A stretch of DNA of 63,722 bases, counting the filler, from Globobulimina sp. (lineage: Eukaryota), in the NCBI GenBank assembly GCA_003354225.1. It is 27 parts of 27 records of this genome, joined end to end, with 100 filler letters (N's around TTAATTAATTAA, not from the genome) between each part and the next. Parts side by side here need not be neighbours in the genome. Positions count along the whole stretch, not along the records: positions 40,198 to 42,460 come from PIVH01007791.1; 26 more parts are not named here. One strand, written 5' to 3'. The position numbers were made by a program, and so were the translations under genes. Positions 1 through 63,722 of the stretch are shown here, in pieces (within the stretch, counting starts at the first letter, position 1; every line of letters starts with the position of its first letter). Under the pieces are notes generated by a model that worked only from the letters and a program-made list of their open reading frames with translations, ran no database searches and was not told the DNA's origin.

Positions 1-650
1 CATGCATTGAAATCAATAACTCCTTGAATTGGATTATTAGAAACATCAACCTGCCTCACAGCGAATGGCATGCCAAATGTTTCATGATTTAACTGTTTAA
101 ACTTATTATCAGCAATTGATAATTTACAAGTACTATGAAATAAAAACTTTTGCAATGAATCCAAATTATTGCCTTTTAATTCAACATCGGAGAATGCTGA
201 AATTTCAAATACATGGTCAGCTATTTCCAAATATTGTAACACGTCTTGATTTAAACACGTTTTATTGTTTAATTTTAAGAAAGCGTATCGAGAACACATT
301 TTAATTGTTTCTCTAATAATTGAACCGATCATGTTTGAATATGTTGCTTTGATTTGTTTTTTTAAATTCTGATCAAAATTTAATCTTTTTGCGGTCCGTG
401 CAATTGTACCATTTTGTTTTTCTTCGCTCATAAATGCATTTATTAATCGTGCGTACTCTTGTTGTTGTAATGTATTATTTACAGTTTCTAAATCTCTTTG
501 TTTCAGTACAGACTCTGCCACTTTTCTAAAACGAATGTTTTCAGGATTTAAATATTTGTCTACTAATTCAGTGGATGTTAACCATTGATAGATGTGACTT
601 AATAAATCATTTGAAGCTATTACTCTGCTCTGGTTACTGCAGGTACTCAT
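1..650 (-). CDS. Partial ORF running off the window start: possible F-box-like N-terminus plus LRR-like C-terminus
   Basis: Read by hand from ATG at 650 (MSTCSNQSRVIASNDLLSHIYQWL...KLSIADNKFKQL...VRQVDVSNNPIQGVIDF) with no stop before base 1, so it is absent from the ORF track. Confidence 0.55.
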   Translation of the reverse strand, partial: MSTCSNQSRVIASNDLLSHIYQWLTSTELVDKYLNPENIRFRKVAESVLKQRDLETVNNTLQQQEYARLINAFMSEEKQNGTIARTAKRLNFDQNLKKQIKATYSNMIGSIIRETIKMCSRYAFLKLNNKTCLNQDVLQYLEIADHVFEISAFSDVELKGNNLDSLQKFLFHSTCKLSIADNKFKQLNHETFGMPFAVRQVDVSNNPIQGVIDFNA

Positions 651-883
651 TGATAGAATGTTTAAAATCATTATAATAATACATTGGGTTAACATTGGAA
701 TGAATGAGTATAGGTTCCACTTTTTAATGTGTGATTCGGTTTAAACTTTACGTCAAAAGTAAGTTAAAGATTTAAAGTGCGAATTTGCATTGTAAAATAA
801 TTTAATGTTTGGCAGCTGCATCTAACAAGTTTTAACTAAATCCTCTAACAAGTTTTGTTTTGGACTAAATGCTCTAGTTTTTG

Positions 884-1886
884 ATGTCAACTAATCCAGA
901 CAATAGTTATCAAGGGTTACAACCAGGTGTGGAAGGAGAAGAAGCTCCGCCACCAGCTTTCAATCCAGACGCAGTAAATCCATCAGATTATTCATCACAT
1001 ATTGCAGCACCAACATACGGTACCATACCAACTCATGACCAACCACAGCAACTCCCACCATCTCAACCACCTCAATACATTCAGCCACCAGTATCTCAAC
1101 CACCAATTGCAATGCGCCAACCGAACATTCAATATGTAAACCAATACGGCCAACCTATACAAAACCCAGCTGTCTTTATAGTGCCACAACAACAGCAACC
1201 ACAACAACCTCTTGTTGCAGCAGTACCGTACAAACCATTCAACGATTATAAAAATCCAACAAAACAAGATAGAAAAAGACGATTTGTTGCTGCTGTTCTT
1301 GGCATAGTATCCTGTATTTTATTAGTTTTGTTACGTTTAGATTGTTACGTTTATATTGCACATAATTGATATTAAATTTAAACAAAAGATATCAGCGATG
1401 GGCTCACATAGATTGGCATCGGGTACAATTGATGGATATGATTGTGATTGCAATGTTTTATTTGTTCATACAAATGATCCCAACGTAGTGAATGCGTATG
1501 TGTATTATAGTGATTTTTGTTTGAATTTTGATAACGATGTCGAGTGGGAAAATTGGGATGATACAACATCGTCAGATTGGTGTGATACGTGGAGAGGAGC
1601 CCTCTTATGGATATTTTGTGTTGTATGTGGATGTTTAATGTCATGTTTAGCAACGTGTTGGGTCCAACCATTATGCACTATGCACCGATGTTGCTGTCCT
1701 ATAACATGTCCGAGAGTATTTTATGCATTTGGCTTAGTGTTGTGTGTTTTGGGCAATGTAGTATGGCCGATCAGTGATAAAGTGTGTCTTCCAAACGATG
1801 CGTTGGGATTACAAATGGGAACATCGATTAATTTTGTTTGGGGAACATGCGTTGTTATATTTGTTGCCTTGTTTTGTGCGAAATAA
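884..1886 (+). CDS. Pro/Gln-rich N-terminus plus about 4 TM Cys-rich membrane protein (claudin-like topology), one intron
   Basis: ORFs 881-1369 and 1356-1886 are joinable through a GT..AAAG intron ending near 1388; four hydrophobic segments. Confidence 0.65.
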
Positions 1887-2018
1887 CACATTGTTATAAA
1901 CAACATTGATACCAATAAGTTATCTCATCTCCATCGGGATTTTCTTGATCTGGTTGTGTAATATGTTTAGTGTTTTGAAGATTTAGAATCTCTACTAAAA
2001 AAAACCTTACACCCAATC

Positions 2019-2156
2019 ATGCTTTACGTTTTGTTGGCGCTTATTCATTTGACTGTTTCCAGTGTCTTAGAAAGACCAGAGCATCACAACCATGCATGGA
2101 AACGATTAAATAGAGCAGATTTATCTGGTGGAATCGATTTAATATTTGCATTAATA
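2019..2156 (+). CDS. Signal peptide plus start of a sedolisin (S53/TPP1-like) prodomain, fragment
   Basis: WKRLNRADLSGGIDLIFAL resembles the TPP1 prodomain start W..LGRADP...L.L.FAL. Confidence 0.5.
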
Positions 2157-2266
2157 GTATATTATTCATATGCAACTTTTTCGTTGTCGAGGCAGAGTAA
2201 CGTTTCCGAAAACACAGTTTTTGGCCGAGGGGGCTCCGGGGGGTGGTGGGTGGGGAGCCCCCAAGG

Positions 2267-2366
2267 NNNNNNNNNNNNNNNNNNNNNNNNNNNNNNNNNN
2301 NNNNNNNNNNTTAATTAATTAANNNNNNNNNNNNNNNNNNNNNNNNNNNNNNNNNNNNNNNNNNNN
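2267..2366. other. Artificial contig spacer N44-TTAATTAATTAA-N44; first of 26 identical spacers recurring about every 2.36 kb
   Basis: Identical 100-nt block containing stops in all six frames; flanking contigs decrease steadily in length and have unrelated content. Confidence 0.99.
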
Positions 2367-2389
2367 TCGATATAAAAAATGCATCCCAA

Positions 2390-2890
2390 ATGGAAGTTCG
2401 TTGTTATTCCCCAAATGCCTGTGATTCAATACATATCTATTCAGATTCCGATAATATTACTTTTAAATTTTACAATTATAATAAATATGTTTCCATTTAT
2501 GTTCCAACTCTGTTCATTGTCGACAATTTGGATTGTAATCCGTTGGATGCTTACTTACGTTTAGATGGCACTGGATTTATATCATTGGAGCAGTCTGCAA
2601 TGGATTTATTTGGTGGCAGTCTCCCATGCGACGGGATTACATATTCTTTCACTGAAACAGAAAAAGTGAAATGTGAAGTACGTTATTCCTTCAATAACCA
2701 TCTAAGTATATTAGATTATTTATATGATTTAATTTCATGTTTTTCCCAATATGGATTTCTGAATTTACTGCTTATGATTGTTATGGAACATTACCACCAA
2801 CACACGACCCAACCAAAGACCCCACCGTAGACCCAACAACTGATCCAACCTCAGACCCAACAGCCGATCCAACCTCAGATCCAACAGCCA
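2390..2890 (+). CDS. Fragment of a surface protein ending in a Thr/Pro/Asp stalk (PTxDPT repeats)
   Basis: Reads TAYDCYGTLPPTHDPTKDPTVDPTTDPTSDPTADPTSDPTA after a probable intron. Confidence 0.5.
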
Positions 2891-4231
2891 TACATTCCCA
2901 TTCACTCTCTGTTTGATTATCGATATCCAATGTGGATACACTACAATTGCCACTAAAATCCTCTGTACAATAAATAATTGGTTGATATCCGCTCTCTGGA
3001 ATACAATTAGCTGAACAATAAATATTAATATCATTTAGGAGAGCCAAGTCTGCAAAGAATTGACGCCTCCATCCATAAACAAGTTGCAATTATTTGTATT
3101 GCCATATAATCCATCATTTGGGCAATAAATTATTGATTGCGTCATAACCTGATAATCATTCGCGAATACATATATATATACAGAATTGATGACAATGAAG
3201 CGTTGATTTGAGCGGCCATACAGCCTTGAAACACAGAGCAGGTGATATTGCAAATTGCATTATTTGGGCAATTGATATTCACTCCAACCATATTACCTTC
3301 ATCTCCACCTCCAGCAATGGTTAAACCTCTCGTTTCTTCTACATCTTTAATGGAATATATTTCTTTATCCATATTAGTAATAAATAAATGTCATTACTTA
3401 ACTTATTATTGTATCATAACACGAACCATAGCCATTGCATATAACATTCAAAGCTGATGCATTGTCTCCATCTTTGTTTTATAATAAAAAAAATATAAAC
3501 TGTTCTTCAATGTGTACATTAATGGATTTTTTTAACTTATTGTTGCCTCATAACATGCCCCATCCCAATCACACAAAATATTGAAAGCTGATGCATTGCC
3601 TCCATCTTTAATTTGTTTTATAATAAAAACTAGAAAATCTGTTCTTCGATCAACATAAATGGAGTTTTTTAACTTATTGTTGCATCATAACATGCATAGT
3701 TCACACCACACAAAATATTGAAAGCTGCTGCATTGCCTCCATCTTTCATGGAATACATTTCTTTATCCATATTAGTACATAAATAAATGTCATTGCTTAA
3801 CTTATTTGTGAATAAGCACACGCCGCATCTGCATTGCATATAACATTCAAAGCTGATGCACTGCCTCCATCTTTGTTTTATAATAAAAACTAGAAAATTG
3901 GTTCTTCGATCAACATAAATGGAATTTTTTAACTTATTGTTGCAACATAACATGCATAGTCTCCATCACACAAAATATTGAAAGCTGCTGAATTGCCGCC
4001 ATCTTTGTTTTATAATAAAAAAATATAAACTGTTCTTCAATGTGTACATTAATGGAAATTTTTAATTTAACTTATTGTTGCCAGATAACACGCAGCGTAG
4101 CCAGCACACCAAATATTGCATTCTTCATCATCTAAGCAAACTAGATTTTGATTTTGACAGATATAGCCCACACATGATATATTGTAACAATATGCCCCTT
4201 TCACCAGCTGCAGCACTAAGAATAGCACCAT
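2890..4231 (-). CDS. Secreted Cys-rich repeat protein containing five tandem 69-nt exons
   Basis: ATG at 4231 with signal peptide MVLFLVLQLVKGAYC; repeat exons 3934-4002, 3802-3870, 3674-3742, 3537-3605 and 3403-3471 separated by phase-1 GTTAA..AAG introns; frame disruptions downstream. Confidence 0.75.
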
Positions 4232-4882
4232 TATATATACAATATTCACCAATAAATGCTTTGAAAATAACAAAAATATCGCAACGACAAAACAAAACAA
4301 AACTAAATTATCAATAATTTCAAAGTTAGACAATAAAATGCCAGCATCTTCTTCCTCTTCATCGATATTACGTGTTTGCCATGAATCTGTATCAAAATTA
4401 TCAACATTATCTAAATACATTTCTTGTCCACTCACTTGATAAGGATATAAATTCTTTGATAATATACGCTCAGTCTCATTCATATCCGGCGCAATAAACC
4501 CGTTCATCACCGACTTATACGTACTATATACAATGACACTGATCAATATACTCCAGAGACAAATGCTCCATTTACCACCACCACGATACCAACATTTCTC
4601 GCACGGATCGTTCTTATTCACCGCTCCGTATNNNNNNNNNNNNNNNNNNNNNNNNNNNNNNNNNNNNNNNNNNNNTTAATTAATTAANNNNNNNNNNNNN
4701 NNNNNNNNNNNNNNNNNNNNNNNNNNNNNNNGATTACAAAGTAGCAAATAAATTGCTGTAAAGCAAGTCACACTGTACCAGTGAGACATTGCCATGTAAG
4801 CTTACTCAAAAAAAGTTTTCACTTTGCATGTGTGCACTTTGACTAGCTCGAGTCGAAAATGTGACATTTTTCTTAAACAAAC

Positions 4883-6071
4883 CTGATCCGAATCATACAC
4901 AGACACAATATTCCCAATCTGTCGTATAGCAGCTTGATATTGCGAGGGAGTGTCCCCATAAATATAATGCAACGATTGATAATCATTAGGATGGCCATTG
5001 CTTCCCGTAAAATCTATGGCGACCATCAACGCCATGTCCACTGCGCCTTGCATATAATCCAAAAACGAGTTCCGTGGTTTGGACGCATACCGCAACACAT
5101 TGAATACGCCGTACTTCTTTTTTTTCTTCTTCTTTTTGTTTGGCGAATCGCGTTTAATTTCCATCTGTTTGGGTTTGCCGGATAGCTCAGATAAATTGGT
5201 CTCGACCTTACCGATGTAATCATCGCCGCCGTCATTGTCCCAGTCGTACAATAAAATTAATATCGGGCGGAATTCGTCATTGTTGCATAATGTTTGGGAC
5301 TCAATTTCGAAGGGCTTCCATGTGGGATTTAGCGTTTTGCGGATATTATCCTCTCGATTGCCATACACTGTGATCCATTTCCCATCTTCGCGAGCACGTT
5401 GCAGCAAAAAATAAGGATCGGCTTTGCCAAAAATACCATCCATTTTCGGCAAATTATTGCATGAAAACTGCATAGTTATCATTTGATTGCCACTTTGGTT
5501 CACTTGTTCCACCGTTGCGATTAAACTCGAATATTTTTTCGTTTTCTTGTTGCGCAATGCACGGCCTTTATGCATCAATTTTTTGGCCATTATACAGCCT
5601 GTTACGTATATAAGAAATGTGTTTTTGGTGTTGTTATCCTCGCACATAGGCAAATTACTGTATATATGCATATATTTCGGTACCTGGTTCGTGGACAATT
5701 GTGCCGATGCCCATGGTGCACGAACCTAAGATGTCATGGTCTTTCAAGCGAGAGGAGGCCTTTTTATCTTCATCGAAGACGTCGAAACGTAGTATTTGTT
5801 CCTCTTCGAAAAAATAGTCTAAACGAAATTGTTTGGTGAATTTCGGGAAATGATTGTCATAAATGACCTCGGTTCGACCTATTTCCATCCACTGCTTGGT
5901 TTTTGCGTCTTTTATGGAAACAACCACAAAAGGGTCGGATTTACTGGAATTGTCTTTTTTAATTAGGTCTTTACATGCGATGAAGAGTTCGATTCGTTGT
6001 TTTAAGACTGGAGTCAGTGCTTGTTGTTTTTGCTCTGGATTGTATTGTAAGACTTTCTTCGGAAGAGCCAT
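4883..6071 (-). CDS. Copine (C2-C2-vWA), 3'-partial
   Basis: Motifs KSDPFVVV, GRTEVI, YFFEEEQ, KADPYF and VAIDFTGSNG; intron 5599-5683; next intron donor at 4882. Confidence 0.95.
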
Positions 6072-6131
6072 TGTTTCGAAAGGTAGAGTTTTGGTTAGAT
6101 GGAGAAATAAACAAAGTCTGCACTGGAATAA

Positions 6132-6996
6132 ATGGATTCTTTCAAAACAAAACAAAAACAATTGTTGGTGGGTTTGATGGAAAACAAAACGTTATGTGAT
6201 GCCACCATCATTGTAGGGCCAGAAAAGAAAGAGATGTATGCTGTACGAGCATTATTAGCAATGATTTCACCTGTTTTTCAAGCACAATTATTTGGTGAAT
6301 TCAAAGAGTCGAAAGTATCCGAGCCAATTACATATCCAACTATTGAACCGAACATATTTAAATGTATTATTTTAACATCGATGGGATTAGATCCTGAAGT
6401 TGACTCTTTGGATGTTTTAGCATTAATTAAAGCAGCTGATATGTTACAAATAGATTTTCTCAAAGATGAATGTATACAAAATCGAATTACCAAAGATAAT
6501 GTGCTTCATATCTTACATGTTGCGTATATTACAAACTATTTAAATGTTGAATTATATAAACAATGCATGTATGTCATTATGAAAAATTCGAAACAGATCG
6601 TATCTGAACCAAATGATGCGTTTTTATCAATTCATCCGGATTTACTTGCACATCTCTTGCAATCTTACTATTTCTGTGCAAAGGAGGAAGATATTTGGAA
6701 TGTTTGCGTGAAATGGGCCAAAAATATTCATGACAAAGGATTACAATTTGATTACAATTCAATTTTACCAACATGGTCAATATTTGTACCAAAATTAGAT
6801 GAGCTTAAACAAGCTGAGCATAAACAATGTGAACATAGACAAGATGATAAATTAAGATCTGTACCAGAATTGTTATCATTTATTGTAAGATTCATACGAT
6901 TCCCTTTGATGGATAAAACGTTTTTTGTTGATCATGTAATGCTATTCTTAAACCAAATGCAGACACAAGAAATGCTGGTTCATTATTTGTTGAAAC
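6132..6996 (+). CDS. BTB/POZ-BACK domain protein, 3'-partial
   Basis: DATIIVG..RALLAMISPVFQAQLFG; EEDIWNVCVKW; IRFPLM. Confidence 0.9.
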
Positions 6997-7183
6997 NNNN
7001 NNNNNNNNNNNNNNNNNNNNNNNNNNNNNNNNNNNNNNNNTTAATTAATTAANNNNNNNNNNNNNNNNNNNNNNNNNNNNNNNNNNNNNNNNNNNNTGCA
7101 GCTTATTGATAATAATGGAATTAAAATAATAGATTTTATGCCGTTGAATGGATTTAATTTATCTCGTTATATAATCCATCTTT

Positions 7184-8146
7184 TTAATTCCGATACAGCC
7201 GCCGTAGTACGTACCTTAATTTCAGTGGGATTTGTTGGATTTGTGTAGATAAAAAGTGAATAGATTTTCTATTCCGAGCAAAATTAAATGAAAAGATCAA
7301 CGATGACATGGCATATATTGCTGGTAAATAAGAGATTATATTGACATTATAACAGCATATTATTAATGAGAATAACATTGTATTCAAAATGAGTGATATC
7401 AACGATATATATCCCATTATTTTTACTGATGATAACATGTCATCATTTACTATGGCTAAGGCTTTACGCTCTGGATCGCAGAACGCATTATATCGACTTA
7501 TTAAAATCCGATAAAACTGGGCAACACAAAATATATTATACGCAGAGTGCGTGATGATAAGCAGAGGAAATGTCCAATATATCCAATGGAATTGAATTAT
7601 GCATAAAATCAGAAAAAACAAGAAATAAATGGAATAATATTGCGAGAGACGCGAAGGAGAATAGGTTCGTAACATTGAACACTGTCTTATTGTCCAATAA
7701 CGATAGAAATTCAATAAACTTTCCCATAAATTTAATATTGCTATGCAATACAGAGTGATCCAATCGGTCCACGTATAATGATGGCGCATAGAACATGAAT
7801 CATTAATAATTGAATATGAATAGTTGTGGTATTTTGATATGATAACAAAGGTCAATGACAATAAAAAAAAAAGATAAAATAAAAATGAAACTGGAAAGAA
7901 ATTCCAATCGGTATCCTTTGATTGTATACAATTTAATGTGTTGAAACAATGTTTGAATTTGGCGCATAATTGCTTAGTACATGGTTCTTTGTACGATTTG
8001 CTGAATGTACTCGATGCACTCTGTATGTGTTTACATTTATTCTTTCGTTTTACCGCTATCTCAAAATGATTCTTAAAATGAATGTACCCACATATTAATA
8101 ACACAGTTATTGGACACACAAATAATATCAATATAAAGGACAGCAT
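7184..8146 (-). CDS. Multi-pass membrane protein (about 7 TM, GPCR-like topology)
   Basis: 320-aa ORF with 7-8 hydrophobic segments. Confidence 0.6.
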   Translation of the reverse strand: MLSFILILFVCPITVLLICGYIHFKNHFEIAVKRKNKCKHIQSASSTFSKSYKEPCTKQLCAKFKHCFNTLNCIQSKDTDWNFFPVSFLFYLFFLLSLTFVIISKYHNYSYSIINDSCSMRHHYTWTDWITLYCIAILNLWESLLNFYRYWTIRQCSMLRTYSPSRLSQYYSIYFLFFLILCIIQFHWIYWTFPLLIITHSAYNIFCVAQFYRILISRYNAFCDPERKALAIVNDDMLSSVKIMGYISLISLILNTMLFSLIICCYNVNIISYLPAIYAMSSLIFSFNFARNRKSIHFLSTQIQQIPLKLRYVLRRLYRN

Positions 8147-8612
8147 AATTAGTGACGACTGAATTGAAGTAGTGTGATTGTGGAAAATTAAGATTGTTTT
8201 TATTATATATATGTCTGTTGATTACTTTATAGGACCTGTTTGAAACACATGTTGTGATGAGATCGATGGTCATGCGTTTCCTGTCTAAAGTACAATAAAT
8301 GTACATTTTTTAGAATAGATGTGCTTCAAAAACGTGTTTTGAGCATTAAAAAATAAATAATTTAACTAATTTAATTACAAAAAATGTATATAATATATAA
8401 AAATAAAATAATGCAAACAGATGCTCGACCTGAAAGATCAACTTTTATTCATCAAACAATGCATTATTCTCAATATGCTGTGATATGTAATTTCTTTATT
8501 TTTTATTTTTACCATTAATAATAATAAATTAATAATTATAAATTAATTATTATTACTGCTTTTTAAAAAGAATATTCCATCCCACATCGCATATTATATG
8601 TTGTATATGTTA

Positions 8613-9257
8613 TTATTTACGCAAATTAATTAAACAATTCGATAAAACACTACTCATATTTTTATAGTTGCTTGCTTGTATTTGATAATACTCGCATACT
8701 GCCTTAACTATGGACGACGCACAATTAATATCCATCGTATGCTCAAATGATCTCATCGCAATACTGTTTTGTTTAATATATTTAAAAAATAAAACAATAA
8801 ATTGATAACTATGCTTGTCACATTTTGTTGTTGATACAATATCGCGCAACAATGCTAAACATATTTGCTTTCGTGTATAATGACAAAAAGGGGTATTTTC
8901 CAACGCTTCAATGTCACAAAAATACTGCGATAACAAAGCAGCCAAAAGTAATTGTATGTACATGTCCATATTTTGTGTGCCACGAATAACAGTGATAACA
9001 CCTAACATTTGCATTGGGTTTAACAATCCATCGGATGTCAAGACCTCCCGTTGCTGCAACGAATTAGTAATTTTATAGATTGTCGCATCACTATTTTCAA
9101 AATTGTATAAACAACACAACACCGCAAAAGGTGTACGAGCCACTGATCCAATGTTCTTGTGCCGTGATGGCGTTTTGTATATATACTTTCCAATCACATT
9201 CGTAATATCTTCACTGACACCATCACTGCCAATATAACTGCAAATCAATCTATTCAC
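8613..9257 (-). CDS. Hypothetical protein
   Basis: 214-aa ORF with no recognised motif. Confidence 0.4.
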   Translation of the reverse strand: MNRLICSYIGSDGVSEDITNVIGKYIYKTPSRHKNIGSVARTPFAVLCCLYNFENSDATIYKITNSLQQREVLTSDGLLNPMQMLGVITVIRGTQNMDMYIQLLLAALLSQYFCDIEALENTPFCHYTRKQICLALLRDIVSTTKCDKHSYQFIVLFFKYIKQNSIAMRSFEHTMDINCASSIVKAVCEYYQIQASNYKNMSSVLSNCLINLRK

Positions 9258-9850
9258 AAATAACAGTACCAGACAGCCCCTATTTTGCGATATCGATGGT
9301 GCCGCATTCTGTACTGATGGACGATACGCTGAATATGCAGATGATGCATTTGGTAATGGAGNNNNNNNNNNNNNNNNNNNNNNNNNNNNNNNNNNNNNNN
9401 NNNNNTTAATTAATTAANNNNNNNNNNNNNNNNNNNNNNNNNNNNNNNNNNNNNNNNNNNNAAAGGGAGTGGAGATAGACGAAGTTGGCTATATTTTGTA
9501 TATTCATCAATCTCATCATCATTAAATATCAAATATCCAAAAATTAAAATATCAATGCAACAAACAAGTGATAGTAACGGTTTTAGAAATGATTTATTAA
9601 TTTTTGACTGTGTGTGATTGTTAATTACTTTCGAACATTTCTTTTTTGAAACTAGAGAGGAAGTGATCATTCAAACTTATTCCTGTTTCAAATTATTGAA
9701 ACAACTGCATTTATCGAGGTTTCAATGTTTGTATGTCCGACAAAATCCGATGATTTCGAAATGATTTTGTCCTTAAAAAAATGATTTAACAACACACTAC
9801 TCGTTAAATATTATAATTAGTAATGGAACAAGTGGGAAATGGATATGTTT

Positions 9851-10340
9851 ACGACAAGTAAATATTAAATCGATATGTTTGATTTTTATCATTTGGATCG
9901 AATGGATACCATTGCGGGTAATCTGTGTATATATTTATTTCATGCAGAAAATCGATATTAAATGTCATTGCATTCAATTATATGCATACTTGTTCCCCAG
10001 AAATTATTCAGCAAAGCAAAGGAAACACCTTTATTTAAATAAAAGCAGATACCGCAGCATCCAATGAATATATTTCCACATTGTTCCGCTGCGAATTAAA
10101 TGCACATTTTACGCAACCATCCGGCGATACACTTTGGAGATGAAATGTGCCATTTGTTGCCACATCATTTGGGTCCACATACTCGCCCGATTTATATGCA
10201 GAGACACTGTCGAAATTCAGATTTGTTTTAAATGCAAACCACATTGTTTCCGGCAACCGAGTGTACGTTTTATTTTCGATCAAGACTTCGATGCCAAATC
10301 CATCACCGATTACATCCGACTGTCTCACATCAAATGTTCA
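9851..10340 (-). pseudogene. C-terminal fragment of a DUF5054-like (putative glycoside hydrolase) protein; frameshifted, one intron
   Basis: KTYTRLPETMWFAF, SLDAAV, then spliced LLNNFWGTNYPQWYPF..YRF; frame break near 10035. Confidence 0.55.
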
Positions 10341-10670
10341 ATCTTCACTGTATAAATCTGCTAAACCATCCCAATTGGATGAAGAATACTCGCCCATCAA
10401 GTTCCTATTTGCTTCTTCCAAATCATCATAAATATCTGTTGTATATTGTTGTCATATCATATGCAATATAATCTGTCTTTTGGTACTATTATTTATATAA
10501 ACATTAAACCTGCTTTTGCAATAAAAACTGAGATAGTAGTAACACAAATAATCGATAAGAAACTGTCCATATTTCGATCCAATTAATGTTGACGCAAACT
10601 AAAGTTTTTCGCTTTACACTGCGCGTACTTTAAACTGTATACACGATTAAAACCGTCGTTGATCGCAAGA

Positions 10671-11726
10671 ATGTCAGCACACTCAAAGAGAAAAAAGGTA
10701 CTCCGATTTATCCCATTGACATACTGTATTTAATAAGTACCGGGTATACAGGCACAACATCCTAATACAAAAATACCTATCACCTACCATCTGTATATTG
10801 AGGACATTGGAGATATACAATTCAGAATAGACATAAATTCAAACAACACATTTAGGACCATATTAAAAAATATATTGCATCAAATATTAAGTCTGTCGCC
10901 TGAGCGAAATGGAATCGAGAAGGCGGCCGCAGATCAATATCATTTAATCGCCAATTCCTTCCCTAAACTCAACAAATCGCAATCGCACCATCCATTATTA
11001 CATTTGACCATTGCGCCAAAAATGATTGAAGCAAATAATACGTTTATTGAGCAATACGCCCAACAATTATGGTCCGCCAATACCCCATCAATTGCATTAA
11101 ATGGCCGTTATTATCGACAGTGTATAAAAGCTCGACTGTATAAAAGCTCGACTGACAATAAAAGCTCGAGTGTCAAAGCATTATACATTTTAGTGTCAAA
11201 GCCATCCTCTTCCAATACCACAAATTCAATGAATACAAATACATCGGATATCGATGATGATGAAAGCTTAAGCCAAGAAAATATAAATTCAAATAACAAT
11301 CGGAATCTGAATCGGAATGATAATCGCAAAAGAAAACCATCCAAACCCAAACCTAAAAAAACAAGAAAAAAGAAAAAACGTAAACAGCGCCGCTATGAAT
11401 CAGACAGTGACTATGAATATTCCTCCACGGATGGAATGAGTCAGGATGAAGATGATGACTTTAAATGTAATATTTATAATGAATTAAGATCCCGTCACGA
11501 TGATAGTGATGATTTTATACCACCGGTCCCTAAAAAACGAAAATTAAATATAAATAATATGAAAAAGAAATTAGTCAAACGCAATCCGTCTGCATCAAGA
11601 CGCCATAATCTACCACCAATATATAATAATAATAATACACGGCGTACCATCTCCAGACATCAACAATTTAAACCACGGCCACGGCCACGAATACCATTGA
11701 GGCGTAATAAAAATAAAGTAAATCGG
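10671..11726 (+). CDS. Low-complexity basic/acidic, probably nuclear protein; 3'-partial, one 5' intron
   Basis: ATG at 10671 splices into the 10875 frame; K/R-rich NLS-like tracts. Confidence 0.55.
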
Positions 11727-11826
11727 NNNNNNNNNNNNNNNNNNNNNNNNNNNNNNNNNNNNNNNNNNNNTTAATTAATTAANNNNNNNNNNNNNNNNNN
11801 NNNNNNNNNNNNNNNNNNNNNNNNNN

Positions 11827-12352
11827 ATTTTAATTTATATGTATCATCATTGGCATATATTGAACAATATGCACAGGCAAACGGTCCGCCTGCAGAATAT
11901 CCCACAATGTGATATGTTTTCAGCTGCAATGTGCCAATTAATTGATAAACATCGTTTGCAAATGATTTAAATGTATAATCTTTTTGATGCGATGATAAAC
12001 CGACACCTGGCCGCTCGACAACAATTAAACGCAGTCCATACGCTTTATTTATTTTGTCATGCGGCTCGAAATTAAATAATCTCGTTCCTGGTGTACCTGT
12101 GCATGTAATATATGTTCAAATACAGCAATCAGAGGTATATATGTTGGCAAATGTACCTGGGAATAATATTACTGTTGCTATACAATTCGTGTCTCCATAT
12201 ATCATATATCCTAATTTTCTGTCATCTTTCAATGTGAGAGTCAGACCAAAATTAGTTTTCGGATAAGCTTTAAAATATATTGACTCGTCTTTGGTGTCTA
12301 AATTGTATTTTTCTTCCTCTGGTACTGCTTCTGTTGACCGGCTTAATCCCAT
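11827..12352 (-). CDS. Alpha/beta hydrolase, 3'-partial, one intron
   Basis: LKDDRKLGY..YGD; spliced FPG|TPGTRL; ERPGVGLS; nucleophile elbow GYSAGG. Confidence 0.85.
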
Positions 12353-12409
12353 GGTTCAGACCGTGAGGATTTTGATTTTAAACCTAAATTAAAAAAAAAC
12401 TTTCTTCTA

Positions 12410-13219
12410 ATGCAAGAGTTAACAAATGCGCAAAATGCAGCAGTGGGGATGTTGGTTGGTACGATAGAAGTTTGCATCGATCAGCCATTCCTGTACTGGA
12501 AGAATGCAGCTCAGCAACATTTGCCATTTACATTGAATCCAAAATTAATGTACCGTGGCTTATTAGCGTCGGTATCAAATATGGCAGCACTTACTGCAAT
12601 ACAATTTTTTGGAACAGGCGTTATAAAACGTGCCATTGTTGGAAACCAAGACAGAGCATTAACGTCATCAGAAACTTTACTGTCCGCATTTGCGGGCGGT
12701 GCAATTTCAGGCATTGTCTGTGGTCCTTTAGAATTAACAATGATTCAACAACAACGCTTTGGTGGGAATATCATTGGAACGCCACTACATATCATAAAAG
12801 AAACTGGTGTGTCTGGCATGCTTCGTGGTGTATTGCCAGCAATCACAAGAGAAGGGATATTCACCTGCGGTTATTTAGGGGTAACACCTTTATTGGAACG
12901 CAAAATATCACAAAATGAGAGATTTAACGCTTTACCAACACCATTGGTTCAATTTGGCTGTGCTATGAGCGCTGGCTTTGTTGCGTCTGGACTGAGTCAT
13001 CCCGCTGACACAATAAAAACATGCATGCAAGGCGACATACAACGGAATACATATTCGCGCGCCATGGCGGGATTGAAATTGATTGTGAAAAGAGACGGTT
13101 TGGGTGGTTTATATAGAGGGTTTATGTGGAGATATTTGAGAATGGGAATGACATTCTTTATATTCAACCTTACAATGAATCCAGTAGCAAACGCTTTATT
13201 TCCTCAAGCATTTAAATGA
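12410..13219 (+). CDS. Mitochondrial carrier (SLC25) family protein
   Basis: Three repeats with Px[D/E]xx[K/R]-type motifs (PFLYWK, PLELTM, PADTIK) and GLYRG. Confidence 0.95.
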   Translation: MQELTNAQNAAVGMLVGTIEVCIDQPFLYWKNAAQQHLPFTLNPKLMYRGLLASVSNMAALTAIQFFGTGVIKRAIVGNQDRALTSSETLLSAFAGGAISGIVCGPLELTMIQQQRFGGNIIGTPLHIIKETGVSGMLRGVLPAITREGIFTCGYLGVTPLLERKISQNERFNALPTPLVQFGCAMSAGFVASGLSHPADTIKTCMQGDIQRNTYSRAMAGLKLIVKRDGLGGLYRGFMWRYLRMGMTFFIFNLTMNPVANALFPQAFK

Positions 13220-13419
13220 TGTTACTAGTACTCAAACGGGATGGAAGCTAGAAAACCTTCAAACTTTTTTTTTATTTTCAAATAATATTTACATTTTTAT
13301 ACCATCGATTTTACATTTTTTTCGAGTGATAGTCATCACTTTCAGTTAAATGAGTTAATATATAAAAGCATAATAAATTATACAATCATTGTAGCACAAA
13401 AATTATTCATAAATCTAGA

Positions 13420-14091
13420 CCTTGTCTTAATACGTTGACTCTGCAGAATGGACCTAAATATTTAAATATTTCATTTGTTTTTGTGATGTGAAAATATCAT
13501 ATATTAACATGAAGGTTGTATTTTTAGCCAATCTTTTGCACATTTTTTGTGCAGTTGATGACCACATTTAAGTTTAGCTAACAAATCGCCAACTTTATAA
13601 TCCTCGTAACATACAACACATTCATAATGATTTTGACTGAATAAGTTCCCCAAATATGCACTGGATATTGCCTGACCCTTTGCCTTTACAATAAACAATG
13701 AACAATTTAATAGCAAACATATTAACATTTGTATACGTATAGAAATTGAACAAACCCAAAAGCCAGACATTGACACTGAAACTTGCCTATTCTGTGCTGG
13801 TGGCGCTTGACCATCATTATTCCTCTCTGCATTTCGTTTTTCTTCTTCAATCTGCGCAGTAAACATACTCGCTTGAATAGCTCTGCTTAGCTGCTCCTCA
13901 GTGCTTTGACGATTCAATACTAACTCATTTGGCGTATCACCGTCGGATTCCTGCTCTTTACTGTTGCTCTTATTATTCATATTTACAAATTCATTCATAT
14001 TTACATCGCCATATTCCACTTCTGCCGCTGTGGCATCCTCATCAGTCATACCAGCCATTATTTGGTCGGCATTATTTTGTTGGTTGTTTGG
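13420..14091 (-). CDS. UIM plus RING-H2 E3 ubiquitin ligase, 5'-partial, with introns
   Basis: EEQLSRAIQAS (UIM); CVVC..LKCGHQLHKKCAKDWL..PSC, with a final exon P-F-C-R. Confidence 0.8.
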
Positions 14092-14191
14092 NNNNNNNNN
14101 NNNNNNNNNNNNNNNNNNNNNNNNNNNNNNNNNNNTTAATTAATTAANNNNNNNNNNNNNNNNNNNNNNNNNNNNNNNNNNNNNNNNNNNN

Positions 14192-15059
14192 GTCATCACG
14201 AGATAACCAATGCATTTGTTTTGTTTCTTTGGTTTCTTGTTTTGTACATCTTTCATAAAAATCAAATTGATGTTTATGCATTTTTGATGGATTCATTTGT
14301 AAAATACGATATTTTGCGATTAAAACTTTATTAAATTCATTAATTGAATCATTTACTCGGTTTTGTGTTTATCTCTGTTTTACATATTTTGGAACGGCCT
14401 CAAATTCGTCTTTACCAACAATCTCAATTTGTGGCATCTCTTTTCTTTTTGATTGTGATTGTGATTGTGATTGCGATTGAAATTGTTTATCATTCATTTT
14501 TCTTGGTTTTATAGCTCTCGGATTCTCATTGTAAGTATCTAATGATATCGATGTTGTTGCTTTACGTTTATTACTGTTGCTATTATAATTACTATTGTTG
14601 TCACTGTGTATTTGTAGACTCTCACTGTCATTATGAATAAATAAAGATAAAGCACTCGATGCTAATTTATAATGATCCGAAATATGCGGTAATTGATTAG
14701 GTAAATTATTAGTGATATATGAAATTTTTTTGTTGTATAATTGTAAACATTCACTCATTCGTTGTATAAACATTAGTGATTCTTCCTCCTTTCTTATATT
14801 TTCATCCATTGCCGATACTGTTGATTCTAAACTGCCGATACGTTTTTCAATTTGTATTAATTCATCTTTGTCCTCTTCACTTGTTTCTATATTAATATTT
14901 TCATAAATTGTTATATATATCAACAACAACAAAAAACTCAAAACTTATATGCCGACATTTCAACCATGATTGGATTTGCACAATTTGTGAGTTGAGAGAA
15001 CTAACCAATTCTTCCATTGACTCATTTAATGTCTCAGTTTCTTTATTTGCATCTGCCAT
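14192..15059 (-). CDS. SKA1: Spindle and kinetochore-associated protein 1, 3'-partial; one intron, one in-frame TAA
   Basis: EFEAVPKYVKQR*TQNRVNDSINEFNKVLIAKYRIL..QETKETK matches the SKA1 microtubule-binding domain; N-terminal coiled coil. Confidence 0.8.
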
Positions 15060-15469
15060 TGCAATAGGGGTTTCCGATAAGTACTGATTTTTTAAAAAAC
15101 GTGTCAAACAGCTTCTTGAAATTGTCTGTAAAGTTGTTTATATTGTTCAAAACAACAAAATATATGCATAAATCCAGACAACAAACAAAATAGAAACTGG
15201 TGGTCAGTGAAAATTTGGTGATTGAAGTCTTTCCTTTTATAATCTATCTGATTGATACAATACACACACAATAACAAACACACAAAGCAAGCAAAATGAC
15301 GACAGAGTTAGTGTGCTGAAGTCTACACAAGTTTTTCAGCACAAATATTTGCCGTTAATATCTTGTGTTTTATATAATTTATTACCGGTAACAGAAACAC
15401 TAAGCTGTGTCATAATTCCATTCGGATAAGGAGTCATAATTAGATTTTATAACTTGATACTCTAAAATT

Positions 15470-16066
15470 ATGGAAACAATCAACTATTCAAAGGCTAAGT
15501 TTGTTATATGGGACAAATCAGTTTTACGCGCAGGCCAAATACACCTTTATCAGCACGTACAGCCATTAACAAAATGGGGTGGTTCTGTTTCTAATTCTTT
15601 TGTACATACCGCAGCGTTCATCAATCACAAAAGCAGACACTTGTATTATTTGGTTATCTATAATGAAAACACAAGCGATTACTGGATTGCAGGCATAAAC
15701 GATTCGTCATTGACCGTTGAATTGGTTCCAGATAGACTTTTTCCAGCTAGTTTAGCACCAGGTGATGTAATGCAAGTATGTAACGGAGTAAGTAAAATAG
15801 TTTATGAAGAATGGATGACAATACAAGGTATTAAATTGCCATGGCCATCATACAAACACAGATGCAGAACATGTAATGGCATGGGATCATTAACAACCAA
15901 TCTTAGAAAATGTGCAGGATGTCGCAGAATGTATTATTGCAGCAGGCATTGCCAAAAAAAATCATGGAACGCTATTCATCGACTCGAATGTGAATACCTT
16001 CAAGCATTTGCACATAGAAGCAGAAGATTCAAAACTAAATCCAAAATTGTTAGTAAGTGCAGCTAA
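15470..16066 (+). CDS. MYND zinc-finger protein
   Basis: CRTC..CAGCRRMYYCSRHCQKKSW..HRLEC. Confidence 0.9.
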   Translation: METINYSKAKFVIWDKSVLRAGQIHLYQHVQPLTKWGGSVSNSFVHTAAFINHKSRHLYYLVIYNENTSDYWIAGINDSSLTVELVPDRLFPASLAPGDVMQVCNGVSKIVYEEWMTIQGIKLPWPSYKHRCRTCNGMGSLTTNLRKCAGCRRMYYCSRHCQKKSWNAIHRLECEYLQAFAHRSRRFKTKSKIVSKCS

Positions 16067-16090
16067 ACTTATAATTAAATAAATGTAAAG

Positions 16091-16456
16091 TTATAATTTG
16101 TTTAATTTTGTAACAACAACAATTTGAAATGTTTGATCTAAGGAAGCCATACACGCCAAACCAATTTTAGACTGATTCCAATTCCATGAAACAATTGGTT
16201 GCGTTGATAATGTAGATACCGTTTGATTGCTTAATAAATTCACTTGTCCCATAACACCTTTTTTATCTCCTTTGTCATCAACAACAAATCTTTCATCCGG
16301 ATATATATATTTCCATATGTTCACATTGCCATTCCCTAAACACGTTATCCAAATATCTCGATTTTGAGGTAAATGTCGACATTGCCAAATCGTGGTTCCT
16401 TTCTTCTTATTCTGGTCAGATTTTGTGGAATTTATTGAATCTATGTTCAAATATGA
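16091..16456 (-). CDS. WDR92: WDR92/DNAAF10 C-terminus (axonemal dynein assembly factor), 5'-partial
   Basis: TIWQCRHLPQNRDI..WKYIYP..LSTQPI..DQT...VVTKLNKL-stop matches the WDR92 C-terminus. Confidence 0.9.
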   Translation of the reverse strand, partial: SYLNIDSINSTKSDQNKKKGTTIWQCRHLPQNRDIWITCLGNGNVNIWKYIYPDERFVVDDKGDKKGVMGQVNLLSNQTVSTLSTQPIVSWNWNQSKIGLACMASLDQTFQIVVVTKLNKL

Positions 16457-16556
16457 NNNNNNNNNNNNNNNNNNNNNNNNNNNNNNNNNNNNNNNNNNNN
16501 TTAATTAATTAANNNNNNNNNNNNNNNNNNNNNNNNNNNNNNNNNNNNNNNNNNNN

Positions 16557-16600
16557 CATATGAGTACTAATATATATATATATATATTAGTACTCATATG
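16557..16600. repeat. Perfect palindrome around a (TA)n core at the contig start
   Basis: CATATGAGTACTAA(TA)nTTAGTACTCATATG. Confidence 0.9.
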
Positions 16601-16893
16601 CGTATATCTTATCGGGAACACTACTGTATTTGTATGCAATATATATGTAATAATTTAATGCCATGTAATTCTTGTTGTTGTTGATTTTTTTCTGTATAAA
16701 CGGCGAAAACAATCAAAACATAAGTTATAGACACAAAACATTAGATTAGATTAGATGTGTATATGTTTTCCTGATCCTTCAAACATAGACAAAATATAGG
16801 CATATAATAACTGCAACAATTCGATCTTGCCTGAGAACAGTAAATTATTTTGTTTATAATTTTATATTGTTTGTGTTTATATTATCCATATAA

Positions 16894-16991
16894 TAGGCAT
16901 TTTTGCTTTATCGTTAAAATCTATTTTGTAACGGAAAAAACTGGTTTTTTCTCTTTAAAAACAGATTCTTACGATAAAGCAAAAATGCCTA
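16894..16991. mobile_element. TA-flanked hairpin, MITE-like element
   Basis: TA-GGCATTTTTGCTTTATCGT ... ACGATAAAGCAAAAATGCC-TA; the interior is also near-palindromic. Confidence 0.55.
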
Positions 16992-17843
16992 ATGTCTTAT
17001 AACTCAAATTAAATCATATTCAGTTTCAAAATATTTACAAAAACATTATATGGATAAAAATGAACAACAACAATATAAACAACCACGAAAGATACAAAAT
17101 GAGTGAATAATGAGATTGTTGCTTGTAACAACAAATTAAACCAAATCAGTTTCAAAATATTTACATAATAAATTCATTGTGGCACTGGTACCACTTTGTG
17201 TGGCCAGAAACTATTAAAAAAAATAAAACAACTAAAAATAATAATTTCAATAATTATATCACTTGGAATTATACACTGGTACCACTTTGTGTGGATTTAT
17301 ACAGACCAGAAACCACTAAAATATCAACTAAAAATAATATTTTCCATAAACATAATATTCGTTCGATCATTATGTTCTCCTTCACAGTAAATATCTGTCC
17401 GTGAAAAATGACAAAAAGCCATCGGTTACAGATTTAGATACCGTTAGGGAAGAAACATAACCGCTCGCCTCAGTACCGTTTAATTCACTGCTTCAATACC
17501 ATTTAATGTCTGTTTATGTATCTAAAATAAACAGGAGATAATTGTAATTACATAAATGACATATCTGTTCATGACGAACGCATGATAAGACTTTAGTAAA
17601 TGTTGAATGCTTGAAAATCTCAATTTAACATTTATCCCCCCACCAACACCCAGCACTTTTATCACCCACAAAGTTAGTAACTACTTAAATTAAATACTAA
17701 AAAAAAGTTAGTAACTACCCACCACCCCAACCCCCAGCAAATTACTTCCCCAAAAAAATCATGAGATGTATTGTGGGGAAGAGAAGTGCTGGGGGTTGTC
17801 GGGTTGGTACAGCAGTTATTATTTATTTATTATTGAAAAAGTT

Positions 17844-18211
17844 GTACAGCAGTGGCCCATGTCACAGGGATAAGTTTTTGTATCAAATAAATAATGAGAA
17901 GTTCGTACAGCAGTGACCCAGGTCACTGGGACAAGTTTTTATAAATTAATAAATAATATCTGTAATTTGGTACAGCAGTGACCCAGGTCACTAAGATTAG
18001 TTTTTGTAAATTAATAAATAACAAGAATCCTGTGCAGCAGTGACCCAGGTCACTGAGATTAGTTTTTGTAAATTAATAAATAACAAGAATCCTGTGCAGC
18101 AGTGACCCAGGTCACTGAGATTAGTTTTTGTAAATTAATAAATAATGTCTGTGATTTGGTACAGCAGTGACCCAGGTTACAGAGATAAGTTTTTATAAAT
18201 TTATTAAATAG
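17844..18211. repeat. Minisatellite of six units of about 61-65 bp (last one truncated), each with a CAGTGACC-CA-GGTCACTG palindrome or variant
   Basis: Units start GT(A/G)CAGCAGTG at about 17844, 17905, 17970, 18032, 18094 and 18159. Confidence 0.9.
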
Positions 18212-18921
18212 CTTTGTTCCGCAATTATTTGTCGTAATTATTTGTTTCAGAATCTATGTAGCTGTCTTTGTCATGTTTGTCTAAAAACTAGCTTTCTCTA
18301 GCTCATCAGGACGCAGAAGGATATGCAGGTTTTCCCAATCGTGCTGATACATTTTTTAGGTTTGATCCGGTAAGTTATAACAAAGGGTATACTGTTGGTG
18401 TTAACAGAAGATCGGGATATCAAACAATGTAATGATACAAATATTTTTAATTAGTTATTTTGTTTTGTGCTTTCACATACTTACTAGTATATTTTTAATT
18501 TATTTTGTTTTAATTATTAAATGACGCAAACCGGCAAACGAAACCTGAGGGTCTCAGCTATCTCAGACACATTGCTATAGCCACGAATAAATATACGTTT
18601 AATTTGACATCGATCAGGCTTAGAATTCCTGTGTTGAATTTTAGATGAATTTTTAATGATTTTTTTTTTCGACTCAGTCGTTGTGCATTATTGCCAGCAA
18701 TATGGATATCTATGCCATTGAACATGTGCATGTGTGACATAAAGAGGTACATATCGCAATATATATTGTCGTATACCTTCTGTAGTTTCTGTCGTCTGTG
18801 TAGTGGTAGACATGCGTAGCANNNNNNNNNNNNNNNNNNNNNNNNNNNNNNNNNNNNNNNNNNNNTTAATTAATTAANNNNNNNNNNNNNNNNNNNNNNN
18901 NNNNNNNNNNNNNNNNNNNNN

Positions 18922-20781
18922 ATTATGACAAAAATAATTATCATGATTAAAATCTGCAAAAACATATAAATCCGCATCACCAACATCATCAGCATCAGCA
19001 GTACCATTCATTGCAATAATTAAATACTTTGATGCTTTATTAATATCATTATAATTATTGATATGTTGGTTATCCATTGTTAAACTAAACAATTTCAATG
19101 ATTTTGAGAGTCCTGAAATTGGCTCAACACTTTTAAATTGATCAGATTCATTGCGAATTGTAATTGATTCAATCTCATCGATATTTACAACATCGGGTAT
19201 TATCACACATTCAACACCAACGGATTTAAACTGTTCCACTAAACATTTACATTGTTCTTCAATTAATGGAGTATCACCAAACAAATCGAATAATGCCTCA
19301 TAAATGGCACACACACCTTCATTAAAACTGGTATATTCATTCCAATACTTATTATTTGCCATACTTACAATTTTAAAGATCATTTGTACACTCATTTCGC
19401 AGTGCACATGCAATAAATAAAATGCTTTATTATAAATTCCCGACGCATAATGTACATCCATTCCATCATAATAATCACTCCCTTTATAATCATCAACAGA
19501 CACTCCATCCTTTGGCGGGTCATACATAAATCTGATTGCTTTGCCTGGTTCACGAAAGGTACCATACCCAACAGTCCATAGAGCCAATCCTTGAATAGCT
19601 TTATAACTTTTTACTGCAACAGAAACTAAATCAGAATATGCTTCATTTATTGCGCCACTTTCAGCTTCATACAATAAATCTGAATATTTATGAGTATAAC
19701 CATGAGCTATTTCGTGCGCAAGTACATCTAACACAGAATATGGATATCTGCCATCATCGCCATCACTAATCCATATGGAACCATCTGATGAATACCATGC
19801 ACCATTTTGCTTCAAACCAATATGAAAATATGCTTTTATTTGTTGATTGCTTGTTGGACTCTCTTCATTTAACCAAAAACTATATAACTCATAAATAATA
19901 TTGATATTAGTAAATACATCGCAGCCTACACAGGGCGCATAATTTATTTCTTCATCGTTTACAATACAATCTGTTGTTGATGGATTGCATGTTAATGCAA
20001 CTGCAAAACGCGGATTTTGACGTATTTCTGTATAACCAAAATGTTTTCCATTATATAATAATATATTATCATTGGAAATTGTTGGTATTGCATTTATTCT
20101 TAATTCTTGTAATTCAATTAAACCAACTTTGGGATTGCCGCCTGGACCAACTGCTACACTGAAACTTTCAAAATTATATTGTTCAATCTCACCATTATCA
20201 CTATCAATTATAACATGTACTTTATACGGTTTATCGCAATCACTATTAAAATACATAAATTTTACAATGTATACTTTATGCGGTTGTAATGACTTTGGGT
20301 AAATAAATAATTGAATGTCAATTCCGTTTATACCATCGGCAATAACTAAATGAATATCAATTTTGTATCGATTAAATATTATGTCTAATATTTGTTGTTT
20401 TGTTAATAATGCTCTATCTGATATTATATATTTTGAAATATGATTTATATCATAAAAATTGCCATATATTGGTTTACTGTTAATTTGTATTTCTCCGTTA
20501 ATATTTATGTGTTCTTCTTCAATTACAACAACTGCTCCGTAGATTGGCACTCCTTTATATTTTTGTTGTGCTGAATATCGATACAGATTTGGTAATATTT
20601 CATATTTTTCGCCAATTAATTTATATGACAGTAAATCTTTTGCCCAATAATAGCCACACTTTAAATATATTTTTTGCGACTCTGACAAATTCGGTAATAC
20701 TTCAAATTCAAAATATTTACCACAATCAATGAATTTTGACGTTGTCAAACTAGTCATCAGTATCAACAAAAAAAAGGACAT
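18922..20781 (-). CDS. Thermolysin-family (M4) zinc metalloprotease preproenzyme, 3'-partial
   Basis: Signal peptide; FTP/PepSY-like propeptide (YRYSAQQKYKGVPIYG, VIIDSDNGEI); HEIAH; GAINEAYSD; DVHYASGIYNKAFYLL; PPC-like DADLYV. Confidence 0.93.
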
Positions 20782-21562
20782 GTTTAATAGTGCTGACTAA
20801 AAAACTTTACAGTAAGACGTAATGCCACACAATTATTCCCGTCCTCATTTATTACATATTTCCCGAAATTCCGAACATGAATGTCACAAAGAGTTAGAGT
20901 TGATTTTATTTTATTAACCGCAAAACGCAAAACATGATCTAAGCCACACCAACATAACACTTTAACAACAAAAAACAGAAAACAAAATCAATCACCAAAA
21001 AACGATTAAATATTAATCACAAAGTTTATTTTGTTGGTGGTACAGGAGGCGGACCTGTAGGTTTTGGTGGTGGTGTTAGAGGGGCTTGCTCAGACTCAGC
21101 GGCTTCAGCATTTGCATCCGATTCTTTTTTTGCTGGATCGACGAATGCATTCTCATTAAATTTAACTGGGGCTTCTTTTTTTGCANNNNNNNNNNNNNNN
21201 NNNNNNNNNNNNNNNNNNNNNNNNNNNNNTTAATTAATTAANNNNNNNNNNNNNNNNNNNNNNNNNNNNNNNNNNNNNNNNNNNNATCTCCACGATATTT
21301 ATATTGTATTATAAATAATCTTAATATATATGTTCAATTCAATCTCGCAATATTAATATAACTTTTGTACCGGCACCCCCTAAGTAGATGAAACATCACC
21401 TTTAGAACTAGATCACCAACAAAGGACAATAATTATGAATCCTGATTACAACATTCATTTTATACATTACGAAACTAAATATAGGTTATTCTTTATTCTT
21501 CTCATTCAATCTCATATTATCTGTCCCCTCCCATACCAACAGAGCATTAATAAATTAACAAT

Positions 21563-22757
21563 GTGTGATATTGAAGCACAAACAACAGCAAATAAACCAC
21601 ATAAAAAATACAACAACAACATTCAAGATATTACCACAACCCATCATTATTCCAAATATTCCATCAAATTCCTCGCATCAATAATAGCGGTATTTTCTGC
21701 GATAGAAATGATTGCAATATTTTGTACATCCCATGCACGACAAGTATTAAGTGCTGATGTCTCTCGATTGGATCAAACACAATCACAAATTGTCAAATGG
21801 AATGAAAAACAATCAATCGATCGAACGATCGAAATTCCATCAATAATCTCACAAAGACATTATGAACTTGTGACAGCTTTTGCTACATCAAGTCTATCTG
21901 AAACATTTGATCTTATCACATTTGAAACAAATTGTCATCCTCATTGGCCGCATTATGACAAACCGACACATAATTTTTACAAAGGAAATCCGACTTCTTG
22001 TTACAAACAACTTGAACAATTGAACCGCAAACAATTTTGCAAATTGACAAGCAATACATCTGAACCTCGCCCTTCATTGTGGATGAATACAGAATCATTG
22101 TTTCGTAGTGACATGCCTCAGTTTCAAAAAGGAACTTGTGCCAAAAATCGACCAGAAAACAGATATTATGCAGCAGAAGTATTTGACAACACAAAGGTAT
22201 CACATAAATCATGCAGAGACATTCCAATTCCAACTCATACGTATCCACATTCATTGTATCCTCAAACACAATTAGTGAATCAAAAAAGATGTAAACATGC
22301 AAAGTATGATGCTTCATTCAAAGGACAAGATAGAAGCAAAGAACGCCAAGCTCTCAAAAGACTAAATGTTGCAGAGCAAATTATACTCGAATTCAATCCA
22401 CGTATGGGTGAAAAAAACGAGCGCATGGCAGAACTGTTACATGAATCACGTTTTGGTTTGGCTCCTGCTGGGGATGGATGGCATTCATATCGTCTCATGG
22501 AAATTATGGCAATGGGGACAGTGCCAATCATTCTTTCCGATCAATGGTCTCTTCCTTTTGAACACATTTTGAACTGGACAGAATTTTCCATTCGAATTAA
22601 ATTTGATGAAATTGAGCAATTATCAGACATTGTTGCAGCAAATCGTGACAGAGCATGTGAGATGAGCGACAAAGTATTTGAAGTATATCATCAGTATATG
22701 GCAAATGCAACACAAGTTATGAAAGGAATCAAAGAATCAATCAGCAAATGCAAATAA
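21563..22757 (+). CDS. Exostosin-family glycosyltransferase (GT47), type II membrane protein
   Basis: SRFGLAPAGDGWHSYRLMEIMAMGTVPIILSDQWSLPF; N-terminal TM anchor. Confidence 0.9.
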
Positions 22758-22820
22758 AAAATCACAAAAAATTTTATTCTGTTCGATATCTGCACCACTC
22801 CGTTGGGGCTGCAAAGTTCT

Positions 22821-22943
22821 GTAATTGGATTGGTTATTTTCACTTTCCAATTCAAAATCTAGCATTGGTTATTTTCACTTTCCAATTGTTGGATTGGTTA
22901 TTTTCACGTTTTGTAATTGGATTGGTTATTTTCACTTTCCAAT
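22821..22943. repeat. Four direct copies of ATTGGTTATTTTCAC(T/G)TT
   Basis: Seen directly; most copies are bracketed by TTGG..TCCAA. Confidence 0.8.
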
Positions 22944-23450
22944 GATGAAGCTATCAAATTAGCACAACATATTAAGAGAATGGTGGAAGAAACAGTGACA
23001 GGGCAAACAATATTATTGCAAGACATATTTATTGCAATAACAGGAGATCTGAGAAACGAGTATATTAAATCTGGTAAAGACAGTCAAGCTGAGGAAAGAA
23101 ATGTTTTCCATACATGAGGCAATGTCTTAATTATGGCAATTTATGTCATTTAAGAATTCCCCGCGTGGAATGTAGCACTGTTAAATTTTGTTTGTGTGAT
23201 AATTATTTATCTGTTTACAGCTTTTTCTCTAACAATTCACAAATGATTAAAAAAAGTTGTTCATGAGCAAAATCAAGGTCAAATAGGAAAACTCTAATTA
23301 GTATACATTTGGTTCAATTATAAATTTGTTTTGACTTTGTTCTGGATTTGCAAACCCAAGATAAAAAGTTCTAACAAACACAGAACAAACTCAACACAAT
23401 TACAAAAGCATATCAAAACTAAAACAGGGACACCATGTTTTGCGTCCATC

Positions 23451-23549
23451 AGACTCCTGCTAACTAACTTTTTTCTGTGAGCTATAACTGAAAGCTTCAA
23501 TTACATGTCACTTCCGCTTTAGTCTGCCAACTTTAAATCGGTTTCTCAT
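23451..23549 (+). repeat. Dispersed repeat, copy 1 (truncated by contig end)
   Basis: Aligns with 49399-49497: AGACTC.TGC.AACTAA..TACATG.CACTTCCGCTTTAGT.TGCCAACTTTAAATCGGTTTC. Confidence 0.85.
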
Positions 23550-23649
23550 NNNNNNNNNNNNNNNNNNNNNNNNNNNNNNNNNNNNNNNNNNNNTTAATTA
23601 ATTAANNNNNNNNNNNNNNNNNNNNNNNNNNNNNNNNNNNNNNNNNNNN

Positions 23650-23774
23650 TACAATCTTACCATCGTTATTTCCAAAACATTACGAAATACCTCTGCGGTT
23701 TGATGAGAATGTGTGGACTGATCAACCTGCAGACTCATTACCATTGATACTGTTAACTTTCTCTTTTTGTTTTG
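23650..23774 (+). repeat. Left arm of about 125-bp inverted repeat
   Basis: Reverse complement of 25683-25810 with several substitutions and a 4-nt indel. Confidence 0.92.
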
Positions 23775-23926
23775 TTAACTCTCAGTTTGGGGAAAGGAGA
23801 TGGTTACTTTTCATGAGATGACAAGAGATCATTTGGTGCGAAATACTGCGAATCGGCATAAATCAATATTTATCTATAACATCTGTACATATTCCGAAGA
23901 AATACAAAAAACAAATATACGTTTAA

Positions 23927-25606
23927 TTATTTCTTTGCTAATAATATTTGTGATTGCATTTTATCTTCATTTGATTTAAAATTATAATTAGCTGTCCCAG
24001 CACAGCAATACTTTGTTTTTTTTATGACATAAATAATAATTAATGAGACAAATATGCCAACAATTATTCCAATCACAACACCAACAAACATATCACTGTT
24101 AAAATTACTTTGTTTCTCATTCTTATCTTCCTCAACATGGCAAAAACCACAACGACACTCATCCAACATATAAGGGCAGATATTATTTTGCCACTCATTA
24201 AAATCCACAATCCTTTCGTTCAAATGTTTATTTAACAAAATATTCAAATCACATAATTCTGTCCCATTATAATCACAATATTTATATGGCAAAAATTCAC
24301 CTTTTCGAGTAAAACGAAACAAATATTCAGAAGCATTTATTTTCGATGAATATATTTCAAATGTAACCATTTCCGCATTGGCAAAAGCTTCAAAATCATA
24401 CATTTCCAGTGATTCCAACACAAACTCCAATGTATCAAAACGACCCGAATATATCACCATTTTCGGATTGCTATCATTATCATTTATCATTTGTAGAATA
24501 TTATGTTTTAAAATATATAAAAATGGAATAGACATTGTATAATAAAAACAATTCTCTCTTTGATGGCCATGTTCTGTCTTTGTATAAATCGACCTCCATT
24601 CATGTGCCACATTCAATATATCAAACAACGTATTATTCGACAATGGAATATCAACTCCCTGACAATAAAAGTTGGCCACCTCATACGAAGTGCCATCATT
24701 CAACCAAAGACCACCTTCGTTTTCATATTTTTTAATAATATTTGAAACATAACTGGATCGCAGATAATTTCTACGATTCTCATCAATATTATCAATCGGA
24801 TCATTACTCCGTCGGTTCTTAGAAATTATTGAGTATTGCTCCAAGTTTTATACATATATGTTTTAAATATTGGATATCTCTATAAAACTTGCAAAGAATA
24901 CGTATACCATAAATTCATTGAATTGTGTTTGTTTTAAACATTTTCTATTTCCCCAAGGAAATAAAGGGTCAGATTCAAAATCATGAACAATCAAATTATG
25001 AACATATTGAATGGAATTATTATTGATGGAATTCGATAATAATCCATTCAAAAACGCCAATGCCGCCGATATGGTCCTTTCCATATCATTTGCTATTAAT
25101 ATCAATGTATTGCTTAAATTATTATTATTTGAAATTTCATTTTGTAAATAATTTTTGCTGAATATATTATACGAATCATTGCCAATGTAAGCATCTTTAA
25201 TAATATTCGATAAGTCTCTCATTTGTAAAATTGTCGCATATAAAGATTGTCCAAACATGCAATTTGAGTTTGGTATTATTTGCTCATTCTCAACGTAGAT
25301 TTTATTTAATTTTGCTTTGTTATTATAATTATTCTGATTAAATATATTGTTGTGTATTATGGCGGTGACGTTGCAATGTTGAGATGAATTCTTTAGTGAA
25401 GGAAAGTAATCCGAAGGTAATGTATCCCAGAGACGGATTCCATGTCTAAACCAAATTTGAACTTGTTTTAATTCATTGATTTTCTCTAAATCAGCTGCTG
25501 ATAATGCATCAATTTTACCGTTTGAATATGCATCAAAATTACATGGCCAAATGTCACGTACAGATAACAACACGCAAGGAAGCAAAACTAGAACTAAACG
25601 CAACAT
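23927..25606 (-). CDS. Histidine acid phosphatase family, type I membrane protein, one intron
   Basis: Signal peptide; QVQIWFRHGIR; DMERTISA; C-terminal TM; probable intron 24818-24907; the HD motif appears as YSGRFD. Confidence 0.85.
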
Positions 25607-25682
25607 GCATTAAAGAACAGTTTTCCAAAAACCAAACAACTGAAAAACGTTATGAATTAAATGAAATGCAAACTTTAATTGC

Positions 25683-25810
25683 CAAAACAAAAAGAGAAAG
25701 CTGACAGTATCAATGGTAACGAGTCTGGCGGTTGATGAGTCCACACATTCTCATCAAACCGCAGAGGTATTTCGTAATGTTTTGGAAATAACGTACGATG
25801 GTAATGTGTA
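25683..25810 (-). repeat. Right arm of about 125-bp inverted repeat
   Basis: Partner of 23650-23774. Confidence 0.92.
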
Positions 25811-26013
25811 CCATGTGTTGTTTTCGAATATCACAGAAATATTGATGTCATATATCTGAAGGACCTCTTTGGTGGCGGCTGCTTCGCTCTCTCTTGCTTT
25901 CTACCAGATATCCNNNNNNNNNNNNNNNNNNNNNNNNNNNNNNNNNNNNNNNNNNNNTTAATTAATTAANNNNNNNNNNNNNNNNNNNNNNNNNNNNNNN
26001 NNNNNNNNNNNNN

Positions 26014-28277
26014 GTTTCGTAAACAAAGCCATTATCCTGTATATTGAATCAAATAATTAATAAATATCAAACTAAAAGTATTTTTATTAATAATATAAAA
26101 ATATACCTGAGGAGCTAATCGTTTATGTTTAACATATCCATTTCTTCGGTGTTGTGTTTTATTACAAAATTCTTTGGGAAATCGTTTTGAGCATTGACCT
26201 TTAATTAAACATGAACAATTTTTTTTTTGTTGACAATTATTATGTATCATAAATTTGGTCACTAAATCATATAATTCTTTATCTGTTTCTGGATTTGGCA
26301 ATTGTGCGCTAATATATTTATCATAATTTTGCACATTTTTGGGTTCTGCATCTTTGTCCAATATTACAATTAAATGAATATGTGGTAAACCACGTTTCTG
26401 AAATTCTACACTCCAAGTATACGCTACTACTTTACCAAATATTTCTTTATCGTAAATCAGATACAGTAAATATTTTTTCTTCATTTCAAACACACGCCTA
26501 ACAATTTCTGCTCTATTTGCAGAGTTAGTGTCACCTTTTTCTAAAAACTTAACAATTTCGTCTGATTTGGGATCAATTGTCATTGTAATAAAAAAATGAG
26601 CCTTTTTATATTTTCTGACAATTGCTAATGCATCATGCATTCGTTGATTCATATCTTGCACCTCCTACATAACTTGAAGGTAGAATTGTAGGATAATCAA
26701 TATCTTCTGTTGAATCATTTGTATTTTGATCTAATCCTGAAACAAAATATTTTCTAAATTTTTTTTGTGCTGTCTTTGATTTAAAACTATTCAACAGGAT
26801 TTGATCAATTTTAACCCACATATCCACCCAATATTGTTGTGATAATTTTCCTCCTTTGAACATATGATTTTTAGAATAATCCCTTTCAAATAATAAATAT
26901 TTATAATATTCCATACATGTAACACCTGATAGATTATTATTTTTACACCATCCTTCTGTACCATAAGGTAAAAATAATGGATATGTTGCAGGATCACACA
27001 TTCCATGTTGTTCATCAATTTTTTTTAAATTTCCACCTCTTAATCTTAAGACTAATTCTCTATATTCTTTTTTTTTACTATTTTTACATCGTTTAATCAA
27101 CATTCCTATTTGATTATTTGTTGGCTGATCATATTGCTTTTTATGTCTTCATTTAGGAATAATAGGATCTTTCTCAATAATTAATGAAATATTTTTTGTT
27201 TTCTTGTTTTTATTTTCTTCATAAAAATTTTTAAAGTCCTTAATCCATTTGTTATTTTCTTCAATTTCTTTTTGTATTCCTTTAATAATATTTTTAGCAA
27301 AAGTTTTATTTTTCAAATCAAACATATTACATCTATATTGTATGGATTCATCTGAATCATGCATGTATATTTGTAAACCAACTGGTGTTTCTTCTTTTTT
27401 TTCTTGTAATGGTCCTATCCAATGGAATAACATTCCTTCGCATCTATACACATATGGGGCACTTTTTTTATTTTTTGCATTTTGTTTTCTTGGATCAAAT
27501 TTACTTTTCATAGTTGCAAATGTAAATAACGAATTAAATGCTCTTAAATTGTCCCGGAAATATTGAGCCTCTGCGGAATCTCCAAAAAACAATGAATTCA
27601 AATACGGAGGCAATTCTCTTGGTAATGGGATATCAATTTTTCCATAATTGCAACACAATGAACCAAATACATCTTTTTGAGAATTTTTACAATTTAATCT
27701 TTCATCATGCCAAAATCTCGCTTTACAATGTTCACATTTACTTATTTGTTCTCCAATATCATATCTCGGAACATCACATCGATAATCTTTCCACTCAATA
27801 TCAGTATCAATCAAATAATTTCCATGGTCATATTTTTTGGAATATGCATTGTATTGGATTTTAGGTTTGTTCTTTTGATAATTGTTTTTCTTTTTAACTT
27901 TGTTATTTTGATATTCGTTTTTTGTTTTAATACTATTTCTTTGTTTCTTAGCAGTTGGTTTGTAAAAATTGTTATTTAAACTTCTTTTGCGACCACGTTT
28001 ACATTTTTTAATAGGCTGTCCACCTAATAGTGGTTTTAAACAAAATCTTGGAATCACGTCAATCCATTTATTGTTAATATTGAATTCTCTCAAAGGTACA
28101 GAATATTTCATTTTATTATTTAAACTATCATTATTTTTATTGATAATGATTCGATAATTTGGTACTTTATTAACTGATAAAAATATATCTGATATAAAAT
28201 CTTGTAGGTCATTTAATGTTGTGTATGAATAATATGGAAAATATGTATCAATATTTAAAACTTTAATTCTAACTGTT
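26014..28277 (-). mobile_element. Helitron Rep/helicase N-terminal region (zinc finger + HUH Rep), disrupted
   Basis: CEHCKARFWHDE..CCNYGK; DPATYPLFLPYGTEGW; ILPSSYVGGARY; FITMT; VEFQKRGLPHIH; CSKRFPK; in-frame TGA at 27149-27151; frameshift near 26655; GT-AG intron near 26038-26107. Confidence 0.95.
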
Positions 28278-28377
28278 NNNNNNNNNNNNNNNNNNNNNNN
28301 NNNNNNNNNNNNNNNNNNNNNTTAATTAATTAANNNNNNNNNNNNNNNNNNNNNNNNNNNNNNNNNNNNNNNNNNNN

Positions 28378-29133
28378 AATGACTGTTTCAAATATGCGCT
28401 GCCATTAAAAAAAGAAAATAGAAATAAAGGTCAAATTAAAATTAATCAAAAAGAAAATATTTTATTATATAAATCATTAATCAATTTTTTACTTAAAAAA
28501 TATAAATTTATCCCATCACCATCGGAATGGTTACTGTTAATTAATAATTTTGACAATATGGAGTTTAGCGCATTTATTATTGATTGTATTTGCAAATATT
28601 TTGAGCTTAAAACGGAGTATTTGGACAACACACAATATTTATATTTATATTATTACCAACACGAATTGTACCATTTTTTGAATAATTTTGCATCCAAAAT
28701 AAGAGTGGACCATATATCTTATAATCAGGCAAAATTGATACAATTTAATGACTACTTTAAAGGATATAAAATATCCAAACGATTTCATTCAATTTGGAAC
28801 AAATTGCAATGTATACAATGGGATCAATATATTACACCTTATGCAACTACATCAATTTGGAGTGGATGTGCTAATATTTTAAACATATTATTATGGCAAA
28901 ATGAGATCGACATTATTCAAATACCAATATTGCCAATGATAACAATACCAATGATACCAATGCTACCAATGCTACATAGAAATACCTCAAATACATCGAC
29001 ATCAAACATATCCAATATAACACTAATGACACCATCATCGTCTACAACATCGATTATATCCGATATTATACCATCATTAGCTGTGTTACCTGTATTACAA
29101 AAGGAAACAAGCTTTGACTCAATAATAAAATAA
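28378..29133 (+). CDS. Hypothetical protein, probably 5'-partial
   Basis: Long open frame with a Ser/Thr/Pro-rich tail. Confidence 0.4.
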   Translation, partial: NDCFKYALPLKKENRNKGQIKINQKENILLYKSLINFLLKKYKFIPSPSEWLLLINNFDNMEFSAFIIDCICKYFELKTEYLDNTQYLYLYYYQHELYHFLNNFASKIRVDHISYNQAKLIQFNDYFKGYKISKRFHSIWNKLQCIQWDQYITPYATTSIWSGCANILNILLWQNEIDIIQIPILPMITIPMIPMLPMLHRNTSNTSTSNISNITLMTPSSSTTSIISDIIPSLAVLPVLQKETSFDSIIK

Positions 29134-29504
29134 TGATCTGACTAAGTAAATTTATCAAAATATCTTTTTAGTTTTAGCTATTTTATTATCACCACTCGAT
29201 TGACCACACTTTATTATCGCAACATATTTCAAATAATACATTTTGTTATTATTTGTGGTATACAATCACAATAACAATTCGCCAACGTTTCCGAACTTAG
29301 CACTCCGTTCCGTTTGTTGGTGTTTTAATTTGCAAATAGCAATAGGTGTGTTGCTGACTTGCTGTTGACACAATGTGGATATATGTGTGTGCACAAAACC
29401 ACACGTTGTGGTTGAATATGTGATAATAATTAATTTATAATTAAACAGAAATTAAGCAGAAAGCTTTGATAGTACAATAATGAAGCTAGGCGTTGATAGA
29501 ACTT

Positions 29505-30258
29505 TTATAAAATCACACAACATTTTTTATCGACTCTACGTAGCGGGAAATCATCTTCTTCCAAAATAAATGGGTCCTCTTTCTCTTTCATTGGTAATGC
29601 AAGTAAAGAATTAGCAATCATTACAAATAAATTCCTAACATTTACATTTGTTTTGGCTGAAGTTTCAATATATAATAAACCATTTTTATTTGCAAACTGT
29701 TTGATCATTGCTTCTTTATTTAATGGATCACGTTCCGAAAATTTATCAATTTTATTCCCTACCAATGCTATGACACAATCAGTTTTTGTCCCTTCTTTTA
29801 ATTCTTGAATCCACATTTTCGCCCTTTCAAATGTTTCGTGTCTGGTTATGTCAAATACGACAATCGATGCTGTTGCGCCATGATAATACATTGGCATTAA
29901 AGCTTTAATTATATTTCATATGCATTTGTATGTAATATTTGGTGAATAAAAAGTACAGTACCTACCATGGTAACGTTCCTGTCCCGCCGTGTCCCAAACA
30001 TCAAATTTAACCATTCCGCCATTAGTTTGAATGGATTGAGTGAAAAAAGCAGCACCAATGGTGCTTTCATTATATTCTGTAAAGGAACCTTTCGCGAACC
30101 TGATGCATAACGAACTTTTGCCAACAGACGTATCACCGACCATTACTAATTAAAATATTATGTATTATGTATTACAACTACAACTACAAGGGATCGATAA
30201 ATGTTGTACTGTACAAACCCAATTTAGCAATTCTGATTTTATCAATTATTTCAGCCAT
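29505..30258 (-). CDS. RAB5: Rab5-family small GTPase, two introns
   Basis: [44 protein letters not shown] and C-terminal CCVIL; two phase-1 introns restore the frame. Confidence 0.9.
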
Positions 30259-31093
30259 ATTATTGATTGTTTTTGGTGATTTGGTCCAATGAAGTGTACA
30301 AAAATGGAAATGACACAATGATATGTTTTTTATTAGTAACTTTAACTTCAAAACTCAAATTTATGAAATCAATTTTCAGTGGTGCATTTTGTCTGTCTTT
30401 ATGCAGTGGTGGAGTTGAGATAATCGGTATTATGCATATGTAATTATGATTATAATACTATAGCAGCTGTATTAAAGGGGTTGTTCTTATATTGTGCAAT
30501 CATAAATGGGACCTATGAAACCTTAATTGCAATAGACTAGTTTAAAGGAGCGTAGTGGTCCCATGTCTAGGGATTCTTAATTGTAATATCATGGTACCTT
30601 AGTGAAAAATTTCATCTCATGCCATATGCAATTTATTTTTANNNNNNNNNNNNNNNNNNNNNNNNNNNNNNNNNNNNNNNNNNNNTTAATTAATTAANNN
30701 NNNNNNNNNNNNNNNNNNNNNNNNNNNNNNNNNNNNNNNNNTTCCATATGACTTCCGAATGCTTTTTACTTGATTTCAAAAAAAATAGATTCTTGAAAAA
30801 GTAAATCGGGAAGGGTCGATTTTAGATTGTCCCAAATATGATTTTTGATTCGTCGTAGAGACTTTTAGACGAAAATAATCAATGAGATTCATATTTAGGA
30901 TAGCCAAATCTAAAAGAAAGTGGAGACATTAGAGACATGAAATGTAACGGTCTCGAAAAACACTTAGTAGGACATAGTCAATTGGTACTTATTACTAAAA
31001 CTAGGGAATACATAACGAATGGTATATGAAGTGTTTCTGGGACAATCCGTAAGTACCATCATAATCCTAGTAACACCGAAGTACCCTACCTAG

Positions 31094-32214
31094 TTAATAC
31101 CAATCGTTCCAAACAATATATATAGGTATCGACAAATATAATCCATTCTCAAATAGAAATGTAAAATGTATTGGTTTGCAATATTTTATGATCATTAATA
31201 ATTGGGAATGTACCAAAATCCATGGACATGATCCAAGAGAGTTATTCAATTTTATTTTTTTGTAAGAAGTGGAGATATTTGTACGTAATCCAGTTATTAA
31301 TGCGTTAATGAGTAATTTTGGCAATCCACAGGGATGCGAATTAAATATATATTTCACCATTAATTGATTACCAGTGAGTACATTGCCTAACCAGCCTAAA
31401 TTAAAAAGCAATTGATAGCGTTTTTTATCATTTCTGACCTTATTGAATCTTCCAATCAGTGCTAACAATGACGATTGCAATTTATCCCAATTCCTTAGGA
31501 ATTCAATGCTGAAAACGCTATCAAATTGTCGAGGATAAATAACGTTAACACGAATATTTGCTGCAATTGCTTTACGGCATAACAGTGATAACAAATATTG
31601 ACAAGCTAATTCCCTGTCGTTTTTATCTTTTATGTTAAATGTGTGATTCAAATGAGTGAACCATATATATAAAGGCAATTGATAATTTGATGTGGTTTGG
31701 TGGTAGTTTCCATTGTAATGCACAACGTTGACACCGTCGTCACGAAATCGAATGCATATGGGTCGATGTTTAAACTTGGTTACTACAATCATGGAAGAGT
31801 TTGGTGAGTTGCAAGTTTTTTTGAGCACTGTATGGATATATGATCACTGTGCCTATTGACTGTTTTGTAAAAAGTTGATATATTTGTACGTAATCCAGTT
31901 AATAATGCGTTGATTAATAATTTTGATAATTCGGATTTGTTTCTATCCGAATTAAATATGAATTTAACCATTAAGTGATTGAACGTAAAAATAGAAACCA
32001 ACCACGCTAAATTCCGAAGCAATTGATAACAAATATTTGCTGCAATTGCTTTACTGCATAATAGTGATAACAAGTATTGACAAGCTAATTTTCTGTCATT
32101 TTTATCTGTTATATCAAATGTGTTATTCAAATGAGTGAACCGTAAAGGCAAATTCAAATATCTGTTATATTCAAATGTGTTATCCAAAATGTATGCAGTC
32201 GCAGAGTAATCCAA
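31094..32214 (-). CDS. Two tandem paralogous ORFs of unknown function
   Basis: 31789-32214 and 31094-31828 share FTHLNxTFxIxDKNDRxLACQYLLSLLCxKAIAANI and KLLINALxTGLRTNIST. Confidence 0.6.
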
Positions 32215-32239
32215 AAAAAAAAAACTTTTCTTCAGTCAA

Positions 32240-33005
32240 ATGCCAAGTTTACAATCACAAAAATGTATAGCAATACTTGCATTGTTAGGAAATGTTACTG
32301 TCATATATTTCGGTGTAACTTCCAATCGTTGGTCTTATGTTGGCGCAGATGATCTCATTCTGGCACAAAACAATAACATTCAAAGTGATGATATCGATAT
32401 CGATGGTCTTATTCTAGATCTACAAAATAATACGTTGCAGCAATTGGAAAACACGCCGTTGATCATGATGCAAAATTGTTGGTTTTATTTATTCAACAAA
32501 TTATTCGTTGCTACAAAATTACATCATATATTTTCAAAGCAGTATGATGAGAATGTCAATACTTACACTGACTGTGTTGCAGCGGCCGATAACATGGCAA
32601 TATTATTAAAAACAACATCAAATTCATTACAAATAACAACCGATTTCAATTACCATGATTTGATAGCTTTGAGGCGGATTATTATGCTCTTTCAAAATAT
32701 ATATATCGATATCGCTGAGTCTGATCATGACTATGACTATGTTGCTGAGCTCGAGCCGGAATATGCAAACATTTTAACATTAATTGCCAACATGGAAAGA
32801 GAATATATTTTTACATATCGCAATAACTACACAATATTCAATATTCATCAGCCACGAAGTGCTGGCACTTTTATTTGTCGATCGTTCAAAAAAGCAAAAA
32901 AAAGGCAGAGTACATTCTCATTAAAAGCACAGAAATATCAACGAAAAATACGGCCATATCCTATGGAAAAAAGGAACTGCAATGCGGGCGATGGGGACGC
33001 ATTTG
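32240..33005 (+). CDS. Type II membrane sulfotransferase-like protein, 3'-partial
   Basis: N-terminal TM; IFNIHQPRSAGTFI resembles the 5'-PAPS-binding motif HxPKxAGT. Confidence 0.55.
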
Positions 33006-33289
33006 NNNNNNNNNNNNNNNNNNNNNNNNNNNNNNNNNNNNNNNNNNNNTTAATTAATTAANNNNNNNNNNNNNNNNNNNNNNNNNNNNNNNNNNNNNNN
33101 NNNNNTTACCAAAATGTAATCATATCGGTGCAAATACAAATCGATCGATAGTTTGCATCATTAAAAATTATGGTTATGTACATAATATTTTACTGTTAAT
33201 TTGTTTTTGTGACATCTATGGTGTGTTATATGTTTGTGTTTGTTACCTTTGTGTGTTTGTGCATATGTGTCACATAAAATCAATAGCAT

Positions 33290-33355
33290 AGAAAGGATTT
33301 GAATTACTCATTATATACTTAGACAAATATACGATGAGTAATTGAAATCCTTTCT
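33290..33355. repeat. 21-bp inverted repeat (hairpin)
   Basis: AGAAAGGATTTGAATTACTCA ... TGAGTAATTGAAATCCTTTCT with one mismatch. Confidence 0.75.
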
Positions 33356-33796
33356 CAATTCTCATGGTGTTGTAAATATATTCCTCTCTTTTACCATGTT
33401 TCTACAGATATATCTGCTAATAGACATCAGTTTCATTCTTGTAATTTACGTTTTCTATACATGTTAGTGACATTACCGACAGTACACCTCTTTAGACGTT
33501 TTTTAAGAGATCAAGTTTTGTACATAATTTTAAATTTTTATAACTCCGAGTCAGCGCACAAACTTTATTAATACTGTATTGCTGTGGTTCCAAAAAGCTC
33601 TAAAAAAATCAACCTTTCACATCCATAATACTTACCGTCAAACAAACACAATAATACACTCAAAAATAGAAGAAAATCAACAAAAAGGAGAAACTAAAAA
33701 ACGTATAAACGCAGAAACATTAAAAACGATCTATATTCACTCTCTTTTTATATACACAATAACAATAAATAACTGTACCATATTCCAACATTACAT

Positions 33797-35071
33797 CTAT
33801 TTCTGTTGATACCCAGCCGTTGCATTATCACCGGGATCAAGAAAAAACAAATTAACACCTTTTGTCTCTTGCTTTTCAAGCACATTTGGCTGCACTTCCA
33901 CAATATAATCCTCATCCAATTCGCTATCTTCTTCCTTACTCTCCAACATAATATTCCCTTGCATTGGCTGTGGCGGCGGCGGTGGCGGATCGGGTGTATC
34001 CGCTCTCTGTTGTTGCTGATTATACGCATATTGCTGTGTATTCAGATTTGTATTTGTTTGATAGCCAATGGCAGACATCTCTGTGTCCGAATGAATGATC
34101 ATATCTTTTTGTCCTTCGCCCCCTCCCTTCTGTCCTTGATTCGTATCCCCTCTCTTCCTGGGTTTCTCATACAGTATTACATCATCTCCATAATCCGTAG
34201 TTTGCGCAGCAACAATTTCTTCATTTTGAGCCGGCGCCTCTGAATATACGGCAATTCGCACTTGATTGGGATCCTCGTCCATAACCAATGGAGGGTCCGC
34301 TTGCTGGGCGACATCGGCCAAACTGTTCAGATTATTTTGTGCATGGACGGGTAATATTTGTCGCTGGGACAAATTGGGTGCGTTTGGTGGATTACTTTGT
34401 AATCGCTGTAGTTGGTTGAGATTATTATTGGGTATATGTGGATATTGCGGCGGTGGATACATCATTGGCATTGGCTGCATATTATAGCCCATCATTGGTT
34501 GTTGATACATTTGTGGCTGCGGCTGTTGTTGTTGTGGCATGGTTAAATTTATAGAAACGTTTACATTCGCGTTATTGGGGTCTTTTTTAGGCTCTTCCGA
34601 GGTGACTGAGATTGGCTCTGTCTCTGTCTGTGGTGCTTCGTCGTCTTCTTCTTCTTGTTGTGGGTCGTCAGTCCATCCATATATCATTTTTAATATCTGT
34701 GTTGTGTTGTTTTTGTGCGAGGATGTCATGCATGCAATATATTACCGCTATGTTAACGAAACTTGTTTATATTTCCATAAAAGGAGAAGTAATAATATCT
34801 GTAGGATGACCCAGGCGATGAAGAAACCAAAATGGAGATAATCGAACAAGGAGGAGACCCAGAATACGATGACGATTATTACGCTATGGATAATTATCCA
34901 ATATGTGAAATATTTTATGATGGAACGCATGTGGTTATAGGCACCGATCCAACCAATGATGGAACATAGGAATTCTATGCCTGCTACAAATAAATATCCG
35001 TAGAATTTGCTTGGTTTTTCTGCACGTAAATGCGGTTTGGTCCAATATTCATAACCGTATACTAAGATCAT
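33797..35071 (-). CDS. Membrane protein with a long Pro/Gln/acidic cytoplasmic tail; intron-containing, 5' end uncertain
   Basis: TM-rich ORF 34748-35071 plausibly splices into low-complexity ORF 33797-34729. Confidence 0.55.
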
Positions 35072-35837
35072 TAGAATTGAGATGCAAATGGATATGCAAA
35101 TTGCTGTATGTTTATGTTGGTTTGTCAGATTTGTTTTGGTATCTGGATAATTTATATGGTACTTGTTCTAAGCTTAAAACAGACGCAACAATGTGTATCA
35201 TTTACTTGTTGCTTCTGTTCTTTTGTTCGAGTTACCATTATGAAAAAAGCGTATTGAAAGTTTTGAAAACTTGCATGGTATTGGCGCTCTATGGAAAATT
35301 TTTGTGGAATCAAATCTGTATATATATAAATCTGTATATGTAATATTTTTATCTGACATTTTAGAATTTNNNNNNNNNNNNNNNNNNNNNNNNNNNNNNN
35401 NNNNNNNNNNNNNTTAATTAATTAANNNNNNNNNNNNNNNNNNNNNNNNNNNNNNNNNNNNNNNNNNNNAAAATTGGGGATTGTCAATGATTGTAAAAGT
35501 GAAAGATGGAAATCGATCACGAGAATGAACGTTTAATGAGTCGTTCTGCTGTTTGATCTCTAATATCAAAGTTAAAGTTTTTTTTTGCGTCTTCATCATG
35601 TCAGCTTCCAATCACCTCCTTTGGATCAGTTAAGTTCTAATGCATGAATCATCACTTTATTCTACAACAATACACTCCCATACAGCGATTGGAATATATT
35701 ATCTTAATCTGTTATTTGTGTACTCCAGTTAATTGCTTTTATTTACATATTCATGTGACAACGTTTGGCATTTGGATCTCAATACAAAAAACACACACAA
35801 ACTAATCACAAACCCAAAATACAAACAAATCCCTAAG

Positions 35838-37462
35838 GTGACTGCGCTACCAATTGCTCTGATTGCATTATCCAATCACAATGTGACGCCAACACAAATT
35901 GTTTATGGAACAGCAAATGTCTATCCCTCACACACCAATGTCCCCATATCACCATACCATCACTAAACAGAGCCATACCAATGGATAAATGCATGAAACT
36001 AAACCACCACAGCAATGAATACACACTATATACATGCTACAATAACACACCATACACACAAACACACACCGACAGCAACTGTCTTTCCTCGCCAATATCA
36101 GTCACAACCGCCGCATATTATAACTACAATTGCTACGGCAATATCCAGTCATGCACCTATGCCAAACTATCATCATATGACACCTGCAACATATCACACC
36201 ACAGTAATCACAGTATAACCTACGAACTAACGGACGCCACATATCCCACCTCAGCCACCACAAACTATACAAGTACGTGTTCCGAGGACACATATTCCAT
36301 CCTTACACAAACCAAAAACGATACGGATAAATATACGTCAATCCCACATGCAAAATGTATGCATAATGAGAGGATATTTGTGGATGAATGCCATGATGAA
36401 ATAGCATGGAGCTCCGATAAAAACTGTGGATTTGTGTATGATGATGATAATGGATATGCAGTGCCATTAAATACATGTAATATTCGGTACGATGAAGCTA
36501 TATCTTATGAATATTATTGCGCAGATAACAAGATATATAAATGTATGTATGATGGTGTAAACTGTGATGGTTTGTGTGTGGTTAATAAATATATCGCGTA
36601 TGATTATGCACAGTGTAATATGGACACAATTTGCCCCAACGTACGATATAATAAATACGATAACTGTCAACAAAGCGTAACAGAAACGATATCCATAGTG
36701 GTGGATGTTTGTATTAGTGACCATATTTATAATATAAGTACAATGTGGAAATGTAAAGCACACTCTATGGCAAAATATGTGTATGATGGTGTATTTTGTG
36801 AGGATGCGCGTGTGCTCATAGATGAAATACAGGAATTTGAGCATAATAAATGTGTGACATATGATGGATTTATGCGTATGGAAATTGTGTCGTGCTCGTC
36901 ACCGAAATGTAAATCAGCCGGAAATAATGATGATTCCTATGCGATGTGCAATATTTTTGATGCTACGAACGTCGATCAAGTGATACCTTTTTGGGATACA
37001 TATTCGAGTGATTATTGTGAGTGGTTTGCAGAGGATACGCCATTTACATTTAATATGTATCAATGTAATGAGTATGGATTGACACTGTCATTAGCTACGA
37101 ATACGATGCATGGCACATTAAACACGACGCATTATATATGGCCAAATGATTTGCATCGACTGAATCTAAATGATTTGAATTTAAATGGTGAGTGGAATTG
37201 GTGGGCATTGCAATCGGATAAGTTGCAATATATTGATATATCAAATAATAATTTCACTGGCGGATTGCAGCTGTTTCCGTTGTTGTATTCGAGCGTATTG
37301 CAGGTGATAAAAATATCCAATAATCCGTTCATGTTTGGTTATATTGATTGGATGTTGCTGGGATATATAACGACGAAACGGAGTGTAAATGCCTTTATGG
37401 CGACCGGTATCGCATGGGATGGTTACGCAGATTTTACATTGTTGCCGGAAGAACTTCCTTAA
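35838..37462 (+). CDS. Cys-rich repeat extracellular protein with C-terminal LRRs
   Basis: Frame is open from the splice acceptor at 35837; repeated AxPxxxC..Y.C modules; LNLNDLNLNG, IDISNNNFTG, IKISNNPF. Confidence 0.7.
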
Positions 37463-37910
37463 CAACCCCATCCAACTTTAATAAATCGTCACCCTTAGCC
37501 ATACACACTCCCATCCCGCTCGCGCGGCAATATAAATAAACAGCTAATCATTATCGGCGACATCATGCAGAACCCCGATAACTGGAACGTCTTACGTCCC
37601 CTTCGCAAATCAGCCGAACAACCTACCACCCCATCCCGAAACATCAAACAATTCGTTTGTCCATCGTCCGAGAGTGATACCAGTATCAAAATTTAATGAA
37701 GAGTAAATATTATTATTATAAAAGACATTCATGNNNNNNNNNNNNNNNNNNNNNNNNNNNNNNNNNNNNNNNNNNNNTTAATTAATTAANNNNNNNNNNN
37801 NNNNNNNNNNNNNNNNNNNNNNNNNNNNNNNNNGCTGGACAATATCGATGACATTAATCTTCGTTTAGTTCGATAACTTTTTGATTCAATGAATAATAAT
37901 TTATGCTGCA

Positions 37911-39458
37911 ATGTGTGATACAGCAACCAAAAAAAAACGAAAGCTAAACAATAATGAATCGAATACAAATAATAAACAGAATGATATAAATGAAATACAA
38001 GAATGCAAAGCGAATGATTTTGAAGACATTGCATTTTATTTAACAAAATCTCCATTTGCTCAAAATAATGATGGTAAATATGCATTTAATAAATATAGTT
38101 TATTTTTAGATGAAATAATAACAACTTCGGCTCCATCCTCTATCATCGAAAAATGCATAATTTTTAGTTTTAAAATTGATCCGGAATGGATGTTTGAAGC
38201 ATGTCCGATTCTAAAAAATAAAGAAAAAGTCGAACAGGTTTATATGTTTCACGGTGAATCGTTAGAAGAACACTATAATCTTTGCAATTATCAATTAATT
38301 TATGATCATTTACATTTACATAAAATTAAAATGAGTTTTTCATTTGGTACACATCACTCAAAAATGATCATTTTACTGTATAAGAATGAGGGCATTCGGA
38401 TTATGATAACATCGGCAAACATGATCCAAAGAGATTGGTGTTATAAAACTAATGGTATATATTTACAGGACTTCCCATTGAAAAGTAAAGCAATTCAATC
38501 AAATGACTTTGCCTCCACATTATATTCATACTGCAACGAATTGCGTGGTTTGAATAATAAATGTATTTTGGACTTCAATTTCTTAAACAATTATGACTTC
38601 AGTTCAGCCAAAATATTATTAATTCCATCGGTTCCTGGATATCATAAACATAATTTCTTTGGTCACAGACGATTAAGATATTTATTGTCAAAATATGATA
38701 CAAAAACAAATGATGATAACTTAGTTTTAAATGTAAGTTCCATCGGTTCCTTGACTCAGCAATGGTTAATGGATGAATTTCTGCAAGAAAGTTTCTATGG
38801 AAATAATAAAAGTGGAAAGAATTTAAAATTATTATGGCCAACAACAGAAAATGTAAGAAATAGCATTGAAGGTTATGCTGCCGGCGGTTCTTTATGTTTT
38901 TCAAAGAAATGCTGCAAACCTTTTTTATCAAAATATTTCAATAAATATAAAGCAGAGATATCGGGACGAAAACTGTTAATGCCACATATTAAAACATATT
39001 CTGTGGTTGATGTTAAACAGCGGAAATTGAGATTTTTTATATTAAGTTCAGCGAATTTATCGACAGCCGCATGGGGGAAATTGCAGAAAAATAAAAGTCA
39101 ACTTTTTATTAGATCGTTTGAGATGGGATGTTTATATTTGCCACGTGTTTATATTAATAATTATATGAAACATAGACATCGTGGCTTCAATTTAACTCAT
39201 TTGCCATTTAAAAATGTAAAACGAAATTTAAATACAAATAATGAATATGACATTAATGCTATGGATGATGTTGAATTTGAAATATTGTATCAAGTGAATA
39301 AAGCTAAAAAATCGTCAAATGGGACAAGGAAAATTATTTTCCCCATTCCAATGGAAATATTAGACACTCAAAATTATGGAAAAGAGGATAAACCATGGAT
39401 TTGGGATTTGCAATATCGAGAGCCTGACATGTATGGTAAACCATGGCCTCCTCACTGA
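37911..39458 (+). CDS. TDP1: Tyrosyl-DNA phosphodiesterase 1
   Basis: Two HxK motifs (GTHHSKM, PHIKTY), SANLSTAAWG, IRSFEMG and PW-rich C-terminus. Confidence 0.96.
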   Translation: MCDTATKKKRKLNNNESNTNNKQNDINEIQECKANDFEDIAFYLTKSPFAQNNDGKYAFNKYSLFLDEIITTSAPSSIIEKCIIFSFKIDPEWMFEACPILKNKEKVEQVYMFHGESLEEHYNLCNYQLIYDHLHLHKIKMSFSFGTHHSKMIILLYKNEGIRIMITSANMIQRDWCYKTNGIYLQDFPLKSKAIQSNDFASTLYSYCNELRGLNNKCILDFNFLNNYDFSSAKILLIPSVPGYHKHNFFGHRRLRYLLSKYDTKTNDDNLVLNVSSIGSLTQQWLMDEFLQESFYGNNKSGKNLKLLWPTTENVRNSIEGYAAGGSLCFSKKCCKPFLSKYFNKYKAEISGRKLLMPHIKTYSVVDVKQRKLRFFILSSANLSTAAWGKLQKNKSQLFIRSFEMGCLYLPRVYINNYMKHRHRGFNLTHLPFKNVKRNLNTNNEYDINAMDDVEFEILYQVNKAKKSSNGTRKIIFPIPMEILDTQNYGKEDKPWIWDLQYREPDMYGKPWPPH

Positions 39459-40197
39459 TTGCTTTCATTTGTTTAAAAAAATATGGTAACTTTCATCAGA
39501 CCACAGTACAACAGCTTAAATAAATCTTTCTTTCGGCCAGAATGTTCACAAAATCAGAACATTCAACACAAAAAAACAAGTACATGCAGCAAAAATACGT
39601 ACAAAAAATAGGAGTTGAACACAAAAATAGTAATCATCAGGATCGATCACGAGATCATATATCATTTAAAAATTGTAATAATAAATCTATAAATTTTAAG
39701 ATGGATGATGTGGTGTTTGAAATCACGACAAGTGTTCGATTGTCGCATAACGCATCGTTAGAAGAGTTCAGTTGTGGAATCAAAAGATGGGCAATAACAA
39801 TTAATGATCGAGAATGTGAATGATAAAAAGTTTGCGCAATATCTGGAACAATATATTGAAGGATGGATTGATGCGGATTGTACTGACGATGATGATGAGG
39901 AGGATGACGACGATGAAGAAAGTGATTGATTTATAATCCAACTCTCTTGACTTTCTAGATTTTTTAATCTAAAACAACTACACAAATCTCTATTAATTGC
40001 GTCAACTTTAATCAAGCTTCCATGCTCTGAGAAATGATCATAGAGTATACCAAAAAGAGGAGTGTAAATGATCAAGCATACCGAGACTTAACTCCTTNNN
40101 NNNNNNNNNNNNNNNNNNNNNNNNNNNNNNNNNNNNNNNNNTTAATTAATTAANNNNNNNNNNNNNNNNNNNNNNNNNNNNNNNNNNNNNNNNNNNN

Positions 40198-40293
40198 GAG
40201 GCATTTATATCCGATTGTTTTTATATTGTTGTTTTTTGTTATCTTTGGGTTTTTTTGGAAATTAATAGAAAAATGAAAATGAACCTAGAGTAA
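40198..40293 (+). CDS. 3' end of a hydrophobic ORF coupled (TAATG overlap) to the next gene
   Basis: EAFISDCFYIVVFCYLWVFLEINRKMKMNLE-stop; the stop overlaps the ATG at 40293. Confidence 0.5.
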   Translation, partial: EAFISDCFYIVVFCYLWVFLEINRKMKMNLE

Positions 40294-40616
40294 TGTTTAA
40301 TTATCTCAGACAATATTGGAAGCTAGCGTTACCAATTTGGTTCGTTAACCTCTTTATACCAGTTCTATATCATGTGCCTCGTGGCACTACTGAGGGATAC
40401 TGGATTACAATTGGGGAAGAGTACACTTCGTACATTTTGGTAATGTGGCCTGCCGTATTCACCAAAGCTTTTATTGAAACTTTGCCGTTTAGTTTTTTGT
40501 TTTTGCTCTTGATGACTTTGGCTTTATTTATGCACATATTCTTATGCTCATTTTTAGCTCATATGTTTGCGAGGTTGTCATTTGTAAAAAGGTTACTTAA
40601 TGAGACTACAAATTAA
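40293..40616 (+). CDS. Cassette membrane protein (2-3 TM)
   Basis: 107-aa hydrophobic ORF ending just before attC1. Confidence 0.7.
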   Translation: MFNYLRQYWKLALPIWFVNLFIPVLYHVPRGTTEGYWITIGEEYTSYILVMWPAVFTKAFIETLPFSFLFLLLMTLALFMHIFLCSFLAHMFARLSFVKRLLNETTN

Positions 40617-40618
40617 AA

Positions 40619-40696
40619 TGCTAACAAGGCAATGTTGCAGACAGTCAAAAGTTCAGCGCGCTTCCCTTTTGCCTGCAGCAAATTGCGGCGTTAGCT
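40619..40696 (+). other. attC site 1 (78 bp)
   Basis: TGCTAAC ... GTTAGCT with inner arms GCAATGTTGCAG / CTGCAGCAAATTGC. Confidence 0.88.
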
Positions 40697-40710
40697 GCTA
40701 AAGAGAAATT

Positions 40711-41388
40711 ATGAACATCGAGAAGTTCTTTATAGATTTTCAAGATTTTATGGCTCCAACGATGGATGTCTATGAACAATCTATTTACATCTACATTATT
40801 CGCCATAGCAGATTAATCGGCCAAAATGATGCTGTTATTGGTTTCAAGTCAGCAAGGAAAAAACTCGGGTATGGTGTTGGTAAAGCAAAAACACCGCCAT
40901 CCGAAGGTGTTTGCTACGAAAGACTTACAACTCTTTCTCAAAAAGGCTATATCAAAGTTTTGGGCTCTGAACGCATGGGCACCAGAATTCACGCATACCT
41001 CCCAGAAGAAATTCCTGGCTTATGTAAAGCCGGGGAAGAAAGTGTAGTAATTGACATCGAAGATATGGATTTCTTTGAGGTGCCTAAGAACAGGCTGCTA
41101 ATTCTTGAGCGAGAGAATCACGAATGCTTCTACTGTAAAGCAAAGCTCAACAGTGAAAACTACATCATGGAGCATGTCGTTAGTCGCCCTGAAGGTACTA
41201 ATTCTTATCGTAATATTGTTGCCTCTTGCCGCACATGCAACAACAAAAAAGGCCCAGAAGAAGTTTCCGCATTTATGCGCAATCTCTACCGTGAGGGGCT
41301 TCTCAGCCAAGAAGAGTTCCAAGAGGTTTTAGCTAAACTTGAAAAACTAAAAAATGGTGAGTTACAGCCGGTGGTAACATGCAGCTAA
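40711..41388 (+). CDS. Winged-helix-like domain plus HNH endonuclease (cassette gene)
   Basis: CFYC..MEHVVSRPEG.NSYRNIVASCRTCNNKKG zinc-binding HNH motif; N-terminal region ending LSQKGYIKV is typical of wHTH. Confidence 0.88.
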   Translation: MNIEKFFIDFQDFMAPTMDVYEQSIYIYIIRHSRLIGQNDAVIGFKSARKKLGYGVGKAKTPPSEGVCYERLTTLSQKGYIKVLGSERMGTRIHAYLPEEIPGLCKAGEESVVIDIEDMDFFEVPKNRLLILERENHECFYCKAKLNSENYIMEHVVSRPEGTNSYRNIVASCRTCNNKKGPEEVSAFMRNLYREGLLSQEEFQEVLAKLEKLKNGELQPVVTCS

Positions 41389-41479
41389 CAAGGCAAGGCA
41401 TCGGACTGTCAAAAGCGTCACTTAAATTGCTTACGCAATTACGTGCCACTTTTGCCAGCCCATGCTTGCGGCGTTATGT
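41383..41479 (+). other. attC site 2 (97 bp)
   Basis: AGCTAAC ... GTTATGT; CAGCTAAC is the exact complement of GTTAGCTG, which opens this cassette. Confidence 0.9.
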
Positions 41480-41495
41480 GTAAGGAAGTGTCATC

Positions 41496-41783
41496 GTGAA
41501 AAACGACGGATTAAATGATATTGAGTATGACTTCGGAGATGATAAAGAGCTCAATGAAAGAGTCAGCTTTATCCTAAATGAAACAGTCCATGTTTTTCGT
41601 TATCATCTTGATGGCAATTGGAAAACTATATACAAGCCGAAGTACGCAGCGATGCTAGCTTCTGAAATTGAGAAGAAGCCGTCTTTAATTAAGAAGCTAA
41701 TCGCTATTAAAGATCCAGTTGTTAAAAACATTACATATGCTGCAATTGATTATAATAAAGAGCACCGTAGTGAAAATACATAA
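41496..41783 (+). CDS. Cassette hypothetical protein (95 aa)
   Basis: AAGGAAG RBS, GTG start, stop inside attC3. Confidence 0.75.
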   Translation: MKNDGLNDIEYDFGDDKELNERVSFILNETVHVFRYHLDGNWKTIYKPKYAAMLASEIEKKPSLIKKLIAIKDPVVKNITYAAIDYNKEHRSENT

Positions 41784-41858
41784 CAAGGTGCGGCACAATC
41801 GCCCGCAAGCGGGCTGGACTCGTCGCTACGCTCCTCGCCTGTGCGCACGGCGTTAGGT
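41778..41858 (+). other. attC site 3 (81 bp)
   Basis: ACATAAC ... GTTAGGT; internal GCCCGC-AA-GCGGGC hairpin; ACATAAC complements the GTTATGT cassette start. Confidence 0.9.
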
Positions 41859-41861
41859 GGC

Positions 41862-42236
41862 ATGGTGATTGAGTCTCTATTGAATATTGCGAAAAATATC
41901 GATGAAGAAGACTACATTCGTGTAGAAGCTCTGAAAGATATGCTCCTAGAAATAGAAGATTATCCTCTCTCTACTGCCGAAGTAAGCAAAGCATTGATAG
42001 CAATTATTATTAATAAAAATGATGATGTTATTGTACGCCAACATGCAGCAAATGAACTTTATCATTATATCGGTGACTCTTGCCCTGATAAAAATATAAT
42101 TAATGTGATTTTAGATCAAACAGAAGATATCAATCTTAAAGTAAATTTATGTGAAGCACTGAGAGACGATGAGTCCTCTATAAAATATATTTCACAAAAC
42201 CTAAAAGAAACAGATGATCTTAATAAATACATTTAA
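41862..42236 (+). CDS. Cassette acidic HEAT-repeat-like protein
   Basis: ATG 3 nt after the core site; repeats EEDYIRVEAL, DDVIVRQHAA, EDINLKVNLC. Confidence 0.7.
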   Translation: MVIESLLNIAKNIDEEDYIRVEALKDMLLEIEDYPLSTAEVSKALIAIIINKNDDVIVRQHAANELYHYIGDSCPDKNIINVILDQTEDINLKVNLCEALRDDESSIKYISQNLKETDDLNKYI

Positions 42237-42241
42237 ACAGC

Positions 42242-42349
42242 ACCTAACAAGTCAAGGTTGCCTCACTTCGTTGGACCTTCGCAAACTGTCACCTTTTTTG
42301 TTCCAAAAAAGCCGCCAGCTTGCTACGGCCGCAACTTGAGGCGTTCTGT
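42242..42349 (+). other. attC site 4 (108 bp)
   Basis: ACCTAAC ... GTTCTGT; arms TCAAGGTTGC / GCAACTTGA; CACCTAAC complements GTTAGGTG. Confidence 0.88.
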
Positions 42350-43141
42350 GCCTAAAGAAAAGGGTTTGTCGTGAGCTGCAACAGTCAGCTTGGGTAATGG
42401 CACAATTGAAGTCAGCAATCCACCAGAGTAGTTTTTACCACCGCTCTGGTACAGTACGAANNNNNNNNNNNNNNNNNNNNNNNNNNNNNNNNNNNNNNNN
42501 NNNNTTAATTAATTAANNNNNNNNNNNNNNNNNNNNNNNNNNNNNNNNNNNNNNNNNNNNAATAATGCTAATAATATCTGTGTGGATGTATGGAGTGCTG
42601 CAGTTTCTAACGTATCCACTTACTAATAATTGGGATCGTCTTTTCCTGACAGCATTGTTCATTTTCTGTGAACGTTTTCCGTTTGTTTTTTACAAATTAA
42701 GAGTAGAAATTAAAGTTCGCTAAAACGAACAAATCGGATCTGATTGATCTTGGGCATTATTGCATTATATAATTAAATAGAAAACGCATAACAGACTGTA
42801 CGTGTCGTGTCGCGAGTGATCGATATGAGATAAAGGTGGTGAAAAGGAAGGGACATCGCACCATACATATTAATATACAGATATTGGCGACGCCGGTGAG
42901 CAATGAACATATGATTGATAATGTAGACGGATGAATATTTGCCCCAAGCGAGAGCTTCCATAAATGATATTGTGGCGAGCAATCAACTCAAAATGAAGTC
43001 CGATCACAGAATGAAAATTAGCTCAATAGTTGTGACTGTTTTTCTTCAATGACCAGTATTGAATTTTGTTAGATATTTAACAAATCGACCATTCATATAC
43101 AAGAATTTGAGTGTGAGATGCAGTTACAAATAAGAAATGTG

Positions 43142-44823
43142 TTATACTTTTGATATCTGATTTGCAACCACAAGTACATCATATGCATCGTTTTTAATCC
43201 ACAGCTCCATAACGAGATTCACTTTATTTCCCCCAGCTTTACCATCATATGTTCCCTTTTCATATCGTTCTTTTGCATGAGCAGCTTTCAGAGGACTTGA
43301 CTTAAGTGCTTTTATTGTCATTGTACTCAAATTCCATGACTTATTCTTTTTCCTCATACTCTTCATATGCAAATATTCTCCTATTTCGCGATATATTCCT
43401 CATAATGTCATCACTTAATTCTATGTTGCTAATTTCTATTTTTTCTACTTTCGGATATAAACATTGCAATACATCCATCTGAATCCACTCATACTTTTTA
43501 TCATATGCGTGTTTTCGTGCACAGCAATTCAAATAATTCTGTATATTTCTGCAGCACCATATAATTCACTGTCAGCTCAGTTTTATTTTCAAAATGCACA
43601 TTGAGCAGCTTTTGGCCGTATTCGTGCAAACTTTTAATTCGTTTGCACTTAAAATCTCCGCCATGGCCATGAATACATAATTGGTGCGCAACAATATGGG
43701 CTTCCAGGTGAACATAAACATCGCTTTCATGAAAATGCGCCTCACACAACATCCTATCAATTCTTTTCAATGCATCCAAAATCCAATAAAATTCAACACC
43801 GACAGTGTCCCGAATATTTTTGATTTGCAGCGGGTCTCTATTTTGTAGAAATAGACGTTCTTTCTCGTGCGGGAAATCCGATAACCAGTCAGTTGAAAAG
43901 TATTTAGCTTTCGATGTTTTGCCGCCAAATGTCATGATCAAACCTTTATCATTCTGAGCAAAATTAATTGCAACTTCCAGACTCGAAGAGGTAGACAATG
44001 GGCAGAAAATACTTATTCCTCTGCCTAAATCGCCCACAATTTGGGGTGGAATCAATTTTTGGTTCACGCCATGGTGGAATTTGCGAATGCTTCCATCTTT
44101 GATACAAGTTCCAAAGTCCAGCACTGTCTCTTTCAGCAATTTGCCTAAATGGTAGAATTGCGTATGATCGAATCCATGGTTGTTTCTGTAGGTGTCACTG
44201 AATGCTGCTTGCAACGAATCAAAATTGCAATAAAGCATCACAGCTAACAAATGTTGATGGGAGATAGTGGCGAAATGTTTATTACCTTTTCTAAAATATG
44301 ACTCATAGTGCAATTTAGATTGAATGTATTGATGATCAAACTGTTCCTTTGCAAGGCGTACTGGTAACTGATTGCATGTTACTTCAGCTCTCAATGATTC
44401 ATATTTCGCTGTGACATAAATGACTTTTGTATGCATGCCAGAGATCTCATCCTTCTTTTCATCACTTTTGGCATCGTACATAAACTCGAAACCAAACATA
44501 AACATTCTATCACCAATATTAATGTCGTCGATATCTGTGTAGAGCTGGTTGTATTTTTTAGTTATTCGCATTTTGTTGTTTATATAGATATCATTTGTTT
44601 TCTCCTCGTTGTTGGCGTTGTGATGATAAAGAAAACAATGGATTTTGTCGAGAATTGACAGTCTGGCAATGTACTCTGGGTCAGCCCTTTCAATATGAAC
44701 TGGTATTGGTCGCTCTCGTCGCTCTCGATAGTGTCTAGCATATATTCTGCAGGTTGGTACATCACAATTATTAATATCATGTGTTGCTTGATATTGTGTA
44801 TCCAAATAATGCAATACCTGATG
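43142..44823 (-). CDS. ADP-ribosyltransferase-like domain protein; 5'-partial, C-terminus frame-disrupted
   Basis: KFHHGV / PLSTSSSLEVAINFA / SDFPHEKERLF follow R-S-E ART motif order. Confidence 0.6.
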
Positions 44824-45153
44824 NNNNNNNNNNNNNNNNNNNNNNNNNNNNNNNNNNNNNNNNNNNNTTAATTAATTAANNNNNNNNNNNNNNNNNNNNN
44901 NNNNNNNNNNNNNNNNNNNNNNNTTAAAAATCCAATCTCGGCTAGAAGTGACTGAAAAGGTGACATGCTTTCGAATGTTTAACCTCCGAACTTAGTTGAC
45001 CCTAGTCAATTGCAAAGCTGTAAAAATAATGGAAATAAGCCAACACCGACAGGTATTTCCAATGGATTTCAAATTTCAAAGGGTGCTACAGAAACGGATA
45101 AATAATTACGTCTCAAAACAACACCATGTAAACATTTCAAATAAGTTAAAAAA

Positions 45154-45480
45154 TGTGGCGTGAGCTCTGTCTGCTCTTGTTTGTGGCGTGAGCTCTGTCT
45201 GCTCTTATTTGTGTGGTGTGTGTTCTGAGCGTCATAAAGTGATTACACATATGTTCGAGTCAATCAATCAAGAAAAAAATAGAGTTTAGGTTAGGATTAT
45301 TCCGGGAACTATTTAGTCATAAAGTGATTACACATATGTTCGAGTCAATCAATCAGAAAAAAATTATTTTTAGAGTTTAGGTTAGACGACACACACAAAA
45401 GCGGACAGAACACACACAAAAGAGCAGACAGAACACACACCACACAAAAGAGCAGACAGAGCCCACCCCACACAAAAGAA
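45154..45480. repeat. Nested direct and inverted repeats upstream of the BTB gene
   Basis: Duplicated GTCATAAAGTGATTACACATATGTTCGAGTCAATCAATCA, flanked by inverted GCTCTGTCTGCTCTT..TGTGTGGTGTGTGTTCTG / CAGAACACACACCACACA..AAGAGCAGACAGAGC. Confidence 0.8.
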
Positions 45481-45656
45481 CATTTTTCAGTATTTAGCGA
45501 TTTCTTATTTCTGCTGTTCGAAAACATTTCTGCAATATTACTTGTTGATTTTTAACAGAGAAATATTAAATACAAATTTTCACACAAGGAAGAATAGTCT
45601 TATTTGGTGTTTGGTTATAACACAAATTCTCAAAGCGGCAAAACATCGCTCATAAT

Positions 45657-47186
45657 ATGAAAATTGCTCAGAAAATAGTATATAAAAATTATATATTAGA
45701 TAACATTCGAAATTTGGCAAATGATGAACGTTTAACTGATGTAACATTTATTGTCGAAGACGAAGAATTTTATGGTATTCGATCATTATTTGGATGCCAA
45801 TCAATTGTGTTTCGGCAAATGTTATATGGATCAATGATGGAATCAAACCCAGGAAATTGCGTTATTTTAAATGATATAACAATCAAAGCATTTAAATATA
45901 TACGAAATACTTTTTATAATATATTTGAAAATGAATTAACTGCATTAATTGTTGTCGATGTCTTATGTGCAGCGAAAAAATATTTAATTGAGCCATTAAC
46001 AAAAAAATGTTTAAATTTCATAAAAAATATAACCGATGTTGGTGACTGGTATTTTGTTTTAAATAAATTTGAAGAATCACCATTCTACATTTCAAATGAT
46101 TTTATTCTTGAAATAATAAATATTTCCGAACCGCCATATATTTTACAATATAAATCGTTGCAATTTATTCAAAATAAAAGATTTAAATATTTAAAATACG
46201 AAACAGTTTTAATTTTAATTTCTTCCGACAATTTAGCTGTGCAGGAAGACGAGATTTGGCAGTCTTTATTAAAATGGACACGATTCAATGCCAAAAATTC
46301 AGACGAAACAACAAATATAAATGCATTTGGATATGATGAGGAATCCAAAGATTTGGAAGACAGTGAAAACGAAAGGGAAGAAAGTGTAGAAAGTGCAGAA
46401 AGTGCAGAAAATGAAAAAGAAAATATAATATTAAATGAGACGGAGAAAGATTTGATGAATGGCTTCATAAAATATATACGTTTTAATCAGATGACATCAA
46501 TGTATTTAAAAGAGAACATTGTGGAAAAAAGAGTGTTATTACCGAGAGATATTATAAATATTATGTTTGCGCGGGAAAATGGGGTAAAATGGAAATCAAA
46601 ATTTAATGCTAAGCCACGAATAAAAGCAAAGGCAATGGATACTTTTCAATTAAACGAAGTCTGTTTGTCTTTAAAAGAAATAAAATCATTAAACGTTGGC
46701 GATTTAGTCGATTTTCGTGATTTTTATGGTTTATTTTGCTCGGCTTCAGTTATTGAGGTTGATCACAATGAAAATAAAATAAAAATGCATTACAATTCAT
46801 GGGGTTCTACGTATGATGAATGGTATAATTATTTATCTGATGATAATAATGTTGCTAATGATGAGCGAATAACATTGCTGCAAAAAGATAAAAATTCTCG
46901 AATCGCTAAATTTGGATCGATCACTAATCGGAAAATAAAAAGAGAATATTTCCGTGAAAAAATTGAGCGATTTAGTGATAATATAAATAATTCAAATAAC
47001 GAATGCCAGGTTAAATTAACAAATTGGTTTTGGAAAAAAAATGAAAGTTATATTGTTAATAAATATTTATATATCAATAAATGGTTAAATGCAAAAGTTA
47101 TTGGATTTAAAACTGCTGCAAAATATTCGCATCATATTAAAATAGGAATATATATAAACGATGAACATTTTGAGTATTGGATACAT
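45657..47186 (+). CDS. BTB-BACK plus Tudor-knot/chromo-barrel-like domain protein, 3'-partial
   Basis: DVTFIVE..SIVFRQMLYG; EDEIWQSLLKW; VGDLVDFRD..ASVIEVD..KMHYNSWGSTYDEW. Confidence 0.85.
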
Positions 47187-47469
47187 NNNNNNNNNNNNNN
47201 NNNNNNNNNNNNNNNNNNNNNNNNNNNNNNTTAATTAATTAANNNNNNNNNNNNNNNNNNNNNNNNNNNNNNNNNNNNNNNNNNNNAAACTGTATTCCTC
47301 AAAGTCGAAAACTGTATTCTTCATCGCTTGAACTAAAAGCAAAAACTCTTATGCGTCCACATTTGGTTATTAATAGATATCTGCTCCATAAACAAAAAAT
47401 GGATAAAATCATATAACAAAACTAAAAAAAAAAGAAATTTCGATCAGTCAACAATAATAAATAGTAAAT

Positions 47470-49305
47470 CTACTTTTTTCTTGATTCATTTTTTTTTGAT
47501 TGAGAAATCTGTTGAATATACATAATATCATTTGGCACTAGTTTTAAACAATAATTCCAACCAAACACACCCCCAATTTTATTATCACTCTCATTCTTAT
47601 TCTTATTCTTCTCATTCCTTTCATATTTATATTTATTTTTAAATGGACAATAATCATTATGTAAATTAATTGGATCAAAATATATTTTCTGATGAATAGT
47701 CGGTGTATCAACGCGTTTTCTCTTGATTTGTTTTCTTTCATTTTCAGCGTCAGCCACAAATACATTGTTAAATTTGCGCTTTCTTGATCGTTTCTGCTTA
47801 TTTGCGGTTGGAGTGCGATATGAGCCATGCAATCGTTGTGAAGATAATGAGTCAGAATCAATTCGTCGTTTTTTTATTATCGGTACAAATTCCGAGGAAA
47901 CCATAGAAACCGATGTCGATTCATCGCATTCTAACTCCATAGATTTCCTTTTTCTGTTTTTCCGTCCATGTACACCATGAACAGTATGAACACTATGGAC
48001 ACTATCCACTGAATTGGATGATGAAAATCGCATTCTTTTGCGCGGACATTCTACACTTTTCTTATCATCACAAATATCATCATCCTCATCCTCATCCTCA
48101 TTCATCTCAATTGACATTTGATCGCGTCTTCTTTTCTTATTTTTTTTCGCTGAAATCGACCTTGACACAGAAACAGAATTCGATTGGGTCAAAATGGACT
48201 GTTTTGGCCATCGCATACTGCGACTTTGCAATCCATTCGCATCACATTTATACGACGCAAATGATGTACTCGCTGCCGAGAGAGCGAGTGGATGATTATT
48301 AAAATTCGCTTGTTTTTGTAAAGATTTTGTTTCATAGACTTGGAAATGCGGCGAGCGTATAATATTTGCATTCATTTTTAATCCTAATTTACTTAACCGA
48401 TTCATCACAGATTTCGTGTCATTTGTCGGTAATTCCACAGTCAAAATGCTTGAAATATCCTCTTCTTCTTCGTTGGGATTGGCCTCCTCCTCAATGCCAT
48501 GTAGCAATGCATGCATTTGCGAGTTATTATTTTGCGGCAATAATTGGAACAATTTCTTAAAATGATACGAATTTAATGAGCAGCATTTGTTGCAATATTG
48601 GCATTGAATGTATTTGTTTGTATTGAAAATCCAGCCGCACGCACATAATAACATAATATTTAAACATGCGTCGTGTTTTAAGAACGATTGCAATTTGTTA
48701 TGATTCTGCATTGCGGCAAACAGCACCTTTTTGCTGCTTTCATCAATGGAGGGAATGAAATAAAATGAATTGTTATCAGTCACGAGCCATGAGGTTATAT
48801 TTTCGATTAATTGTTGTTTCATAATGATAGTTTTTGGTAAGTATTCAAAAGATTTGTTGCATTCATTGTTTTTCCATTCACACGATGGTGTATGCGCAGA
48901 TTTGATGTTTTGCAAAAATGCCGACGCGATTTTGTTGTCTAGCTCGATGGAGTATAGGTTTTTTGTTTTGTAGTCGATTTGTGTGCCGCATCCGGTGCAT
49001 TTGAGTGTGTTTTTAGCGATGCATTCCCATCCAAAACGAGCACATAATAATGGATTACTATCTATCCGTTTAATATGCCATTTGATTGAGTTGAATGTGG
49101 ACACACGTTTTAAAAATTGTTTGTGATTCCATGGTTCTATGCGTGATAGAAGTGACGCTGGTAATTTACGGCTGGCACTGGCAGTCGGTAATGGCAATGG
49201 TAATGGTAATGGTAATGATGAGACTTTGTTTGCATTCACATTTGATGCTACCTTGGTGGATTTGTTTTGATTATTCGTGGTTTGTGATACTCGAGCCTTT
49301 GACAT
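47470..49305 (-). CDS. ZC3HC1: C3HC zinc-finger protein, NIPA/ZC3HC1/Pml39 family
   Basis: PWN...FLKRVSTF..CARFGW..LKCTGC..AH..SCEW; second finger CGW..CQYC completed by FDPINLHNDYCPF. Confidence 0.82.
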   Translation of the reverse strand: MSKARVSQTTNNQNKSTKVASNVNANKVSSLPLPLPLPLPTASASRKLPASLLSRIEPWNHKQFLKRVSTFNSIKWHIKRIDSNPLLCARFGWECIAKNTLKCTGCGTQIDYKTKNLYSIELDNKIASAFLQNIKSAHTPSCEWKNNECNKSFEYLPKTIIMKQQLIENITSWLVTDNNSFYFIPSIDESSKKVLFAAMQNHNKLQSFLKHDACLNIMLLCACGWIFNTNKYIQCQYCNKCCSLNSYHFKKLFQLLPQNNNSQMHALLHGIEEEANPNEEEEDISSILTVELPTNDTKSVMNRLSKLGLKMNANIIRSPHFQVYETKSLQKQANFNNHPLALSAASTSFASYKCDANGLQSRSMRWPKQSILTQSNSVSVSRSISAKKNKKRRRDQMSIEMNEDEDEDDDICDDKKSVECPRKRMRFSSSNSVDSVHSVHTVHGVHGRKNRKRKSMELECDESTSVSMVSSEFVPIIKKRRIDSDSLSSQRLHGSYRTPTANKQKRSRKRKFNNVFVADAENERKQIKRKRVDTPTIHQKIYFDPINLHNDYCPFKNKYKYERNEKNKNKNESDNKIGGVFGWNYCLKLVPNDIMYIQQISQSKKNESRKK

Positions 49306-49398
49306 GCGTGCTGTTGTCAAGAAGCGATGATCATGCAAATGGTGTGTGAATGATCATGCAAAATTTGTACATAATACTAGGTAAGTTTTTTATACATT

Positions 49399-49549
49399 AG
49401 ACTCGTGCCAACTAAGTTTTTCTTAACACATATAACTCTTCAAGTTAAATACATGGCACTTCCGCTTTAGTTTGCCAACTTTAAATCGGTTTCCCATTAA
49501 TGAATTTATCCCAATTGAGTATTAAATTCATATGAAACCGATTTAAAGC
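49399..49549 (+). repeat. Dispersed repeat, copy 2, ending in a hairpin
   Basis: Homologous to 23451-23549; CTTTAAATCGGTTTC ... GAAACCGATTTAAAG inverted arms. Confidence 0.85.
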
Positions 49550-49663
49550 NNNNNNNNNNNNNNNNNNNNNNNNNNNNNNNNNNNNNNNNNNNNTTAATTA
49601 ATTAANNNNNNNNNNNNNNNNNNNNNNNNNNNNNNNNNNNNNNNNNNNNTAGGAACACATAGC

Positions 49664-49716
49664 TACACATGATGCACAAGTGCACATGGACCATGTGCAC
49701 TTGTGTATCATGTGTA
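49664..49716. repeat. Near-perfect 53-bp palindrome near the contig start
   Basis: TACACATGATGCACAAGTGCACATGG-A-CCATGTGCACTTGTGTATCATGTGTA. Confidence 0.9.
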
Positions 49717-49929
49717 TCATGTATATTTTTGTATATAATTTAATAAGTAAAAACATTGCCAATCACAAAAGAAGTGTTTAGAAGTTTAAGCCTAAAAAGT
49801 CAAATGTTTATAACTATTTGCATACATTCCATTCAAGACACATTTTTAATTCATGATCTAAGATTAATCTGTCTCATAAAAATTAAAAGCATGAAACATT
49901 AAATTAATTATTAAAAAAGCACAAAATGT

Positions 49930-51912
49930 CTAAACATGATAATGCAGATTTGCTTGCTTTTCCTTATTATTATTATCAATTAATTTCATTTTCATTTGCA
50001 AATTATGTTTCATTTTTGATATTATTTTATCACAGAAAAATAACTTTTGAATTGGTCGACAAAATAAGCAAATAACAAATATAAACAGTACAACAATCAT
50101 AAACGGATAAAATAGCATAATGTCATACTGATTAATATTATCCCCATATAAATGCGGTTGCATTTGAACCACCAATTTATTCCGTTGCTTATTTTCCATT
50201 TTGTTGTCAATTGCAACCACATTATCCGTCACTGAGTTTAATTGTTTCTTTTGCGTTTGCATATTTTCCACATTTTCTATGCCGCATTTAAGAGTTTCCA
50301 TATTCTGCACTCTCGATATTGCATTAAATAACGGTTCAATCTTTTTATTTATTTTGGGAACGTTCATCATCGATAAATAATTCTCGCTGAATATCTCATT
50401 TATATTTTCATTCGTAATCTGAACTAATTTGCCCTGCAAATCCTTGTCCATCTCCTCAAAACAGGCATATTTTAGCAACATCTCCATTAACCAAAAGCAA
50501 TTTTTTCTGTATTGGTTGGCATCCAAACACGTCGAGTCTCCAAACACTGAGATACGCCCTGCCTTTTCCCCAGCATTTATAGCATATTTGGCATCATACA
50601 AAACCAAGGGAACCACTTTATATTTTCTGCTGTCTTTTTTTCCCGACTTTTTACTCGAAATCAACCGAAACAAATCACACAACAAAACATACGAATTTAG
50701 GCCAGATTTGCGAATAATTGAACCGGTTTGGAAGTAGGTCTCGTATTTATTAATTTTTATATCCCCCACACTCACCATATCACCAAATTGAATGCCAAAC
50801 ACTTCCAACAATTCATTCATTGCCACCACATTGGCCCCACCGCTCAATGCATCCCATAACGAACGCGTATTATCATCAAAAAAACGCACATCATCCTGCA
50901 ACTTTTCATTGTACCAATCAGCAAAGATAATAATCGACAAATCGTTATTTAAAATATCAAATTGCAGCTTATCGATCTCCTTCGCATCAAACTTATCCTC
51001 CGTATCAACAATAATCAGCGTCGAGTAAAGTTGCGGGTCAATACAGGAATAGTCACTGCGTAAAACCTCAACAAAGTATCCTTTGTCCCGCAGAAAGTCA
51101 TACAGTTTGTGGTAGTTTGTATGCAAATGATCGCCAAACCAGTCCAACATATCCCCGTCTTTTTCGAGGTCGTCGCGTGGGAAATACGCCAATGGATATT
51201 GCAAATTATGATATTGGTCCCATAATAGACGCAGTTTGGAGGGCGGAGTGGGAATAATTTGCAATGAAAATGGGATGTATAAGGAATGTAACTGTTGCGC
51301 ATCAACCACATTTATATCCACTTTGATGCGCCCACTCAATGCCACAATGTTCAGATTTTGAGTCTGAGCTTCGGCAAAAATATAAATGCCTAACCAACCA
51401 CACCAAGGCCACAATTTTGTGTTATATTCAAACTCCATTCGAATATATTCGCCAACAATCTCCCTTTTTAATTGCGTTCCATTTGCAAATATTATGGAAG
51501 TGATTTCAAAGTGCGGCGGATTTGCGATTGCACCAATCACCGAAAACGGATTTAATAAAGTTAGGTTAAAGATGTATGGCTCGCAGCTGTGATACAAAGG
51601 CTGTCTGCAAAAGGGCCAGAAATGGGGACATTGGGTGAAATCTAAGGAGGCGGGAACAGCGGAGACATGTTTTTTGTAATCAACTATGTATTTATAGGCT
51701 TTTTGCAGATTAATGCGACCATTTCCTTGTTCAAATAAGCGAACATTGTCCATGCGATCGGCAGATTCGATGAGTATTTGCTTTAACGAGGCCGGGTTGA
51801 TAATATCCCATCGAATGTCGGCGGGGATCACCGAGCTTAATAAGGCGGCCACACCGCTCACCACCGGCGAGGCCACGGAGGTCCCACTCAATGTTCTGCA
51901 GCCTCCGTCCAT
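49930..51912 (-). CDS. MBTPS1: Site-1 protease / SKI-1 subtilase, 5'-partial
   Basis: CRTLSGTSVASPVV, INPASLKQ, FEQG, CPHFWPFCRQPLY, LWDQYHNLQYP, GGANV, FGDSTCLD; C-terminal TM. Confidence 0.96.
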   Translation of the reverse strand: MDGGCRTLSGTSVASPVVSGVAALLSSVIPADIRWDIINPASLKQILIESADRMDNVRLFEQGNGRINLQKAYKYIVDYKKHVSAVPASLDFTQCPHFWPFCRQPLYHSCEPYIFNLTLLNPFSVIGAIANPPHFEITSIIFANGTQLKREIVGEYIRMEFEYNTKLWPWCGWLGIYIFAEAQTQNLNIVALSGRIKVDINVVDAQQLHSLYIPFSLQIIPTPPSKLRLLWDQYHNLQYPLAYFPRDDLEKDGDMLDWFGDHLHTNYHKLYDFLRDKGYFVEVLRSDYSCIDPQLYSTLIIVDTEDKFDAKEIDKLQFDILNNDLSIIIFADWYNEKLQDDVRFFDDNTRSLWDALSGGANVVAMNELLEVFGIQFGDMVSVGDIKINKYETYFQTGSIIRKSGLNSYVLLCDLFRLISSKKSGKKDSRKYKVVPLVLYDAKYAINAGEKAGRISVFGDSTCLDANQYRKNCFWLMEMLLKYACFEEMDKDLQGKLVQITNENINEIFSENYLSMMNVPKINKKIEPLFNAISRVQNMETLKCGIENVENMQTQKKQLNSVTDNVVAIDNKMENKQRNKLVVQMQPHLYGDNINQYDIMLFYPFMIVVLFIFVICLFCRPIQKLFFCDKIISKMKHNLQMKMKLIDNNNKEKQANLHYHV

Positions 51913-52079
51913 NNNNNNNNNNNNNNNNNNNNNNNNNNNNNNNNNNNNNNNNNNNNTTAATTAATTAANNNNNNNNNNNNNNNNNNNNNNNNNNNNNNNN
52001 NNNNNNNNNNNNTCTAAATATACTAAACTTCGCGCTGCCATTATGCAAAATCTTCAAAACATTTTTTTTTAGTCTAATC

Positions 52080-52988
52080 ATGGGAAATGAAACATCAGAT
52101 TCCAGTTCAAGTTCTGTATCCTCCAGACAGGGCAAACAATTACACACTGAAAATATACCATCATCTGAGGAGTCACATGTTTATTATCCATCATTATCCA
52201 CTGGGATTTATGGCATATACTGCATAAAAAATGACAATACTTTATCTTCAAGACATACAATACAATATATGCTCAATAAAAACAAGCACACTCAAACAGA
52301 CAGAATAACAATTGAGCGCCCGGTAGATACATATATAACTTACGGGGAATTTAAAGTAAAACTATATATCCAACACTTTGAACGACTGTACGCGATGGAT
52401 ATTATGATCGGAACCACAATATTAAATATTTGCTTTTCATTCTTTGGGAAGGAAATGGATATTTTTGATGCAAGTAATAAAGGAAAATGGTTGAAATTAA
52501 ATGAGACACAAACTATGTGTACGTCATCGGGTGATGCAGCTAATACAATTTATGGCAGTTTGAAAATCAAGCAAACGACATATATTAATGCATATAAATG
52601 GACTTTTAAAGTGATTGATAAAAAATTAAATATGTTTATTGGTATTGATTCAAATGCGGAATTTAAGCGATCAGATTTTTCAAATTTTTTCAGAAACTTC
52701 AACACAAAGCATGACGATATATTTTGTTCGTATGGCTCGGATGGAAATGTATATCATTGCATCTCTCGTGTCGCTCATAAATATGGTAAAGAATGGGAGA
52801 TAAGGGATGAGATAGAAATGGTTGTTGATATTAAACAGGAGATATTAAGTTATTATGTAAATGGAGAATATCAAGGAGTTGCAATGTATGATTTAGCATT
52901 CAAACAAAAAGTATATAATATGGCTGTTGCGTTGTTCTGCGAGCAAGATTCCATTGAATTGATTGATTTTTGTGTACATTGTCAGTAG
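52080..52988 (+). CDS. B30.2/SPRY-like domain protein
   Basis: YKWTFKV..MFIGI..YGSDG..YGKEW...DEIEMVVD...LSYYVNGEYQGVA. Confidence 0.75.
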   Translation: MGNETSDSSSSSVSSRQGKQLHTENIPSSEESHVYYPSLSTGIYGIYCIKNDNTLSSRHTIQYMLNKNKHTQTDRITIERPVDTYITYGEFKVKLYIQHFERLYAMDIMIGTTILNICFSFFGKEMDIFDASNKGKWLKLNETQTMCTSSGDAANTIYGSLKIKQTTYINAYKWTFKVIDKKLNMFIGIDSNAEFKRSDFSNFFRNFNTKHDDIFCSYGSDGNVYHCISRVAHKYGKEWEIRDEIEMVVDIKQEILSYYVNGEYQGVAMYDLAFKQKVYNMAVALFCEQDSIELIDFCVHCQ

Positions 52989-53399
52989 TATCTGATCTCC
53001 AAACCCCTTTCGCATGGAAATGATACTTGTAACATTCTAAATGATTCTGCTATGATTTAAAAAAATGTTTCAAATAATGGAAAAAATAGCAAATTAAAAC
53101 AGAATAACGTATAGTATAAAATTATAACAATAGAATAGTTTGATTCACACACATTCAAAAGTTTAAATAGAGAAATATATATTTACTGTTTTTATCATTT
53201 TCATGTCAAATTGCCAATCCATCAAAAATACACAATCATTGCTATTCTTGTTCTAGATCTACATTTAAAAAGAAACACAAAGAGAGAGTGAGAGCATATG
53301 TACCAAGACAAAAAACAAACATTACATATAATATGAAATCAGTATCTTACATCCTTGCACAAAATATATAGAGTAAAATTAAAATTAAAATTACAAAAC

Positions 53400-54128
53400 T
53401 CAACTGTATAATGTATGTCTTTTATAACGAGCATTCCATCCAAATCTATACCGATAACGCGAAGATTTATCATATTCCTTTTTATCGTGTTTCCATCGCC
53501 CAACAAACCACGCCTTGCCCCACGACCTAAAATATGTTGGTCTTGCTGTTGGTTTTAATGTTGGTGATGTTGGAGCAATGCTATGTGTTTGTGATATGTC
53601 ACATGCATATTCACATATCGTTGCTGTGAGTAAACTATTTAAAATTGCTATGTCCGAAAGGGAAATATTATTTATTTCAAATGCTTGATGATATGACAAT
53701 ATTTCTTCATAGGTCTCTGCTTCGATATCATTGAGGTATATACCATATATATGTTCCAGTTGTGGTATTAATTGGACATCAATGCATTTATACTTATCAT
53801 GCGGCTCATTGCCAGATATTACAACTAATAATATTGGATTGTTGCTATGCATTGACATTATATGATCTTGTAAGTGATATAATGTATTACAAAAAGAAGA
53901 GTATCTGCCATTTGGTATTGGTGCAAGTGTAGACAATTGAGATATGGATGGATTTGCTAATACGTTGATTTCATTGTTGCTATATTGAATAATGTAATTA
54001 TTTGTGTTGTATCCGGAACATTTATGAAGGAATGCGGATGGAAGGTATGTCAATATATTGTGCCAAGTGTAGATATCAATATTGCTCGAATCTAATAAGA
54101 AATATACATCGATGGGGCATGCATTCAT
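53400..54128 (-). CDS. vWA-like domain plus PT stalk protein, partial
   Basis: CPIDVYFLLDSS; LLVVISGNEP; PTSPTLKPTARPT. Confidence 0.55.
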   Translation of the reverse strand: MNACPIDVYFLLDSSNIDIYTWHNILTYLPSAFLHKCSGYNTNNYIIQYSNNEINVLANPSISQLSTLAPIPNGRYSSFCNTLYHLQDHIMSMHSNNPILLVVISGNEPHDKYKCIDVQLIPQLEHIYGIYLNDIEAETYEEILSYHQAFEINNISLSDIAILNSLLTATICEYACDISQTHSIAPTSPTLKPTARPTYFRSWGKAWFVGRWKHDKKEYDKSSRYRYRFGWNARYKRHTLYS

Positions 54129-54533
54129 AATGCAAATGCATTGCTTTGTTGTTTCAGTATTCCACAGTGAACATTGTTTTGTTTGTTGTGCATATGTTTG
54201 GCAGTCGGCTGAGGCTAACTCATAGCAAACTATTTCCGCTTATATCTTGTGTGTATGCAGTATGTACATATTGTNNNNNNNNNNNNNNNNNNNNNNNNNN
54301 NNNNNNNNNNNNNNNNNNTTAATTAATTAANNNNNNNNNNNNNNNNNNNNNNNNNNNNNNNNNNNNNNNNNNNNCAAGGAACCCAAAGTGGAAAAACAAA
54401 ATGCAATGTTGTCATCAAAGATTGTGGAGAACTTAAAGAGGAAAAGGTCCAGGAAGACTGAACTTGAGTGTAAATGTAACATTTGTTAGTTTTTTAGCTC
54501 ATTTCTTGTAAGTTACTTGAAAATCGCTTTGAA

Positions 54534-55609
54534 CTACTTTTCCATTAACATGGACCATTCTTTATTGTTCATCATATTCTCCCATTGCAAGGCATCAGAT
54601 TCCTTTATTTTATTCAATGTCTGTATTAAATTGATTTTTTTAATTTGTATCAAGTTTTGATTTGTTTCATTTTGTAATAACTGAAGTTGTTTTGTTGCCA
54701 ATACGCACAAATCAGAGATATTGCTATTCATTGTTTTCGCTGTTTCCATTGTTTTCATTTCAAACACTGTTTCATTTTGCTTTAGTTTGTGAGTTTTGTG
54801 ATTGTTATTGAATTTGCTCTTCGTTGATGCTAACAAATCCTGTACAGATGTCGATATTTGCGAATAATTTAAATGATTTAAAACCTGTTTATCACATTCA
54901 ATATGAATATGAGCATTGTCTTCCGCCTTTTCATCGATGTTCTCATTTATTGCCGACATTAATGCGGTAGCTAACAGAGATTCATTTTCTTGATCTTTGT
55001 TCTATTTATTTTCAATCTATAACACAACATGAAATAAAACAAAATGTGCATTCTATGATTAACTGTTTCTGGCTCCATTTGAAACATACATCGAGGATCA
55101 AATGAAGTGGTGAGATCAAACTTATTTAGCGAGTTAGGATCAGAATAATCATCTTCATCGTCAATGCTTTTTTGTACGGCCAATTTGGTTTCGTTGTAAG
55201 TAAATCCCTCGTCAATTAACTGTGAAATCGACGATAAAACAGTTGTTTCGTGCTCATCATTTATATTATCATTGATTGATATTTTAGTTTGTTGATTTTT
55301 GATGCAATTTACCCAATCATTACATGCAATATTTGTGTGTGTTTTAAATTTTGTGGATGTTTTATTTTTTGATAGTGAAAATAATTCAAATTCGTTTGCA
55401 TTTATTTGATGAATATCGTCATATACTGTTAAATCATATATTTGTATCACATCGTTTGTTTGGTGATCAACCGGTTTCTGGTTAAATATCAATAAACAAA
55501 ACCCTTTTAATACAATCCATTTCAATTTCCATTGTTTTAAATACGACGATTGTCTCAATATATAGCCCGCTTTAACTAAACAAGCATACATAGACGGTTC
55601 TTGTGACAT
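54534..55609 (-). CDS. PH-domain protein with UBA-like and coiled-coil regions; intron-containing
   Basis: VKAGYILRQSSYLKQWKLKWIVL..CNDWVNCIK; LIDEGFTYNETKLAV. Confidence 0.75.
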
Positions 55610-55738
55610 TATACGATGACTAGCTCTGAAGTTGACGGGTTTTTTTAGCAAGGAGCCACATTTGGGAGTTTCTTTATTTGCGCACGGTTACAATATGTCT
55701 ATTCGTCACAATTTATTGGTGAATGTTTATTATGTAAC

Positions 55739-56330
55739 ATGATGGAGGTCCCTGCCTCGTCCAATGCGTTAATGTCAAATATTTCGGATGCGTTGGGTGA
55801 GAATTTTATATTGGAACCATTTTCATTTAATGTATTCAATAATCTTCAAAATGTCCATGAAGCTGTCAATGAAGAGATGTTCTTAGACAAAGTAATTGAA
55901 CGTGATGATATATTAACTGTATTTGGACAAGTTTTGATTGAACACGGTGTGAATGACATAATGGGGGCCTCTGTTTTACACAATCATTACTATTTGCACA
56001 ATGATAATGAAATTGTGGTATTGGCTGAGCCAGGTACTTTACAATTGGCTTTTCATACAAGTACAGCATTGGAATACACACAACACACAAATAGGTGAAA
56101 CAAGAGGCAATGATGTATTTATTACTTATGTGAAGAACATTGGTTTCAATGACACAACTCATACAACTGAAGATGTATTGGTTCCATATATGTTTAAATA
56201 TGAATATAATTTGGATGATAATTCGTGGAATTTGTATCCATTGCAATATATTATTGATTTGGATGGTGCTGTCAAGCAAAAATATGAAATAATATTTGAT
56301 GACAGTAATGTTGGTTTATTGTCTATAATG
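55739..56330 (+). CDS. Hypothetical protein, one intron, truncated at a junction
   Basis: ORFs 55739-56098 and 56001-56441 are joinable through a GT..AG intron near 56033-56094. Confidence 0.5.
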
Positions 56331-56636
56331 GTAAGCGTTGCTTCCGAACTGACAATACTGCCGGCATCATTTGAGACCACACATTTAAATGTGGCCCCGT
56401 TATCTTCAAATGAGGCCTCGGCAATAGTGTATGTCGCCTGATCTGCCCCCTCTATATTGACTGAATATCTCTGCCATTGATAGGTCAACCCGGACCCGGA
56501 AGCTATTATTGTAAACACAGCCTGGGTTCCTTCATTTACCGTTAAATTGGCCGGCTGAGTCCGAATAACCGATGCATTTTGAATCACGGTAAGGATTGCC
56601 GGATCGCTGGTAACACTTCCGGTGTCATTTGATACC
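56325..56636 (-). CDS. Bacterial-type tandem immunoglobulin (I-set-like) domain fragment
   Basis: IRTQPANLTVNEGTQAVFTIIASGSGLTYQWQ..YTI..DNGATFKCVVSNDAGSIVSSEATLT; higher GC than the adjoining DNA. Confidence 0.8.
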
Positions 56637-56736
56637 NNNNNNNNNNNNNNNNNNNNNNNNNNNNNNNNNNNNNNNNNNNNTTAATTAATTAANNNNNNNN
56701 NNNNNNNNNNNNNNNNNNNNNNNNNNNNNNNNNNNN

Positions 56737-57558
56737 TCGATCCTTTGTATCATAACAAAAGTTGTTTCTACGTCCAAAAAACGTACAATCGTCATTAAAC
56801 GGTGCAGGATTGGTTGGGGACGAGGTTGGATTTGGTGTTGTGCCAAATAGAGCACATCGGTTAGTTCCAGTTTTATATTGTTGGGATAAATAAGTTGTAG
56901 TAATCACATTTTTACCCCATTTACATGTTGAATGTGTATCTTGACCAGGTTGTGAATACCATGATTGGTTACAGTGATATGAGTCCCTAATATTATGATT
57001 GTTACTTGTTTTTTACATCTGCGTATATCGTATATATAAATAGAATTTAATACCATTGTTTGAATCGCGCCATTTGATTTGCATCAGAATACCAATAAAG
57101 CGGTGCTAGCGATCTATTGCTACCACAAACAGCACAACCTGATCCTTGGCAATATGTTGTTATGCCACCCAATGTGTTTGGGCTATATTTCCAATGACCT
57201 AATTGTGTCTGTATTGCATCGTTTGGATTCATTCTAAACATGTTATATAAAATATGTTGAAATCTTTCTTCAGAGTTAGGAAACGTGCTATGTTCGCCAC
57301 CTTATGCAGTTATTTATGTATAGCATAATTATTACCAATGGAGATTGCATATATCGTCGAAGAAACATGATGGATAATCTATACCTGGAGGGAACATATT
57401 GCATATCTCTTCGTAAAAACATGATGGATTTGTATCAATTAAATTGTAATTTTGTGTTTGTACAGTGAGTGCGTTAGGATTTGATATTGGATAACCACTA
57501 TATACATTTCTCATTAATGTGATAATCGCCAAGCAACAACATGCATTAAATCGCATCA
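56737..57558 (-). CDS. Secreted Cys-rich protein, multi-exon, 3'-partial
   Basis: Signal-like N-terminus; repeated PSCFxxxIC; short ORFs separated by intron-like segments. Confidence 0.45.
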
Positions 57559-57752
57559 TCTGATCCTTTCTGGACAAAAAGTTTTTTTTTAAGTTTTTAA
57601 TCTAACAGGCATGATGCTTTCACAATCACCTGTCTCGACATGTACAATAACACATATACAAAAAAGGTTGAATATCGCGAGCAACGTTGGATCTATCAGC
57701 TGCACTTTTGCCCCCACGCAACCAACCGCATCGACATTCATATTACGCAATA

Positions 57753-58998
57753 ATGTCAGACTCAGAAGATGCACAACTAATTGAAATACCACCTCAACAA
57801 CAAATATCTCCAAAAGCTGACCATGTCACAAGCCCTGACAACCCCGCACAAACCACCACACACAACCCACAAAACCGAGGTGGAGCATCCTCGGCAGCGC
57901 AAGCTGTTGCAACGTCAACATTTCGTACCGACCCAGTTCCTCCGCACCAACAAAGCGGTGACGAAGATGACGCTGCAACGGAAAGTACAAACGCTGCTTT
58001 ACAGCGAAAAGCATCCGTAGTTTCCTCGTTTTATACCAATAACAAAGACATGATATTATCATGGCTAAAATTTACATTTTTAACACTTTGGTTGGCATAT
58101 TCAATCGCTGCATTTATAATTGATTTCCACAGAGCAAGAATATTATTCATCTTTGAAGTGATAGTGGTTGTTATATTTTTTCTCAATTTTTTCTACAAAC
58201 AATGTTGCATTGGTATCCCTACAAAAGTAACCAATGTAATACGCAATAACAAAATCATTTTATTCCTAATATATGTGCTATTGATTTGCGGTGTCATTGT
58301 AGCAATACTATTTTGCACGTATTCTGATCCAGGTCGGTTGGTGGCGTTGGTGGGCTTAACTGTATTTATATGTTGCTGTTGGATATGCAGTTGGAACCGA
58401 AAACGAATCCGTTGGAGACCTGTTTTCTGGGGCTTTGGTTTACAATTTACATTTGCATTGATAATATTACGCACACAGCCTGGCTTTGAGTTATTTAATT
58501 GGCTGGGAAATGCATTCAAAACCTTATTGGACTTTACATTGGATGGCAGTGGCTTTGTGTTCAGTTATTTAGCGACGGGAACATTGCCGGATGGAACACA
58601 ACCGTTTGAACAAGCGTCGGTGTTCGCATTTAGTGTGATACCGACGGTTATCTTCTTCAGTTCGCTGGTGTCTATCTTGTATTACATTGGCGTCTTACAA
58701 TTCATTATCTATTATTTGTCCATTGTCATGCAGTTTACGTTAGGGACCTCTTCATCAGAATCATTGAACGCAGCTGGAAATATATTTGTTGGTATGACCG
58801 AAGCACCGTTATTAATTAAACCCTTTTTGCAAAAGATGACTCGGTCGGAGTTACATGCGGTTATGACCGGTGTGTAAAATATTTATTATACTACTTTGTC
58901 TTTATATTTGTACACAAACTTGAAACGGTTTCATGAAATAAATGCGTGATTATAATCATATGTTGTTTTGGTGAAAAGGCGGATTCGCGACGATTGCG
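57753..58998 (+). CDS. Concentrative nucleoside transporter (SLC28/CNT), 3'-partial
   Basis: IRWRPVFWGFGLQF, FAFSVIPTVIFFSS, ESLNAAGNIFVGMTEAPLLIKP, SELHAVMTG|GFATIA across an intron. Confidence 0.95.
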
Positions 58999-59099
58999 NN
59001 NNNNNNNNNNNNNNNNNNNNNNNNNNNNNNNNNNNNNNNNNNTTAATTAATTAANNNNNNNNNNNNNNNNNNNNNNNNNNNNNNNNNNNNNNNNNNNNG

Positions 59100-59378
59100 A
59101 TATTCCAAGCATCACCGGGTGGACTGGGCATTATTGTTGGTGTTGGGAAACACGGAGGAGGCAATGCTAACAATCAGAGCAAACTACATCAGTTCATCAC
59201 ACATGAACTGAAATCATGGAATCCGCCAATAAATTGTGTACAAGGTGCTACAAAAGGGAGATTGAGTATTGATAGAAAACAATTGTCCCCGTATTTGAAG
59301 GACATGAATTATGCGAAAAAAAAATTAACCATAGCTTCAAACGATTGGTGGTATCATGATCCTCGCATTTTAACATGA
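59100..59378 (+). CDS. Smr-domain C-terminus (PPR-SMR-like), 5'-partial
   Basis: Read by hand: LGIIVGVGKHGG..LHQFITHELKSWNPPI..KGRLSI, stop at 59378; not in the ORF track. Confidence 0.6.
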   Translation: MFQASPGGLGIIVGVGKHGGGNANNQSKLHQFITHELKSWNPPINCVQGATKGRLSIDRKQLSPYLKDMNYAKKKLTIASNDWWYHDPRILT

Positions 59379-59399
59379 AATCAAGTATGATGGCGTTGA

Positions 59400-61313
59400 G
59401 TATATCCCAACCAATGATAAACATCATTTTGCAAATCAGTAAACACATCAATTACAGATATTTGGCTTTTTTAATTGATATATTTTCATTTGTAAACTCT
59501 TGTTTCATTAACTGTTAGTATTTTGTTGCTGCAATACTTAAATCAACATTAAACATATAAATCCTGCACTCATCATCATCACTTGTGTTATTTATCTGTT
59601 CCTGAACTTCTACATCTTTCACTGTCACATTTCCTAAGCCACATTCAATGATTTTCACCTTCTCCCCATTGTCACGTTGAGATTGATATATTATTTGTTT
59701 TAACACATTCAAAGCGCCAATGCTATCACAGCGTAAAATGATGGCTTTATTCAATGCATTCACACTGTCCATTTTTTCTTCAATTGCATGCAATTCGTCA
59801 TCATCAAATAACTTATTTTCTAAATCTTTCTCCTCCAAACTTTGAAATGTATGCATTTCATCGCCAATCTCCGTCTCTGTACAATTATCAATGATATCCA
59901 TATTACTTAAAACATCTGTTTCTATAAATTTATCTGTTAATTTTCCCAATGCTCTCTCATCAGATTTATTTTCATCAATCGCTCTTTCTAAATTATCGCA
60001 CATTATTCGATATTCCAACAACTGCGAAGCTTCCGGCTTTTCCATAACAAATACAACTTCACCACTTTTCGGTAATTGATTGGTGGCATTATAATATTTT
60101 GCAATATCACTAAATCGCACAATATAACATTTAGCTGCCATTCCTGGATAAGCTGCATCCATATTTTCGTCATTTGTGCCATCCAAAATACATCGAATTT
60201 TACCCACAGTATATCCACCAATTATGATCTGATCAACTTTCAATATTCCAGCATGAACAATTAACATCAGATAACTGCCATTTTTATCCGATGATGCTTC
60301 CAAAACAATAGCTTGCGGACTAACGTCCCTTGGCGACATTATTTCGATTGCATTTGCTAACATATCCAATGAAAACAGCATCTCATCGATATTTAGATCA
60401 TATTTTGCTGAAATGGGCACAATGTCAAAGGCCAAACGTTCTTTATCTGAGCAGACTGAACTTGTTATTGCCTCATCTAACTGCACATTGATATTATTTA
60501 TCATATCCGACAATTTATGCGAAGCTATTATTTTATTTCCAGAAATTTCATTATCAATTTTATCGATTTTGTTCAATGCCAATAACAATGGAATGGAGGT
60601 TTGTTTCGCCTTTTTAATAATTTCAATCGTCTGTTTTTGAACACCTTCAATGATATCAATTACTAAAATCACCGCATCCGCAACGATAACACTGTTCGAG
60701 CGCATTTTGAAAAATATTTCATGTCCAGGCGTGTCAATAAATGTTATCTGGTTTCTCGATGATAAATGATAATGGTAACAAGATACGGATTGCGTAATGG
60801 CACCGCTTTCCTGCTCTGCAATTGAAGTATTTCGGATGGTGTCTAACAAAGTGGTTTTGCCGTGATCGACATGGCCCATTACAGATATTACACATTGCTT
60901 TTTGTTTGCATTGAAATCATATTTGTGGTTCAAGGAATATTCATCAATATCAATTATGTCAGGTTCTATATTAAATAATTTCATTTCGTTCTTTATCATA
61001 AATTGTTTACGTAATTGTTTGGATGCAAATTCATATGGAAACACAATCTCTGACTTTTTCATGAATTCATAATGTATTTTGTTGTGCTGTTTTAATATAT
61101 GTGTTATATTATAATCAATTGGAAAAATATAAAAGTACCTACACGATACCAGTATAATTTCTTGTTTTTATTACAAAATCCGTCGACTATAGCGTTAAGC
61201 GGCAATTTCGTTGCTTTGCATAAATGTTTAATAGAAACGACCGGAGGGAATAATAACACATCTGATTCTTTATGAAACCAAACTGGAGCCCGTTTGCTTC
61301 GTGACAGGTACAT
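59400..61313 (-). CDS. Organellar-type translation initiation factor IF2-like GTPase, C-terminus divergent
   Basis: VMGHVDHGKTTLLD, ESGAITQ, ITFIDTPGHE, NKID, VPISAK; intron between 61313-61104 and the main ORF. Confidence 0.85.
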
Positions 61314-61460
61314 TGCTTATACTACGTTGATGCGGTATTCTTGGACTGGAAAAACAGTTTNNNNNNNNNNNNNNNNNNNNNNNNNNNNNNNNNNNNNNNN
61401 NNNNTTAATTAATTAANNNNNNNNNNNNNNNNNNNNNNNNNNNNNNNNNNNNNNNNNNNN

Positions 61461-61853
61461 CTACGATGAACGCAAGTGTCTTGACATGGCGATAACTGCG
61501 CATTGACGCCACCACACCATCCGCCACCTGTTTTGTTGTTTTTTGTGTATGGACAATTGGAATTGCACGTATGTGATGGAAATATATATATATATAATAC
61601 CTTCAAAATATACATGGAATTTATTAACACCGTCACCAAAACCGGCACGCCAATACATAGAAGGCACACTGCCGTCTAAACAAGCCGCGCCATCATTATT
61701 CTGTGCATCCACTAAATTTACTCTTTCACCGTTTACAAAAGGGCTTCCCGGCGGTGCGGCTGGCCCAAAATATGGACAATTTATATTCTCGATGGTAATT
61801 GATTTGGAAACGACAATTAAAAGCAAGGCACACAGTGATTGTAACATTGACAT
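61461..61853 (-). CDS. Pectinacetylesterase/Notum-family esterase, 3'-partial, one intron
   Basis: AACLDGSVPSMY..G.G..KFHVYFEG|GGWC...C..R. Confidence 0.88.
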   Translation of the reverse strand: MSMLQSLCALLLIVVSKSITIENINCPYFGPAAPPGSPFVNGERVNLVDAQNNDGAACLDGSVPSMYWRAGFGDGVNKFHVYFEGIIYIYISITYVQFQLSIHKKQQNRWRMVWWRQCAVIAMSRHLRSS

Positions 61854-61976
61854 TGATGATGCTCTTATTGCTGCAAGCAATAGTTGCAATATTATAATTG
61901 CAGTACTTGTTAATATTAAAGCTCACTTAACTTAACTATCAAACAAAAAAACATCCCTCCAATTTTCCAGCACACC

Positions 61977-63033
61977 ATGGCCGTTGATTTGATGGGAGCA
62001 TGGGGAGCATCGGCAGGTGGTGGTTTTTGGGATGATGAGCCACAGCCAGACGTTGAATCGGCTACCGGTGGAGGAGGAGGCACCGCAAATACTTATAATA
62101 ACACCGATTATGGCAAAGAAGAAGGACAAATACCAGATCCATTCGAAACGTTTGAAGAAAAAGACGATCCCTCCGCATATATGGAAGCTTATGATCGCTT
62201 AAAATCAGAAATACGAAAAATCGAAAACAATGCACGAGCAATCCAAAAATTATCAGAACGATATAATTCATCCACAGAAAAAAAAGAAAACGATGCCATA
62301 ATGCAGGAATTGGACGATATCATGTCGTCAAACAGCAGCGTTACCCGCAAAATAAAAAATAGTCTGAAAACTGAAAAAACAGAAAACGACAAATACGTAA
62401 AAGCAAATAAAGGATCCTCTGTAGGTCAATGGCGTGTAAATCAATTGAATTCATGTACGAGACGCTTCAAAAATTCTTCTTTACAGTTCTCGCATCGACT
62501 AAATGCGTTTAATGACACATTGAGGTATTCTGACCGTAGCGAATATGCATTGAAATATACTGATATGAATAAATAGGGACAAACAGCGACGGCATATAGA
62601 TATATTGGACGATAATAAGTTATCGGAAGCAGAGAAGGAAGAGATGGTCAATGATTATGAGAGGGCGCAGACCTTCATACAGGAACAAGTTGCAATGGTG
62701 CAGACCTCGGATGCTTTGGTGGATAGATTGTCTGAATTGGAAGACAGACATCAGGGAATGTTGAAAATTGAGAAATCTATTAAAGAGTTACAGGAAATGT
62801 GGATGGAGCTCAATGTTTTAGTGACTGAACAGCAGGAAATGTTGGATCAAATCTCAAAGAATGTCGAGCAGACTCGAGATTATGTACAATCCGCCACCAC
62901 TCATTTACAGAAAGCGGAAGATAATCAGAAAAGATCCAGGAAATTGCAACTCTGCGCTTGTTGTTGTTGTTTGGTTATATTGATCATAGTGATGATTGCG
63001 TTGGGTGCCGGCGGCGTATTCACTGGTTCATAG
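61977..63033 (+). CDS. Plasma-membrane-type syntaxin (Qa-SNARE)
   Basis: Habc region; intron 62525-62576; SNARE motif RHQGMLKIEKSIKELQEMWMELNVLVTEQQEMLDQI; C-terminal TM. Confidence 0.92.
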
Positions 63034-63153
63034 TATATGTACCATGTATAATAATGATTGTGTTTGTTGGTGTGATTATTTTTTTGTTCAACCCATTTTT
63101 TAGGTCTCGTCTACGAAAAGTTTTTTGCTATATCTGCTTTTAGTCAGTAGATA

Positions 63154-63722
63154 ATGAATGTCACTTTGTCAGTCTGTTTCTTCCAATTGACTATACTGGT
63201 CATGATGGATAGATGCAATTCCATTAACTGTCGGGGCATATCTTCATGTGCTTGCGCCAGCATTTGCGAACTCAATTGCCAAGGCAATAACGACTGCAGT
63301 CAGTCAACATTAACATGCAATGCAAACAGTCAATGTACTGTGAACTGTGGTGATTTTGATTCATGCTTTCGAACAACAATTAATTGTGAAGCTGGTGCGA
63401 CCTGCAACATAAATTGCGCAGGAACATCTATTGACGATGGAAGTTGCATGGATTCTGAGGTATATTGCCAAGATAATTCCAACTGCAATATATATTGTGG
63501 TGATGCAGCAATGTACAATAACTGCGATGGGATGAAAGTCTATGCAACAGAGGCAAGCTCATTGTCCATGACCTGCGGGAGCTGCGATTCTATGCATGTC
63601 GAATGTCCATACAACGAAGAAATTGCTCCCAACACTTGTTCATTCTCTTCTGTTGGCACAGCCTCACACAATGCGGTCGATATACTCATTCATTCTTATC
63701 ATGGCATTGATGGATTAGATAT
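63154..63722 (+). CDS. Secreted Cys-rich repeat protein, runs off the window end
   Basis: Read by hand from ATG at 63154; repeats such as CTVNCGDFDSCFRTTINC and CNINCAG..SCMDSEVYC; same repeat style as 2890-4231. Confidence 0.75.
   Translation, partial: MNVTLSVCFFQLTILVMMDRCNSINCRGISSCACASICELNCQGNNDCSQSTLTCNANSQCTVNCGDFDSCFRTTINCEAGATCNINCAGTSIDDGSCMDSEVYCQDNSNCNIYCGDAAMYNNCDGMKVYATEASSLSMTCGSCDSMHVECPYNEEIAPNTCSFSSVGTASHNAVDILIHSYHGIDGLD

Follow-up and report, generated by a model that had tools for sequence, protein, structure and literature searches.

A winged helix-HNH nuclease gene in a single-gene integron cassette, possibly encoding a partner-free defence nuclease

A single-gene cassette between two attC sites

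The window analysed here, a 63,722-nucleotide stretch from the Globobulimina sp. assembly GCA_003354225.1, joins 27 unrelated pieces of ~2.26 kb (~2263 bp) each with N spacers between them, so the genuine context of the gene described below is limited to positions 40198-42460, which take in neither an integrase gene nor an attI. Four attC sites lie in this piece (40617-40698, 41381-41481, 41776-41860 and 42240-42351), and the bottom strands of all four fold as R-box/spacer/L-box hairpins, with folding z-scores of -2.66, -4.46, -1.45 and -3.66 in positional order. Their consensus structure contains 15 pairs, with compensatory changes in 9/15. Two of these sites bound a single-gene integron cassette of 783 bp on the + strand (40691-41473), whose edges are taken from two GTT sites, the integron crossover being placed between G and TT of GTT. 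The attC of the preceding cassette (40617-40698, + strand; -19.1 kcal/mol; covariance model 82.5 bits) provides the 5′ edge through the GTT at 40690-40692. The cassette's own attC (41381-41481, + strand; -26.1 kcal/mol; covariance model 85.3 bits), the hairpin of which was equalled by 0/200 shuffles, provides the 3′ edge through the GTT at 41473-41475.

The only long + strand ORF of the cassette runs from an ATG to a TAA at 40711-41388 and encodes 225 aa. It begins 20 nt past the cassette boundary and reads toward its own attC, leaving little non-coding DNA, and the TAA stop falls within the R″ box (GCTAAC) of that downstream site. The ORF scan, profile searches, relatives and an AlphaFold2 (AF2) model mark it as a winged helix (wH)-HNH nuclease gene and, judged from its relatives (478 at E<=1e-3, top E 1.6e-136), the ORF is far beyond chance. 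The initial annotation had described the gene as alone in its cassette, with neither methylase nor antitoxin, and this is what we find; outside the cassette, a comparison of 74 related loci revealed no conserved neighbour, the largest neighbour family occurring in 4/74.

A purine-rich AAAGAGAAA directly 5′ of the ATG (40700-40708, + strand) is possibly a weak ribosome-binding site. No sigma-70-like promoter site was found on the + strand between the upstream attC and the ATG, and integron cassettes rely on the array promoter for transcription. The missing promoter-like site makes low expression an alternative reason for the gene being tolerated, so that tolerance may need no conditional activity. 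The initial annotation had held that a nuclease moving without a protective partner must be conditionally active; the same argument is already in print for stand-alone wH-nuclease fusions, in Helbrecht et al. 2024 (PMC11037411), but low expression could remove the necessity.

Predicted architecture of the encoded protein

The AF2 model of the 225-aa protein (mean pLDDT 94.5), the ORF and the Pfam match agree with the domain content first noted for it, namely an N-terminal winged helix, then a complete Cys4 HNH core, then a C-terminal helical hairpin. Residues 1-98 (40711-41004, + strand) comprise two N-terminal helices and the winged helix, as assigned from AF2, Foldseek and weak profiles, and the secondary structure of residues 3-95 follows the winged-helix order H-H-E-H-H-E-E. 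Its elements are a helix at 20-31, a strand at 40-43, a helix at 45-51, a long conserved loop at 52-64, the recognition helix at 65-77 and the wing at 81-95. Residues D19, Y21, E22, Q23, Y26, R31, F45, K46, S47, R49, G55, G57, E65, Y69, L75, K78, E87, G90, R92 and P98 are invariant in 27 relatives.

Modelled alone, this domain reaches a pLDDT of 89.8 and a pTM of 0.82. Foldseek against the PDB aligned it to generic winged helices only (Zur, Cdc6/ORC WH, CodY, MarR, PadR and RTP; best E 1.6e-2, TM 0.4-0.5), in agreement with the winged-helix-like region proposed at the outset. Profile matches to Fur, LexA, CodY and LrpA are weak, and the protein atlas gave generic HTH leads only for residues 1-118 (scores <=0.87). 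Neither a DpnI-type sensor nor a ScoMcrA-type sulfur-binding domain appears among the 50 Foldseek matches listed for the N-terminal domain, and no DpnI likeness by sequence is found among its PDB matches listed. The full-length model matches ScoMcrA (5zmm, E 2.9e-2) and McrA (6ghc, E 8.2e-3) weakly.

A linker follows at residues 99-123 (41005-41079, + strand), delimited by variable alignment columns and by pLDDT blocks of 74 and 81. Residues 101-120 are modelled at lower confidence (pLDDT 74-81), and a conserved DFF motif closes the linker. The HNH (beta-beta-alpha-Me) core with its Cys4 zinc site occupies residues 124-184 (41080-41262, + strand), on the evidence of Pfam, PDB profiles and Foldseek. 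Pfam HNH (PF01844) matches residues 139-182 at 32.3 bits against a cutoff of 21.4 (E 1.1e-7), and HNH_5 scores 27.9 bits against a cutoff of 27.5. All 27 of 27 relatives share C139, C142, E154, H155, N168, C173, C176, N177 and N178, as expected for the HNN-type Cys4 HNH domain of the initial annotation, whose 'MEH' histidine is H155 (codon 41173-41175). Across a 76-sequence alignment reaching down to 28% identity, C139 and N168 are still invariant, and H155, C142, C173, C176 and N177 are kept in at least 90%. Read from the sequence, these residues make up a Cys4 zinc site and the H-N-N catalytic residues of a complete active site. The catalytic, structural and metal roles of E154-H155, N168 and N177 are presumably those of other HNH nucleases, by analogy with which we assign them.

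By profile and fold, the closest HNH cores are those of Cas9/IscB (type II-C/II-D) and Gme HNH nucleases. A PDB profile search with the core reached 1.8e-13 for Cas9d/IscB-type HNH and 2.9e-10 for the Gme HNH nickase 4h9d; Foldseek with the AF2 model placed Cas9 HNH domains at the top, and the core also fits Gme HNH. All share a common CxxC...[D/E]H...N...CxxCN layout, but only ~60 residues align, and the cassette protein comes without RuvC, guide RNA or partner. Against the NCBIfam IscB model it scores 39.5, where the cutoff is 175. Profiles of endonuclease VII and NinG/Rap also gave weak matches. The C-terminal region (residues 185-225; 41263-41385, + strand) is a helical hairpin with a conserved G-E-L-x-P tail, as seen in AF2 and the alignment. 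Its helices span 185-194 and 200-214, residues R190, Y193, R194, L213, G216 and P220 are invariant in 27 relatives, and a weak SHOCT-like match falls here (E 0.0019).

The protein is predicted to form a symmetric homodimer via its N-terminal helices, with interface residues at 3-35 and 50-63; the model supports binding but does not prove it. The dimer model scored an ipSAE of 0.52 (runs 0.51-0.53) against 0.00 for the best of 3 controls, and the ipSAE mark is reached by 20/30 proteins solved as same-chain pairs and by 1/23 solved as single chains. At least 61% of contacts agree between runs, with a partner pLDDT of at least 83. Across phyla, the wH (sensor) domain is 53-60% identical, which is unusually high for an arms-race gene, and part of this conservation falls in the predicted dimer interface.

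Relatives and their neighbourhoods

The ~225-aa architecture is constant in the wH-HNH family, which at E<=1e-3 numbers 1759 representatives and is found in MAGs of >10 phyla. Most relatives sit on short metagenome contigs; complete genomes that carry the gene include those of Kangiella sp. TOML190 and Roseinatronobacter ekhonensis CECT 7235. The distribution of the family is very patchy, single-copy and horizontally scattered: the family tree, a quick tree, is incongruent with taxonomy, and MAGs assigned to different phyla can have almost the same copy (L053 and L056 versus L072; L016 versus L018). Two relatives carry in-frame stops and are pseudogenes (L047, L048). Our search for fused forms of 395-2000 aa returned none, which is weak evidence. 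In a domain scan of twelve proteins, mostly N-terminally extended representatives, the 947-aa P0167 differs in architecture and P0239 has a weak MarR_2 match, the remaining ones having HNH only. Full-length relatives are absent from 50,697 phage records (tblastn) and from 72,556 plasmid records, the latter containing 2 partial HNH-core matches over 41-44% of the query. A phage packaging or replication HNH was accordingly rejected, the PHROG matches being confined to the HNH core; this had been the non-defence assignment named in the initial annotation.

Homologues do occur in integrons, one of the settings in which the initial annotation had proposed to look for enrichment. An attC lies at the stop codon in at least 9/79 related loci (L003, L004, L010, L014, L021, L031, L046 and L071 by our own scan, L042 by the covariance model), a lower bound because that scan, at its first settings, missed 2/4 of the attC sites in 40198-42460. 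The covariance model built from the four sites was too specific, returning L042 and a few weak matches among relatives, and 14 attC sites aligned with MAFFT did not yield a usable second model. On the tree, attC-bearing copies are scattered (8 rows need 8 changes; shuffle mean 7.8). IntI-like integrases adjoin the gene in 3/74 loci (L004, L014, L031).

Many of the loci lie between housekeeping genes, for example those for ValRS, AspRS, GroEL and pyruvate kinase, and toxin-antitoxin components adjoin the gene in 10/74. Enrichment in defence islands, the other setting named in the initial annotation, was not borne out: in a crude near/far test, PADLOC matches were made by 11/150 sampled proteins at <=2.5 kb from the gene and by 7/150 at >=6.5 kb (Fisher p=0.47), the near matches being mostly generic ATPases or regulators. 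A free-standing HNH homing endonuclease would be expected to recur at a single conserved target gene, usually of phages, introns or inteins; here there was no phage match, no neighbour family above 4/74 and a methylase context in 2/80.

No methylase domain lies within two genes of the HNH gene in 70/74 loci. The remaining 4/74 comprise an MTase domain in L051, L080 and L052, the last with an adjoining MmeI/Eco57I-type gene, and a type I S subunit in L076. In L051 and L080 (2/80 loci), the HNH gene occupies the middle of an N6/N4 methylase-Mrr gene, with an identical 5′ breakpoint after GSLYLHC. Divergence has gone in step in the embedded HNH copies and in the two methylase fragments, down to ~55-60% identity and without closing the ORFs, which points to one old event and not to repeated homing. 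The idea that the middle of intact methylase-Mrr proteins is itself a degenerate wH-HNH was rejected (hhalign probability 0.3%).

These neighbourhoods bear on whether the gene is a selfish mobile endonuclease, which would make a site-specific break and spread by repair or cassette recombination while bringing the host no advantage. A single partnerless gene, often alone between housekeeping genes, is what such an element would look like, and the mismatch between tree and taxonomy, the near-identical copies across phyla, the shared replacement of a methylase-Mrr middle and the existence of pseudogenes all fit. However, no target gene recurs, phage relatives and intron or intein contexts are lacking, and the L051/L080 pattern points to a single old event. 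Homing needs flanking homology and therefore cannot account for the inter-phylum spread, and the inter-phylum identity could itself be mimicked by MAG binning errors. On balance, we regard a selfish origin as unlikely.

Known systems and possible function

Pfam, NCBIfam, PADLOC and PHROGs contain no full-length match to the family. A full-text literature search found no paper on it, which is weak evidence since searching text does not pick out a family from its sequence; the word HNH is absent from the text of the Kieffer BRiC preprint, the cassette-recovery preprint and PMC13069673. The claim of an undescribed system stands for the family, but both the wH-HNH design and single-gene His-Me defence cassettes are already known, and the novelty is at family level only.

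Helbrecht et al. 2024 (PMC11037411) describe wH-HNH proteins of 224-283 aa that are toxic to Dam+ E. coli, and interpret them as m6A-dependent type IV enzymes; they are haloarchaeal, were found via DpnI-like wH domains (SruGXI, 232 aa; HpaD253I, 234 aa), and some co-occur with Eco57I-like or inactivated methylases. As described there, they resemble the cassette protein in being single chains of ~225-235 aa with a wH followed by HNH and no cognate methylase, and in occasionally having an Eco57I/MmeI-type or disrupted methylase nearby (here L052, L051 and L080). The cassette protein differs from that description in adding the dimer-predicted N-terminal helix pair and the C-terminal helical hairpin, and the DpnI-like wH is theirs, with no DpnI match among those listed here. 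Haloarchaeal acidic composition is seen in 0/270 retrieved relatives (P0001-P0270), and the terms Kangiella, Polaromonas, Roseinatronobacter, Desulfobacula and wH-HNH have 0 occurrences in the supplementary files of that study (n=8).

Single-gene His-Me anti-phage cassettes, Sirona and Nemetona, have been validated in the V. cholerae integron, and that preprint (Darracq et al., 10.1101/2024.07.02.601686) reports Sirona to be widespread outside Vibrio as well and relates the two to a type II restriction domain and lambda NinG (PF05766). They share with the present locus a one-gene integron cassette encoding a partnerless His-Me finger nuclease. Compared by that description and by profiles, the cassette protein differs in lacking a NinG-type relationship: Pfam gave no PF05766 match at E<=1, and a PHROG NinG/Rap match (E 0.0091) covers the HNH core only. 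Septu PtuB and retron-associated HNH proteins also have a similar core (PADLOC best E 9.1e-7; TIGR02646 E 2.1e-4), but the likeness is confined to residues ~131-190, and the PADLOC matches cover ~50-60 residues of models 156-268 long. Neither a PtuA ATPase nor a retron lies beside the gene in the window or the 74 loci. A Septu (PtuA-PtuB) identity was rejected for want of a full-length PtuB match and an ATPase partner.

We tentatively favour, at somewhat less than an even chance, a nuclease that acts without a partner in type IV-like restriction or defence and is carried in a promoterless integron cassette. In the predicted symmetric dimer, the two chains would meet at the N-terminal helices and the H2-H3 loop, exposing a pair of recognition helices and, on flexible tethers, a pair of HNH domains. 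The dimeric winged helix may bind a DNA feature absent from the host chromosome. The leading candidate is a modified base, as for type IV restriction enzymes; alternatively, the feature could be a structure formed in phage replication or a rare symmetric site. With no DpnI-like match listed for the wH, the modification-dependent (MDRE) reading rests on architecture, not homology. The two HNH domains would then cut both strands nearby, host DNA would be spared because the feature is missing there, and in a distal array position the cassette would be barely transcribed as well. Favouring defence are the attC-bounded cassette, the complete HNH site, the wH, the constant architecture, the freedom from an obligatory neighbour, the patchy and horizontally scattered distribution, the predicted dimer and the two published precedents. 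Lack of enrichment near defence genes, the housekeeping-gene settings, the conserved sensor domain, the two pseudogenes and the missing promoter-like site weigh against it.

Lack of expression could instead be the whole explanation, if a poorly specific nuclease is simply kept unexpressed and, once near attI/Pc or induced, acts as a suicide (abortive-infection-like) effector or a costly passenger. The promoter-free interval upstream of the ATG and the reliance of cassettes on an array promoter would allow this, as would the absence of an immunity or antitoxin gene from the cassette and of a conserved neighbour in 74 loci, and toxin-antitoxin neighbours are frequent. However, at least 65/79 loci lack an attC by strict scan and many lie in ordinary chromosomal settings where transcription is likely, and conservation of the winged helix together with an unvarying order of domains speaks for targeted and not indiscriminate cutting, leaving silence alone a rather improbable account. 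An accessory structure- or site-specific enzyme for host or integron recombination or repair, and not immunity, is very unlikely: the HNH superfamily does include junction-resolving and nicking enzymes (the 4h9d, endonuclease VII and NinG/Rap matches above), conservation across phyla is high and defence-island enrichment is lacking, but the patchy, single-copy, scattered distribution is typical of accessory genes, not of repair, and the 74 loci showed no association with genes for repair or recombination.

A more far-reaching form of the defence reading, which we consider speculative and of low probability, is a phylum-independent, partner-free immune nuclease. Its winged helix, dimerised by the extra N-terminal helix pair, would be a new sensor lineage reading a mark or structure common to many phages. 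The same 225-aa protein would then work unchanged from Gammaproteobacteria to Planctomycetota, and the gene would spread as a silent cassette. In two genomes it has replaced the part of an amino-methylase-Mrr gene that encodes target recognition, which would mean that the gene can gain a foothold by inactivating the methylase responsible for the mark under attack.

If the protein is protective, it would add a very compact (225 aa) and very widespread defence gene, and a further example of integron arrays storing single-gene immunity. The winged helix would in that case represent another type of DNA-feature sensor joined to HNH, of a lineage unrelated to the first, and might find use in reagents that detect modified DNA. 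If the protein is not protective, the family would cleanly illustrate how a selfish or silent nuclease can travel on integron cassettes, an outcome that matters for inferring cassette 'function' from domain content alone.

An integron cassette holding an HNH gene

At the level of sequence, the gene at 40711–41388 (+ strand, ATG to TAA, 225 aa) is an autonomous mobile gene for a predicted HNH nuclease with a complete catalytic set and an N-terminal winged-helix domain. The 63,722-base window is not a single locus: 27 pieces, each about 2263 bp long, are joined in it by spacers (N44, 12 nt and N44). The HNH gene lies on the piece at 40198–42460 (GC 0.393); the other pieces bear no relation to it and leave 2.26 kb of usable context, and the integrase end of the array falls outside this piece. 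The other pieces are AT-rich and carry long unrelated ORFs (e.g., 37911–39458, 43501–44814 on the minus strand, and 45657–47234).

Four attC recombination sites of the shared form (C/A)TAACAAG...GGCGTT punctuate the piece (40617–40698, 41381–41481, 41776–41860 and 42240–42351). As expected of attC, their bottom strands fold as hairpins with a stem, a two-base gap and a second stem (z of −2.66, −4.46, −1.45 and −3.66, respectively), and 9 of the 15 pairs in the consensus fold retain pairing through two-sided changes. All ORFs of the piece are co-directional, each running toward its own attC, and the stop codon of the HNH gene lies inside the R'' box. Measured from GTT to GTT, the cassette spans 40691–41473 (783 bp) and contains the HNH gene alone, bearing out the initial annotation, which had placed it in a cassette without a methylase or antitoxin. 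The interval from the upstream attC to the gene's ATG showed no promoter-like site on the + strand.

Three further one-gene cassettes share the piece (40293–40616, 41496–41783 and 41841–42236), along with the start of a fifth (42345–42460). The three encode a 107-aa hydrophobic protein, a 95-aa protein and a protein of ~124–131 aa with a weak HEAT_2 match (E = 0.015), and none of these ORFs matched a family in Pfam, PADLOC, NCBIfam or PHROGs. For the last, ATG 41865 is the likelier start, because GTG 41841 lies upstream of the cassette boundary.

Domain architecture and predicted dimer

The Pfam HNH model covers residues 139–182 (32.3 bits; cutoff 21.4), and HNH_5 also exceeds its own cutoff. 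Residues C139, C142, E154, H155, N168, C173, C176, N177 and N178 are invariant in an alignment of the query with 26 relatives, and from sequence are assigned as a Cys4 zinc site and a complete H–N–N catalytic set. C139 and N168 remain invariant in a broader alignment of 76 sequences, with identities as low as 28%, and the remaining catalytic and zinc residues are at least 90% conserved there. In the AlphaFold2 model (mean pLDDT 94.5, pTM 0.58), two helices open the chain and are followed by a winged helix, a linker of lower confidence, the HNH core and, at the C terminus, a helical hairpin. The ORF, Pfam match, invariant residues and modeled domains all agree with the initial annotation, which had described an N-terminal winged-helix-like region, a Cys4 HNH domain and a helical tail.

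By profile and model comparison, the predicted core is nearest to the IscB/Cas9 group and the Gme HNH nickase. The NCBIfam model for IscB matches it at E = 3.6e-10, yet with 39.5 bits against a cutoff of 175. Profile matches in the PDB reach 1.8e-13 (type II-D Cas9-like proteins) and 2.9e-10 (4h9d), and the best Foldseek matches are Cas9 HNH domains. In PADLOC, only local matches of the core to PtuB models were found (best 9.1e-7), and the PHROGs match is confined to residues ~120–220.

Residues 1–120 matched no family in Pfam, PADLOC, NCBIfam or PHROGs. Modeled alone with 71 relatives, the N-terminal domain (pLDDT 89.8, pTM 0.82) resembles generic winged-helix DNA binders such as Zur, Cdc6/ORC, CodY, MarR, PadR and RTP (best E = 1.6e-2, TM 0.4–0.5), and its sequence profiles match Fur, LexA, CodY and LrpA weakly. 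Neither DpnI nor the ScoMcrA sulfur-binding domain is among the matches listed. The winged-helix label therefore stands as a fold class, but the domain fits no characterized sensor family.

Two copies of the protein are predicted to pair symmetrically through residues 3–35 and 50–63, with a pairing score of 0.52 (runs of 0.51, 0.52 and 0.53) against 0.00 for the best of three controls. Of 30 proteins solved as same-chain pairs, 20 reached this mark, as did 1 of 23 whose structures are single chains. The runs share at least 61% of contacts, with partner pLDDT of at least 83. This modeling supports, without showing, a symmetric dimer. Among the invariant N-terminal residues, D19, Y21, Q23, R31, G55 and G57 fall inside the predicted interface, and K46, S47, R49, E65, Y69, K78 and R92 lie outside it as candidate DNA contacts.

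Distribution and neighborhoods of the family

Among 613 candidates, 478 proteins matched at E ≤ 1e-3. The best 120 of these 478 are 203–251 aa long, with 52–93% identity and 85–100% query coverage; named carriers include Kangiella sp. TOML190 (79%), Polaromonas, Pseudomonas and Acidobacteria. An exhaustive search of 1.84 billion representatives returned 1759 proteins at E ≤ 1e-3, 292 at ≤ 1e-10 and 47 at ≤ 1e-30, many of them full-length down to ~30% identity. A longer fused form of the family was looked for and not seen, which is weak evidence. In 12 scanned proteins, mostly N-terminally extended representatives, HNH was the sole domain, save in the 947-aa P0167 and in P0239, which has a weak MarR_2 match. 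No full-length relative occurs in 50,697 phage records or in 72,556 plasmids, where two matches cover the HNH core only.

A relative is encoded in 143 stretches of species-representative genomes; 80 loci were retained. The carriers include metagenome-assembled genomes (MAGs) of Thermodesulfobacteriota, Pseudomonadota, Planctomycetota, Acidobacteriota, Verrucomicrobiota, Bacteroidota, Nitrospirota, Myxococcota, Armatimonadota, Elusimicrobiota, Gemmatimonadota and Methylomirabilota, one methanogen MAG and one isolate, Roseinatronobacter ekhonensis. The tree is at odds with taxonomy, with near-identical proteins in MAGs of different phyla, which by sequence would reflect either very recent transfer or binning errors and contaminated bins. 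Such proteins include those of L053, L056 and L072 (Acidobacteriota versus Verrucomicrobiota) and of L016 and L018 (Pseudomonas versus Acidobacteria). Two copies carry an in-frame stop in the N-terminal domain (L047:10001–10348 and L048:5294–5641) and are probably decaying.

ORFs were called in the 80 loci, recovering the target in 74. When neighbors were clustered (up to four per side), the largest family occurred in 4 of 74 loci; there is no obligatory partner. Pfam searches of 265 neighbors within two genes of a relative revealed toxin–antitoxin components at 10 loci, integrases, transposases, resolvase or relaxase at 9, and restriction–modification parts at 4, as well as housekeeping genes (ValRS, HisRS/AspRS, GroEL, pyruvate kinase, PTA, dUTPase and RNase H). 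At one locus, L023, a different HNH gene with homing-endonuclease-associated repeats (HNH_repeat + HNH; 9260–9985) lies directly upstream of the relative and a DUF7380/DUF4209 protein downstream.

A canonical attC lies at, or a few bases from, the stop codon in 9 of the 79 loci with a readable stop (L003, L004, L010, L014, L021, L031, L042, L046 and L071; L009 and L054 are borderline), a lower bound because the strict scan first missed half of the window's own sites. IntI-like integrases (Phage_int_SAM_4 + Phage_integrase) adjoin the relatives in L004, L014 and L031. In a Polyangiaceae MAG (L042:8181–10753), four or more attC sites of a single type form an array; the relative is one of its cassettes, and the preceding cassette encodes an ankyrin-repeat protein. 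On a quickly built maximum-likelihood tree (75 sequences), the eight labeled attC rows need eight changes (shuffle mean 7.8), and well-supported branches force at least five; the attC-bearing L071 was unlabeled and L010 is absent from this tree.

The initial annotation also expected enrichment in defense islands, which did not emerge. PADLOC matches (E ≤ 1e-10) were counted in random samples of ORFs no shorter than 80 aa, 150 of the 382 within 2.5 kb of the gene and 150 of the 218 at least 6.5 kb away. By this crude measure, 11/150 near and 7/150 far ORFs matched (Fisher p = 0.47), a weak test given naive ORF calling and most toxin–antitoxin modules lying outside PADLOC. The near matches are mostly generic (ABC ATPases to mad3, a sigma-54 activator to RtcR, UvrB to PbeA), and about three look specific (DrmD-like, PDC-S03/Uma2 and SoFic).

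Methylase-embedded copies and possible function

In a Fimbriimonadaceae MAG (L051:9570–11409) and a Chloracidobacterium MAG (L080:9540–11462), a relative replaces the middle, target-recognition region of an N6/N4 DNA methylase–Mrr_cat gene, an arrangement limited to these 2 of the 80 loci. The N-terminal methylase fragment (Pfam N6_N4_Mtase positions 1–53/58) stops at '...GSLYLHC' right before the HNH start, a 5′ breakpoint common to both. Past the HNH stop, the methylase resumes at 'YPTQKP...DPFCGCGTT' in L051 and at 'DDDVILDPFCGCGTT' in L080, followed by Mrr_cat, and the three parts of each locus occupy different reading frames. Intact methylase relatives are 440–471 aa long with a continuous methylase domain, and comparison by hhalign (probability 0.3%) speaks against a degenerate wH-HNH in the middle of these proteins.

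Across these two phyla, all three parts are conserved and open. The 1.5-kb block is homologous (N fragment ~54%, HNH 47–62%, C part ~36% overall and 54% at its start) and its flanks are unrelated, which in sequence terms points to one old event with every piece still open. The methylase seems commonly split at the embedding point: among relatives of the C part (L080:10644–11462; P0271–P0390), ~100 of the best 120 consist of it alone (181–381 aa).

The arrangement would fit conflict avoidance by a modification-dependent nuclease and a homing-like insertion alike. That the family is a selfish mobile endonuclease appears unlikely, and a silent, poorly specific nuclease is equally doubtful. An accessory DNA-processing role is the least probable of these.

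We tentatively favor a partner-free restriction or defense nuclease. The nearest published design, as described by Helbrecht et al. 2024 (PMC11037411), is their wH-HNH class of single-chain, mostly haloarchaeal enzymes of 224–283 aa. For several of them, toxicity in Dam+ E. coli exceeds that in Dam− cells by 10- to 1000-fold, and in the authors' argument a stand-alone wH fusion nuclease would be toxic unless it recognized modified DNA. Some of their enzymes co-occur with Eco57I-like methylases and inactivated adjacent methylases, a pattern echoed by L052, with its adjoining MmeI/Eco57I-type gene, and by the methylase-embedded L051 and L080. The modular sensor-plus-nuclease model has been restated with wH as a recent sensor type (PMC12191111), and integron cassettes are described as storing single-gene defense nucleases, including the His-Me Sirona and Nemetona (Darracq et al. 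preprint, 10.1101/2024.07.02.601686). The likeness to SruGXI and its relatives, Sirona and Nemetona is to these proteins as described.

A full-length model of the family is absent from Pfam, NCBIfam 20.0, PADLOC 2.0.0 and PHROGs 4, and full-text literature searches, a weak test since text cannot recognize a family by sequence, found no paper on it. At the family level the protein is uncharacterized; its kind is not new, being a described architecture on a described vehicle. If the protein is a partner-free nuclease, its winged helices, paired as in the predicted dimer, would pick a DNA feature absent from the host, for which modified DNA is the foremost, though unproven, candidate, and the tethered pair of HNH domains would then cut close by.
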